From assembly GCA_019056805.1 (NCBI GenBank), contig DXJG01000002.1, positions 191,053 to 223,052 of the forward strand: DNA of 32,000 nt, in the 5' to 3' direction. A program made the position numbers and the translations under genes. How positions within the stretch are numbered: position 1 is the first letter of the stretch; the number at the start of each line of letters is the position of its first letter. This document shows positions 1 to 32,000 of this stretch, piece by piece. Under the pieces are notes generated by a model. The model did no database searches. It saw nothing but the letters and a program-made list of their open reading frames with translations, and had not been told where the DNA came from. Source of the DNA: Candidatus Baldrarchaeota archaeon. Lineage in GTDB: Archaea; Asgardarchaeota; Baldrarchaeia; Baldrarchaeales; DXJG01.

Positions 1-126
1 GTGAGCAATCAGCATAAATAATATTTTCATTTATTGTCCGCACAAAAGATTTAGCAAAAAAGATAAAAATAGAACCTTTATTTGATATCAACAAGTATTA
101 AAAAATCGAGTTATGGGAGGAGAAAA

Positions 127-1065
127 ATGCAAATTACGGACTTATTACTGGGACCATCGATTTGGGTAATAGCCTTCCTTCTACTCATACTAGTGGTTAT
201 AGTCCTTTCATGCATACGAGTACTAGCGGAATATGAAAGGGGAGTAATATTCAGACTTGGAAGAGCATTACCTGGAGTAAAAGGTCCCGGAATTATATTT
301 CTAATACCTATAATTGACAGATTAGTTAAAGTAGACCTAAGAGAACACTTCTTTGAAATACCAAGACAAAGATGTATAACCAAAGATAACGCCCCTGTAG
401 ACATAGATGTTTTGATCTATTATAAAGTAGTTAACGCGCGAGATTCGGTAATCAAAGTTAAAGACTTTAAAGGTGCATCCGTTGGAATCGCGCAAACAAC
501 ACTAAGAGCTGTCGTTGGAGACATTGTTTTAGATGACGTGTTAGCCAAAAGAGAATACATAAACACGGTGCTCAGAGACAAACTTGACGAGGCTACAGAA
601 AGATGGGGAGTAAAAGTTACAACAGTAGAAATTAGAGAAATAGATCCCCCAAGACAAGTCCAAGACGCGATGATTAAACAGATGGAAGCAGAAAGAATTA
701 GAAGAGCAATGGTTACGGAAGCAGACGGTAAAAGGGAAGCATCGATAAAGGTTGCTGAAGGTGAAAAACAGGCAGCCATACTAAAAGCAGAAGGTAAACG
801 AAGAGCAATGATTTTAGAAGCTGAAGGTGAAAGACAAGCAGCAATCTTAAAAGCAGAAGGTTACTCTGCCGCTCTTAATAAAATCTATTCTGTTGCAAAG
901 AACCTTGACTATAAAACAATGGCACTGCAATACCTAGAAACATTGAAATCTCTTGGAGCAAGCCCATCAACTAAGTTTATATTCCCAGCAGAGTTCATGC
1001 AATTAATTGCTCCAATAAGAGAATTCCTAGGCGGGGTTTCGAAGTCTTCAAGTGACAAAGAGTAA
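127..1065 (+). CDS. SPFH/band 7 (stomatin/prohibitin-like, QmcA-type) membrane protein
   Basis: N-terminal TM helix, then EYERGVIFRLGR, PGIIFLIPIIDR, AQTTLRAVVG and coiled-coil EAE repeats. ATG at 127 follows GGGAGG at 115-120; the ORF track starts upstream at TTG 82. Confidence 0.92.
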   Translation: MQITDLLLGPSIWVIAFLLLILVVIVLSCIRVLAEYERGVIFRLGRALPGVKGPGIIFLIPIIDRLVKVDLREHFFEIPRQRCITKDNAPVDIDVLIYYKVVNARDSVIKVKDFKGASVGIAQTTLRAVVGDIVLDDVLAKREYINTVLRDKLDEATERWGVKVTTVEIREIDPPRQVQDAMIKQMEAERIRRAMVTEADGKREASIKVAEGEKQAAILKAEGKRRAMILEAEGERQAAILKAEGYSAALNKIYSVAKNLDYKTMALQYLETLKSLGASPSTKFIFPAEFMQLIAPIREFLGGVSKSSSDKE

Positions 1066-1106
1066 ACTACCCTACTACGAAGTTAAAGAAGATACAATAA
1101 ATAATT

Positions 1107-1427
1107 TCACATACCTTCTTTTATTCTTTCTATTATTTTGTTTAACCTTTCCTTGTCTTCAGCTGCTATTACAACATTTTTATAGCTTGGAAGAGCAATG
1201 GAAACTTCTTTAATGAAAAGTTGTAGAGCTATATGAGCAGGGTGTTCCGAGACATCCAGCGATCCGTCTTCGAAAACAAATGACGCTTCCTTCCATGTCT
1301 TTTTTTCTTCGTCCACAGGCCATAATGCATAAGCATAATCATCCGTCATAAGCACTATTGATGGAGAGCTTTTCCAAGCTTCTTCTACATATTCTAACAT
1401 TTTTTGGGCATTTTCCTTTTTCCCCAT
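1107..1427 (-). CDS. Hypothetical protein (about 106 aa)
   Basis: Non-overlapping ORF with protein-like composition. The likely ATG (MGKKENAQK) is at 1427. No family recognised. Confidence 0.7.
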   Translation of the reverse strand: MGKKENAQKMLEYVEEAWKSSPSIVLMTDDYAYALWPVDEEKKTWKEASFVFEDGSLDVSEHPAHIALQLFIKEVSIALPSYKNVVIAAEDKERLNKIIERIKEGM

Positions 1428-1759
1428 AGCTTTCAACCCTCCACTATTACTCACTCCAAATAAGTACAGCAATATTAGTAACGTCCTTACTTTCTTTAAG
1501 TTTTCACTAGCTTTTTACTTTCACTTTTATAGTTAAACCTAAATAAACACTATCATCGGTACCATCATAACATTTTTCACCTTGCCAAATCAGTAATATT
1601 AACTTGGTGTACTAAGTTACTTGAAACCACATTTAAAACTGTATTAAAAGTATATTAATTGCAGAGTGTAGAAACTGTCATTTAATCGATCATATATGGT
1701 CGTGCTTAACGAGATATTAATTCAAAATAGGGAATGTCGAAACTTAGGAGGCATATGTT

Positions 1760-4700
1760 TTGAAAGCGATGTTTAAGCATGCTTGCCCGAATTGTGAAGG
1801 TAAAATTTCTGATGAAAGATTAGCTATGGGAGTACCATGCGAAAACTGTCTGTCTATAGATATTAATCAACTAAAAAACCTATGTTCAAAAATGAATCCC
1901 TTGGAATTTAAAATAAAAATTCTGGACATTTTAAGGGCTCAAGGAACACTAAAAAAGTATTATGAACTTGTTAAAATCGAAAAAGAATTGGCCGAGTTTG
2001 AAGATTTATTTAGAAAGGGAACTGGAAGCAGGCTTTGGAGTGCACAGCGAGAGTGGGCAAGAAGAGTCTTAAAAGGGGTAAGCTTTGCCATAACCGCTCC
2101 CACGGGCATAGGTAAAACAGTATTTGGAATGACTATGGCCATATATCTAAGCACTAAAGGCAAAAAATCCTATATTATTCTCCCCACAACAGTACTTGTT
2201 AAGCAGACACTAGATAGAATCAAAGAGTTTTTAGAAAAAACAGGAATTCAAATTAAGGTTGCTGGTTATTACGCCAAACTTTCCAAGGATGAAAGAGAAG
2301 AATTTAAGCATATGGTTGAAACTGGAGACTTTAATATACTTGTTACAACTTCACAATATCTTGCATTAAAATTTGACGAAGTATCAAAACATAAATTCGA
2401 TTTTGTATTCGTTGACGATGTAGATGCGCTCCTTAAGTTATCAAAAAACATCGATAGAGTTTTGTTACTATTAGGGTTCAGCAACGAAGCTATTAATCTA
2501 AGTTTAAGATTAATAAAATTAAAGAAAGCGTATGTACGAGCAAGAGCAAATGAAATAGATAAAATAGAACACGAAATAGAAGAAATAACAGAAAAAATAA
2601 ATTCTCTAAAAGAAAAAACAAAGCCGGGAACATTAATAGTCTCCACTGCAACTGGTAAAGCAAGAGGCGATCGAGTGAAGTTGTTTAGAGAGTTGTTAAA
2701 CTTTACAATCGGGTCAGCAAGTGAAGGTTACAGAAACGTTCAAGACCTTTATATTCCAAGAGAAAGAAACGTAGAAGAACAGTTACATGCATTAGTTAAA
2801 AAACTAGGAGCAGGTGGAATTATCTTTGTCACACTCGAAGAAGGAATAGATTTTGCTGAAAAAATCGCCAATTTTCTAAATGAAAGGGGAGTTAAAGCTG
2901 AAGCTTTCCACGCAGGCAAGAAAAGCCCTGAAATCATAGATCAGTTTTCTAATGGTGAAATAGACATACTTATTGGGGTTGCAAGTCATTATGGACTTTT
3001 AGTCAGAGGTCTTGATCTACCACATCGCGTACGCTACGCTATTTTCACCGGGGTTCCAAAATTCAAATTCAGCTTAGATGTTAGCGAAGAAACCAGTCCA
3101 ACAAGAATATACATGCTTCTATCCGAAATATCAGAATACTTACCCAGCGAGGAAAAAGAAAAAGCCGAAAACTTTCTCAGGAAAATCAGACAATACTTAA
3201 TGAGACTAACACCAACACAGTTACAACAAATTAGAGATGCACTAACTGCCAAAACAAAAATAAATAATACATATCTTCAAAACATCTTAGACCTCTATGT
3301 CAACGTCATAAATTTTGTTGATTCCATGCTTAAAAGAAAAGACATTCTTGATAAGATAAGAGAAAGTCCATTTATATCTCTAGAAAAAATAGACGAAGAA
3401 CTCTATATACTAATACCAGATGTAAGAACCTACATTCAAGCTTCGGGAAGAACATCGAGATTATTTGCAGGAGGAGTAGCTAAAGGGATTTCAATACTCC
3501 TAGTAGATAATGAAAAGATCTTCAACGGTCTTGTAAGGCAACTAAGATGGAGATTCGAAGAAAGCGAATGGAAACATCTAAACGAAGTAGACCTAACTTC
3601 GCTACTTAAAGAAGTCGATGCCGACAGAGAACTTATTTTAAAAATTAAACGAGGAGAAATAACGATAGAATTAAAAGACCCAGTAAAATCAGCACTTCTC
3701 ATAGTAGAATCTCCAAGTAAAGCATTTACTATTTCCACATTTTTCGGCAAACCAGCAAGAAGAAGATTACATGGATTACCAGTCTACGAAGTTGTAACTG
3801 GAGATTTAGACTTAAACGTAGCTGCAAGCGGAGGTCATATTTTTGATCTAGTTACTGAAGAAGGGTTCCACGGTGTGATGACCGAAAACGGGGTTTTCAT
3901 ACCAATATATACAACAATAAAAAGATGTATGACATGCAGAGAACAATTTGTAGAAGATGTAGACAGGTGTCCACGATGTAAATCCACAGAAATAAAAAAC
4001 TCCCTAGATAATGTAAAAGCACTAAGCGAAATAGCCTCTGAAGTAGATATAATCCTTATAGGAACCGATCCAGATTCTGTTACGGGAGATTCAGAAGTTT
4101 TGGTGAATTTAAATGGAAAAGTATTCCTATCTAGGATCGACGAACTATTTGAAAGATTAAAGAGTTCAAAAGAATTTTACTTTTTCACTAAGAGAAATCA
4201 TGAATATCTTGAACCAAAAGATAATAGTTATTTAAAAGTATTAGGAGTTGATAAGCACTTTGACACTCGATGGGTAAATGTAAATTATTTCATTAGGCAT
4301 AAAGTTCAAAAAGAAATTTATGAAATCGAAACAGCAACAGGCAGAAGTATAAAAGTGACTGGAGACCACTCCTTATTTACACTTAAAGATTTCCAGCTTC
4401 AAGAACTTAAAATAAGCGAAATTAAAATCGGAGATATGTTAGTAGTTCCACGAAGACTGGTATGTAATGAAAATAGTCTTGAATATATTGACATTTTAGA
4501 TTTTAAAGACTTAGGTGCGAAAAAAGTAGACGAAAAACATGTTAAGATTGGAAAAAGTAAACCTATACCAAGATACATAAAGCTTGATAAAATTTTTCTC
4601 GAGTTTCTCGGTCTATGGATAGGTGATGGTTCATTCCACAAAGATAGATATGTACGCATTTCTGTCATTGATAAAGAGTCAAGAAAAGTTGTAAAGGAAA

Positions 4701-6754
4701 TAGCTAAGAGATTCGGAGCAAAGATATATGAAGAAAAGGACAATGCAACACTTACAATAATGTCAAGGGCTCTTTACCTTATTTTAAAGAAAGTTTTCGG
4801 TTTAAAGCATGGTGCAGGTTCAAAAGAAGTTCCATCTATAATTTTTTCTCTTTCTAAAGAACAAATATCAGCTTTTCTAAGAGGATACATCAGTGCTGAT
4901 GGTACTGTGTCTAAAGGAGAACCTAATTTTTCAACAAAATCCAAAAAACTCTTTGAACAACTTAGAACGCTATTTCTAATGTTAGGAATTGTGGTTAAAA
5001 AATACGAAGATAACGGGGTTCTTAGAGGATTTATCCATGCAGAGTGGATATCCGATTTCATAAATAAAATTGGCTTTCTTCAGGAAAGTAAAAATAGTAA
5101 GATAACTCCTAAGAAAGGAATAAGGAATTACATAGATGTATTTCCCGTGGAAGGGTTAAAAGGATGCATTAAGACGAATCCCAGTTATGCAGAGGCAATA
5201 TATAGATCTGGGATAATGGGAAGACGGAGATTGGAGAACTTTTTGCCATTTATAAAAAATGAAACATTGAAAGAGACTGTTAAAAGCGTTCTAAATTCGG
5301 ATATTATGGTCGAAAAAGTTGTTAAAATTAGAAAAATAGAAAAATTTAATGATTATGTTTATGATTTTGATACGGAAACTGATAACTTTATAGCAAACAA
5401 TATTCTCGCCCATAATACCGAGGGGGAGAAAATTGGTTGGGATATAGCTACTGTCTTATCACCGTATGCGCACCAAATTAAACGTGTAGAATTTCATGAA
5501 ATAACAAAAATGGCGATTAGGAATGCGCTTGAAAATCTTAAAGAAATAGATGAAAACAGAGTATCAGCACAACTGGTACGTAGAATAGAGGATAGATGGA
5601 TAGGTTTCGAGTTAAGTAGACGTCTTTGGCAAAGATTTCGGGATTATCATCTCTCTGCAGGCAGAGTTCAGACCCCGGTTTTAGGTTGGATAATAGAAAG
5701 ATATAAGGAATTTCTAAAAAGTTGGAAATATGTTTTCTGGGTGAAGCTATCAAATCAATACATAGTGGAGCTCAGAGATCTTGGGGGAAAGCCTTACGAG
5801 ATTGCTGAGAAACTTCGCGGTTCAGATGTTAAAATTATATTCCTTGAGGAAACTTTAGAAGATTTGAATCCACCTCCACCATTTACAACTGATGAAATGT
5901 TGAGAGAAGCATCAAGACTCTTAAAATTCGGTGCACAAGAAACTATGATTCTTGCACAAGCGCTTTTCGAATCCGGTCTAATAACTTACCATAGAACGGA
6001 TAGTCACCGAGTAAGTAATGTAGGAATAAGAATCGCTAAGGAATACATAACTCAAGAAATTGGTGAAGAGTATTTTCATGCAAGAAAATGGGGAACAGAG
6101 GAAGAAGGAGCTCATGAATGTATCCGTCCAACACGTCCACTAAACGTGGAAAGACTAAGAACTCTAATAGAGGAAGGAGTAATAAAAACAGCAGAAACAA
6201 TGACATGGCAACACTACAAACTATATCAACTCATATTCAACAGATTTATTGCAAGCCAAATGACACCTGCGAAAATAAAAAGAATGAAGGCAAAAATAAA
6301 GTTCAATGAAATAGTTGAGACTGAAATAGAAGGAATTACAGAAATAGTTGAACCAGGATTTACAACGATACAACCAATAAAAACGATACCCAAATTAAAA
6401 GAACCACTAAGCGTAGTTGATGTTAAATTCAAAAAAATACCAACAATAAGTCTTTATACGCAAGGAGATATTGTTGAACTCATGAAAAAGAGAGGAATAG
6501 GAAGACCATCTACGTATGCAACAATAATACAAACATTACTTGAAAGAGGTTATGTAGAAGAGAAAAACAAAATGTTAAAACCTACAAAACTGGGAATCAA
6601 AGTATACGAGTACCTATCAAAATTTTACAGCAACTTAGTATCAGAAGAAAGAACTAGAGAACTGGAAAGAAAAATGGAAGAAATAGAAGAAGGAAAGGTA
6701 AATCATCAACAAATCTTAAAGGATCTCTACCAGGAAATAAAAAGTCTCAAATGA
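1760..6754 (+). CDS. rgy: Reverse gyrase (intein-containing precursor)
   Basis: N-terminal Zn finger (CPNC..CENC), SF2 helicase motifs APTGIGKT and DDVD, QASGRTSR, TOPRIM IVESPSKA, second Zn finger, SAGRVQTP, and catalytic GLITYHRTDS (Tyr codon 5987). TTG start follows AGGAGG. Confidence 0.97.
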   Translation: MKAMFKHACPNCEGKISDERLAMGVPCENCLSIDINQLKNLCSKMNPLEFKIKILDILRAQGTLKKYYELVKIEKELAEFEDLFRKGTGSRLWSAQREWARRVLKGVSFAITAPTGIGKTVFGMTMAIYLSTKGKKSYIILPTTVLVKQTLDRIKEFLEKTGIQIKVAGYYAKLSKDEREEFKHMVETGDFNILVTTSQYLALKFDEVSKHKFDFVFVDDVDALLKLSKNIDRVLLLLGFSNEAINLSLRLIKLKKAYVRARANEIDKIEHEIEEITEKINSLKEKTKPGTLIVSTATGKARGDRVKLFRELLNFTIGSASEGYRNVQDLYIPRERNVEEQLHALVKKLGAGGIIFVTLEEGIDFAEKIANFLNERGVKAEAFHAGKKSPEIIDQFSNGEIDILIGVASHYGLLVRGLDLPHRVRYAIFTGVPKFKFSLDVSEETSPTRIYMLLSEISEYLPSEEKEKAENFLRKIRQYLMRLTPTQLQQIRDALTAKTKINNTYLQNILDLYVNVINFVDSMLKRKDILDKIRESPFISLEKIDEELYILIPDVRTYIQASGRTSRLFAGGVAKGISILLVDNEKIFNGLVRQLRWRFEESEWKHLNEVDLTSLLKEVDADRELILKIKRGEITIELKDPVKSALLIVESPSKAFTISTFFGKPARRRLHGLPVYEVVTGDLDLNVAASGGHIFDLVTEEGFHGVMTENGVFIPIYTTIKRCMTCREQFVEDVDRCPRCKSTEIKNSLDNVKALSEIASEVDIILIGTDPDSVTGDSEVLVNLNGKVFLSRIDELFERLKSSKEFYFFTKRNHEYLEPKDNSYLKVLGVDKHFDTRWVNVNYFIRHKVQKEIYEIETATGRSIKVTGDHSLFTLKDFQLQELKISEIKIGDMLVVPRRLVCNENSLEYIDILDFKDLGAKKVDEKHVKIGKSKPIPRYIKLDKIFLEFLGLWIGDGSFHKDRYVRISVIDKESRKVVKEIAKRFGAKIYEEKDNATLTIMSRALYLILKKVFGLKHGAGSKEVPSIIFSLSKEQISAFLRGYISADGTVSKGEPNFSTKSKKLFEQLRTLFLMLGIVVKKYEDNGVLRGFIHAEWISDFINKIGFLQESKNSKITPKKGIRNYIDVFPVEGLKGCIKTNPSYAEAIYRSGIMGRRRLENFLPFIKNETLKETVKSVLNSDIMVEKVVKIRKIEKFNDYVYDFDTETDNFIANNILAHNTEGEKIGWDIATVLSPYAHQIKRVEFHEITKMAIRNALENLKEIDENRVSAQLVRRIEDRWIGFELSRRLWQRFRDYHLSAGRVQTPVLGWIIERYKEFLKSWKYVFWVKLSNQYIVELRDLGGKPYEIAEKLRGSDVKIIFLEETLEDLNPPPPFTTDEMLREASRLLKFGAQETMILAQALFESGLITYHRTDSHRVSNVGIRIAKEYITQEIGEEYFHARKWGTEEEGAHECIRPTRPLNVERLRTLIEEGVIKTAETMTWQHYKLYQLIFNRFIASQMTPAKIKRMKAKIKFNEIVETEIEGITEIVEPGFTTIQPIKTIPKLKEPLSVVDVKFKKIPTISLYTQGDIVELMKKRGIGRPSTYATIIQTLLERGYVEEKNKMLKPTKLGIKVYEYLSKFYSNLVSEERTRELERKMEEIEEGKVNHQQILKDLYQEIKSLK
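4076..5416 (+). mobile_element. Intein with LAGLIDADG homing endonuclease (447 aa) in reverse gyrase
   Basis: Block A SVTGDSEV, block B TGDHSLF, LAGLIDADG-like FLGLWIGDGS and FLRGYISADG, block F/G VYDFDTETDNFIANNILAHN, then +1 Thr. Removal restores TDPD-TEGEKIGWD. Confidence 0.95.
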
Positions 6755-6795
6755 TTCTAATAGAAATATTTCGAGATAATTTTCACCATCGCTTT

Positions 6796-7350
6796 TTAAG
6801 CTCTAAACCACGTAAATACGTAATATATCGGTTTACCGTCAGGACTTATTGTTGATATTATGAATTTCTTTCTCACGGTAGTTGCAAGTCTACCGGATCT
6901 CACTATTTCTAATGCAGAAAGTTTCGAGTTCATCGGTAAAACATGAACTAAGAAAGGGGCGTGATCAATTCCAGGACCATGCTCATAAACAGCAAAATCA
7001 GCACCAAACTTCATTCCAGGCCGAACAACATATCCTTTCTCCCTAAGATCTTTATACACTATGTATTTTTCCTCAAATTTTTCGTGAATTTTTGACGCAA
7101 TTTTCTTAAATTCTTCAAATGTTAATTCACGGTTCGTCTCCGCATCTATTAAAATAAGTCTATTCTTTTCCATTAAATATAACGCTTCTAAAAAAGATAG
7201 TTCTAAAGGCTTATTGAAACTAGGGGCTTTCGGCTTTCTGATTCCAAGAGGTTTACCATAAAATCCTTCAGCATAAAGTTTTGAGCCTTGTTCAGGATTC
7301 CAAACGACAACTCTACTTCCAAGAAATTCTCCTCGAATCTTTTCCGACAT
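6796..7350 (-). CDS. endA: tRNA splicing endonuclease, catalytic (alpha) subunit
   Basis: YKDLREKGYVVRPGMKFGADFAVYEHGPGIDHAPF and VRKK carry the Tyr/His/Lys triad; LELSFLEALYL is also present. Confidence 0.95.
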   Translation of the reverse strand: MSEKIRGEFLGSRVVVWNPEQGSKLYAEGFYGKPLGIRKPKAPSFNKPLELSFLEALYLMEKNRLILIDAETNRELTFEEFKKIASKIHEKFEEKYIVYKDLREKGYVVRPGMKFGADFAVYEHGPGIDHAPFLVHVLPMNSKLSALEIVRSGRLATTVRKKFIISTISPDGKPIYYVFTWFRA

Positions 7351-7360
7351 TTTTTCCCTC

Positions 7361-8014
7361 CTAACCTAACTTACCGACTGCTATGATTCTTACCGCATCC
7401 GCTGCATCTTCTGCAATATCAGCAATCTCCTCAATATGCCTAACAAAATCTATCACTTTAATTAAGGTTTTTGCGCTTATATCCAAGTTGTAAAGCGTGT
7501 GGACAATAACTCTTTGTAGTACATCAACTTTTCTCTCCGATTCGTCAACTTCTTCAGCTATCTTTATGGCTTTTTCCACGTTTTGAGGAAGCATGAAAAT
7601 TGCTTCTCTTAATTTTTCAACAGACTTTACAACCCATTCAATGAATTCTCTAAACATGTCAGCTAATTCGCCCTGAGGACGCCAATCACGTAAATGTGAT
7701 AGTCTAAAGCTCGTTGCGTCAGCATAATCAGCTATTTCATCTGCAATAAGACTTAATCGCATAAGATCTTCTCGCTGTATTAATGTAGCAGCCTTAGAAA
7801 CCTCATCTAGTAATGCTCTTTTTATTTCATCTGCTTCTTTTTCTAAGGACGAAATTTTTTCTAACCTTTGCTCAATTGATTCCCATCTGTTGTTTATCCA
7901 ATCTTCTACCATAAGAGATAGTTCTTTTACGGCTGTTATTACTTTTCTTATATGGTCTTGGTACATATCAAGTGCTTTTCTTTCTTCGTCATTTGTATAT
8001 GGATTTATAACCAT
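7361..8014 (-). CDS. DUF47 / PhoU-like phosphate transport regulator
   Basis: Two helical repeats, LEKEADEIKR, REDLMRLSLIADEIADYA, ESERKVD and IEEIADIAEDAAD. Confidence 0.85.
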   Translation of the reverse strand: MVINPYTNDEERKALDMYQDHIRKVITAVKELSLMVEDWINNRWESIEQRLEKISSLEKEADEIKRALLDEVSKAATLIQREDLMRLSLIADEIADYADATSFRLSHLRDWRPQGELADMFREFIEWVVKSVEKLREAIFMLPQNVEKAIKIAEEVDESERKVDVLQRVIVHTLYNLDISAKTLIKVIDFVRHIEEIADIAEDAADAVRIIAVGKLG

Positions 8015-8308
8015 GAACGCTACCTCCTAGGAAATATTGAGCCATTTCAAGTTTAAATTGAATGTTAAATCTTTATCGTTATTTCTAAATCGCTGTGCAA
8101 CAAATGATAACCCCCATTTATAATGTTTTCGTAAAACTTAGGAACGTACATTGATGTGGATTTGCGTCAAATAAACATAGACTTTTCGATTGATATCGGT
8201 AAATTGAAGTTGATCAATAAATTAGCAAGAAAAATATTGGAAATGTTCTAACAATATTTTTAAATAGCTGTTTTTGTTAAGTACGCTTCAAATCTTATTT
8301 CGGAAGTC

Positions 8309-8316
8309 TTATATAA
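8309..8316 (+). promoter_or_regulatory. TATA box of the downstream sRNA candidate
   Basis: TTATATAA lies about 20-25 nt upstream of the C/D RNA candidate at 8335. Confidence 0.55.
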
Positions 8317-8334
8317 CTCTCGTAAGAACATAAT

Positions 8335-8401
8335 ATGCCGATGAAGAGTGGCATCAGCTGGCTAGGCTTTGCCGATGGCCTGGGATCAACCACCTGAGCA
8401 T
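8335..8401 (+). ncRNA. Box C/D guide sRNA candidate
   Basis: GC-rich intergenic island with terminal stem ATGC/GCAT, C-like CCGATGA (8338-8344), D'-like CTGG (8358), C'-like CCGATGG (8372) and D box CTGA (8394-8397). Guides are 13-15 nt. Confidence 0.72.
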
Positions 8402-8504
8402 CCTACTTATAATTATACGAGACTTCCTTAGAATAATTTTTAAATATTGAAGATAGTTTTAGTCTGATAAATTCCATTCCTGATCAAAACTCTAGGCGAG
8501 AAAA

Positions 8505-9479
8505 ATGTTATTGACAGACCTTTTTGAAAAAAATAAATTAAGATTTCTACTGTTTGGCGGTAAAGGCGGTGTAGGAAAAACAAGTTGTGCAGCAGCGACT
8601 TCCCTTTGGGCAGCAGAAAATGGAAAAGAAACCCTAGTAATTAGTACAGACCCAGCTCACAGTTTATCGGATAGTTTCGGAGAAAAAATAGGAGATTCTA
8701 TCAAAAAAATAAACGGAATAAAAAACCTCTATGGTCTTGAAATAGACCCTAAAAAAGCAATACGTGAATATAGCGAAAAACTACAATCAACACCAGATTT
8801 AGGCCTACCAATAGATGTACAAACGGACGAACTCGAGGAATTGACATCTCTTACGCCGCCAGGAGCTGACGAGGCTCTTGCTTTTGCAAAAGTTTTAGAA
8901 TTTATAGAAAGACCCGAATATGACCTCATAATTTTCGACACTGCTCCAACTGGGCATACTTTAAGACTTCTTAGTTTACCTGATATTTTAAACAGTTGGG
9001 TTGGAAAACTCATTAAAATGAGAGCATGGATTCTTCGAATGACCTCCTTCTTTAAAAGAATTTTAGGTAAAGGAGGAGAAGAGGACAAAACGATGGAATA
9101 TCTTGAAAAACTAAAAAATACTATTGAGACAGCAAGAGCAGAACTGTCAAATGAAGAGGAGACACGATTTATACCAGTTATGATTCCAGAGGCCATGTCA
9201 ATCTACGAGACGGAGCGCTTAGTAAGAACTTTATACGAATACGAGATTCCAGTTACACACATCATTGTTAATATGATTCATCCAGAAGTTCTAGGATGTA
9301 CTTTTTGTGCAGCTCGTAGAAGCATGCAAATAGAGAATCTAAAAATTATTAATGAGTATTATTCTGACTTTTCAATAGTTTATATGCCTCTCTTTCCGAC
9401 CGAAATTAGAGGTATTTCGAAGCTTAGGGAATTTGCAAAATACCTTTTTGAGGAGGAATTTATACCTAAATTATATTAG
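8505..9479 (+). CDS. arsA: ArsA/Get3(TRC40)-family ATPase
   Basis: GGKGGVGKTS P-loop, STDPAHSLSD, PPGADEA, DTAPTGHTLRLL and a C-terminal CTFC. Single ATPase domain. Confidence 0.93.
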   Translation: MLLTDLFEKNKLRFLLFGGKGGVGKTSCAAATSLWAAENGKETLVISTDPAHSLSDSFGEKIGDSIKKINGIKNLYGLEIDPKKAIREYSEKLQSTPDLGLPIDVQTDELEELTSLTPPGADEALAFAKVLEFIERPEYDLIIFDTAPTGHTLRLLSLPDILNSWVGKLIKMRAWILRMTSFFKRILGKGGEEDKTMEYLEKLKNTIETARAELSNEEETRFIPVMIPEAMSIYETERLVRTLYEYEIPVTHIIVNMIHPEVLGCTFCAARRSMQIENLKIINEYYSDFSIVYMPLFPTEIRGISKLREFAKYLFEEEFIPKLY

Positions 9480-9492
9480 GAAGGTGAAAAAG

Positions 9493-9591
9493 TTGAACGG
9501 AAGATTTAGAAGTAAATTGTTTGCACTATTATTTCTTCTCCTTGTATGTATTAGTTTCTTTCTATACGCATTTTTAATTTTTAGTCCCTAA
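9493..9591 (+). CDS. Putative 32-aa single-pass membrane microprotein
   Basis: AGGTGA RBS at 9482-9487 and TTG start. Translation is MNGRFRSKLFALLFLLLVCISFFLYAFLIFSP*. Not in the ORF track. Confidence 0.45.
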   Translation: MNGRFRSKLFALLFLLLVCISFFLYAFLIFSP

Positions 9592-9672
9592 TCTATTTAC
9601 TTCCTTTCAGAAATATATTTTAATCAAGATATATGATAATATAAATTCGCTAACAACTTGTGAGGGCTACAA

Positions 9673-11004
9673 GTGACACAAACATCTACTATAGTATTCC
9701 TAGGAGGAGCGCGAGAAGTAGGTAGAACATCGATATTATTGGAGCTTGAAGATCTAAATATTCTACTTGATTGTGGAATTAATGTAGGTGGAAAGGGAGA
9801 GAATAGATATCCCCTCTCAATGCCGAAAAAACCAGACATAACAATTTTATCTCATGCTCATCTTGATCATGCAGGCTATATTCCAGCGATTGCTAAAAAA
9901 TATCAATGTAAAATTTATGCTACACCCCCGACACAAGATATATCCGAAATTTTACACATAGACCTACTAAAAATCGCTAAAGAAAGTAGAGATGCTTTAC
10001 CCTTTGAAATGAAAGATGTTATGGCTCTCAGAAAATACTTTATTGATTCCTCATACAGAATACCAATTTCCCTAAACGATAATGTCAAGCTTACCATGTA
10101 TAGGTCTGGTCACATCTTAGGCTCAGCTATGATAAAAATTGAAACAGAGTCACTTTCCATCCTTTACACCGGAGATTTATCAATGCGAAATAGTAAAACT
10201 CTTGAAATGGCAGATACAGATGTTGGAAAAGTAGACATACTCATAATTGAATCTACCTATGGGCATTCCTCAGATAAACATCCAAGTAGACAAAAAACAG
10301 AACAAGAGTTCATAAAAGCAATCCAAAAGACCATTAAAAGAGGAGGAAAAATTCTGGTACCTGCATTTGCAGTAGGCAGAGCTCAAGAAGTCATGCTTAC
10401 ATTAGAATCTTACATGAGAAGTAAAGCCCTATCAAATGTCCCAATCTATATTGATGGAATGATAAGAAAAATTAACGAACTCTACAGAATCTACTGGTTT
10501 TACTTAAGACCGCAAATAAGAAGAACAATAAGATATGCAAAAAGAAACCCACTAGAATCTAAACTATTTACGATAGTAAGAGACAGAGATGAACCCGTTG
10601 AACGAGAAGAACCATGTATAATCATAAGTACCTCAGGGATGTTAGAAGGCGGACCGGCAATGTTTTATCTAAAAGAACTTGGCAATGATCCTAAAAACCT
10701 TATTTGTCTAACAGGTTACCAAGTACCAGGTACTAGAGGAAGAAAATTACTTGATGGAGAGAAAGAAATAGAATTACCAACCGGAGAGGAAATTGAAGTT
10801 TCAGCAGAAGTAAAATTATTTGATTTTAGCGCGCACGCAGATCAACCCAGCTTGTTCAGGTTTATTTCTTATTTAAAAGGAGTACAAAAAGTATTTTGCA
10901 TACACGGAGAAGAAAATAAAGTATTAGATTTTTCAGAAAGAATAAAGAAAAATAAAAAAATTGAAGCATATGCCCCCAAAGTCGGAGAAGAAATAACGCT
11001 CTAA
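9673..11004 (+). CDS. Metallo-beta-lactamase/beta-CASP ribonuclease (aCPSF2-like)
   Basis: FLGGAREVGR, LDCG, SHAHLDHAG, GHILGSA, YTGD, ESTYG, PAFAVGRAQE, FSAHAD and HGE. No KH domains. Confidence 0.92.
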   Translation: MTQTSTIVFLGGAREVGRTSILLELEDLNILLDCGINVGGKGENRYPLSMPKKPDITILSHAHLDHAGYIPAIAKKYQCKIYATPPTQDISEILHIDLLKIAKESRDALPFEMKDVMALRKYFIDSSYRIPISLNDNVKLTMYRSGHILGSAMIKIETESLSILYTGDLSMRNSKTLEMADTDVGKVDILIIESTYGHSSDKHPSRQKTEQEFIKAIQKTIKRGGKILVPAFAVGRAQEVMLTLESYMRSKALSNVPIYIDGMIRKINELYRIYWFYLRPQIRRTIRYAKRNPLESKLFTIVRDRDEPVEREEPCIIISTSGMLEGGPAMFYLKELGNDPKNLICLTGYQVPGTRGRKLLDGEKEIELPTGEEIEVSAEVKLFDFSAHADQPSLFRFISYLKGVQKVFCIHGEENKVLDFSERIKKNKKIEAYAPKVGEEITL

Positions 11005-11006
11005 AT

Positions 11007-11282
11007 TCAGGTAGAAACAGCTTTCCTGACGGTTGCTATAGAATTATCCGCGATACCTTTTTCTTGTAATTCATCTGGGTTCATCCACACTTCGTTTATG
11101 GGAACTTCACCTTTCGAAAAAGAGATGCTTCTGAACTTTTTCTTCTTAGCTACAACTATTTCAATTTCCTGGCCGTCTTCAATTTCTAGAAAAGACATGG
11201 TTTCGGGATTTAAAAAAGATTTTCCTCTCTCCACCTCTACACGATGTCTAAGTCTCATTCTTTTTTGTCTAATTCCATCCAT
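11007..11282 (-). CDS. Small stand-alone double-psi beta-barrel-like protein (Cdc48/VAT N-domain-like)
   Basis: The pattern LNPETMSFLEIEDGQEIEI ... VWMNPDELQEKGIADNSIATV resembles the two pseudo-repeats of a DPBB. Fold assignment is inferred. Confidence 0.6.
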   Translation of the reverse strand: MDGIRQKRMRLRHRVEVERGKSFLNPETMSFLEIEDGQEIEIVVAKKKKFRSISFSKGEVPINEVWMNPDELQEKGIADNSIATVRKAVST

Positions 11283-11296
11283 TCCATCACCTCAAA

Positions 11297-13027
11297 TTAT
11301 TTTGATGATTTACCTAGCTCCTCGAAATTCTTTCTACCTTTAAAGTAATCTAAAAGTTCATTGGTTAAATCATGTACAGAAATCCGAATTTGCTGCCATG
11401 TATCTCTATCTCTTAACGTAACGGTATCGTCCTTTTGAGTTTGGTAATCGATAGTAACCGCTATAGGGACACCTACTTCATCAGCGCGGGCATATCGTCT
11501 ACCAATGGAACCAGAGTTATCATACATTGCTCTAATTCCTTCATCTCTAAGACTCATCCATACTCTTTGTGCGGTACTTGGAAGATTATCTTTATTAACC
11601 AGAGGAAACACTGCAACCTGTATAGGTGCCAAATCCCTTGGTAATTTAAGAACTACTCTATTTTCCTTCACAGAATAACTGCATTCAAGTGTAGCGTAAA
11701 CCAACCTATCTGCACCAAAACTTGGCTCAAAAACATGGGGAATAAATCTTCTACCTGTTATTTTCTCTGTTTTCTTCTCTATTTTTACATGTTTAGGTTC
11801 TATACGGATACCATCGAATTCATAATAACCCTTTTTATCAAATGAGACTTTTATATCCATAGGATTAACATTTTTAAGCATACTGAACACTTTTTGAGCA
11901 TTGTCACCGAAATCCGATTTAATAATTTCCTTTAAGGGTTGAACAACAATTTTTTCGATAATTTGCGGCTCTTTAAATCGTTTAAATACTGTTAAATCAA
12001 CTCTACTGTGTTCCATATGACGCTTTAGGTCATAGTCTGTTCTATAAGCATGCCCAGCAACTTCTACCCATCCAAAACGCTGCAAATAAATCTCGTGATC
12101 AAAAGTTTGTTTGGAATAGTGAGCCTTTTCCCAGGGCATCTGTTCTTTAAATCGCTGTCTTTCCCATGGAATACCCAAGCTAGAGATGAAGTATTTAGAT
12201 ATAACCATAAAATAAGCCTGCCATTCGGCAGAAATATAACCTTTATCAACTGCTTCACGAGCAGTTACAATCAAGGGCTCTTCCTCATTTCTCGCTCGCA
12301 TATCAGCAGTCACTAATTTCAACTCTTCGTCTTCAACTTCACTTAACTTCGGACACGAAAGATCTTCAGGATCAACGAACACTTCAACTTCCATAATAGT
12401 AAATTCTCTTAAACGAATCAAACCCTTTCTCGGGCTAATTTCATTTCTCAACACTTTACCAATTTGAGCAATTCCTAGCGGTAATTTTTCTCTAGTAACT
12501 GTGAAAATTCTTTTGAATTCAACAAACATGCCTTGAGCAGCTTCAGGCCGTGCATATCCTCTGTTTTCACTATAAGGGCCAATTGTTGTTTTAAACATTA
12601 AGTTAAATTGACCGACTTTACCAAGCCGACCTCCACATTCTGGACATTTAATATTCTCTTTTTCAATAATTTCTTCTATTTCTTCGATACCTAATCCTTC
12701 AGCAACTTTACCAGTAGCGTCCTCAATTATATGATCTGCTCTAAATTTCCTTTTACAATCTAAACATTCAACAACTGGATCTGTAAAATGATCCAGGTGT
12801 CCACTAGCTTTAAAAATTACCTCAGGCATAATTATCGGACTTTCAATTTCAACAAATCCCTGTTTATAAATAAACCACTCTCTCCATTTTTCCTCTATTC
12901 TGTGCTTTAACTCTATTCCGAGAGGCCCGTAAGTAACAAAACCCCTAAGACCACCATATATTTCAAAACTGGGCCAAAGGAACCCTCTTCTTTTCAAGAG
13001 CTCCACAATTTTTTCATAAATGTCCAC
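11297..13027 (-). CDS. glyS: Glycyl-tRNA synthetase (archaeal/eukaryotic alpha2 type)
   Basis: RRGFLWPSFEIYGG, RPEAAQGMF, RNEISPRKGLIRLREFT, EPSFGADR and anticodon domain GSIGRRYARADEVG. Likely GTG start at 13027 after GGAGGT; the ORF track extends to 13078. Confidence 0.96.
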   Translation of the reverse strand: MDIYEKIVELLKRRGFLWPSFEIYGGLRGFVTYGPLGIELKHRIEEKWREWFIYKQGFVEIESPIIMPEVIFKASGHLDHFTDPVVECLDCKRKFRADHIIEDATGKVAEGLGIEEIEEIIEKENIKCPECGGRLGKVGQFNLMFKTTIGPYSENRGYARPEAAQGMFVEFKRIFTVTREKLPLGIAQIGKVLRNEISPRKGLIRLREFTIMEVEVFVDPEDLSCPKLSEVEDEELKLVTADMRARNEEEPLIVTAREAVDKGYISAEWQAYFMVISKYFISSLGIPWERQRFKEQMPWEKAHYSKQTFDHEIYLQRFGWVEVAGHAYRTDYDLKRHMEHSRVDLTVFKRFKEPQIIEKIVVQPLKEIIKSDFGDNAQKVFSMLKNVNPMDIKVSFDKKGYYEFDGIRIEPKHVKIEKKTEKITGRRFIPHVFEPSFGADRLVYATLECSYSVKENRVVLKLPRDLAPIQVAVFPLVNKDNLPSTAQRVWMSLRDEGIRAMYDNSGSIGRRYARADEVGVPIAVTIDYQTQKDDTVTLRDRDTWQQIRISVHDLTNELLDYFKGRKNFEELGKSSK

Positions 13028-13139
13028 ATATCCTACCTCCATACTTCTAAAATAACCGTATGAAGCCTCAACGAACAATGAATAACCTTAATAAAATAGT
13101 TATTGTATAAAGCAGGATTCCTTTATGCAGAGGCATTGC

Positions 13140-13283
13140 CTACCTTGCTTTAACTCTTTTAATTAGAGGTGGTCTAGCCTTATAGAGTATCCTATGACCA
13201 CAATAAGGACATCTTACCCCCGGTAGGGCCTTCAAATCTTCTGATGTCATCTGACGTCCACACTTAGCACAAACATATGGCAT
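13140..13283 (-). CDS. rpo12: DNA-directed RNA polymerase subunit Rpo12 (P)
   Basis: Hand translation gives MPYVCAKCGRQMTSEDLKALPGVRCPYCGHRILYKARPPLIKRVKAR* (47 aa, CxxC..CPYCGHRILYK). GGAGGA RBS at 13290-13295. Missed by the ORF track. Confidence 0.95.
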   Translation of the reverse strand: MPYVCAKCGRQMTSEDLKALPGVRCPYCGHRILYKARPPLIKRVKAR

Positions 13284-13402
13284 TAATATTCCTCCTTGTA
13301 GGAACATCCTTCTCCTTTTGCTTATACTCTAAATTACTTAAACTCTTCGACGTGAGACATGTAAGACAAAAATTTATTTATGTTTCGTATTACTATAAAA
13401 AG

Positions 13403-15013
13403 TCATAAAACCTCTTCTGCTTCCACTAATCTATCAGAAATAACACGAACAACTTTCACTTTAAGTTTTTTACCTATCTTATCTCCAGCGTTTTTAACAA
13501 TAACAACAGGGCCTTCAGAAATCACATATCCTATACCATCACCTCTCCTTTTCTTAAAAGGTTCAGCTATAATAACATCGAGTACCTTGCCAATCAATTT
13601 CACTTTCCTTTCTCTATTAACCTTACTAACTTCTTTAACTATTTCCTTACTTAAAGGATCTCTTACAGCAGGTGGAGGAGTTTGAAAATCTCCAAAAGCA
13701 GAAAATGGTAATGGCTTGAACCTATAGATGGTTATTTTCTCAACGTCATAGGCATTCATTTTACGTATAACATTAATTGTTTCCTTAACGGTTTCTTTGG
13801 ACTGACCAGGTAATCCATGGATAAAATAAACATAAGGTCTTAAACCATATTTCTTTGCTATCTTTACAGCATTTAACGCTTCCATTGGAGTTGAAGGTCT
13901 ACCAAGAAGCCTAGAATGTGTCTCTGACCCGGTCTCGCAACCTATATGAATAGTACTACCAGGAAGATAACTGGAAATGATCTCTGCCACTTTTTCATCA
14001 AAAAGATTAGGCTTAACATTTTCAATAGTTACATATACTTCTCCATCAGCTACTTCGGGAATACTAGTAATATTTGAAAGTAATTGTTCAATAGCTCTAT
14101 AATTTGGAGGAGGGTTCCTAGGATCTGTTAAAGGTTCTGGAAAAACGATGTTATCTCGCTGATAATCCAGAAAATCCGGTGCACCAAGGACAATTCTCCT
14201 TACACCTTTATTAATAAGTGATTTAATCTCTCGAACAATATTTTTCCAATTTCTACTTCGAGGAGGACCAAAAAGAGAAGGAACTGAACAATAACCACAA
14301 CCCGGAGGTATATTTTGAGGACATGCGTATCTCTGCGCAAGTTTTCCACTAAAGCAAGTACCGCATTCCGAACATTTTCTACCATCTGGTAACATTATTC
14401 TTGTCCTGTAAAAATTTGAACATCCCCGAACACATTCAACATGAACCCTACAAGCCCAGAAAGCTGGATAATCTGCAACTTTCTCAACAGAGGGGAAGAA
14501 CTTATTTAATTTTTCCTTGGGAATAACAGGACGTAACGGATTAATATGTACATTTTTTCCATTAAACCAAGCTATGCCCTTAATATTCTTCAAAACATTC
14601 TCTTCAGGAATTTTTCCATCAATTAACCCGCTACGTAAAAGTTCCTCCAAGGTCTCTTCTCCTTCACCAATAACCGCAACAGAACATCTTGTCTTTAGGA
14701 TCAAGCTATAGGGATCCGAAGCAACCGGACCACCCACAACAACGGGGTAATCGTTGCCCTTAATTTTTCTCCATTTTGAAACAACCCTTACAATGCATGG
14801 TAAATCCATACTCATACCGCTTACAAGCAAAACATCAAAGTTATCAATAGCTGCTTTACTTCCAAGAAAATGTTCCGCCAAAAGTATTCTGCAATTTAAA
14901 TCACTTCGTTCCAAGACACCAGCAATGCTTCTCGGACCAGCACCTATAACATCCTTCGTAGATCTCCTATAATTTTTCCCAGCACCTAAAGCGTCAACAA
15001 TAAGCACGTCCAT
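13403..15013 (-). CDS. B12-binding-like/radical SAM enzyme with C-terminal TRAM domain
   Basis: N-terminal VVVGGP...AVIGEGE domain, RGC...GCGYC cluster motif, IGCETGS, YFIHGLPGQ and C-terminal TRAM-like IGKKLKVKVVRV. Likely ATG at 15013. Confidence 0.85.
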   Translation of the reverse strand: MDVLIVDALGAGKNYRRSTKDVIGAGPRSIAGVLERSDLNCRILLAEHFLGSKAAIDNFDVLLVSGMSMDLPCIVRVVSKWRKIKGNDYPVVVGGPVASDPYSLILKTRCSVAVIGEGEETLEELLRSGLIDGKIPEENVLKNIKGIAWFNGKNVHINPLRPVIPKEKLNKFFPSVEKVADYPAFWACRVHVECVRGCSNFYRTRIMLPDGRKCSECGTCFSGKLAQRYACPQNIPPGCGYCSVPSLFGPPRSRNWKNIVREIKSLINKGVRRIVLGAPDFLDYQRDNIVFPEPLTDPRNPPPNYRAIEQLLSNITSIPEVADGEVYVTIENVKPNLFDEKVAEIISSYLPGSTIHIGCETGSETHSRLLGRPSTPMEALNAVKIAKKYGLRPYVYFIHGLPGQSKETVKETINVIRKMNAYDVEKITIYRFKPLPFSAFGDFQTPPPAVRDPLSKEIVKEVSKVNRERKVKLIGKVLDVIIAEPFKKRRGDGIGYVISEGPVVIVKNAGDKIGKKLKVKVVRVISDRLVEAEEVL

Positions 15014-15190
15014 AAACGCCCTTCCCAGACTCTTAAAATTATTCAATTATACATAACCTATGTATTTAAAACATTAACCGAGAATTTTAGAGATAGTAGT
15101 ATTAATATATCAATGCAATGTAAATAATTTACCCATCAATAAAAATAAATATCAGATAAACTTACAAAGTCAAAAGAACAAATAAAAGAA

Positions 15191-15196
15191 AGGAGG
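15191..15196 (+). promoter_or_regulatory. Shine-Dalgarno AGGAGG upstream of sui1
   Basis: Perfect AGGAGG, 6 nt before GTT (15203) and 9 nt before ATA (15206). Confidence 0.75.
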
Positions 15197-15205
15197 CGCA
15201 AAGTT

Positions 15206-15517
15206 ATATCCTTAGAAAGATGTCCGATCTGTGGTTTACCAAAAGATATCTGCCAATGCGAAGCAATTGCAAAAGAAGAACAAAGAATAAAGATTAGAGT
15301 AGAAAAAAGAAAATGGGGGAGAGAAGTAACAATAATAGAAGGAATAGACGAAAAAGACATAGACCTCCACCAACTAGCTACAAAATTAAAACATAAACTT
15401 GCATGCGGAGGAACTGCTAAAAACGGAAAAATAGAACTTCAAGGAGACCACAGAGAAAGGGTAAAAACGCTACTTATCCAAGAAGGATTCTCAGAAGATA
15501 ACATAGACATAACCTAA
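15206..15517 (+). CDS. sui1: Translation initiation factor SUI1/aIF1, non-canonical start codon
   Basis: Hand translation gives (ATA)[45 protein letters not shown]...[23 protein letters not shown]. There is no in-frame ATG/GTG/TTG back to the TAA at 15146. Confidence 0.93.
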
Positions 15518-15631
15518 GGTCATCAACATTTATCCCTAAAATTTAGAGGCTTTCCAAAATTCAATACGAATTTATTATCCCAGCTTTTTATTTCTTAATA
15601 ACGGTTTAAAGCGTAAAAAAATATTGTAGTC

Positions 15632-16582
15632 TTAAGGTTCTATTTTTATCTCCAGCTGTTTTATGAGTTCTTTATATCTATTGCGTACCGTCACTTCTGT
15701 TACATGTGCTATTTCTGCTATTTCTCGTTGTGTTCGTCTTTCACCTTCAACAATGCCCGCAATATAAATCGCTGCCGCAGCTAATCCCGTAGGATCTTTG
15801 CCCGCAGTTAAACCGAGTTCTCGCGCCCGCCTTACAATATCAATAGCTAATCTCAGTACCTTGCCCGATAAATTTAATTCTTCGCCAAAACGCCCCACAA
15901 AAACAACCGGGTCACAACCCGGGACACTTACATCTAATCTACGCAGCAATAGTCGATAACAGCGACCTAATTCTTTTTTATTAACCCTGCTTTCCCTACT
16001 AATTTCGTCTAAGGTTCTAGGCACACCATGCAGTCTGCATGCTGCATATACGCTTGCAGCAATCATAGCTTCAATACTACGGCCCCTAATCATACCACCT
16101 ACAACTGCACCTCTATATAGTAGTGCGGCTTCGTCTTTGACTGGTTTAGGCAACTGGAGTTGTGATGTTAAACGATCAAGCTCAGCCAGTGCAAAAGTAA
16201 GATTGCGATCTATGCTGTTATGAACCCTCGTTCTGATTTGCCATTTTCTTAGTCTATAGATCTGTGCCCTTCTTATAGGACTTAATTTTCTTCCAAGCGC
16301 ATCTCTATCACGCCAATCTATTACTGTTGATAACCCCTTGTCGTGTATAGTTGGCGTCATGGGACCTCCAGTTCTTGCACGTTTCTCTCTTTCCTCTGCC
16401 GTAAACGCTCTCCATTCTGGTCCTGGATCTACCATATGTTCCCTAACAACTAAACCGCATTTTCCGCAGATTAATTCTCCACGAGTTGAATCCAAAAGTA
16501 GTTCTCGGCTACCACATTCTGGACACCAATCAATAGTCTCAAAAAGCTTTTTTGAAGTTTTTTCAGAATCTTTTTCAGCCAC
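15632..16582 (-). CDS. tfb: Transcription initiation factor IIB
   Basis: Zn ribbon CPECG...CGKCG, IDxGPEWRAF-like VDPGPEWRAF, two cyclin repeats and RTQREIAEIAHVTEVTVRNRYKEL. Likely GTG start at 16582 after GGAGGGA. Confidence 0.97.
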   Translation of the reverse strand: MAEKDSEKTSKKLFETIDWCPECGSRELLLDSTRGELICGKCGLVVREHMVDPGPEWRAFTAEEREKRARTGGPMTPTIHDKGLSTVIDWRDRDALGRKLSPIRRAQIYRLRKWQIRTRVHNSIDRNLTFALAELDRLTSQLQLPKPVKDEAALLYRGAVVGGMIRGRSIEAMIAASVYAACRLHGVPRTLDEISRESRVNKKELGRCYRLLLRRLDVSVPGCDPVVFVGRFGEELNLSGKVLRLAIDIVRRARELGLTAGKDPTGLAAAAIYIAGIVEGERRTQREIAEIAHVTEVTVRNRYKELIKQLEIKIEP

Positions 16583-16831
16583 AATATCCCTCCAAGCCGT
16601 GGACAAACAAATTAAAGAATTATGAAATATCCACACTTTATAGCTACATGATTAAGGAAATTTAACCGAAAATAATTCCTATGTTGTTTGTTATTTAAGG
16701 TTACCGATATATTTTTAAGCAAACTTCAAAATCGATTTAAATATTTTACGGATTGTGACAAAAAACTAAGTCAATCCACAAAATAGAAACCATTATTTAG
16801 CTAAATCAGAGTTTCACAAATTTTTGACCAA

Positions 16832-17797
16832 CTAAATGCCCTGTTTATACTCATTTTTAAGCCAATTAACATACAAAGCTATACCTTTTTCAATTGGGAC
16901 ATCTGGCTTCCAACCCAACGCCTTTATTTTCGATATGTCAAGTAACATTACCGGAACATCACCAGGCCAACCTCTATCTCCACCTGTATATTTTATCTTT
17001 ACGTTTTCCAATCCTAGGTTCTTAATGACAATTTTAGCTATTTCACTGACAGTTATCCAATCATCAGATCCAATGTTAAAAACATCAAATCCTTTACGAT
17101 GCTTTTCAGCGGCTAACATACTTGCTTCAATACAATCCGAAATATAAAGATACGACTTTTTTTGTTTCCCATCACCCAAAACCAACAGTTCATTAGGATT
17201 CCTTTTAAGTTTCATAAAGAAATCATAAATAACACCATGAGTGGATCTAGGACCAATAATGTTTGCATATCTGAGTGAAACTGCATTTAGGTCATAGAAG
17301 CCACAATATGCCGAAATATAAGCTTCACATGCCGCTTTAGAGGCACCATAGACACTTATCGGCCTTGGTGGATAGTTTTCAGGAGTCGGTACAACCTCAG
17401 CTTCACCATACAAAGTTCCGCCACTTGAAGCAAAAACCATATTAGTTACGTCATTAAGACGCATTGCCTCAAGTACATTAAAAGTACCTTCAACATTTAT
17501 TTTAAAATCTATTTCTGGCTTTTCTACACTTAATCGGACATCAGGATTAGCAGCATAGTGAAATACTATATCTACATCCCTAAGTAGAGATTTAAGCAGA
17601 TTAAAATCTCTTATATCACCTTTTATAAACTTAAAATCCTTCTTTGACATATGATGTTCAATATTTTTTATAGTTGACGAAGATAAATTATCTAAAACAA
17701 TGATCTCATTCTTACGTCTAACTAATTCATCAACTATATGGCTCCCAATAAATCCACATCCACCAGTAACCAAAATTCTTTGTTCCAGTAAATTCAC
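16832..17797 (-). CDS. NAD-dependent epimerase/dehydratase (UDP-glucose 4-epimerase-like)
   Basis: TGGCGFIGSH, YGASK, LRYANIIG, GDGKQKKSYLYISD and GWPGDVP. Start overlaps the map stop (GTGA). Confidence 0.92.
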   Translation of the reverse strand: MNLLEQRILVTGGCGFIGSHIVDELVRRKNEIIVLDNLSSSTIKNIEHHMSKKDFKFIKGDIRDFNLLKSLLRDVDIVFHYAANPDVRLSVEKPEIDFKINVEGTFNVLEAMRLNDVTNMVFASSGGTLYGEAEVVPTPENYPPRPISVYGASKAACEAYISAYCGFYDLNAVSLRYANIIGPRSTHGVIYDFFMKLKRNPNELLVLGDGKQKKSYLYISDCIEASMLAAEKHRKGFDVFNIGSDDWITVSEIAKIVIKNLGLENVKIKYTGGDRGWPGDVPVMLLDISKIKALGWKPDVPIEKGIALYVNWLKNEYKQGI

Positions 17798-18753
17798 AGC
17801 TCTTCCCCTTTATCCATCGTTATTATCTCGCAACCATCTTCTGTTACAATGACTGTATGTTCCGCTTGAGCAACCATACTTTCTTTCTCATCTGCGAGGA
17901 CACGATATTCATAAAGAATTCCTTTAGTAGTTAACTCCTTTATTGCAAGCCTTATTGCAGGAATATCCTTAACCAACCAGCGCTCAGCAAAAGGTAAACC
18001 CTTAAATCTTTCACTAGCTAACTTCAAAAGCTTACGAGAACTTGAAAACCTTACAGGAATCCTCACAGGCAATATACGATAAATATAAGCATAAGGCTTT
18101 TCATGAACAGTCCCAGAACCAGTAGACGCAAAAGTCTCTACAGCATAAACCTCTCCAACCTCTATAGGTTCTCCGTGCGGTAACGTGATATTTGGTATAA
18201 TTTTAGCACCATGAAGCGAATATTCATCTAATAAATGACCTGAAAGATCCCTAATCGGCGTATAACCATATTCCCTAATTTTTTCATGAATTAATTTACC
18301 AATATCATTTGTTTTAACCCCAGGCTTAATATTTTCAATCGCTATCCTAAGAGCCTCTTCTGCAGCTTCCTTAAGTTTTTCAAAACCAGAATTTAAATCG
18401 AAAGTAATTGCTGTATCAGCTATAAACCCATCAACATGTACACCAAAATCAACTTTAACTATACTATTATCCTCAAGCACCGTTTCATCGTTTGGAGGAG
18501 AAGTATAGTGAGCAGCAATATTATTTATAGATACGTTACATGGAAAAGCCGGGCTACCACCTAACTCCTTTATAAGGGATTCAACCCGATTACAGATCTC
18601 AATTACGGGAGTCCCAACTCTAACAAGTTGTTCTAGCTGTTTACGCACCTTAACAGCTATCTGACCAGCCTTACGATACTTTTCGAATTTTTCCTCTTCC
18701 TCTACTTCCTCTTCTGTTTCTTCTACTGTTTTTTCCTCTTTTTTCTCGTTCAA
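17794..18753 (-). CDS. map: Methionine aminopeptidase type II
   Basis: AFPCNVSINNIAAHYT, KVDFGVHVDGFIADTA, LSGH, YAVETF and AQAEHTV. Confidence 0.96.
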   Translation of the reverse strand: MNEKKEEKTVEETEEEVEEEEKFEKYRKAGQIAVKVRKQLEQLVRVGTPVIEICNRVESLIKELGGSPAFPCNVSINNIAAHYTSPPNDETVLEDNSIVKVDFGVHVDGFIADTAITFDLNSGFEKLKEAAEEALRIAIENIKPGVKTNDIGKLIHEKIREYGYTPIRDLSGHLLDEYSLHGAKIIPNITLPHGEPIEVGEVYAVETFASTGSGTVHEKPYAYIYRILPVRIPVRFSSSRKLLKLASERFKGLPFAERWLVKDIPAIRLAIKELTTKGILYEYRVLADEKESMVAQAEHTVIVTEDGCEIITMDKGEEL

Positions 18754-18976
18754 TTTTCTCCCTCTTTTCGAGGTCTTTTAATAACATCAAAAATATATAA
18801 ATTGTTTCTATATTTTCATCTGGGAAGGAAACAATTAGTTAAACTATGAAATTACCGTATTACGAGCCGTATAAAAAGTTTATGAATAGACATTTATTCA
18901 ATAAACCTACCAATTATATGGCAAAATCTTTTTACACATAGTGCACATTTTTAAGATTAATTACGGGGCGAGTAAC

Positions 18977-19351
18977 ATGTCTGGCAAAGTGAACCAAATA
19001 AAGCAAATACTCCAACTCTTAGAGATAAACACACCAGGAATCGAAGCCAGCGCTATAGTATCTCTTCAAGGTCTGCCAATAGTCTCTGCCATGCCAGCAG
19101 GTGTAAACGACGATGTAGTCGCTGCAATGACAGCCGCCGTACTCAGCGTAGGCGAAAAAGCCTTACAAGAATTAAGAAAAGGAAGACTAGTAAAAATATT
19201 GGTTGAAGGAGAAGAAGGATACATAATAATGACAACTATCGGCCGAAACGCCATACTTACAGTTCTAGCCAAACAATCCGCAAATCTAGGGCTAATTTTC
19301 CTAATGATGAAACAAACAGCCCAAAAAATAGAAAATCTCCTAGCAGAATAA
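18977..19351 (+). CDS. Roadblock/LC7 (MglB-like) domain protein
   Basis: PGIEASAIVSLQGLPIVS, VAAMTAAVLSVGEKALQEL, VEGEEGYII and NLGLIFLMMK. Likely ATG at 18977. Confidence 0.9.
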   Translation: MSGKVNQIKQILQLLEINTPGIEASAIVSLQGLPIVSAMPAGVNDDVVAAMTAAVLSVGEKALQELRKGRLVKILVEGEEGYIIMTTIGRNAILTVLAKQSANLGLIFLMMKQTAQKIENLLAE

Positions 19352-19454
19352 ATTCACGACATTTAAACCTAAATTCTTAAGTATCACGTAATGCGAAATT
19401 ACATTTTATGATCAAATGTTATGATATCTCTTTTTCATAAATATAAGAATTATA

Positions 19455-19520
19455 AGGTTCAGTCCGCCCGTCGTCCACATCCACGAGGTCAGTACTGCAA
19501 TGGAACATCATCACCCAACA
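19455..19520 (-). ncRNA. Box C/D guide sRNA predicted to direct 16S rRNA Cm1402 (E. coli numbering)
   Basis: Minus strand: C GTGATGA (19514-19508), D' CTGA (19492-19489), C'-like TGGATGT and D CTGA (19462-19459). D guide CGACGGGCGG is complementary to CCGCCCGUCG. Confidence 0.85.
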
Positions 19521-20154
19521 TACGATACAAATACTATTAACGGTTGTTAACTAATAAATTTATCTTACCGGGTTCTGTTAACTTACTGTTGGTATAAAGA
19601 CTCACGGATATACGAAGTATCGAATGAAATAAAAGACTTGAGCTTAGTCGAAGATGAAGATGTTTGTACGTTGTTAGGCTTTTTCATAACCTATAATCTT
19701 GGACTTAAAATTTCTTCATCACACCTTTTGGTTCTTCGATTTCTCTATCTATTGCTTCAATACACCCTTTGATAAGCATCCTTAATTTTCCTGGTCTAGT
19801 TCTTTCATATTTTTAGATAGATTTTTTCTTGTTACCAATGCAGGAAGAGGTTCACTAGGACTTGATGATAAAACTGTACCTGGAGCCGAAGGAGGGTCTG
19901 AGAGATCAACAGCCGTAATAACCAAACTGTCTCCTAACATCCTTAACATTCCTTAAAATGGACGGTTAGGAGAATGGTGGTTAGTAGTAAAGATTTTCGG
20001 AAATATATATTCTATAAGGAGGGCAAAAATCTTGCCACATTAGCAACTAGAATCATAAGTGTGGAGAAAATCTGAATGAGCGAGAATAATTAAAATTCCA
20101 AAGGGCCATGGGTGTTAAGTTGCCTCTGATGACACAAAAAATGTGAGGGAGTGG

Positions 20155-22254
20155 TTAAAGTTCTGGATTTATGAGAAGTCCTGCCTTCACAAGTTCGAGC
20201 TTGTTCTTTAACTCTGTTATTCTATTGTGCAACATGAGAAGTCTTGACGCAGAAGTTAACAGTTTTGCTCCGAGCGCAATGTCCTGCACGAACCCCAAAA
20301 CCATCATGAAGGTACTAAAGGTTTCACTAACATTTCCCAGTACTCTTTCAACCAAAAGTTCAATGAAGCTTTCCCAACTTTCTTCTATGGCCTGATATAG
20401 ATCCATCATGAATGAATAGTCTATTTCTTCCATCCCCGGTATTGTGCCCAGTAATAGTTTCTCGATTCTTTCAGTCAACATTTCCCATGCCTCTTTATGT
20501 AGTAAAAGTTCCTTCATGTATTCTCTCGCCACTCTAGCTAGTTCTTTGGTGATCCGTTCGATGTCATGTTGCCTCTGTTTCTCGAGATCCGTCCTGTCCA
20601 ACTCTTCTTGTACTCTCTGTATCTGTTCGGAAAGTCCACTCTCCTTCAATATGTCCTCGACATAATCTATCGGTTCATCCACAAGTTCTTTCAGAGGAGT
20701 TGAGAGTTCTTTATCTATCATTTCGTGATCTATCTTAAGCATGCTTTTCAGAAATGACAAGAAGGCCACTCTCAGTACCGGATTCACCTGCAAGGCGTTC
20801 TTGTTTGTCTCGTACATTTTGACGAGATCTTCTTTGGTTTTGATCGTCCGCATAAGTTTGTCCTGTAAGGTCCTGATGGTCATCCTAGTAGGTTCATCGA
20901 TCTCTATGGGTTTTACTATTTCCTCAGGAGCAGCAAGTTTTGGTGGCTTCAGCTTTGTCGCCTTTGATGCAACCTCTTTCAACTTCCTTACCTTCTTTTT
21001 GACTTTCTTAGGCTTAGGTGGTTTGGGCTTTTTCGGCTTGGCAATCACTTTCTTCTTTATACGAACCTCCACTTCCCTCTTCGGTTTCTTGGGCACCCGC
21101 TCGACTTCCGGTTTCGTGACCTTTGTTGCAATTTCTTTCGGCAATTTTACCTCAATTTCCTCTATTTTCACTTTACTTTTTATTTTATTCACCATTGCTT
21201 TTTCGATATCACTTATCGGTGGTATTATTTTCTCGATATCGCATTCTTCTGGTGCCATCTTCTTCTTTGCCTTCTTAACCTTAACAGTATACTTAATATG
21301 ATCCTTAAAGGAATTGGTGGGAAGAGGTGGTATTTGTTGCACTCGTCCATCCGGAGTGATACTTATATTATAAATCTCTTCACTGACGACGGTATGAATC
21401 TCATCACACTCAACAATCAACGGAAATCCGACAAATGCCACCTTACCAGTGGCTTTACACTCACTTCTAGAAATGGAAAAAGTCTCAAACTTACCGCCGT
21501 CCTTGGCGTGGCCTCTGTGTATGTTCCTTTTGTGCTCAAATGATTCATACGTAAATTCATATGCGCTTATCGTAATGTCTTCAGAAATTTGGTAGGGAAT
21601 CTTTTTCCCCAACTTTATTGTCAAGTGAAAATCTCCTGATACTGTATCATAAACGGACATTCCAGCTTTTTCGGATCTGCCTTCGGAGGATATGGGTTTC
21701 TTTATGGCAAAACTTTTTCCTTCCTCAAATGGGAGTAGCTTTTCGAAGTCCGAGTAGTAGACAGAAACATTGGAATACCTCTTAACAATACCAGGTGCGT
21801 GTAGAATCCATAAAGTTCCATAAGGACTCCCACTAGCCCTAGAAATCTCTTCCATAATTCCCTTATCCGATTTTATTGATACATGTTTATAAGCCTCCAT
21901 ATGATCTCCGGATACTTCAATGAATATCTTCCGCTTAGTCCTAGAACCAGCAAAACTGGTAATAGATGTATATGTCCACTTATATTCGTCGGGTGAGACG
22001 TAGTATATTCTATGATGGCCTTCAGTGTTTGCGATATAAAAATTATCCTCTAAGATCAGCAGTCCTTTTTCATCAAATATTTGTCTTAGTTTAGGGTGCG
22101 CCAGTTCATAGAATTTCTTATCACCAGATGTCAGAACTCTCACAGTATACTCTATTATATCTTTTAAAACAAATGATCGCTCTTTACTTTGCCATTCTCT
22201 AATACTGGTCTTGACCAAGATGTCCCCACTTTCCAGTTCGAACATCTTGTACAC
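20155..22254 (-). CDS. Hypothetical 699-aa protein (beta-rich N-part, Lys/Pro-rich linker, helical C-part)
   Basis: Long uninterrupted ORF with a GTG start and purine-rich RBS-like AGAAAG. No family recognised. Confidence 0.85.
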   Translation of the reverse strand: MYKMFELESGDILVKTSIREWQSKERSFVLKDIIEYTVRVLTSGDKKFYELAHPKLRQIFDEKGLLILEDNFYIANTEGHHRIYYVSPDEYKWTYTSITSFAGSRTKRKIFIEVSGDHMEAYKHVSIKSDKGIMEEISRASGSPYGTLWILHAPGIVKRYSNVSVYYSDFEKLLPFEEGKSFAIKKPISSEGRSEKAGMSVYDTVSGDFHLTIKLGKKIPYQISEDITISAYEFTYESFEHKRNIHRGHAKDGGKFETFSISRSECKATGKVAFVGFPLIVECDEIHTVVSEEIYNISITPDGRVQQIPPLPTNSFKDHIKYTVKVKKAKKKMAPEECDIEKIIPPISDIEKAMVNKIKSKVKIEEIEVKLPKEIATKVTKPEVERVPKKPKREVEVRIKKKVIAKPKKPKPPKPKKVKKKVRKLKEVASKATKLKPPKLAAPEEIVKPIEIDEPTRMTIRTLQDKLMRTIKTKEDLVKMYETNKNALQVNPVLRVAFLSFLKSMLKIDHEMIDKELSTPLKELVDEPIDYVEDILKESGLSEQIQRVQEELDRTDLEKQRQHDIERITKELARVAREYMKELLLHKEAWEMLTERIEKLLLGTIPGMEEIDYSFMMDLYQAIEESWESFIELLVERVLGNVSETFSTFMMVLGFVQDIALGAKLLTSASRLLMLHNRITELKNKLELVKAGLLINPEL

Positions 22255-22300
22255 CTTTCTTGACCTTTATAATAATCCTTTCTTGACCTTATATAATAAT
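22254..22300. repeat. Tandem imperfect direct repeat (23 + 24 bp)
   Basis: CCTTTCTTGACCTTTATAATAAT (22254-22276) is followed by CCTTTCTTGACCTTATATAATAAT (22277-22300). Confidence 0.85.
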
Positions 22301-22563
22301 ACTCTCGCCCGAAGATATCGATCTACAAATTCTTGAGTGACATTACAAATAAGACGGGTCTAGGGGGAAGATATTCTTGTTGTTTTCCGGATTACAATTA
22401 AAGGGAAATAGAGAGAAGGATTAAGCTTATTGAATGGTAGTCTTCTTCGAAAATAACTGAAGTTTTAGGTAAATGGTGTAGACATCTTGCAGGATTTATG
22501 CTTCTAAGATTAAAGTTCAATGTTGTTGATAAAAACACCAATAAAAACGATATACTTATTCTC

Positions 22564-23169
22564 TTAAATTAATTTCCTTTGTAATAGAGTTGATACGATT
22601 TTTCTTATTTTTTCCTGAACTTTGTTAATGGGTTCTGTTGTATCAATTACTATGTAATTTTTGATTTTTGCTCGTTCTAAAAATATTCCACGAACTTTTT
22701 TAAGAAAGTCTACGTTTTCAAATTTTGTCGATTTTTTTCCTTCTTTCCTTTTTAGTGCTGTTTTAGGATCTATGTCTAATATGATGTTCATGTCTGGTTG
22801 GATTGCGTATTTATTTATTTCAAGTACCCAGGTTGGATCTAGACCTTGAGCTACTTGATAAGCCAAGGAGGATTCGATGTATCGATCGGAAATAACAATA
22901 TTACCTTTTTCAAGCATGGGTTTTATTTCTTCATGTAAATGTAAAATTCTATCAGCAGCAAAAAGAAGCGCATCAACTGCGGGTGGGACTTTTTTGTACA
23001 AAAGATGTCTAATTAACTTACCTATTTGATTTTCTGAAGGCTCCCTAGTTAATAAAACTTCATATCCTTGCTCTTTTAACCATTTTGAAAGCAGAATGCT
23101 ATGTGTCGTGCTTCCAGCTCCGTCAATTCCCTCAAATACTATGAAAACGCCCTTATACTCTCTTGACAT
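22564..23169 (-). CDS. tmk: Thymidylate kinase
   Basis: FIVFEGIDGAGSTT, TREP, LLFAADR, SDRYIESSLAYQ and PDMNIILD. Confidence 0.95.
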   Translation of the reverse strand: MSREYKGVFIVFEGIDGAGSTTHSILLSKWLKEQGYEVLLTREPSENQIGKLIRHLLYKKVPPAVDALLFAADRILHLHEEIKPMLEKGNIVISDRYIESSLAYQVAQGLDPTWVLEINKYAIQPDMNIILDIDPKTALKRKEGKKSTKFENVDFLKKVRGIFLERAKIKNYIVIDTTEPINKVQEKIRKIVSTLLQRKLI

Positions 23170-23257
23170 TCAATTCACCTAAAAATACTGTAAATTATGA
23201 AATATTAGAAGCTTCGTTTATGCAATACTATGCAATGCTTTAAATATATTTTGAGAA

Positions 23258-23485
23258 CTATACTTCTTCAAGAAGTGCTTTCTTGACAATGGCCGAGAAT
23301 TTTTCTCCCCTTTCCTCTTCCATGCTTATATTTCTTTGTTTTTCCCAAAGTTCTCTTTTCAACAGATCTCTAATAGCAACACGAATAGCCTCACTTCTGT
23401 TTGGATAAAACCCTGTTTTGACGAGTTCTTCTATTCCTTCCAGATATACCTCTGGTAATTTCACCGAAATCAGTTTCATCCTCAT
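23258..23485 (-). CDS. Ribbon-helix-helix (CopG/CdrS-like) transcriptional regulator
   Basis: [43 protein letters not shown] at 23485 follows GGTGA. Confidence 0.88.
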
Positions 23486-23657
23486 TTTTGGATCACCAGG
23501 TTTGAATGGTAAGTTGTAATATAAAACCTTTAGTAAAATCATGGTTCTTAAGAAGATTTAAAGGCGCCATATTTTAGGGAAATGTTTAAGTTTTAATTTA
23601 TATATCTACAATTGAATTCACCCTCTTGAAATATTAACATAAAGGAGAACCCAAATT

Positions 23658-24458
23658 ATGGATATTTTGAGAAGAATGGTCCTTGACATTGACATCAAAA
23701 GCCTTAGAGACCCGATATGTATACAAGGGATGCCCGGAATAGCACTTGCTGGAAAAACCGCGGTAGACTATATTATTAAGCTTTCTGATGCTAAAAAATT
23801 TATGGAAGTATGCTATGCAGATTTTCCGCCAAACGTAGTTGTTGAAGGAGACGGCAGAGTTAGAACGGCACAATGTGAATTCTACATATGGAGAAATGAT
23901 AATATCAGTAGAGATTTCATCCTTTTAACAAGCGATTGGCAACCTACTACAATTGCAGGAATGAATGAACTATCAGCACATATAGCTGATGTTTTGAATG
24001 AATTAAAAGTAGAAATGATCGTAGCACTTGCTGCTTCACCCGTTAGCATGCCCAAAAAAGATCCAAAAGTCTTTTTAACCGGCACATCAGGAGAAGTTAT
24101 TGAATTTTTCCGGTCAAAGGATGAAAATTTAATAGTACTCACAGATGGAGTTATTACAGGTATGAACGGCTTAGTACCAATATTAGCAAAAGTTTTTTAT
24201 GATATAGATGGAGCAATTCTCCTTGGAGAGGCAGCTCAAAGAATAGATAGATGGCTTACTCTCTCTAAAGATCTGTCGGCATCCAAGGCACTAGTTAAAA
24301 CTTTAAATAGAGTATTTGGTTTCAACCTAGACACGTCTCAGTTAGACGAAGAAACAGAAAAAATGTTTAAGTTACTCGATGAGATAAGGGTAAAAACAGC
24401 TAAAAGAGTGAAAACAATCAAAAAAGAAGAAAGGAGAGAACCTGAATATATTGGGTGA
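23658..24458 (+). CDS. PAC2-family (proteasome assembly chaperone-like) protein
   Basis: QGMPGIALAGKTAVDYI, DFPPNVVV, LLTSDWQP and ITGMNGLVP...GAILLGE...ASKALVKTL. Confidence 0.85.
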   Translation: MDILRRMVLDIDIKSLRDPICIQGMPGIALAGKTAVDYIIKLSDAKKFMEVCYADFPPNVVVEGDGRVRTAQCEFYIWRNDNISRDFILLTSDWQPTTIAGMNELSAHIADVLNELKVEMIVALAASPVSMPKKDPKVFLTGTSGEVIEFFRSKDENLIVLTDGVITGMNGLVPILAKVFYDIDGAILLGEAAQRIDRWLTLSKDLSASKALVKTLNRVFGFNLDTSQLDEETEKMFKLLDEIRVKTAKRVKTIKKEERREPEYIG

Positions 24459-24475
24459 AATATGAGGCTTAAATT

Positions 24476-24775
24476 ATGCAGAAAAAAGAAGATCTAGAGA
24501 AAATTTCAAAGGCTATTTACGAAGAACTGCAACGTTTAGACCTGGAGAACATGCTTGTAAATGTCATAAGGTCTTTAGTTAAAGAAGTTTTAGAGAAAAA
24601 AATTACGTCAGTGATAGACGATATAGATTTTCCATTACTTTTAAAAACTGCCATAAAGGAAATATTAGAACCAATTATATTAAAGTCGGTTGAAGAATCA
24701 ATAGGTGAAAAATTACCGATTTTAAGACTAATAGAGGAAAGCAGAAAACGCGATGACCGTGAATTATTGAAATGA
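24476..24775 (+). CDS. Hypothetical small helical protein (99 aa)
   Basis: ORF directly follows PAC2 and has amphipathic helical periodicity. No family recognised. Confidence 0.7.
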   Translation: MQKKEDLEKISKAIYEELQRLDLENMLVNVIRSLVKEVLEKKITSVIDDIDFPLLLKTAIKEILEPIILKSVEESIGEKLPILRLIEESRKRDDRELLK

Positions 24776-24832
24776 TGTAAATCCGGTTCGCGGAGACATT
24801 TGTCGATGAAGATCCCCTACCTACTGATCAAT
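24765..24832 (+). ncRNA. Box C/D guide sRNA candidate (16S central domain)
   Basis: C-like ATGATGT (24772-24778), D'-like CGGA (24791), C'-like TCGATGA (24803), D CTGA (24824-24827), and flanking ATTGA/TCAAT. AATCCGGTTCGC is complementary to GCGAACCGGAUU. Confidence 0.75.
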
Positions 24833-24969
24833 ATTACAAAATGCCTCAGACAAAATTGCATATAATTAGATGAGAAAAGTGATTATATAGAGAAAATCGT
24901 TATTTGATTTGAGAAGAACACGGTTAACTTTTTAGGTTATGGTTAAGATATTATATTGGAGGTTACTAC

Positions 24970-27900
24970 TTGCGAAAGTCGCAAAATATCAGAAACTTCC
25001 TTTTAACTGGAAGGTGCAAAGTCGCGATATTACTAATATTATTTATATTACTGTTGAGTCTTTACATTCTAACAGCAAATTCCAGCATCTCATTTTTAAC
25101 TAAACAGTCTCAAGAACCATATGATGAAATACCACCATATTCTCCATCCTCTATACCATCTGGAACCTTCCCACTTAGTGGTAGCTGGGCTCAAGAAATT
25201 TTTGAAAATATATCACTATCAGAAAACGTAACATTAGAAGAAGTTGATTGGCTTTATTATCTAACATACCAAGGAATAGAAGACTTAGAAAAAATATTAT
25301 TTACAGTCTACCCTGAAAACCCGCCTAGATACTGGAGAATTACAGCTTATGACAATTACACAGGTAGAGTAGGAGATTCTGCAGGTAGATGGACACATCT
25401 AAACGAAACAACATCCCCATTAGGATACGCCCCTTCTCCTAATTCACTTAACTACACTGTAATAATGGACATAGACTATAATACTCGTTTCATACGTAAT
25501 CTTCCAGTCCTTTGGCCGGACCCCCTAATATTAAGCGGGTCCCTTGAAATCGGTGTCGAGCCTCTACGATATGAACTGCTTATTGATAATTATCAAGGCG
25601 TTATTTTTAATGCAACTTTTACAGACTCTGGATCTACAACTCTAAAATATAAAGTCTCATATGTCCCTGTCAATTTAACAGAGGTTAGACTTAATGCTCT
25701 GCCACCAAACTATACTCCTGATGAAATTGCTAATGTTTACACGAGTCTTCCACCATTATCTCAAGATGTTTATAATTTTGCATCTCAATTTGCAGATAAA
25801 GGTGAAAATACCTTTGAAACAGCGTTAATAGTTCTAAGATATTTTCAAGTCACTTTTGAATACGATTACGAAATGCTATTTGGAACTTCAACTGACCCTG
25901 GCCCAGCTCAAGACCAAGACTATGTTGAATGGTTTTTACAAAGAGGCAAGGGACTTTCGATACACTTTGCCACAGCCTACGTTGTAACGCTTAGAATTTT
26001 AGGGATACCAGCAAGGATGGTTTTTGGCTTTCTACCTGGAGAGGAAAGTGGAAACGGTAGAGTCATAAAAAATAAACATTTACACTTTTGGGCAGAAGTT
26101 TGGATACCCACATCGACAACTGGCGATGGAGTCTGGGTACCCTTCGATCCAGCACCTCCAGGTTATTTAGAGGCTTTAAACACTGAGAGAGATTCCTATG
26201 TAATAAATCCAAAATACACATTGACTCTTGAAGCATCTCAAGGAAATGTTACAAGAGGGGTACCAGTTAATTTAACGGCAACTTTGCTAAGTGATGGCGA
26301 GCCTTTGACTGGCGAGATAATAACCTTTACCGATATGTATGATCTCTTAACATTGAATGGTGCAACGAGAGTAACGAACGATAGTGGAGTAGCAGTTCTA
26401 ACACTGATCTTCAATGATACATCTATTGTAGGCTTTCATGTAATTATAGCAAGTTGGAAAATTCTGAGTAATCAAACTACCGTAGTTTTGATGGGTAACA
26501 CCACTATTTCAGTTACTGTTACGCCAAGCGAAGTAGCAAGAACCGAAATAGCACAAATAAGAGGAAGTTTGTGTGACGCTAAAAATGGAAGAGGACTGCC
26601 CAATCATCAGGTAACAATTATCTGGGGTGAAGGGAATTTTACCGATGTTCTTTACACGACAACCTCATCAGATGGTAGCTTTAATTACAACTATAGGGTA
26701 CCCCTTGATCATCCACTGGGTAATACTACGGTTCAGGCAATTTACGAAGGATATCCTCTTCTCATCTCGCCTTCGTCCAATGTTACAAATGTAACTGTTG
26801 TTGCTAACGTTAGACTCGTTATATATGCAACTCCAAATGAAGTTAGATGGAATGAAACAGTAATAATAGAGGGGGCACTATTACTTGATAATTCCACTCC
26901 TCTTTCATATCAAAATCTTACTATTTATTGGGATAATTCAACGGTTGAAGGAGGGCTATATGTTCTTGGAGTTGTTACAACCGATGAAAGCGGAAGTTAT
27001 AATTTTACCATAAATATTCCAATAAATCACCCTCTAGGTTTTTCACAAGTCTTTTGCAGCTATAATTCCACAATTAAATACGTAAAAAGCGGGAATTCTT
27101 CAAAATTACAAATTCTAATTTACGAGTATGTAAATATTTATGTTAATGTTTCTTTAACCAGAGTTGGACGTAATGCATCGATTACGGTATTCGGAAATAT
27201 GACTGGTGAATACTATGATGAACCAATTGAAGATGCAACTATTCTAATTTTGTTTAACAACACAAATATCGGAGTTAGTAATCTTACAAATGTATATGGA
27301 CAATTTACAGTCACATTTAACGTTCCATCTCAGCTAGACGTTGGAGTTTACATTGTTCGTGTCACTATCAGTAACCCGCCATGGTATAAGCCCTATCCAG
27401 GCAGTGGCGAGTATTCTTACATAATTGTTTACGGTTTTCCAATCATAAGAGTAAGTACTTCGCCCCTCTATTTATTACCGGGGGAGCAGTTAAATATTAC
27501 AGGAACGATACGTGACGAAAGAGGTGACCCTGTACGAAACGCAGAAATACATGCAATGATTAACGGCGAAATTCTAGCTAATTTAACAAGTAATAGTCGA
27601 GGAGCATTCATAGGAAGCTTAATAATTCCGTCAGAGGTTTCTGATCCTAACTTAACAATAATATTCTTCTATGAAGAAACTACTTTCTATAATTCTTCGA
27701 TTTCAAGTGCTAAAGTATTTATCTTTGAAAATGCAACTATTACGTTATTTGTAAATAATACAAATTACTTGGAAGCTTACCCTGGGGAAGGCTTAATAAT
27801 AACTGGAAGCGTTGTAGACGAACATAACCGGTATATCATAGATAGAGAACTTAAATTGTACATAAATGAGACCATTCAACATGTATACCTAGATAAAGAA

Positions 27901-28503
27901 GGCAACTTTACAGTGTTTTACATACTTCCAGAAAATGTAAGTCCAGGCAATATGACAATATACGCTGTACTTGAAGCAGAAACCGAGTTTAGATCAAACG
28001 AGGTTATTGTATTAATTAATGTGAGGGAACAAGGAATGTGGGAAATAAATATACCGGTATATGTACTTTACATAATAGTTGCATCTATATTTGCTGCATC
28101 TTCGACGTTTATTTTCTTCAAAAAACTATTAAAAGGAAGAAAGGGAAGACGAAAAGTACCAGAAATCGATCTTTCTTCACCAATAATGGCTATAAATAGG
28201 CATGTAAGACAAGCAAAGTTCAAAGAGGCAATAATAGAAGCTTATAATCTATTTGAAAAAATACTTAAAGTCTATTTTAATGTGGAACGCCCTAACTCCT
28301 TAACTCCAAGGGAATTTGCCATAAACATTGTGAAAGAGTATAGATTGAACCCCGATGCTACGTATCTCTTAATCAAAATGTACGAAAAGGCAAGATTCAG
28401 TCCACATGAGGTTGGGCTTGAAGACTACAACAGTTTTGTAAAAGCATTTTCCACAATTTATAGACAAATTACTGGGAGAGCGTTGGAACTTGCCCAAAAG
28501 TAA
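24970..28503 (+). CDS. Membrane-anchored surface protein: transglutaminase-like domain, Ig-like repeats, TM helix and DUF4129-like C-terminus
   Basis: N-terminal TM/signal, YWRITAYD, GLSIHFATA..HFWAEVW..WVPFDP, repeated beta-sandwich units rich in N-x-S/T, TM near residue 1030, and C-terminal TPREFA...YEKARFS. Confidence 0.88.
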   Translation: MRKSQNIRNFLLTGRCKVAILLILFILLLSLYILTANSSISFLTKQSQEPYDEIPPYSPSSIPSGTFPLSGSWAQEIFENISLSENVTLEEVDWLYYLTYQGIEDLEKILFTVYPENPPRYWRITAYDNYTGRVGDSAGRWTHLNETTSPLGYAPSPNSLNYTVIMDIDYNTRFIRNLPVLWPDPLILSGSLEIGVEPLRYELLIDNYQGVIFNATFTDSGSTTLKYKVSYVPVNLTEVRLNALPPNYTPDEIANVYTSLPPLSQDVYNFASQFADKGENTFETALIVLRYFQVTFEYDYEMLFGTSTDPGPAQDQDYVEWFLQRGKGLSIHFATAYVVTLRILGIPARMVFGFLPGEESGNGRVIKNKHLHFWAEVWIPTSTTGDGVWVPFDPAPPGYLEALNTERDSYVINPKYTLTLEASQGNVTRGVPVNLTATLLSDGEPLTGEIITFTDMYDLLTLNGATRVTNDSGVAVLTLIFNDTSIVGFHVIIASWKILSNQTTVVLMGNTTISVTVTPSEVARTEIAQIRGSLCDAKNGRGLPNHQVTIIWGEGNFTDVLYTTTSSDGSFNYNYRVPLDHPLGNTTVQAIYEGYPLLISPSSNVTNVTVVANVRLVIYATPNEVRWNETVIIEGALLLDNSTPLSYQNLTIYWDNSTVEGGLYVLGVVTTDESGSYNFTINIPINHPLGFSQVFCSYNSTIKYVKSGNSSKLQILIYEYVNIYVNVSLTRVGRNASITVFGNMTGEYYDEPIEDATILILFNNTNIGVSNLTNVYGQFTVTFNVPSQLDVGVYIVRVTISNPPWYKPYPGSGEYSYIIVYGFPIIRVSTSPLYLLPGEQLNITGTIRDERGDPVRNAEIHAMINGEILANLTSNSRGAFIGSLIIPSEVSDPNLTIIFFYEETTFYNSSISSAKVFIFENATITLFVNNTNYLEAYPGEGLIITGSVVDEHNRYIIDRELKLYINETIQHVYLDKEGNFTVFYILPENVSPGNMTIYAVLEAETEFRSNEVIVLINVREQGMWEINIPVYVLYIIVASIFAASSTFIFFKKLLKGRKGRRKVPEIDLSSPIMAINRHVRQAKFKEAIIEAYNLFEKILKVYFNVERPNSLTPREFAINIVKEYRLNPDATYLLIKMYEKARFSPHEVGLEDYNSFVKAFSTIYRQITGRALELAQK

Positions 28504-29824
28504 AAAATCAACAATAATAGTATTTACAATAGTTTTCATTATATCATGGTTACCCATAGTTTTATCTGTATTTACCGAAAGTGCATCGTCCCCGGCTTTT
28601 TCTATCTATAACACGGATTGGGATGGCTGTTCAAAGTTTAAAGAGCTTGTTGAAAACGAAGGATTCAAGGTAAAGACCCTATTATCTTCTCTAAGCATGA
28701 TAAACAGGGTTGAACAGCCAGCAGTTTTGTTAATAATAGGGCCGTCAAAATACTATAACCCGAGCGACATTATACCGAGCTTGCTACTTTTCCTACAAAA
28801 TGGCGGAGGATTATTAATAGCCGATGATTTTGGAAGTGGTAATACAATTCTTCAACTTCTCTTCCAATTTCAAATTAAATTTTCAGATAGCATTCTTATG
28901 GATGCGGGTTCTTATGAAAAAAACCCTGTTTTACCTGTAATCACCAATTTTATGCCCCATCCGATAACAAGCGGAGTACAATCACTTCTATTGAACTATG
29001 CAAGTGCAATAGTTGGACCAAATGATACTTCGAATATACTTCTTCCACCAATTGCCATGACAACCAGAATCAGCTGGTTAGATGCAGATCACGATTACGA
29101 ATATGATGCAAATGAAACAGTAGGACCATTCACAGTAGCTACAGCAATCGAAACCCAAAATAACAGTCGTATAGTCATTGTAAGCGATGCTAGTATTTTT
29201 ATAAATGATATGATAGAAAGAGCAGACAACGCAAGGTTTGCATTAAACATAGTAAACTGGCTATCTGGATTTAATAAGAATGCAACAATAGTATTTGATG
29301 AAAGCCACCTAGACTGGGGACTTTCATCGTCAATTATCTATTTCACTACCATTATTGGGTACGTTGCTTGGCTTTCCGCTATACCATATGTTTCCTTAAT
29401 TCTTCCATTTTTCATAGTTTTTACGGTTAAAAGATGGATTCCAGTAGTAAGAGAAAGTAGAAAATTTGCGCCACTTAAAGTATATAGAAAAAGAGGAAGA
29501 ACAGTTTTCTTGGAAAAAATTAGGGCGTATAAAATTTACGCTTTCTACGATAAAGCTTTAAAAATATTGTATAAACGATTTAAACGCATTATGAGCGAGG
29601 AATTCAAATTCAAGTTTGGCTTTTCATTAGACAAGTTTATAGAATATGTTTCTACGCATCATCCTGATTTAGATGTTCGTAAAGTTAGGAAAGTATTATT
29701 AAATTTTGAGAAGATTGAAAAAGGAAAATTACGTGTTACTTCACGTGACCAGTTTTTGAAATTTTTCTTCCAGCTTAAAGAAATAGAAGAAGAGGTGGAA
29801 AAACTTGGAGGAAAAGGAAGTTGA
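28490..29824 (+). CDS. DUF4350/GldG-like membrane protein
   Basis: FSIYNTDWDGCSKF, GGGLLIADDFGSGN, IVIVSDASIFINDMI..DNARF and VFDESH, flanked by TM segments. Confidence 0.82.
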   Translation: MPKSKKSTIIVFTIVFIISWLPIVLSVFTESASSPAFSIYNTDWDGCSKFKELVENEGFKVKTLLSSLSMINRVEQPAVLLIIGPSKYYNPSDIIPSLLLFLQNGGGLLIADDFGSGNTILQLLFQFQIKFSDSILMDAGSYEKNPVLPVITNFMPHPITSGVQSLLLNYASAIVGPNDTSNILLPPIAMTTRISWLDADHDYEYDANETVGPFTVATAIETQNNSRIVIVSDASIFINDMIERADNARFALNIVNWLSGFNKNATIVFDESHLDWGLSSSIIYFTTIIGYVAWLSAIPYVSLILPFFIVFTVKRWIPVVRESRKFAPLKVYRKRGRTVFLEKIRAYKIYAFYDKALKILYKRFKRIMSEEFKFKFGFSLDKFIEYVSTHHPDLDVRKVRKVLLNFEKIEKGKLRVTSRDQFLKFFFQLKEIEEEVEKLGGKGS

Positions 29825-30764
29825 ATTATCAATAGGGGACGTTAGAAGTATAGCTCAAAAAGTACTGTCAGAGGTCAATAAAGTTATTGTAGGAAAATTA
29901 GATATTTTACAAAACATTTTCATTGCATTACTAGCAGGCGGACATGTTCTACTTGAAGGAGTACCTGGTGTTGCAAAAACCGTTATGGCCAAGACATTCT
30001 CCGATACATTAGGCTGTGAATTTAAAAGAATACAGTTTACTCCCGATTTATTACCTGCAGACATCATAGGTACAAATGTTTACGATCAAAAATCAGGAAA
30101 ATTCTATTTAAGGAAAGGTCCAATATTTGCAAACATAGTCTTAGCTGACGAAATAAATAGAGCCCCTCCAAAAACTCAATCAGCACTTCTTGAATGCATG
30201 CAAGAAAAACAAGTAACTATAGAGGGTGAAACCCATTATCTTCCAAGACCTTTTATGGTTTTAGCGACTCAAAATCCCATCGAACTTGAAGGCACATATC
30301 CGCTTCCAGAAGCTCAAGTTGACCGTTTCTTTTTCAAGTTAATCGTTGACTATCCCAATCCGGAAGAGGAACTTGAAATCTTAAAAAGAAAGAATGTGGC
30401 GGAGGAAGCTATTGTCGAGAAGGTTGCCTCACCACAAATCGTAATAGCTATGCAGGAAGCTGTTAAGAAGGTTTATGTTGATGATTCGATGTTTGAATAT
30501 ATAAAAAATATAGTTTTAAGGACGCGTAATCATCCGCAAATTCTTTTAGGAGCAAGTACAAGGGCGTCTATTGTACTTCTTTACGCGTCTAAAGCAAGAG
30601 CAGCTATTCTTGGAAGGGACTTCGTTATCCCAGATGATATAAAGTCTCTAGCCTTTCCAGTTTTAAATCATAGAATAATTTTAAAACCAGAGGCAGAACT
30701 TGAAGGAATATCTGCTGGAAGAATCATAAACGAAATTCTCGAAGAAGTAGAAGTACCAGCTTGA
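29805..30764 (+). CDS. moxR: MoxR-family AAA+ ATPase
   Basis: GHVLLEGVPGVAKT, RIQFTPDLLPADIIG, LADEINRAPPKTQSALLE, ATQNPIELEGTYPLPEAQVDRF and PDDIK. Confidence 0.96.
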   Translation: MEEKEVELSIGDVRSIAQKVLSEVNKVIVGKLDILQNIFIALLAGGHVLLEGVPGVAKTVMAKTFSDTLGCEFKRIQFTPDLLPADIIGTNVYDQKSGKFYLRKGPIFANIVLADEINRAPPKTQSALLECMQEKQVTIEGETHYLPRPFMVLATQNPIELEGTYPLPEAQVDRFFFKLIVDYPNPEEELEILKRKNVAEEAIVEKVASPQIVIAMQEAVKKVYVDDSMFEYIKNIVLRTRNHPQILLGASTRASIVLLYASKARAAILGRDFVIPDDIKSLAFPVLNHRIILKPEAELEGISAGRIINEILEEVEVPA

Positions 30765-30789
30765 CCTCAATTATAAAACGGTGAATTAT

Positions 30790-32000
30790 ATGTTAACAAG
30801 AAGGGGGTTGTCAGTAGTTCTCATAGGTGTATTCTTTCTTACAGCAGGATTTTCTCTCATAAGCTATTTTCTATCGATTTTAGGTATTTTTCTCTTATCA
30901 AGTGTAACTGCAAGTTTTCCTCTCTTTAAATTTGGTTCAACTCTTAGTAAAATAGAAGTTGAACGAAAAATAAATAGAAAAAAGGTTTTCGCTTACGATT
31001 ATGTATACGTTAAAGTTATAGTTGTTAATAAGGGGCATCAAACAGTCGATTATCTTGAAATTTACGATATGTATCCCGAAGCGTTTAACTTAGTGTTAGG
31101 AACAAACCATTTGATAACGAGACTCGATCCAGGGAAGAAATTTGTTTTTTCCTACATATTATTTCCAAGATTACGAGGAGAATATAAGATAGGACCCTGC
31201 AAACTCATTGTCCAAGATAAATTAAGATTCTTTTCAATGGTAAGAACCATAAAAACTATTACTGAAATTGTAGTGTATCCGCCCTATGAAGATATTAAGA
31301 GAATGGAAATCATGGCTAAGAAGAGAGTACTTGGAACACTTTTCGGTGTTCATAGAACCAGAGAGAAAGGTATTGGCACAGAATTTGTCAGTCTTAGAAA
31401 ATACAATATAGGGGATGAGTATCGAAGGATAGATTGGAAAGCTACAGCAAGAATGCAAAGATTGATGATCCGAGAGTTTGAAACAGAAAAAAACATGAAA
31501 ATAATGATTTTACTTGATGCAAGTTACTCGATGGCTGCAGGTCCCATAGAAGCAAATAAATTAGAGTTTTCTATTCGTGCAGCAGCAATTCTAGCTAAAT
31601 ATGCGCTGGAAAGAAAAGATGAGGTAGGATTATGTGTATTTTCAAATGAAGTACATGATTTTATAGAACCTAAATCTAGTGAAAGACATTTTTACAAAAT
31701 ATTAGATACTCTTGCCAGAGTAACACCACAGGGAGGAACAAATTTCCTTAAAGCAATCGATACAATAATTAAAAAACTTAGGAAAAAAGCATATCTTCTC
31801 ATTATATCAGATTTAGAAGATGTCGGAGGTAGGATTCTAGATGCGATTAAATTCGCAAGAGCACGGGGATATGACATCCTAATCATATCACCCTTTGGAC
31901 CTTGGTTCGAGATTGGAGAAAGAGGTTTATCACCGGTAGATAAAGCTCTAGCTGAAGCTATATCAATAGAACTCTGGGAAGAAAGAAGAGAAATTATTAG
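30790..32000 (+). CDS. DUF58 / vWA-domain protein (runs off window end)
   Basis: ATG at 30790 after GGTGA. N-terminal TM pair, then RGEYKIGP, GTEFVSLRKYNIGDEYRRIDWKATAR, REFETE, LLDASYSM and IISDL. No stop before 32000; absent from the ORF track. Confidence 0.93.
   Translation, partial: MLTRRGLSVVLIGVFFLTAGFSLISYFLSILGIFLLSSVTASFPLFKFGSTLSKIEVERKINRKKVFAYDYVYVKVIVVNKGHQTVDYLEIYDMYPEAFNLVLGTNHLITRLDPGKKFVFSYILFPRLRGEYKIGPCKLIVQDKLRFFSMVRTIKTITEIVVYPPYEDIKRMEIMAKKRVLGTLFGVHRTREKGIGTEFVSLRKYNIGDEYRRIDWKATARMQRLMIREFETEKNMKIMILLDASYSMAAGPIEANKLEFSIRAAAILAKYALERKDEVGLCVFSNEVHDFIEPKSSERHFYKILDTLARVTPQGGTNFLKAIDTIIKKLRKKAYLLIISDLEDVGGRILDAIKFARARGYDILIISPFGPWFEIGERGLSPVDKALAEAISIELWEERREII

Follow-up and report, generated by a model that had tools for sequence, protein, structure and literature searches.

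The questions raised by this locus are what kind of element occupies the metal-binding motif of a reverse gyrase in Candidatus Baldrarchaeota archaeon, how it came to be there, and what it would mean for the enzyme. In the 32,000 nucleotide stretch of DNA analyzed (the window), positions 1760–6754 of the forward strand formed a single unbroken open reading frame encoding a reverse gyrase of 1664 aa. Pfam analysis of the product gave matches to zf_Rg, DEAD/ResIII, Toprim and Topoisom_bac, that is, the zinc finger, SF2 helicase-like, TOPRIM and type IA topoisomerase parts by which a reverse gyrase is recognized, and the catalytic Tyr of the type IA topoisomerase domain was present. The Toprim match stopped at residue 772, and the reverse gyrase (rgy) profile TIGR01054 aligned in two pieces (824 and 582 bits, each exceeding the cut-off) which abutted at profile positions 730 and 728 on either side of an insertion. 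The database copy of the same protein (P0002) is 1661 aa long and begins at the ATG at 1769, which is likely to be the start codon, the frame itself being open from a TTG at 1760. The interrupted gene was the only rgy copy in the genome, and the organism otherwise looks (hyper)thermophilic.

The insertion lay exactly between GTDPD and TEGEKIGW, with junctions reading GTDPD-SVTGDSEV...NILAHN-TEGEKIGW; the features are collected in Table 1. The preliminary description of this DNA had proposed a Ser1...His-Asn/Thr+1 intein of 447 aa splitting the TOPRIM acidic motif, and the junctions, the Pfam matches and both endonuclease motifs bore this out. The span which it gave, 4067–5425, did contain the intein and was too long by three extein codons on each side. 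Pfam identified Intein_splicing (E 8.6e-24) and, in two stretches, LAGLIDADG_3 (E 2e-18). The sequence carried the features of a class 1 intein, namely Ser1, a block B TxxH, a His-Asn end, Thr+1 and a precise in-frame insertion, together with those of a two-motif LAGLIDADG homing endonuclease, an acidic residue being found in each motif. Across 30 related inteins Ser1, Thr95, Asp97 and His98 were invariant, as were Gly179, Trp181, Gly185 and, between both motifs, Lys250 and Pro253; Asp184, Asp275 and Gly276 were nearly invariant. An AlphaFold2 model of the intein (mean pLDDT 93.5) was matched by Foldseek to PI-PkoII (TM 0.80), the TliVMA intein (0.75) and PI-PfuI (0.68), with I-DmoI also matched, and in this model the endonuclease fold was predicted to sit within the Hint domain. 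The GC3 of the intein (0.235) was host-like when compared to that of the exteins (0.25–0.26). Judged by its residues and fold, the element is very probably a genuine class 1 intein with a LAGLIDADG homing endonuclease, for which splicing and cleavage activities can be predicted. The case is genuine and clean, though the element is of an ordinary kind. An antisense ORF within the intein (window 4399–4743) gave no sign of being a real gene.

Table 1. Features of the interrupted reverse gyrase gene; coordinates are those of the window.
Feature	Position	Strand	Evidence
N-extein: Zn finger, SF2 helicase-like, first part of TOPRIM, last residues GTDPD	1769..4075	+	Pfam, TIGR01054
Probable intein, 447 aa, Ser1...His446-Asn447 then Thr+1; aa 773-1219 of precursor	4076..5416	+	junctions, Pfam, AlphaFold2
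Hint domain, N-terminal part, intein aa 1-135; block A SVTGD, block B TGDH (Thr95, His98)	4076..4480	+	
LAGLIDADG motif 1, LGLWIGDGS, acidic Asp184	4607..4633	+	motif positions, conservation
LAGLIDADG motif 2, LRGYISADGT, acidic Asp275	4877..4906	+	motif positions, conservation
Hint domain, C-terminal part, intein aa 400-447; block F YVYDFDTETDNF, block G NILAHN	5273..5416	+	
C-extein: starts TEGEKIGW (remainder of TOPRIM acidic motif), type IA topoisomerase domain, stop codon	5417..6754	+	Pfam, TIGR01054
Catalytic-Tyr motif GLITYHRT, the classical rgy intein site, empty	5975..5998	+	aa 1406-1413 uninterrupted

The acidic residues D111, D113 and E115 in the TDPDREGE motif of E. coli topoisomerase I correspond to D770, D772 and E1221 of the Baldrarchaeota precursor. 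The intein, in frame, follows directly on the second Asp of the TOPRIM DxD motif and precedes Thr-Glu, and in this way parts E1221 from the two Asp residues, so that the unspliced precursor would be unable to form the acidic Mg2+-binding cluster and topoisomerase activity would need splicing. Following the standard pathway, splicing would proceed by an N-O acyl shift at Ser1, transesterification onto Thr+1, cyclization of Asn447 and an O-N shift yielding the joined DPD-TEGE. For homing, the predicted endonuclease would cleave an empty DPD-TEGE allele and repair would copy the intein in.

The classical rgy inteins (Pho, Mja-type, Thermococcus) resemble the Baldrarchaeota intein in being LAGLIDADG inteins, of 410–495 aa, which interrupt a catalytic motif of reverse gyrase. 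They differ in lying about 190 residues downstream, beside the catalytic Tyr (GL-C...HN-CTYHRT), and in using Cys1 and Cys+1 rather than Ser1 and Thr+1. The preliminary description had given the classical inteins as Cys-starting and Tyr-adjacent, which was true for P. horikoshii, Methanocaldococcus/Methanotorris and Thermococcus, and had correctly read their site as vacant here. Its expectation that the new intein would stand apart from the Tyr-site inteins was also confirmed, since identity to these was about 23% (37–74 bits) and they formed a separate clade (100/100). The Baldrarchaeota intein shares neither insertion site nor sequence kinship with the classical allele. One Woesearchaeota reverse gyrase (L112) bore both inteins, one at the DPD-TEGE site and one at the Tyr site.

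The DPD-TEGE site was filled in six GTDB species representatives besides the source genome, of at least 570 rgy loci, or about 1% of rgy loci among species representatives, in agreement with the earlier view of a non-classical and little-described site. These six carriers belonged to the Aquificota and Woesearchaeota and included full-length and mini forms. Inteins at the same site in five other reverse gyrases were 39–53% identical to the Baldrarchaeota intein. The mini-inteins retained aa 1 to about 136, and their Hint part was 72–86% identical to that of the full Aquificota inteins. The 80 nearest rgy loci yielded 75 rgy ORFs, every one of them with an empty site, and no intein was present there in any of 61 Thermococcales genomes, where Toprim was unbroken. 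Named public proteins with an intein at this site carry the label "reverse gyrase" only. The papers searched that mention both reverse gyrase and inteins named no insertion sites.

Empty alleles were found even among close relatives. Two congeners (L159, L160), with reverse gyrases 90% identical to the Baldrarchaeota protein, had an empty site centered on GATCCCGAT-ACCGAGGGAGAG, and the spliced extein sequence aligned without gaps to the intein-less proteins of both congeners (IGTDPD-TEGEKIGWDI) as well as to the 75 other rgy ORFs. No co-conversion tract was detected in 60-nt bins flanking the site when compared with the congeners, nucleotide identity being about 80% on either side and equal to that in the remaining gene; gain in the source lineage and loss in the sister lineage are therefore indistinguishable. 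Two other studies produced contigs with an identical intein-bearing allele, and a vent metagenome contained a relative, 94% identical, that also carries the intein. The public runs yielded no same-strain contig in which the two exteins are joined directly, a search of assembled contigs which cannot show absence. A joint in run X5 (3921 to 5415, 22-letter side) reading IATDPD-TEGE was rejected as a same-strain candidate, as it came from the empty rgy of a different organism.

Three groups of inteins at other sites share the Asp-Thr junction. The most similar non-allelic inteins were those in the Asp box of PF00437 VirB11/FlaI-like T2S/T4S ATPases, mostly from DPANN archaea, which were 29–37% identical to the Baldrarchaeota intein over full length and had near-identical termini (SVTGD... 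and NILAHN-T). Their junction reads (I/V)ED-T(L/R/P)E(L/I) and lies 21 residues past Walker A; they differ in host and are 50–80 residues longer. KlbA inteins have Ala1 and Cys+1, so that the ATPase Asp-box site would differ from the catalogued KlbA site. DHH (RecJ/GAN-like) phosphoesterases carry inteins in their motif I (P0136 and P0160, two sequences only), which likewise have an Asp-Thr junction within a metal-binding motif (H-x-D-T-D-G) and differ in host and in having a penultimate Lys in place of His. The Thermococcales pol-c inteins (PI-PkoII/Tko Pol-2, Tli Pol-2 type) read YAD-SVTGDT(E/Q)V...HN-TDG, with Ser1, Asp at -1 and Thr+1, and they also split a metal-binding acidic motif (YAD-TDG) and have the same Hint plus LAGLIDADG architecture; their host is PolB and their identity to the Baldrarchaeota intein is 29–30%. 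A mycobacteriophage intein is located at the TOPRIM active site (Kelley et al. 2016, PMC5050341); its host differs, being a primase/topoisomerase-like protein of the phage, and the likeness is a conceptual one. Among Thermococcales type IA enzymes, TopA was intein-free in the first five Thermococcus genomes examined, and long TopA ORFs in the 61-genome sample had an unbroken Toprim, so their intein must lie elsewhere.

The likeness to pol-c, noted from the start on account of the SVTGD beginning and the Asp-Thr junction, proved to be real: Thermococcales pol-c inteins have the same start, Asp at -1 and an HN-T end, and of the solved structures PI-PkoII matched best, by sequence (79 bits) as well as by fold. 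The preliminary description had gone further and suggested that a pol-c intein jumped ectopically from PolB (YxD-TD) into rgy and so gave rise to the family at the DPD-TEGE site. We consider this unlikely, and the claim of a polB origin found no support in the scores or in the site-heterogeneous PMSF trees. By allele definition a pol-c intein is inserted in PolB motif C, and the host here is reverse gyrase. Pol-c inteins scored 36–95 bits against the Baldrarchaeota intein, which is less than for the ATPase Asp-box inteins (33–37% identity; 56–232 bits, median 199) and for those of DHH (141 and 175 bits); apart from the same-site rgy inteins, these two groups were the most similar. Of the approximately 260 hit proteins fetched, 161 allowed their intein boundaries to be mapped, and a single pol-c host was among these 161 (P0258, 101 bits). 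The rgy DPD-TEGE inteins were monophyletic (100/99), and in the PMSF trees pol-c fell outside the group holding them (96/93), also when one non-Thermococcales pol-c intein was added (support 92). A clade of the rgy DPD-TEGE inteins with pol-c did survive AU tests (p 0.20 and 0.55), which were run under LG+G4, a model more prone to long-branch effects. DHH inteins were the sister of the rgy DPD-TEGE inteins in the best trees (73/92, and 91 in a second tree), a position which is weakly resolved. The nearest intein is just 53% identical and no close donor is known. A donor within the same genome was sought and rejected: no other intein of the genome, those of its polymerases included, matched above 47 bits, and neither of its two T2SSE ATPase genes contained one.

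Whether the intein is something other than a selfish passenger must also be weighed. The suggestion that splicing gates gyrase activity is sound as an inference because the genome has one rgy only, while nothing points to splicing being regulated. Co-option as a conditional switch, responding for example to temperature and timing the appearance of active reverse gyrase, would fit with the blocked metal site of a sole rgy gene, with the host-like composition, and with retention in strains 94–100% identical from several studies, and conditional splicing of archaeal inteins has a documented precedent in RadA (PMC11409957). We nevertheless regard a switch as very unlikely. Neither position 1 nor position +1 holds a Cys for a redox trap, congeners live without the intein, both endonuclease motifs are intact as in mobile elements, and an active-site location is the general rule among inteins (PMC4760082, PMC5050341). 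At the other extreme, a decayed, non-splicing insert that left a pseudogene or a helicase-only protein is barely credible; it drew no specific support and is contradicted by a frame open over all its codons, a complete set of splicing residues (S1, T95/H98, H446/N447, T+1), conservation of the allele among related strains, and the position of the gene as the sole rgy of a seemingly (hyper)thermophilic organism.

The reading which we prefer is that of a genuine intein, predicted to home, belonging to an allelic family at a second rgy site, scattered across Archaea and Aquificota. This family would form part of a wider group with Ser1, Asp at -1 and Thr at +1 that also occupies the ATPase Asp box and DHH motif I, with the PolB motif C inteins as a more distant part of the same group. 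The junctions involved are TOPRIM DPD-TE, ATPase Asp box ED-T.E, DHH motif I H.D-TDG and PolB motif C Y.D-TD. We tentatively suggest that a single Ser1/Asp(-1)/Thr(+1) LAGLIDADG lineage may have hopped repeatedly among non-homologous enzymes, always into carboxylate metal-binding Asp-Thr junctions, in which case junction chemistry and not host homology would limit ectopic sites, and homing in rgy may have carried the lineage across the Archaea-Bacteria divide into Aquificota.

Reverse gyrase has, then, a second intein insertion site, one which splits the TOPRIM Mg2+ site instead of flanking the catalytic Tyr. At this one site the whole homing cycle is visible, as full-length, mini and empty alleles, the last even within a genus, and these alleles are ready-made substrates for work on a candidate thermostable homing endonuclease and on a splicing element with Ser1 and Thr+1. 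Its link with the inteins of the ATPase Asp box, DHH and pol-c sites provides a concrete data set on the old question of how inteins reach new, non-homologous sites.

The reverse gyrase (rgy) frame matched the Pfam domains zf_Rg, DEAD/ResIII, Toprim and Topoisom_bac, with the Toprim match ending at residue 772, residues 792-1219 matching Intein_splicing (E 8.6e-24) and two LAGLIDADG_3 stretches lying within that region (E 2e-18). The NCBIfam rgy profile aligned to the protein in two pieces which abutted at profile positions 730/728, and the junctions read GTDPD↓SVTGDSEV...NILAHN↓TEGEKIGW (↓, splice junction). The full set of residues required of a class-1 intein is present, with Ser1, block B Thr95-x-x-His98, a YVYDF block F, a C-terminal His446-Asn447 and Thr+1, and both LAGLIDADG motifs retain their acidic residue (Asp184, Asp275). 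Across 30 aligned related inteins the splicing and LAGLIDADG residues vary little or not at all, and an AlphaFold2 model built on that alignment was confident (pLDDT 93.5), its top PDB matches being the intein-endonucleases PI-PkoII (TM 0.80), TliVMA (0.75) and PI-PfuI (0.68). Junctions, Pfam matches, residues and fold together confirm, with chance excluded, the LAGLIDADG intein that the preliminary description had placed within the TOPRIM DPD↓TEGE motif, although the span proposed there (4067-5425) also takes in three extein codons on each side.

Reverse gyrase, its intein and neighbouring genes in the window
Feature	Position (nt)	Strand	Details
SPFH/Band 7 protein	82-1065	+	
Reverse gyrase	1760-6754	+	Single open frame, 1664 codons; ORF scan, Pfam
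Intein proper	4076-5416	+	447 aa, aa 773-1219
tRNA-splicing endonuclease	6796-7350	-	
PhoU-like DUF47 protein	7361-8014	-	
ArsA/Get3-type ATPase	8505-9479	+	
beta-CASP RNase	9673-11004	+	

The nearest relatives in protein collections were inteins at the identical junction of five other reverse gyrases (39%-53% identity), and endonuclease-less mini-inteins of 182-257 aa were also found at DPD↓TEGE. Same-site rgy inteins scored a median of 265 bits against our intein (about 44% identity). The named same-site proteins were Aquificota MAG entries annotated simply as 'reverse gyrase'; the contig of the best match (P0003, 53% identity) was archaeal-looking and that of another (P0021) bacterial-looking. 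A DNA-pattern scan for HN↓TEGE.I(A/G)W across GTDB species representatives returned six loci beyond this genome (three Aquificota, one labelled Gammaproteobacteria and two Woesearchaeota), compared with at least 570 stretches encoding an rgy relative in the same collection, and the 80 nearest loci yielded 75 rgy ORFs, every one with the site empty. The site, previously called little-described, is rarely occupied but not unique to this genome.

The locus labelled Gammaproteobacteria (L107, QOAS01000045.1) encodes a 1686-aa rgy with a junction and intein near-identical to those of Aquificota MAGs (84% identity to P0004); the contig is probably mis-binned. On a Woesearchaeota MAG contig (L112, CAZNIQ010000027.1; also P0129) one rgy carries two inteins, of 257 aa at DPD↓TEGE and of 456 aa at the classical site beside the catalytic Tyr (GL↓C...HN↓CTYHRT).

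Full, mini and empty alleles are all present at DPD↓TEGE, and their coexistence matches the prediction of a homing cycle. In the Hint part, the Aquificota minis share 72%-86% identity with full-length Aquificota inteins; they are without residues of about 137-396, which looks like in-place loss of the endonuclease by deletion. In two genomes of the same genus (congeners), whose rgy shows 90% protein and 80.6% DNA identity to this one, IGTDPDTEGEKIGWDI is uninterrupted. Since nucleotide identity to these genes is level across the intein junction and the intein has a GC3 (0.235) similar to that of its exteins (0.25-0.26), gain here and loss in the sister lineage are indistinguishable, and the intein did not arrive very recently. 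The identical intein-bearing allele was found on contigs from two other studies, and the intein is also present in a relative of 94% identity from a hydrothermal-vent metagenome.

The classical site, GLITYHRT, is uninterrupted in this rgy, as had been noted. A search seeded with one Thermococcus Tyr-site intein named rgy proteins of Thermococcus guaymasensis, T. waiotapuensis, T. profundus, Pyrococcus horikoshii, Methanocaldococcus spp. and Methanotorris formicicus, all with a Cys-initial intein at the Tyr-adjacent site, just as the preliminary description had stated; DPD↓TEGE was uninterrupted in the Thermococcales proteins. Intein lengths (P. horikoshii, 410 aa; Methanocaldococcus, ~494 aa; Thermococcus, 488-489 aa) fit the classical identity, the Thermococcus value agreeing with the 489 aa reported for the T. 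kodakarensis Rgy intein (PMC11409957). In 61 Thermococcales genomes the Toprim of every rgy and TopA matched its profile without a break, and about one fifth of rgy ORFs were ~1,720 aa, the length that a Tyr-site intein would give. A scan of GTDB species representatives for HN↓xTYHRTD gave 18 stretches, of which 15 were rgy, two looked like topoisomerase I genes of candidate-phyla bacteria and one matched by chance (L117, a 24-aa ORF). All 15 rgy inteins, from Thermococcus, Archaeoglobaceae, Aquificota, Woesearchaeota and Undinarchaeota, read GL↓C...HN↓CTYHRT. The inteins of the two apparent bacterial topoisomerase I genes (L125, Saccharibacteria MAG; L126, Parcubacteria MAG) end HN↓CTYHRTDSLNL, and the Tyr-adjacent site would then be common to rgy and candidate-phyla bacterial TopA.

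In a maximum-likelihood tree of 78 full-length inteins (LG+C20 PMSF; ultrafast bootstrap/SH-aLRT) the rgy-DPD inteins were monophyletic (100/99) and Tyr-site rgy inteins formed a clade of their own (100/100); the latter scored a median of 50 bits (37-74) against our intein at about 23% identity. It is a fair conclusion from these sequence comparisons that the intein is distinct in kind from Tyr-site rgy inteins; a grouping with them would have counted against the earlier reading.

That reading had also pointed to the PolB motif C (pol-c) inteins, and the likeness holds: in Thermococcales, pol-c inteins have the sequence YAD↓SVTGDT(E/Q)V...NGILVHN↓TDG, sharing the SVTGD start and Asp↓Thr junction, and PI-PkoII is the closest relative of solved structure. 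Descent from PolB, with pol-c as sister, is nevertheless improbable in our judgement. AU tests under LG+G4 did not reject a union of rgy-DPD and pol-c (p 0.20 with 34 rows, 0.55 with 78), but large sequence collections hold non-allelic inteins much closer to ours than pol-c (median 71 bits, 36-95; 29%-30% identity). More than 130 lie in PF00437 (type II/IV secretion, VirB11/FlaI-like) ATPases, chiefly of DPANN archaea, at the Asp box 21 residues after Walker A, with the junction (I/V)ED↓SVTGD...NILAHN↓T(L/R/P)E(L/I) (median 199 bits, 56-232; 33%-37% identity). Two more (P0136, P0160) interrupt motif I (H-N-D↓T-D-G) of DHH-family (RecJ/GAN-like, DHH-CID/DHHA1) phosphoesterases (141 and 175 bits; 29%-35% identity). 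The PMSF tree placed DHH inteins as sister to the rgy-DPD clade (73/92) and pol-c outside a 58-sequence group of rgy-DPD, ATPase and several other inteins (96/93); in a quick tree that added a non-Thermococcales pol-c intein (P0258, YGD↓...↓TDS), the pol-c clade (81) again fell outside (92). As a source, PolB is thus surpassed by others in both similarity and support, and the intein may fairly be regarded as part of a wider 'Asp↓Ser1...HisAsn↓Thr' assemblage which includes pol-c.

The intein-bearing ATPases (P0006-P0121 and others) are of secretion/archaellum type, many of them 1,500-2,200 aa and holding additional inteins, e.g., in Walker A (GSGK↓T). Both DHH inteins have Lys, not His, as penultimate residue.

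Similarity of 30%-37% over the full length, endonuclease included, across unrelated hosts points to ectopic moves at some time. Asp(-1) and Thr(+1) were found in 139 of 139 ATPase inteins and likewise in those of the rgy-DPD, DHH and pol-c sites, and each of the four sites is an acidic metal-binding motif in its host. In this sample, gathered by similarity to one query and so not independent, the common junction suggests that its chemistry limits where this intein lineage can settle.

The host assembly (1.92 Mb, 18 contigs, 35.5% GC, ~91% complete) contains one rgy and a 712-aa TopA. The intein lies after the DxD and before the next Glu of the TOPRIM acidic cluster, which corresponds to D111, D113 and E115 of E. 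coli topoisomerase I. With this cluster split, the unspliced precursor would be expected to lack topoisomerase activity, which would make the cell dependent on splicing. The genes around rgy are ordinary housekeeping genes, with no mobile-element genes flanking it in the window. The genome is intein-rich (long ORFs at C9:18941.., 1752 aa; C9:20699.., 1047 aa; C17:51472.., 1352 aa); its other inteins are remote from that of rgy (at most 47 bits), and no close relative was found elsewhere in the genome. An ESCRT-II EAP30-domain protein (G000:C17:171139-171810, L165; 97 bits, above the Pfam cut-off) points to an Asgard archaeon, which with rgy would be a thermophilic one.

Inteins have been reported from rgy, from active-site motifs and from the TOPRIM active site of a phage protein (PMC4760082, PMC5050341), and an intein of this kind will not surprise a specialist; in the searchable literature, curated intein lists excepted, we found no description of the DPD↓TEGE rgy site. 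DPD↓TEGE is a second, rare insertion site in rgy, occupied by an allelic intein family common to Archaea and Aquificota. The family offers a clean natural series of the homing cycle and a putative thermostable endonuclease, and with its relatives provides a data set on the ectopic spread of inteins.

Follow-up and report, generated by a model that had tools for sequence, protein, structure and literature searches.

In eukaryotes, the 5' segment of small-subunit rRNA is bound by U3, whose GGAUCA-containing box A pairs with the homologous segment of 18S rRNA and holds the central pseudoknot open. U3 carries a separate 5' domain with the GAC, A', and A boxes, makes hinge pairings with the 5' ETS, has a B/C motif and dedicated proteins, and directs no methylation. 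The pairing of U3 with the small-subunit rRNA 5' segment is also covered in a review (PMC8339473), and according to that review and another (PMC3608112), archaea are not known to have either a U3-like sRNP or one that acts in processing independently of modification.

The closest archaeal counterparts are box C/D sRNAs aimed at the same end of 16S rRNA. In Thermococcus, the guide considered here is carried by Rfam family sR14 (RF01145), which the Thermococcus copy matches with 52.4 bits against a threshold of 38. The guide of sR14 reads N-GGAUCAACCGG followed by CUGA and lies on the 5' (D') side of an independently placed RNA, with a 12-nt spacer, canonical boxes, and both box-adjoining bases paired to 16S, such that the fifth position from the box (+5) falls on the equivalent of E. 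coli U13. In Ignicoccus hospitalis, sR155 was detected by RNA-seq and has a D guide that reads GGGATCAACCGG followed by CTGA, together with a GAUGAAGA-type C box; its targets are listed as not predicted (Dennis et al. 2015, PMC4644070). By sequence, sR155 would pair over 12 bp with Ignicoccus 16S C4-U15 and place +5 on U8, which is the same nucleotide. For Methanopyrus kandleri, sR23 is predicted to address 16S U12 and G35, and sR31 to address 16S C4 and C28 (PMC4644070), and the 16S 5' end is thus already a documented target region. These two RNAs differ from the guide described here in that other nucleotides are aimed at and in that both guides of each have assigned, nearby targets.

Here we describe a box C/D sRNA from a Candidatus Baldrarchaeota archaeon, encoded within a window of 32,000 nt (the whole stretch of DNA that was analysed, G000:C9:191053-223052) from a metagenome-assembled genome of 1.92 Mb, 18 contigs, and 35.5% GC. 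We consider it likely, with a probability of roughly 0.7, that this sRNA is a C/D methylation guide for the E. coli U13 equivalent of the organism's own 16S rRNA. Like sR14, it appears as an independently placed C/D sRNA directed at the same 16S segment in the same register. It differs from sR14 in using the 3' (D) guide with a 15-nt spacer, in having the two bases AC between the pairing region and box D, and in its degenerate C' and D' boxes. Homology to sR14 is not detectable beyond the guide, and the RF01145 model finds no match in 8200-8520 even at E up to 10 (threshold 38 bits). Similarly, sR155 departs from the Baldrarchaeota sRNA in its 12-nt spacer and in its partner guide, which is unlike.

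The putative gene occupies the only GC-rich island in an otherwise AT-rich spacer of 490 nt between the PhoU-like and Get3/ArsA genes (Table 1), with 56% GC in the island compared with 35.5% over the genome. In BLAST comparisons with 60 relatives, the conserved block shows 94-98% identity in three other species of the genus (G001-G003), while both flanks have diverged. The four-way alignment (A1) is nearly invariant from UGCC to GAGCA and diverges fast outside it, except that the TATA box and the GAA upstream of it are themselves invariant. Just three substitutions fall within the sRNA: one in each guide (5', 8348 G/A; 3', 8382 G/A) and one in the D'-C' linker (8369 U/C). From the TATA centre to the first base of the conserved RNA block downstream is about 24 to 27 nt, the usual distance in archaea. 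The original prediction had proposed an independently promoted C/D sRNA and had suggested a look at its conservation in relatives; both the invariant, correctly spaced TATA box and the conservation within the genus between diverged flanks bear this out. On this evidence, the sRNA is a genuine, previously unannotated, and independently promoted gene of the box C/D type. Its transcription and the RNA ends given in Table 1 are predictions from the same features.

Table 1. Predicted elements of the sRNA gene and its neighbours, numbered by position in the 32,000-nt window
Feature	Position	Strand	Remarks
PhoU-like gene	7361-8014	minus	one flank of the sRNA-bearing spacer
BRE-like purine-rich GAA	8303-8305	+	invariant in all four species of the genus; promoter span 8303-8316
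TATA box CTTATATAA	8308-8316	+	unchanged across the four species of the genus in alignment A1, where adjoining bases differ
Box C/D sRNA gene	8335-8401	+	67 nt; ends predicted; conserved block 8336-8400
Terminal stem	UGC 8336-8338 with GCA 8398-8400	+	three pairs invariant in A1; covariation neither for nor against
C box region CCGAUGAAGA	8338-8347	+	CCGAUGA (8338-8344) or AUGAAGA (8341-8347); invariant in the genus
D' guide AGAGUGGCAUCAG	8345-8357	+	13-nt spacer
D'-like box CUGG	8358-8361	+	degenerate, without the GA of CUGA; invariant in the genus
C' box CCGAUGG	8372-8378	+	GAUG core kept, final A replaced by G; invariant in the genus
D guide CCUGGGAUCAACCAC	8379-8393	+	C'-D spacer of 15 nt, versus about 12 nt canonical
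D box CUGA	8394-8397	+	canonical; invariant in the genus
Get3/ArsA ATPase gene	8505-9479	plus	other flank of the sRNA-bearing spacer

Beyond the genus, BLAST returned no match to the sRNA with a meaningful E value among the 60 relatives, the hits being short chance matches, mostly in coding sequence. A match in the sister-family genome G004 was rejected as a different sRNA that has GCCGAUGAAGAGUG in common with ours. This sister-family C/D sRNA (G004:C56; L016, about 1405-1500) begins with GCCGAUGAAGAGUG and carries two guides, CCUGCGU and ACGCAGG, that are mutually complementary.

Searches of the whole window at Rfam gathering thresholds yielded no family, and at E up to 10 in 8200-8520 only weak partial matches to sR55 and sR41 were returned. 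The sR55 (RF01307) match, with 16.1 bits, E = 0.18, and a threshold of 35 bits, extends over no more than the C box and the first bases of the D' guide; sR55 was rejected as an orthologue, the Thermococcus RNAs with the same guide being sR14. The failure of any Rfam family to reach threshold, together with a minimum free energy fold no more stable than that of shuffled sequences (z = -0.06), could be taken to mean that there is no RNA gene here and that a conserved regulatory or otherwise non-coding DNA element upstream of Get3/ArsA happens to resemble a C/D sRNA. However, a shuffle-like fold says nothing against a C/D sRNA, as such RNAs are not expected to fold stably on their own. The sharp boundaries of the GC-rich conserved block, the correctly spaced and invariant TATA box that belongs to it, the canonical D box, and the GAUGA core all speak against a DNA element, as does the match of the guide both to the organism's own 16S and to the guides of proven sRNAs such as Thermococcus sR14 and Ignicoccus sR155, of which sR155 was detected by RNA-seq (PMC4644070). 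We find such an element hardly credible and continue with the sRNA gene.

Two genes for RNA-processing enzymes lie on either side of the locus, one for the tRNA-splicing endonuclease EndA (6796-7350, minus) and one for a beta-CASP/RMMBL ribonuclease (9673-11004, plus). The same genome encodes Nop5 (C9:90344-91021, 259.2 bits), whose gene adjoins that of fibrillarin (C9:91152-91832, 335.6 bits).

Read 5' to 3' over 8335-8401, the predicted RNA consists of AUGC, CCGAUGA, AGAGUGGCAUCAG, CUGG, CUAGGCUUUG, CCGAUGG, CCUGGGAUCAACCAC, CUGA, and GCAU. The TATA box, terminal stem, and C/D boxes described in the original prediction are all present, with the reservation that the C, C', and D' boxes are noncanonical and that a fourth terminal-stem pair, A8335-U8401, exists in the Baldrarchaeota genome under study, while its relatives keep just 3 bp. 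The C box is off the consensus RUGAUGA at its first two positions and keeps the GAUGA core, and the C/D pair has the GA and the G needed for the sheared pairs and the G-C pair of a kink-turn. The alternative AUGAAGA form of the box is also seen in a candidate sRNA of the same genome (C9:111935, in both C and C'), in the Njordarchaeia sRNA discussed below, and in Ignicoccus sRNAs.

The departures from canonical layout gain context from a second C/D sRNA in the window, at 19455-19520 on the minus strand, whose spacers measure 15 and 14 nt and whose C' box, UGGAUGU, is likewise degenerate. Long spacers and a weak C' box in this neighbour suggest that such features are a habit of the lineage and not the sign of a special function. 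The other candidate C/D sRNAs of the genome have spacers of 11 to 14 nt. The 19455-19520 sRNA is ordered as GUGAUGA, a 15-nt guide, CUGA, UGGAUGU, the 14-nt guide GGACGACGGGCGGA, and CUGA, and its D guide fits the 1400 region of 16S (C1402). In reconstituted archaeal sRNPs, a defective internal motif lowers methylation.

The D guide draws its functional assignment from the start of 16S rRNA. As the original prediction had read directly from the sequence, GGGATCAACC lies at 8382-8391 within this guide. The organism's own 16S 5' end was located by a scan for the complement of the guide combined with blastn; Rfam-based searches for 16S and 23S in the genome and its class returned nothing except a partial 16S in G004. 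The own 16S starts at C5:4415, and contig C5 ends with the 16S leader and about the first 30 nt of 16S, ...CCCCTTAACACCGGTTGATCCTGCCGGACCCGACC. It reads CCGGUUGAUCCUGCC, identical in G001, G004, and five metagenome contigs, and the start shared by this and the same-genus 16S genes, ...ACACCGGUUGAUCCUGCCGG, allows an 11-bp duplex with the D guide. This duplex joins bases 8381-8391 of the guide to G11-G21 of 16S (E. coli numbering) through 9 Watson-Crick and 2 G-U pairs, and it replaces the 10-bp Watson-Crick duplex originally drawn from the general archaeal motif. The predicted target nucleotide is unaffected by this revision. Counting five bases upstream from box D leads to A8389, and the base opposite it in the own 16S is the first U of GGUUGAUCC, equivalent to E. 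coli U13, as proposed; the AC that adjoins box D in the guide is left unpaired. The one substitution of the 3' guide preserves this pairing, with G8382 being replaced by A in G002 and G003 and the G-U pair with U20 becoming A-U.

The rRNA available for comparison comprised the leader and about 390 nt of 16S from G001 and G004, with five metagenome contigs extending the genus 16S to about 650 positions. The 16S leader of the organism is present in the metagenomes that yielded contigs Ga0180302, Ga0180300, Ga0190363, Ga0209410, and Ga0164311. The 16S 5' end is the best partner of the D guide in all own and genus rRNA and in three Asgard sets of 16S plus 23S. Shuffled guides equal the match, including the +5 position, in 2.4-7% of cases against the 16S and 23S of three complete Asgard genomes, and taken alone the match is only modestly significant (p of about 0.03-0.07).

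With 2.4-7% of shuffles reaching the 16S match alone and with most of the own 16S and 23S unassembled, it could be argued that the real target is another RNA, such as a tRNA, an mRNA, or an unassembled part of 16S or 23S, and that the match to the 16S 5' end is coincidental. A longer match does exist, a 14-bp complement of the D guide at C6:70973, where it lies on the sense strand of a protein-coding gene. It was dismissed as a chance match: three changes in the G001 and G003 orthologues break the pairing, while the guide itself is unchanged. No better match than the 16S 5' end was found in the GC-rich islands of the genome, including tRNAs, nor in the rRNAs of five complete Asgard genomes or the genus 16S to about 650 nt. 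The original prediction had named a longer perfect match to another RNA, one explaining the whole 15-nt guide, as a finding that would overturn it; with the 14-bp match unconserved, the 16S 5' end stays the best partner. The independent recurrence of the same guide in many phyla, described below, also argues against coincidence. We therefore judge another target to be very unlikely and retain the 16S 5' end.

Several observations were made on the rRNA genes in the course of this search. They are split over contig ends (C5:4040-4439, L054; C6:1-900, L055; C1:1-420, L056). On the reverse strand, the start of C6 carries tRNA-Ala followed by about the first 340 nt of 23S, and the 3' end of 23S is found at the start of C1. 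Upstream of tRNA-Ala on C6 lies about 370 nt of AT-rich sequence that is not rRNA. The 16S and 23S genes are therefore probably unlinked, and two complete Asgard genomes, G039 and G028, show the same arrangement. The leader contains, about 70 nt before the start of 16S, a long hairpin and, after it, CUGAUG and CCAGCA separated by six bases (L054, about 290-330; L061 in G004). This motif is kept in both Baldrarchaeia families and may be a processing or protein-binding site. One metagenome contig of the genus (L184, 16S positions about 170-552) has within 16S an AT-rich insert of about 381 nt that is flanked by the inverted repeat GUGCCACAGC / GCUGUGGCAC and is lacking from another contig, L187; given these flanks, it is probably an rRNA intron of the bulge-helix-bulge type. 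Finally, a 16-nt copy of the 16S 5' end (TCCGGTTGATCCTGCC) is present at G000:C4:20391 on the minus strand, antisense within an open frame of 439 codons that starts in a signal-peptide-like manner; the chance expectation for such a copy is about 0.001 per genome.

The second guide does not lend itself to a comparable assignment. A perfect complement to the D' guide would read CUGAUGCCACUCU. Among Asgard rRNAs, this guide would pair best with the 530-loop strand CUGGUGCCA, over 9 bp and with +5 on U516, and 18-38% of shuffled guides do equally well. The original prediction had suggested that this guide might bind a pre-rRNA spacer. No such target was found in the leaders of 16S and 23S or in the 23S trailer; the spacer that follows 16S is unassembled. 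Against the own (about 330 nt) and G001 16S leaders, the longest complementarity is 7 bp or less, at CUGAUGU, and no match above chance was found in the region of the 23S leader and tRNA-Ala, in the 3' end of 23S with its trailer, or in the GC-rich islands. The same holds for rRNAs from five Asgard genomes, for the genus 16S as far as about 650 nt, and for the 3' part of G004 16S with 1.5 kb downstream. A 14-nt perfect complement to the D' guide of the relatives, at C9:30806, is antisense to the uL3 gene and was dismissed, and duplex folding of the whole sRNA against the leader was set aside for giving long, meaningless duplexes. For the middle segment of the sRNA, the duplex energy with the leader is no better than with unrelated pieces of rRNA. 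With CUGG in place of a D' box, the D' guide may be inactive.

The D guide was placed in a wider phylogenetic context by a scan of prokaryotic genomes, one per species, for a C-type box, 1-2 bases, GGATCAACC, two bases, and CTGA. With the register fixed in this way, at least 120 loci were recovered. At least 89 of these have a 12-nt spacer (1-nt gap), reading NGGAUCAACCNN and then CUGA, and at least 75 of the 89 sit within a two-box C/D layout, at least 51 as the D guide and at least 24 as the D' guide. A 13-nt spacer (2-nt gap) occurs in at least 32 matches, with none in a two-box C/D layout among the matches listed. Taxonomic labels follow the same division. Among the first 80 matches listed, all 55 with archaeal titles, and 4 with bacterial titles, have the 12-nt spacer, and all 21 titled matches with the 13-nt spacer are labelled bacterial. 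The 55 archaeal entries include Thermococcus, Desulfurococcales, Sulfolobales, Bathyarchaeia, Nitrososphaeria, Methanomethylicia, Nezhaarchaeales, and Njordarchaeota. One 2-kb contig titled as a Bacillaceae metagenome-assembled genome (JACDOE010000023.1, L064) carries a C/D sRNA identical to that of Thaumarchaeota/Nitrososphaeria contigs (L092, L110) and is probably a mis-binned archaeal contig.

A fixed offset between guide and box is of particular interest for function. In a second scan, 0-6 free bases were allowed before the box in 61 genomes drawn evenly from one Thermoproteota order, that of a Desulfurococcales match. Of the 25 loci recovered, 17 have an offset of 2 nt, which is the register that puts +5 on U13, 4 have an offset of 0 nt, 4 have an offset of 5-6 nt, and none has an offset of 1, 3, or 4 nt; the reversed control gave 7 over all registers together. 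The dominance of the 2-nt offset fits site-specific 2'-O-methylation, as a mere pairing element would need no fixed offset. In five Thermoproteota genomes (G403, G436, G447, G430, and G438), GGATCAACC is followed directly by CTGA, mostly beside a copy with offset 2. These offset-0 copies may represent a second sRNA whose target lies two bases further on in the 5' segment of 16S.

Within the Asgard archaea, 400 genomes were scanned, and a clear sRNA with this guide was found outside the genus only in the Njordarchaeia genome G314, with an orthologue in G315 identified through BLAST. This sRNA (L049, L051, L052, and L091) resembles that of Baldrarchaeota in its AUGAAGA C box and in its guide, AGGAUCAACC(A/G)U followed by CUGA, and the G314 copy likewise has an unpaired A at +2. 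It differs in that the guide lies on the D' side with a 12-nt spacer, and the other guide and the remaining RNA are unrelated. Judged by these matches, a guide against the 16S 5' end in fixed register is a widespread class that extends over Thermococci, Thermoproteota, and two Asgard classes.

Alongside a methylation guide, the original prediction had offered a U3-like chaperone as an explanation of the locus. In this alternative, the sRNA would delay the formation of helix 1 and the central pseudoknot without methylating its target, and its defective boxes would reflect lost catalysis. The position of the duplex is in line with this idea: both the 5' strand of helix 1 and the U17-C19 strand of the pseudoknot fall within G11-G21, the segment bound by U3 box A, and both RNAs are of the box C/D class. 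The CUGG at D', the C' box ending in G, the 15-nt spacer, and the two unpaired bases beside box D could be accommodated in the same way, and the niche would be open, archaea having no known RNA of this kind (PMC8339473; PMC3608112). However, the Baldrarchaeota sRNA is only 67 nt long, with its pairing element in the D-guide position; it has no U3 boxes and no visible 5' domain or B/C motif, and no U3 family in Rfam matches 8200-8520 at E up to 10. The hinge-like pairing that might be sought in the 330-nt 16S leader is limited to 7 bp or less for the guides and is no better than with other rRNA pieces for the middle segment. Elsewhere, the same guide is found in double-guide sRNAs with 12-nt spacers, the methylation-type offset dominates the free-register scan, and long spacers with a degenerate C' box recur in the neighbouring sRNA aimed at C1402. 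A U3-like role in place of methylation thus received no specific support and is unlikely. The methylation guide is favoured instead by the target in the organism's own 16S, the pairing-preserving G8382A substitution, the presence of Nop5 and fibrillarin genes, and the recurrence of the same +5 register across archaeal phyla.

It can be hypothesized how such a methylation guide would act. The sRNA would be transcribed independently, and L7Ae, Nop5, and fibrillarin would assemble on the C/D kink-turn. The 3' guide would then pair with G11-G21 of nascent 16S, a few bases from the mature 5' end, and fibrillarin would 2'-O-methylate U13, in the 5' strand of helix 1, opposite the +5 base. As long as the duplex lasts, neither helix 1 nor the central pseudoknot, whose 5' strand is U17-C19, could form, and a transient effect on folding might accompany the modification. 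The assembly of the RNP, methylation at U13, and any effect on folding are all put forward here as predictions, and in the literature examined we found no experimental report of a 2'-O-methyl group at the 16S U13 equivalent in any archaeon.

In conclusion, the main yield of this analysis is the correct annotation of a previously unannotated Asgard C/D sRNA with a well-supported predicted target in 16S rRNA. The 16S site of this guide is the site that U3 occupies on 18S, and one published copy of the guide, sR155, had been listed without a target. As reviews report no U3-like RNA in archaea, this guide class is a natural place to test for a trans-acting RNA in pseudoknot formation. It could be speculated, as a doubtful but conceivable extension, that the guide against the 16S 5' end, which is widespread in thermophilic archaea, doubles as a trans-acting chaperone that holds helix 1 and the central pseudoknot open in early assembly. 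If so, the guide would correspond in function to the binding of 18S by U3 box A, which may even have evolved from it, and the degenerate internal boxes and long spacer in the Baldrarchaeota lineage would be steps towards a non-catalytic role.

Follow-up and report, generated by a model that had tools for sequence, protein, structure and literature searches.

The aIF1 locus

The window that we analyzed is a 32,000-nucleotide stretch of contig C9 of G000, a 1.92-Mb metagenome-assembled genome (MAG) of a Candidatus Baldrarchaeota archaeon that is 91% complete and has a GC content of 35.5%. Its plus strand contains a stop-to-stop open reading frame (ORF) of 122 codons (15149–15517), that is, a frame closed upstream by an in-frame TAA (15146–15148) and terminated by a second TAA (15515–15517). 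The last 103 codons of this frame are a complete archaeal aIF1/SUI1 protein (coding sequence 15206–15517, 103 codons plus TAA). The SUI1 domain matches Pfam family PF01253 with an E-value of 1.1e-23 (83.9 bits vs a cut-off of 25.5), and the protein scores 158.6 bits with the NCBIfam model NF002096 (cut-off 98). The archaeal-type zinc knuckle, CxxC...CxC, is present at the N-terminus as C-P-I-C ... C-Q-C (15221–15259), and its four Cys residues are invariant across 18 Asgard homologues (alignment A1).

An earlier note on this DNA had pointed out that no ATG, GTG or TTG occurs in frame between the stop at 15146 and the conserved CPICGLP motif; a scan of the frame bears this out and extends it, that is, there are zero in-frame canonical start codons either before CPICGLP or anywhere else in 15149–15517. 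From the codon frequencies of the genome, the chance that 122 coding codons would lack a canonical start is ~0.006. A Shine-Dalgarno (SD) sequence, AGGAGG (15191–15196), is followed after a spacer of 6 nt by GTT (15203–15205) and after 9 nt by ATA (15206–15208), the proposed near-cognate start codon; the positions that the earlier note gave for these elements, and for the terminal TAA at 15515, are all correct. An ATG is also found out of frame at 15220–15222, 23 nt after the SD, where it is formed from AGA TGT and opens an ORF of 25 codons. We judge this ATG to be incidental from its sequence context, the same overlap of an A with TGT being present in homologues that start with ATG.

The upstream neighbor of aIF1 encodes a B12-binding radical-SAM protein (13403–15046) and the downstream neighbor encodes TFB (15632–16636). 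Both are on the minus strand, so aIF1 is probably monocistronic with its own A/T-rich promoter region. A candidate promoter, an A/T-rich TATA-like box, is located in the divergent intergenic region (the AATAAAAATAAATA region, 15139–15150, plus strand), and the AAAAATAAATA block in this putative promoter is kept within the genus (alignment A2). We found no regulatory RNA structure around the SD and the start (MFE −11.8 kcal/mol, z = 0.03). The gene order B12-binding radical SAM, aIF1, TFB is also kept in the other Baldrarchaeia family.

Integrity of the aIF1 gene

A gene without a canonical start could be explained trivially by an assembly error at 15206–15208 or by a gene in decay, so we compared the Logan contigs of four public sequencing runs with the window over positions 15000–15600. 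Those of X2 (depth 16), which may be the source run, match the window exactly over the entire interval. A contig of X5 (depth 63), which belongs to an independent study, is identical over 15000–15283, a segment that includes both the SD and the ATA; the base at 15206, which the earlier note had singled out for checking, is thereby verified in a contig assembled from another study's reads.

The reading frame also behaves as a functional gene. The single SUI1 match in the entire 91%-complete genome is this one. Between the aIF1 genes of G000 and its congener G003 we count 34 nucleotide differences with dN 0.023 and dS 0.68 (dN/dS 0.033), values that point to strong purifying selection on a functional gene and not to a pseudogene. 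Also, 128 ORFs of 80 codons or more in G000 lack any canonical start, and among these aIF1 had by far the highest coding score; the remaining ones resemble antisense shadows. We conclude from these sequence comparisons that this is almost certainly a functional aIF1 gene. The explanation by error or decay, which could appeal to the several seemingly frameshifted genes in the MAG, is refuted for practical purposes by the identical contig of the independent run, by the ATA in seven further sequences from other samples, and by a dN/dS of 0.033 in the sole SUI1 gene of the genome; neither the pseudogene nor the assembly error that the earlier note had considered is thus what was found.

The initiation codon

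The Baldrarchaeia class is represented by five genomes in two families, and the aIF1 gene is present in four of these (G000, G001, G003 and G004). The nearest public aIF1 records are from Candidatus Baldrarchaeota MAGs (97% amino acid identity) and from a record labeled as Odinarchaeota (96%). Every Baldrarchaeia copy, including those in three JGI metagenome contigs, has the arrangement AAAGGAGGC, eight variable bases, and ATATC; AGGAGG, nine nucleotides and ATA are invariant in the four genomes and in the metagenome contigs (L123–L125), while the spacer and the upstream region diverge. Indeed, dS is saturated between the two Baldrarchaeia families, yet the ATA of aIF1 is kept in both. The comparison of upstream regions from related genomes that the earlier note had proposed therefore finds the SD and the ATA conserved, and the GTT at 15203 not; the codon before ATA is GTT, AAC or GGT, so GTT cannot be the start. 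In G004, from the second family, an in-frame TAA is located directly 5′ of AGGAGG; a start is then possible only 3′ of the SD, where the same ATA, again at a distance of 9 nt, comes first among the near-cognate codons.

The use of SD sequences elsewhere in the genome is consistent with this assignment. In G000, GGAGG is separated from a canonical start by 7, 8 or 9 nt in 83, 51 and 29 genes, respectively, and by 6 nt in 12; the 9-nt spacer of aIF1 falls inside this range. (The 3′ end of the 16S rRNA was not found in the G000 MAG with a simple pattern; the anti-SD was deduced from the SD usage of G000 and from the 16S end in a genome of family f7.)

Homologues provide a second line of evidence. 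The nearest homologues that start with ATG (74–78% identical) begin with MSEICP, and their Met1 aligns with the ATA at 15206, in agreement with the claim in the earlier note that ATA falls where Met occurs. The NCBI annotation of a sister MAG contains the G004-type protein (102 aa, MSEICPVCGLPQ...) with a CDS that starts from the same ATA; this is an automatic call. In a collection of 5.8 billion proteins we found no full-length aIF1 from the genus of the window; the only call there is 93 aa long and begins, in G003-type sequences, at a TTG within the CGLP motif. The window has TTA at this codon, which leaves gene finders with nothing to call. Any start 3′ of the zinc knuckle would destroy this motif.

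On this comparative evidence, AUA at 15206 is very probably the initiation codon of aIF1. We considered translation from GTT at 15203, from an upstream ATA at 15182, from an out-of-frame ATG followed by a frameshift, or from a leaderless transcript. In favor of these, GTT is 6 nt from the SD and an ATG is available at 15220; however, the GTT is AAC or GGT in relatives and its spacer is uncommon in G000, the TAA directly before the SD in G004 leaves no usable upstream codon, and the ATG at 15220, besides its distance of 23 nt to the SD, shares bases with the first Cys codon and is equally present in ATG-starting homologues. We regard a start at any of these sites, or recoding, as very unlikely. 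The frames opened by two ATGs further upstream (near 15123 and 15128) end immediately in stops, and initiation at an upstream or out-of-frame ATG with a frameshift was rejected.

We observed no sign in the MAG of a special initiator tRNA that reads AUA (aragorn, which found only 18 tRNAs). An initiator-like tRNA(CAU) is encoded outside the window (G000 contig C1:6775-6882); it has a GGGG/CCCC anticodon stem and an intron that follows position 37, and it may be interrupted a second time close to its 5′ end (the aragorn model is poor).

Start-codon use in the genome

The GGAGG-led genes of G000 begin with ATG (109 genes), TTG (79) or GTG (32). TTG thus starts ~36% of them (79/220), an unusually high fraction that suggests a generally relaxed choice of start codon in this genome. 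Only three of ~223 GGAGG-led genes have a non-canonical start without a canonical alternative: aIF1 (ATA), a TruA-like pseudouridine synthase (ATA) and an OB-fold protein (ATT), so near-cognate starts are not unique to aIF1 in this organism.

The TruA-like gene (contig C9, outside the window; L113:201-1034) has GGAGG, 8 nt and ATA right after a stop; the first canonical start in its frame comes only at codon 128. Congeners have a GTG three codons upstream, so this ATA is probably recent; the gene looks like a case of recent start-codon loss, or of a local error. The OB-fold gene (PF01336; contig C17, outside the window; L114:204-812) has no canonical start for 47 codons and carries GGAGG, 8 nt and ATT directly after an in-frame stop. 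This ATT is kept in the congeners G001 and G003 and is not kept in G004. As judged from these three genes, near-cognate starts in the Baldrarchaeia lineage are rare and tolerated, and the case of aIF1 appears to be the oldest.

Recurrence of near-cognate starts in Asgard aIF1 genes

We then asked of each aIF1 homologue whether the segment from the in-frame stop on its 5′ side to the CxxC motif contains any canonical start. The searches were performed with a single aIF1 protein as the query, and the Asgard sampling includes Odin-, Jord-, Thor-, Heimdall- and Loki-type aIF1 sequences. Among the best 80 matches in the genome collection, the only loci without a canonical start are the Baldrarchaeia records and those of two Hadarchaeota MAGs (L067 and L086), in which GGAGGTG is followed by CTG; among the best 80 matches in metagenomes, they are the three Baldrarchaeia contigs. 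Most of the non-Asgard aIF1 homologues that we surveyed begin at ATG.

Within the Asgard archaea, several families depart from the canonical codons. In family f4 (L022 and L024), CTG is located 9 nt after GGAAGG. In family f7, with aIF1 of the GICPNCGLP type, the codon at this position of the alignment is either GTG or CTG, and never ATG in the sample; the CTG is found in six sampled genomes from five genera (L220, L224, L227, L229, L230 and L240), whose sister genera have GTG. The largest family sampled, f9 (L267–L292), has no canonical aIF1 start in 26 of 30 genomes and has instead a conserved ATT, located 9 nt after the SD-like GGTTGTGA, with an in-frame stop inside the SD-like motif. In family f27 (Loki type, L293–L305), the same codon before CCA AAA is ATG, TTG, GTG or ATA.

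Two controls address whether these codons reflect the genome or the gene. The gene for aIF1A, located in the same 60-genome sample of f9, has a canonical start, mostly ATG, in all 30 of 30 loci. In 240 kb of a genome of family f7, 44 GGAG-led genes have canonical starts, and the only real gene with a CTG start is aIF1; the other CTG match in these 240 kb is the 3′ end of the 16S rRNA. To judge from these genomes, the near-cognate start is gene-specific to aIF1 and has had several origins, which involved three different codons (AUA, AUU and CUG). Because related genomes cannot be counted as independent cases, we estimate only a modest number of separate origins, roughly five to seven. We found no meaningful avoidance of internal in-frame ATG, GTG and TTG codons in those aIF1 genes that have a near-cognate start (means of 3.2 vs 3.8 per gene, a comparison that is confounded by GC content).

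A possible feedback on start-codon stringency

Since the codon and its position are retained over such distances, we consider it probable, on the comparative evidence, that the weak start of aIF1 is maintained by selection. The best-supported reading of why this would be so, which we offer tentatively and with somewhat less than an even chance of being correct, is that aIF1 regulates its own synthesis through AUA. In such a circuit, the strong SD AGGAGG would place the 30S pre-initiation complex over AUA at 15206, the initiator Met-tRNA (anticodon CAU) would pair with AUA with a mismatch in the third position, and the resulting protein would start Met-Ser-Leu-Glu-Arg-Cys-Pro. [quoted passage not shown]

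Biochemistry makes this reading more plausible. In the Sulfolobus solfataricus system, as summarized in PMC4705826 and PMC6237735, 30S complexes are formed on both AUG and AUU mRNAs without aIF1 and only on AUG mRNAs with aIF1. If aIF1 discriminates against AUU in vitro in this manner, use of a site with a strong SD and AUA should fall as aIF1 rises. In Pyrococcus abyssi, aIF1 stabilizes SD-bound mRNA while the complex stays dynamic, so that proofreading is possible (PMC6237735). The feedback reading also gains plausibility from the genomic survey, both because AUA, AUU and CUG starts on aIF1 are gene-specific and recurrent in Asgard lineages and because in the aIF1A control none of 30 loci lacks a canonical start. 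Counting against feedback, the TruA-like and OB-fold genes indicate that the lineage tolerates ATA and ATT starts without a fidelity role of the product; also, with most non-Asgard aIF1 genes starting at ATG, start-codon feedback would be no general property of aIF1. The frequent use of TTG in G000, the modest number of separate origins and the lack of a conserved RNA structure at the start of aIF1 weigh on the same side.

The tolerance of ATA and ATT starts on other genes supports another explanation, that is, that the weak AUA, offset by the strong SD, sets a low constitutive level of aIF1 that does not involve sensing of aIF1 itself. The conservation data are the same for this explanation as for feedback, the TruA-like and OB-fold proteins have no fidelity role and their genes also carry an SD-positioned ATA or ATT, and within the genus the OB-fold ATT is conserved. 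However, a fixed level leaves unexplained why such codons were gained repeatedly on aIF1 and never on aIF1A, and the discrimination of aIF1 against non-AUG codons in vitro (PMC4705826) makes some dependence on the level of aIF1 hard to avoid. We consider this explanation, one of the two main rivals of feedback, to be unlikely.

A neutral explanation, the other main rival, is clearly less probable, namely that changes from ATG to ATA or from GTG to CTG were fixed because a strong SD keeps expression adequate and that they then persisted unselected. Such losses occur and are tolerated, as the apparently recent loss of GTG from the TruA-like gene indicates, and the start codon of aIF1 does turn over in family f27 (ATG, TTG, GTG and ATA). 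Against this, ATG is only one A-to-G transition away from ATA, but the ATA has persisted in both of the dS-saturated Baldrarchaeia families, as has the ATT in the f9 genera sampled; also, the excess of aIF1 over aIF1A (26/30 vs 0/30) is not expected from drift. The recurrence on aIF1 specifically and the retention of ATA and ATT thus argue, at the level of sequence, against drift, but they do not separate a fixed low level of synthesis from feedback.

Relation to known systems

The start codon of the Escherichia coli infC gene, which encodes IF3, is AUU, and its translational autoregulation, also mentioned in PMC4705826, was shown experimentally. The likeness to the feedback reading is close: in both cases the gene of a factor that rejects non-canonical starts itself begins at a near-cognate AUN codon behind an SD, and the proposed logic is identical, that is, more of the factor would mean less initiation on its own mRNA. 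The codon of the f9 Asgard aIF1 genes is AUU, the same as that of E. coli infC. In contrast, IF3 is not related to aIF1 and has another fold, the codon in the window is AUA and not AUU, and feedback is what we infer for aIF1.

Asgard archaea are regarded as the group closest to eukaryotes, and the eukaryotic orthologue of aIF1 (PF01253), eIF1, offers the second comparison. eIF1 (SUI1) autoregulates via an AUG in a poor Kozak context (PMC6237735, citing Ivanov et al., 2010, PMC2964218); a uORF circuit of eIF5 is a related eukaryotic system (PMC3326321). The start sites on the mRNAs of eIF1 and aIF1 are alike in being suboptimal and conserved. They differ in that eukaryotes keep AUG and weaken its context, which is sensed in scanning, whereas the aIF1 genes of the Baldrarchaeia have a near-cognate codon placed by an SD, with no scanning, and the link to the level of aIF1 is one that we propose.

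The aIF1 proteins characterized from S. solfataricus, P. abyssi and Methanocaldococcus jannaschii belong to the same family as that in the window and share its size (~102 aa), CxxC...CxC knuckle and SUI1 signature; to our knowledge, a non-canonical start has not been reported for their genes. In the literature that we searched, which includes reviews and primary work on the function of aIF1 and on the autoregulation of eIF1, eIF5 and infC, we found neither a non-canonical start nor autoregulation described for an archaeal aIF1 gene, which is no proof of novelty.

If the feedback reading is correct, control of initiation fidelity via a weak start on the mRNA of the factor itself, as in bacteria (infC) and eukaryotes (eIF1), would extend to archaea; this would be a convergent or inherited principle across all domains, most widely seen in the archaea closest to eukaryotes. 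A stronger proposal is that feedback on e/aIF1 via a poor start was already present in Asgard archaea, as AUA, AUU or CUG behind an SD, and is evolutionarily continuous with the poor-context AUG of eIF1. We regard this continuity as doubtful; if true, the same regulatory principle would operate in three domains and the eukaryotic circuit would be older than scanning. A practical consequence concerns annotation: a near-cognate start causes aIF1 genes to be overlooked or cut short by standard gene callers, so in comparative genomics of Asgard archaea aIF1 may wrongly seem to be absent or N-terminally truncated.

Other observations in the genome

Several genes of G000, namely an AlaX-like gene (in an A-run), HypF and GlyA, look frameshifted; these may be MAG errors or real. 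The gene for aIF5B, outside the window (G000 contig C10), contains a 33-nt insert with an in-frame TAG (L338:465-497) inside the G-domain motif GGI|TQHIGA. Together with its flanks, this insert can be folded as a helix, a 3-nt bulge, a 4-bp helix, a 3-nt bulge and a helix, that is, a bulge-helix-bulge-like (BHB-like) structure (−25.5 kcal/mol, z −3.0). All five Baldrarchaeia genomes have an insert at this position (30 nt long in G004), the stem showing compensatory substitutions, and its removal restores the aIF5B frame; by these features of its sequence, the insert is a candidate BHB intron in an mRNA.

Follow-up and report, generated by a model that had tools for sequence, protein, structure and literature searches.

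Within the window (the whole 32,000-nt stretch analysed), positions 19514-19459 of the minus strand carry a full C/D'/C'/D layout of 56 nt from box to box. The intergenic region around it spans 800 nt and is bordered by a Roadblock/LC7 gene (18941-19351, plus strand; PF03259), which is convergent with the element and served only as a synteny marker, and by a 699-aa ORF (20155-22254, minus strand). No Pfam or NCBIfam family matches the latter, the middle of which is rich in Lys and Pro and the C-terminal third helical and charged. Read 5' to 3', the element consists of a box C with the exact consensus GUGAUGA (19514-19508); a 15-nt D' guide (19507-19493), whose conserved core CCAUUGCAGUA occupies 19503-19493 and whose N+5 base is C19497; an exact box D', CUGA (19492-19489); a short spacer; a degenerate box C', UGGAUGU (19483-19477); a 14-nt D guide that includes CGACGGGCGG (19476-19463; N+5 base G19467); and an exact box D, CUGA (19462-19459), with a conserved ACC directly after it. 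Archaeal C/D sRNAs are defined by terminal C (RUGAUGA) and D (CUGA) boxes within 50-70 nt overall, by internal D' and C' boxes and by about 9-12 nt of complementarity with a Watson-Crick pair at N+5. All of these are present here, with the complementarity scored against the 16S rRNA of relatives, and the guides are slightly longer than the usual archaeal 10-12 nt. An AT-rich box of the UUUAUUAG type, noticed by eye at 19551-19558 (minus strand), 37-44 nt upstream of the C box, is a possible TATA element.

The host is a Baldrarchaeia-related Asgard archaeon, since a methionine aminopeptidase near the locus and its counterpart in Ca. Baldrarchaeota Yap30.bin4.67 are 90% identical and form a group with 100/100 support. 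In two congeners, the element is found at the same locus (L001 and L002) beside the Roadblock gene, and the sRNA and the gene form one alignment block of 77% identity. Across the three members of the genus, 51 of the 56 box-to-box bases are invariant, while the flanks are unrelated and do not align. Both congeners retain the four boxes, the D' core and the D guide. The changes comprise two bases at the 5' end of the D' guide, a differing spacer with a 1-nt indel and, in the D guide, one C-to-U that retains a G-U wobble and the unpaired base before box D. The strict four-box pattern occurs at 3 places in the 1.92-Mb host genome and at none in each of 10 shuffled genomes, and the G+C content of the sRNA is 55%, against 34% in the surrounding intergenic DNA. 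Minimum free energy folding (z 0.24) was uninformative, as expected for a C/D RNA, and the Rfam search gave no match at the element up to an E value of 5, the curated C/D families sR1-sR60, SNORD43 and snR70 included. The element is very probably a real, previously unannotated box C/D guide RNA of an Asgard archaeon.

The same host genome has other C/D sRNAs that match rRNA. Within the window, a second one (24768-24829, plus strand) lies just behind a 99-aa ORF and has a weak Rfam sR42 match; its D' guide has 10 Watson-Crick pairs with GCGAACCGGAUU, which lies on the loop side of helix 24 of the 16S, at about E. coli C783, and its D guide is similar either to 16S GGUAGGGGU or to a site in the 23S. 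Further C/D layouts were seen at C9:293982 (-), C9:407591 (-), C9:111940 (+) and C17:103805 (-), the first three having a 16S match for at least one guide each.

The pairing of both guides was scored on the rRNA of relatives, the host assembly (91% complete) containing neither 16S nor 23S. No 16S was found in three congeners (G001-G003) either, so the nearest relative with part of its 16S available is G004, from the same order as the host. A scan of the metagenome for 16S carrying ACUGCAAUGG returned nine archaeal 16S contigs, all with A1408 and 79-85% identical to that of G004, none of which could be attributed to the host. The D guide forms 10 Watson-Crick pairs with 16S 1399-1408 (CCGCCCGUCG), a sequence present in 28 of the 29 Asgard 16S read. 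The fifth base upstream of box D, G19467, pairs with the C in CCG-C-CCGUCG, corresponding to E. coli C1402, the nucleotide at the start of helix 44 that contacts the P-site codon. This site was the top D-guide site in every rRNA set scanned, and shuffled guides equalled the match in 2-4% of trials; the 16S stretch that this reading requires of the host is CCGCCCGUC. The initial annotation had described the four-box layout on the minus strand and placed the D+5 position on C1402, and both the boxes and the register proved correct. It is highly likely that the D guide directs Cm1402, and our confidence in this assignment is higher than for methylation at 1236.

No target had been assigned to the D' guide in the initial annotation. 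This does not hold: the full 15-nt target that had been sought occurs only at the sRNA itself, and only the 3' part of the guide is conserved. The four bases at its 5' end differ between congeners and have no pairing partner, and the conserved 3' 10-11 nt pair with 16S 1233-1242. In G004, the pairing with GCUGCAAUGG comprises 9 Watson-Crick pairs and one G-U pair, and the target, CUGCAAUGG, places N+5 on G1236 (E. coli numbering), at the end of helix 30 and 165 nt upstream of C1402. No Nm counterpart of this position is known in yeast. Against the G004 23S and partial 16S, the best sites of the two guides are 1402 (D) and 1236 (D'), and no site in the 23S or among the 18 host tRNA genes was better than these. 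The D' match is weak by itself: in 3-5% of trials, shuffling yields a guide with 9 contiguous pairs across N+5, and the permissive pairing score is reached by shuffled guides in 36-47%. Support for the assignment comes from comparison with an sRNA of Ignicoccus hospitalis and its counterparts in Thermoproteota. CUGCAAUGG is found in 10 of the 29 Asgard 16S, that of G004 among them, and position 1236 is G or A in most. Given this variation, and given that the host base is not in the assembly, we consider Gm1236 to be a probable product of the D' guide, with less confidence than for Cm1402.

The sRNA in question, Iho sR11, was detected by RNA-seq (Dennis et al. 2015, PMC4644070, Additional file 1) and has been named as a possible C1402 guide (Seistrup et al. 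2016, PMC5389701). The predicted target of its D guide is alignment position A1223 (PMC4644070), the same column as the D' target of the Baldrarchaeia sRNA; with an offset of 13 (position 1395 of that alignment is E. coli 1408), this is E. coli 1236. The two RNAs thus have both guides in common, with identical N+5 registers, but in swapped order, sR11 having its C1402 guide at D' and its 1236 guide at D. They also differ in the target base at 1236, which is A for sR11 and predicted to be G here, and the C1402 guide of sR11, which contains a G-U pair, was left without a prediction by Dennis et al. The sR11 arrangement was detected in 20 of 351 Thermoproteota genomes (control, 1), with a C/D layout in 18 of them, one of which is I. 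hospitalis by sequence and position; the guide order of the Baldrarchaeia sRNA was found in none of the 351. The three counterparts with a readable 16S combine A1236 with a guide U, whereas the Baldrarchaeia guide has C, as the G1236 of G004 requires. Rfam returned only generic, weak sR1/sR3 matches for the counterparts.

The proteins needed to use such a guide are encoded in the host: fibrillarin (C9:91152), Nop5 (C9:90344) and an L7Ae-family protein (C10:38007), with the three genes also present in all four relatives tested. RsmI (TIGR00096) and RsmH (PF01795) were absent from searches of the host and these relatives (G000-G004), in which the bacterial controls were all positive, and RsmI was found in none of 111 Asgard genomes. 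These results favour the initial proposal of RNA-guided rather than RsmI-dependent modification, and no N4-methylation by RsmH is expected, given that neither enzyme was found in G000-G004. On the strength of the layout, its conservation, the pairing with the 16S of relatives, the protein genes and the negative RsmI and RsmH searches, we consider it likely that the element is an archaeal dual-guide box C/D sRNA of about 60 nt that methylates 16S C1402 through its D guide and G1236 through its D' guide. From the established N+5 rule we infer that the RNA is transcribed, forms an RNP and directs methylation: L7Ae would bind both the C/D and the C'/D' motif, on which Nop5 and fibrillarin would assemble, each guide would pair with pre-16S rRNA, and fibrillarin would 2'-O-methylate the target of the fifth base upstream of each box, C1402 via the D guide and G1236 via the D' guide. 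Both positions flank the P site and are 166 nt apart in E. coli numbering. By analogy with Neq sR15/sR17, for which a chaperone role has been proposed, a similar role of this sRNA is possible.

A related reading accepts methylation of C1402 and assigns the D' guide mainly a role as second anchor or folding chaperone at 1233-1242, without methylation, for instance if the host has A1236 and hence an N+5 mismatch. Conserved N+5 mismatches have been recorded, including that of Pyrobaculum sR25 at 16S C1368, and 1236 is not G in most of the Asgard 16S read; moreover, the D box after the 1236 guide has decayed in several Thermoproteota counterparts, as would be consistent with pairing being more important than methylation in those RNAs. 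All three Baldrarchaeia copies, however, have a perfect CUGA as D' and the same C at N+5, and G004 does have G1236, which makes this explanation unlikely. Still less probable is that C1402 stays largely unmethylated despite pairing of the D guide at 1399-1408, or that D' aims at another RNA such as a tRNA, the 5' part of 16S or 23S. Cm1402 is sub-stoichiometric in I. hospitalis, only 18 host tRNA genes could be compared, one of them, for tRNA-Arg, having a 7-nt match, and in one distant Asgard 16S the permissive D' score is higher at another site. Against this, no 23S site of G004 outscores the 16S sites, and the combined 1236 and 1402 pairing was found again in 18 other genomes. A chance motif or a piece of a small peptide gene is largely refuted: a 31-aa ORF (19419-19514, minus strand) and a 39-aa ORF (19421-19540, plus strand) exist mechanically and the element lacks an Rfam match, but either ORF would be frameshifted by the 1-nt indel that both congeners have between D' and C', conservation ends at the boxes and the shuffled genomes held no four-box layouts.

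Turning from the dual-guide sRNA itself to the C1402 guide alone, the corresponding pattern was detected in 126 of 400 Asgard genomes, many of them by chance; L117, L118, L140-143 and L352-361, for example, lack a C/D layout and were discarded. Real layouts were recognized by eye in G004, in families f5 (17 loci), f21 (four read), f8 and f28, in one genus of f12 and in Culexarchaeum. In the Hodarchaeales-like family f21, the pattern is present in 21 of 22 genomes (control, 2), and the aminopeptidase of CP070695.1 groups with Hodarchaeota records. All of these layouts have the C1402 guide at D, with differing partner guides. A phylum-wide search for the 1236 guide followed by a CUGA box recovered real sRNAs only in the host genus, where this partner is confirmed. 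An identical 22-mer in G363 (L316) has no C', D or second guide and was treated as a chance match. One candidate in f28 (L344, G194:C794:3470-3640) carries its C1402 guide at D, and its D' guide, UUCAUUGCGAUU, would hit 1236 in the same register if the 16S of that genome has AUCGCAAUG there; the 16S of G449 and G194, sought for guide-target covariation, was not found.

Other partners were seen alongside the C1402 guide. The 17 sRNAs of f5 (L123-L139) have a common conserved partner guide, CAACGGUC, with no target among the rRNAs examined, and the sRNA of G004 (L119, G004:C61) combines the C1402 guide with a D' guide that can pair with UAAAGGAAUU of the 16S, at about E. coli 910-920, and that is like one of the guides of Iho sR09. 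In f9, the largest Asgard family sampled, the C1402 pattern occurs in only 6 of 135 genomes, near chance, and the guide may be absent there or may have other wobble variants or boxes. Outside Asgard archaea, Sac-sR122 of Sulfolobus acidocaldarius and MKAsR114 of Methanopyrus kandleri (PMC4644070) have GAUGGGCGG directly before a D'-like box, in the C1402 register as read here, but their second guide is unrelated; Sac-sR122 is listed without a prediction (PMC4644070).

As for the origin of the shared guide pair, the GGAUGU variant of C' ahead of the C1402 guide and the 14-nt guide length are common to the Baldrarchaeia sRNA and 8 of the 18 Thermoproteota counterparts, a hint of common descent through circular permutation, for which Mka sR88 provides a precedent among archaeal sRNAs. 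The C1402 module is identical to that of the counterparts at up to 22 of 25 bases, most of which are fixed by the target and the boxes. Because the target and boxes dictate most of the shared bases, and because the C1402 guide has a different partner in the nearest relative beyond the genus, convergence or transfer may also account for the pair. A broader scenario, which we regard as tentative and on balance doubtful, is that the Baldrarchaeia RNA is a circularly permuted homologue of Iho sR11, the 1236 and 1402 dual guide having been inherited from the common ancestor of Thermoproteota and Asgard archaea (or exchanged between vent archaea) and retained to hold the 16S head and decoding site together during assembly, and that the Asgard-wide C1402 module would be the archaeal forerunner of snR70/SNORD43.

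Other archaea are already known to have Cm1402 itself and a guide RNA that aims at both sites. Cm1376 of Pyrococcus abyssi, the same nucleotide, was mapped by experiment and is tabulated as an archaeal-eukaryotic feature (PMC7005279), and Cm1402 was detected in Nanoarchaeum equitans by RiboMeth-seq, with no guide found there (PMC5389701); in both, the likeness to the present case is in the ribose methylation rather than the guide. In I. hospitalis, methylation of C1402 is below 50% although sR11 is expressed (PMC5389701). Cm1402 touches the codon in the P site, and yeast that has lost it shows more readthrough and frameshifting (PMC2794176). The yeast snR70 (18S Cm1639) and human SNORD43 (18S Cm1703), correctly named in the initial annotation, are C/D guides for the homologous nucleotide; they are longer RNAs to which the Baldrarchaeia sRNA has no Rfam match, and the likeness lies in the target site. 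Bacterial RsmI/RsmH (m4Cm1402) act on the same nucleotide and also produce the 2'-O-methyl, but as a protein-only system. Given that Cm1402 has been mapped in P. abyssi and N. equitans and that sR11 had been proposed as its guide, RNA-guided modification is no special eukaryote-like trait of this lineage, and the surprise implied in the initial annotation is unsupported. What is new is the 1236 target of the D' guide, the swapped guide order and the spread of C1402 guides in Asgard archaea, on whose C/D sRNAs our literature search found no paper. These data add a target for an orphan guide, a small family with 18 Thermoproteota counterparts that is not described in Rfam, and a list of Asgard C1402 guides of use for work on snoRNA origins. 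They leave unchanged the published view that ribose-only methylation at C1402 is archaeal and eukaryotic, with which the Asgard guide fits, filling a gap between Pyrococcus, Ignicoccus and eukaryotes.
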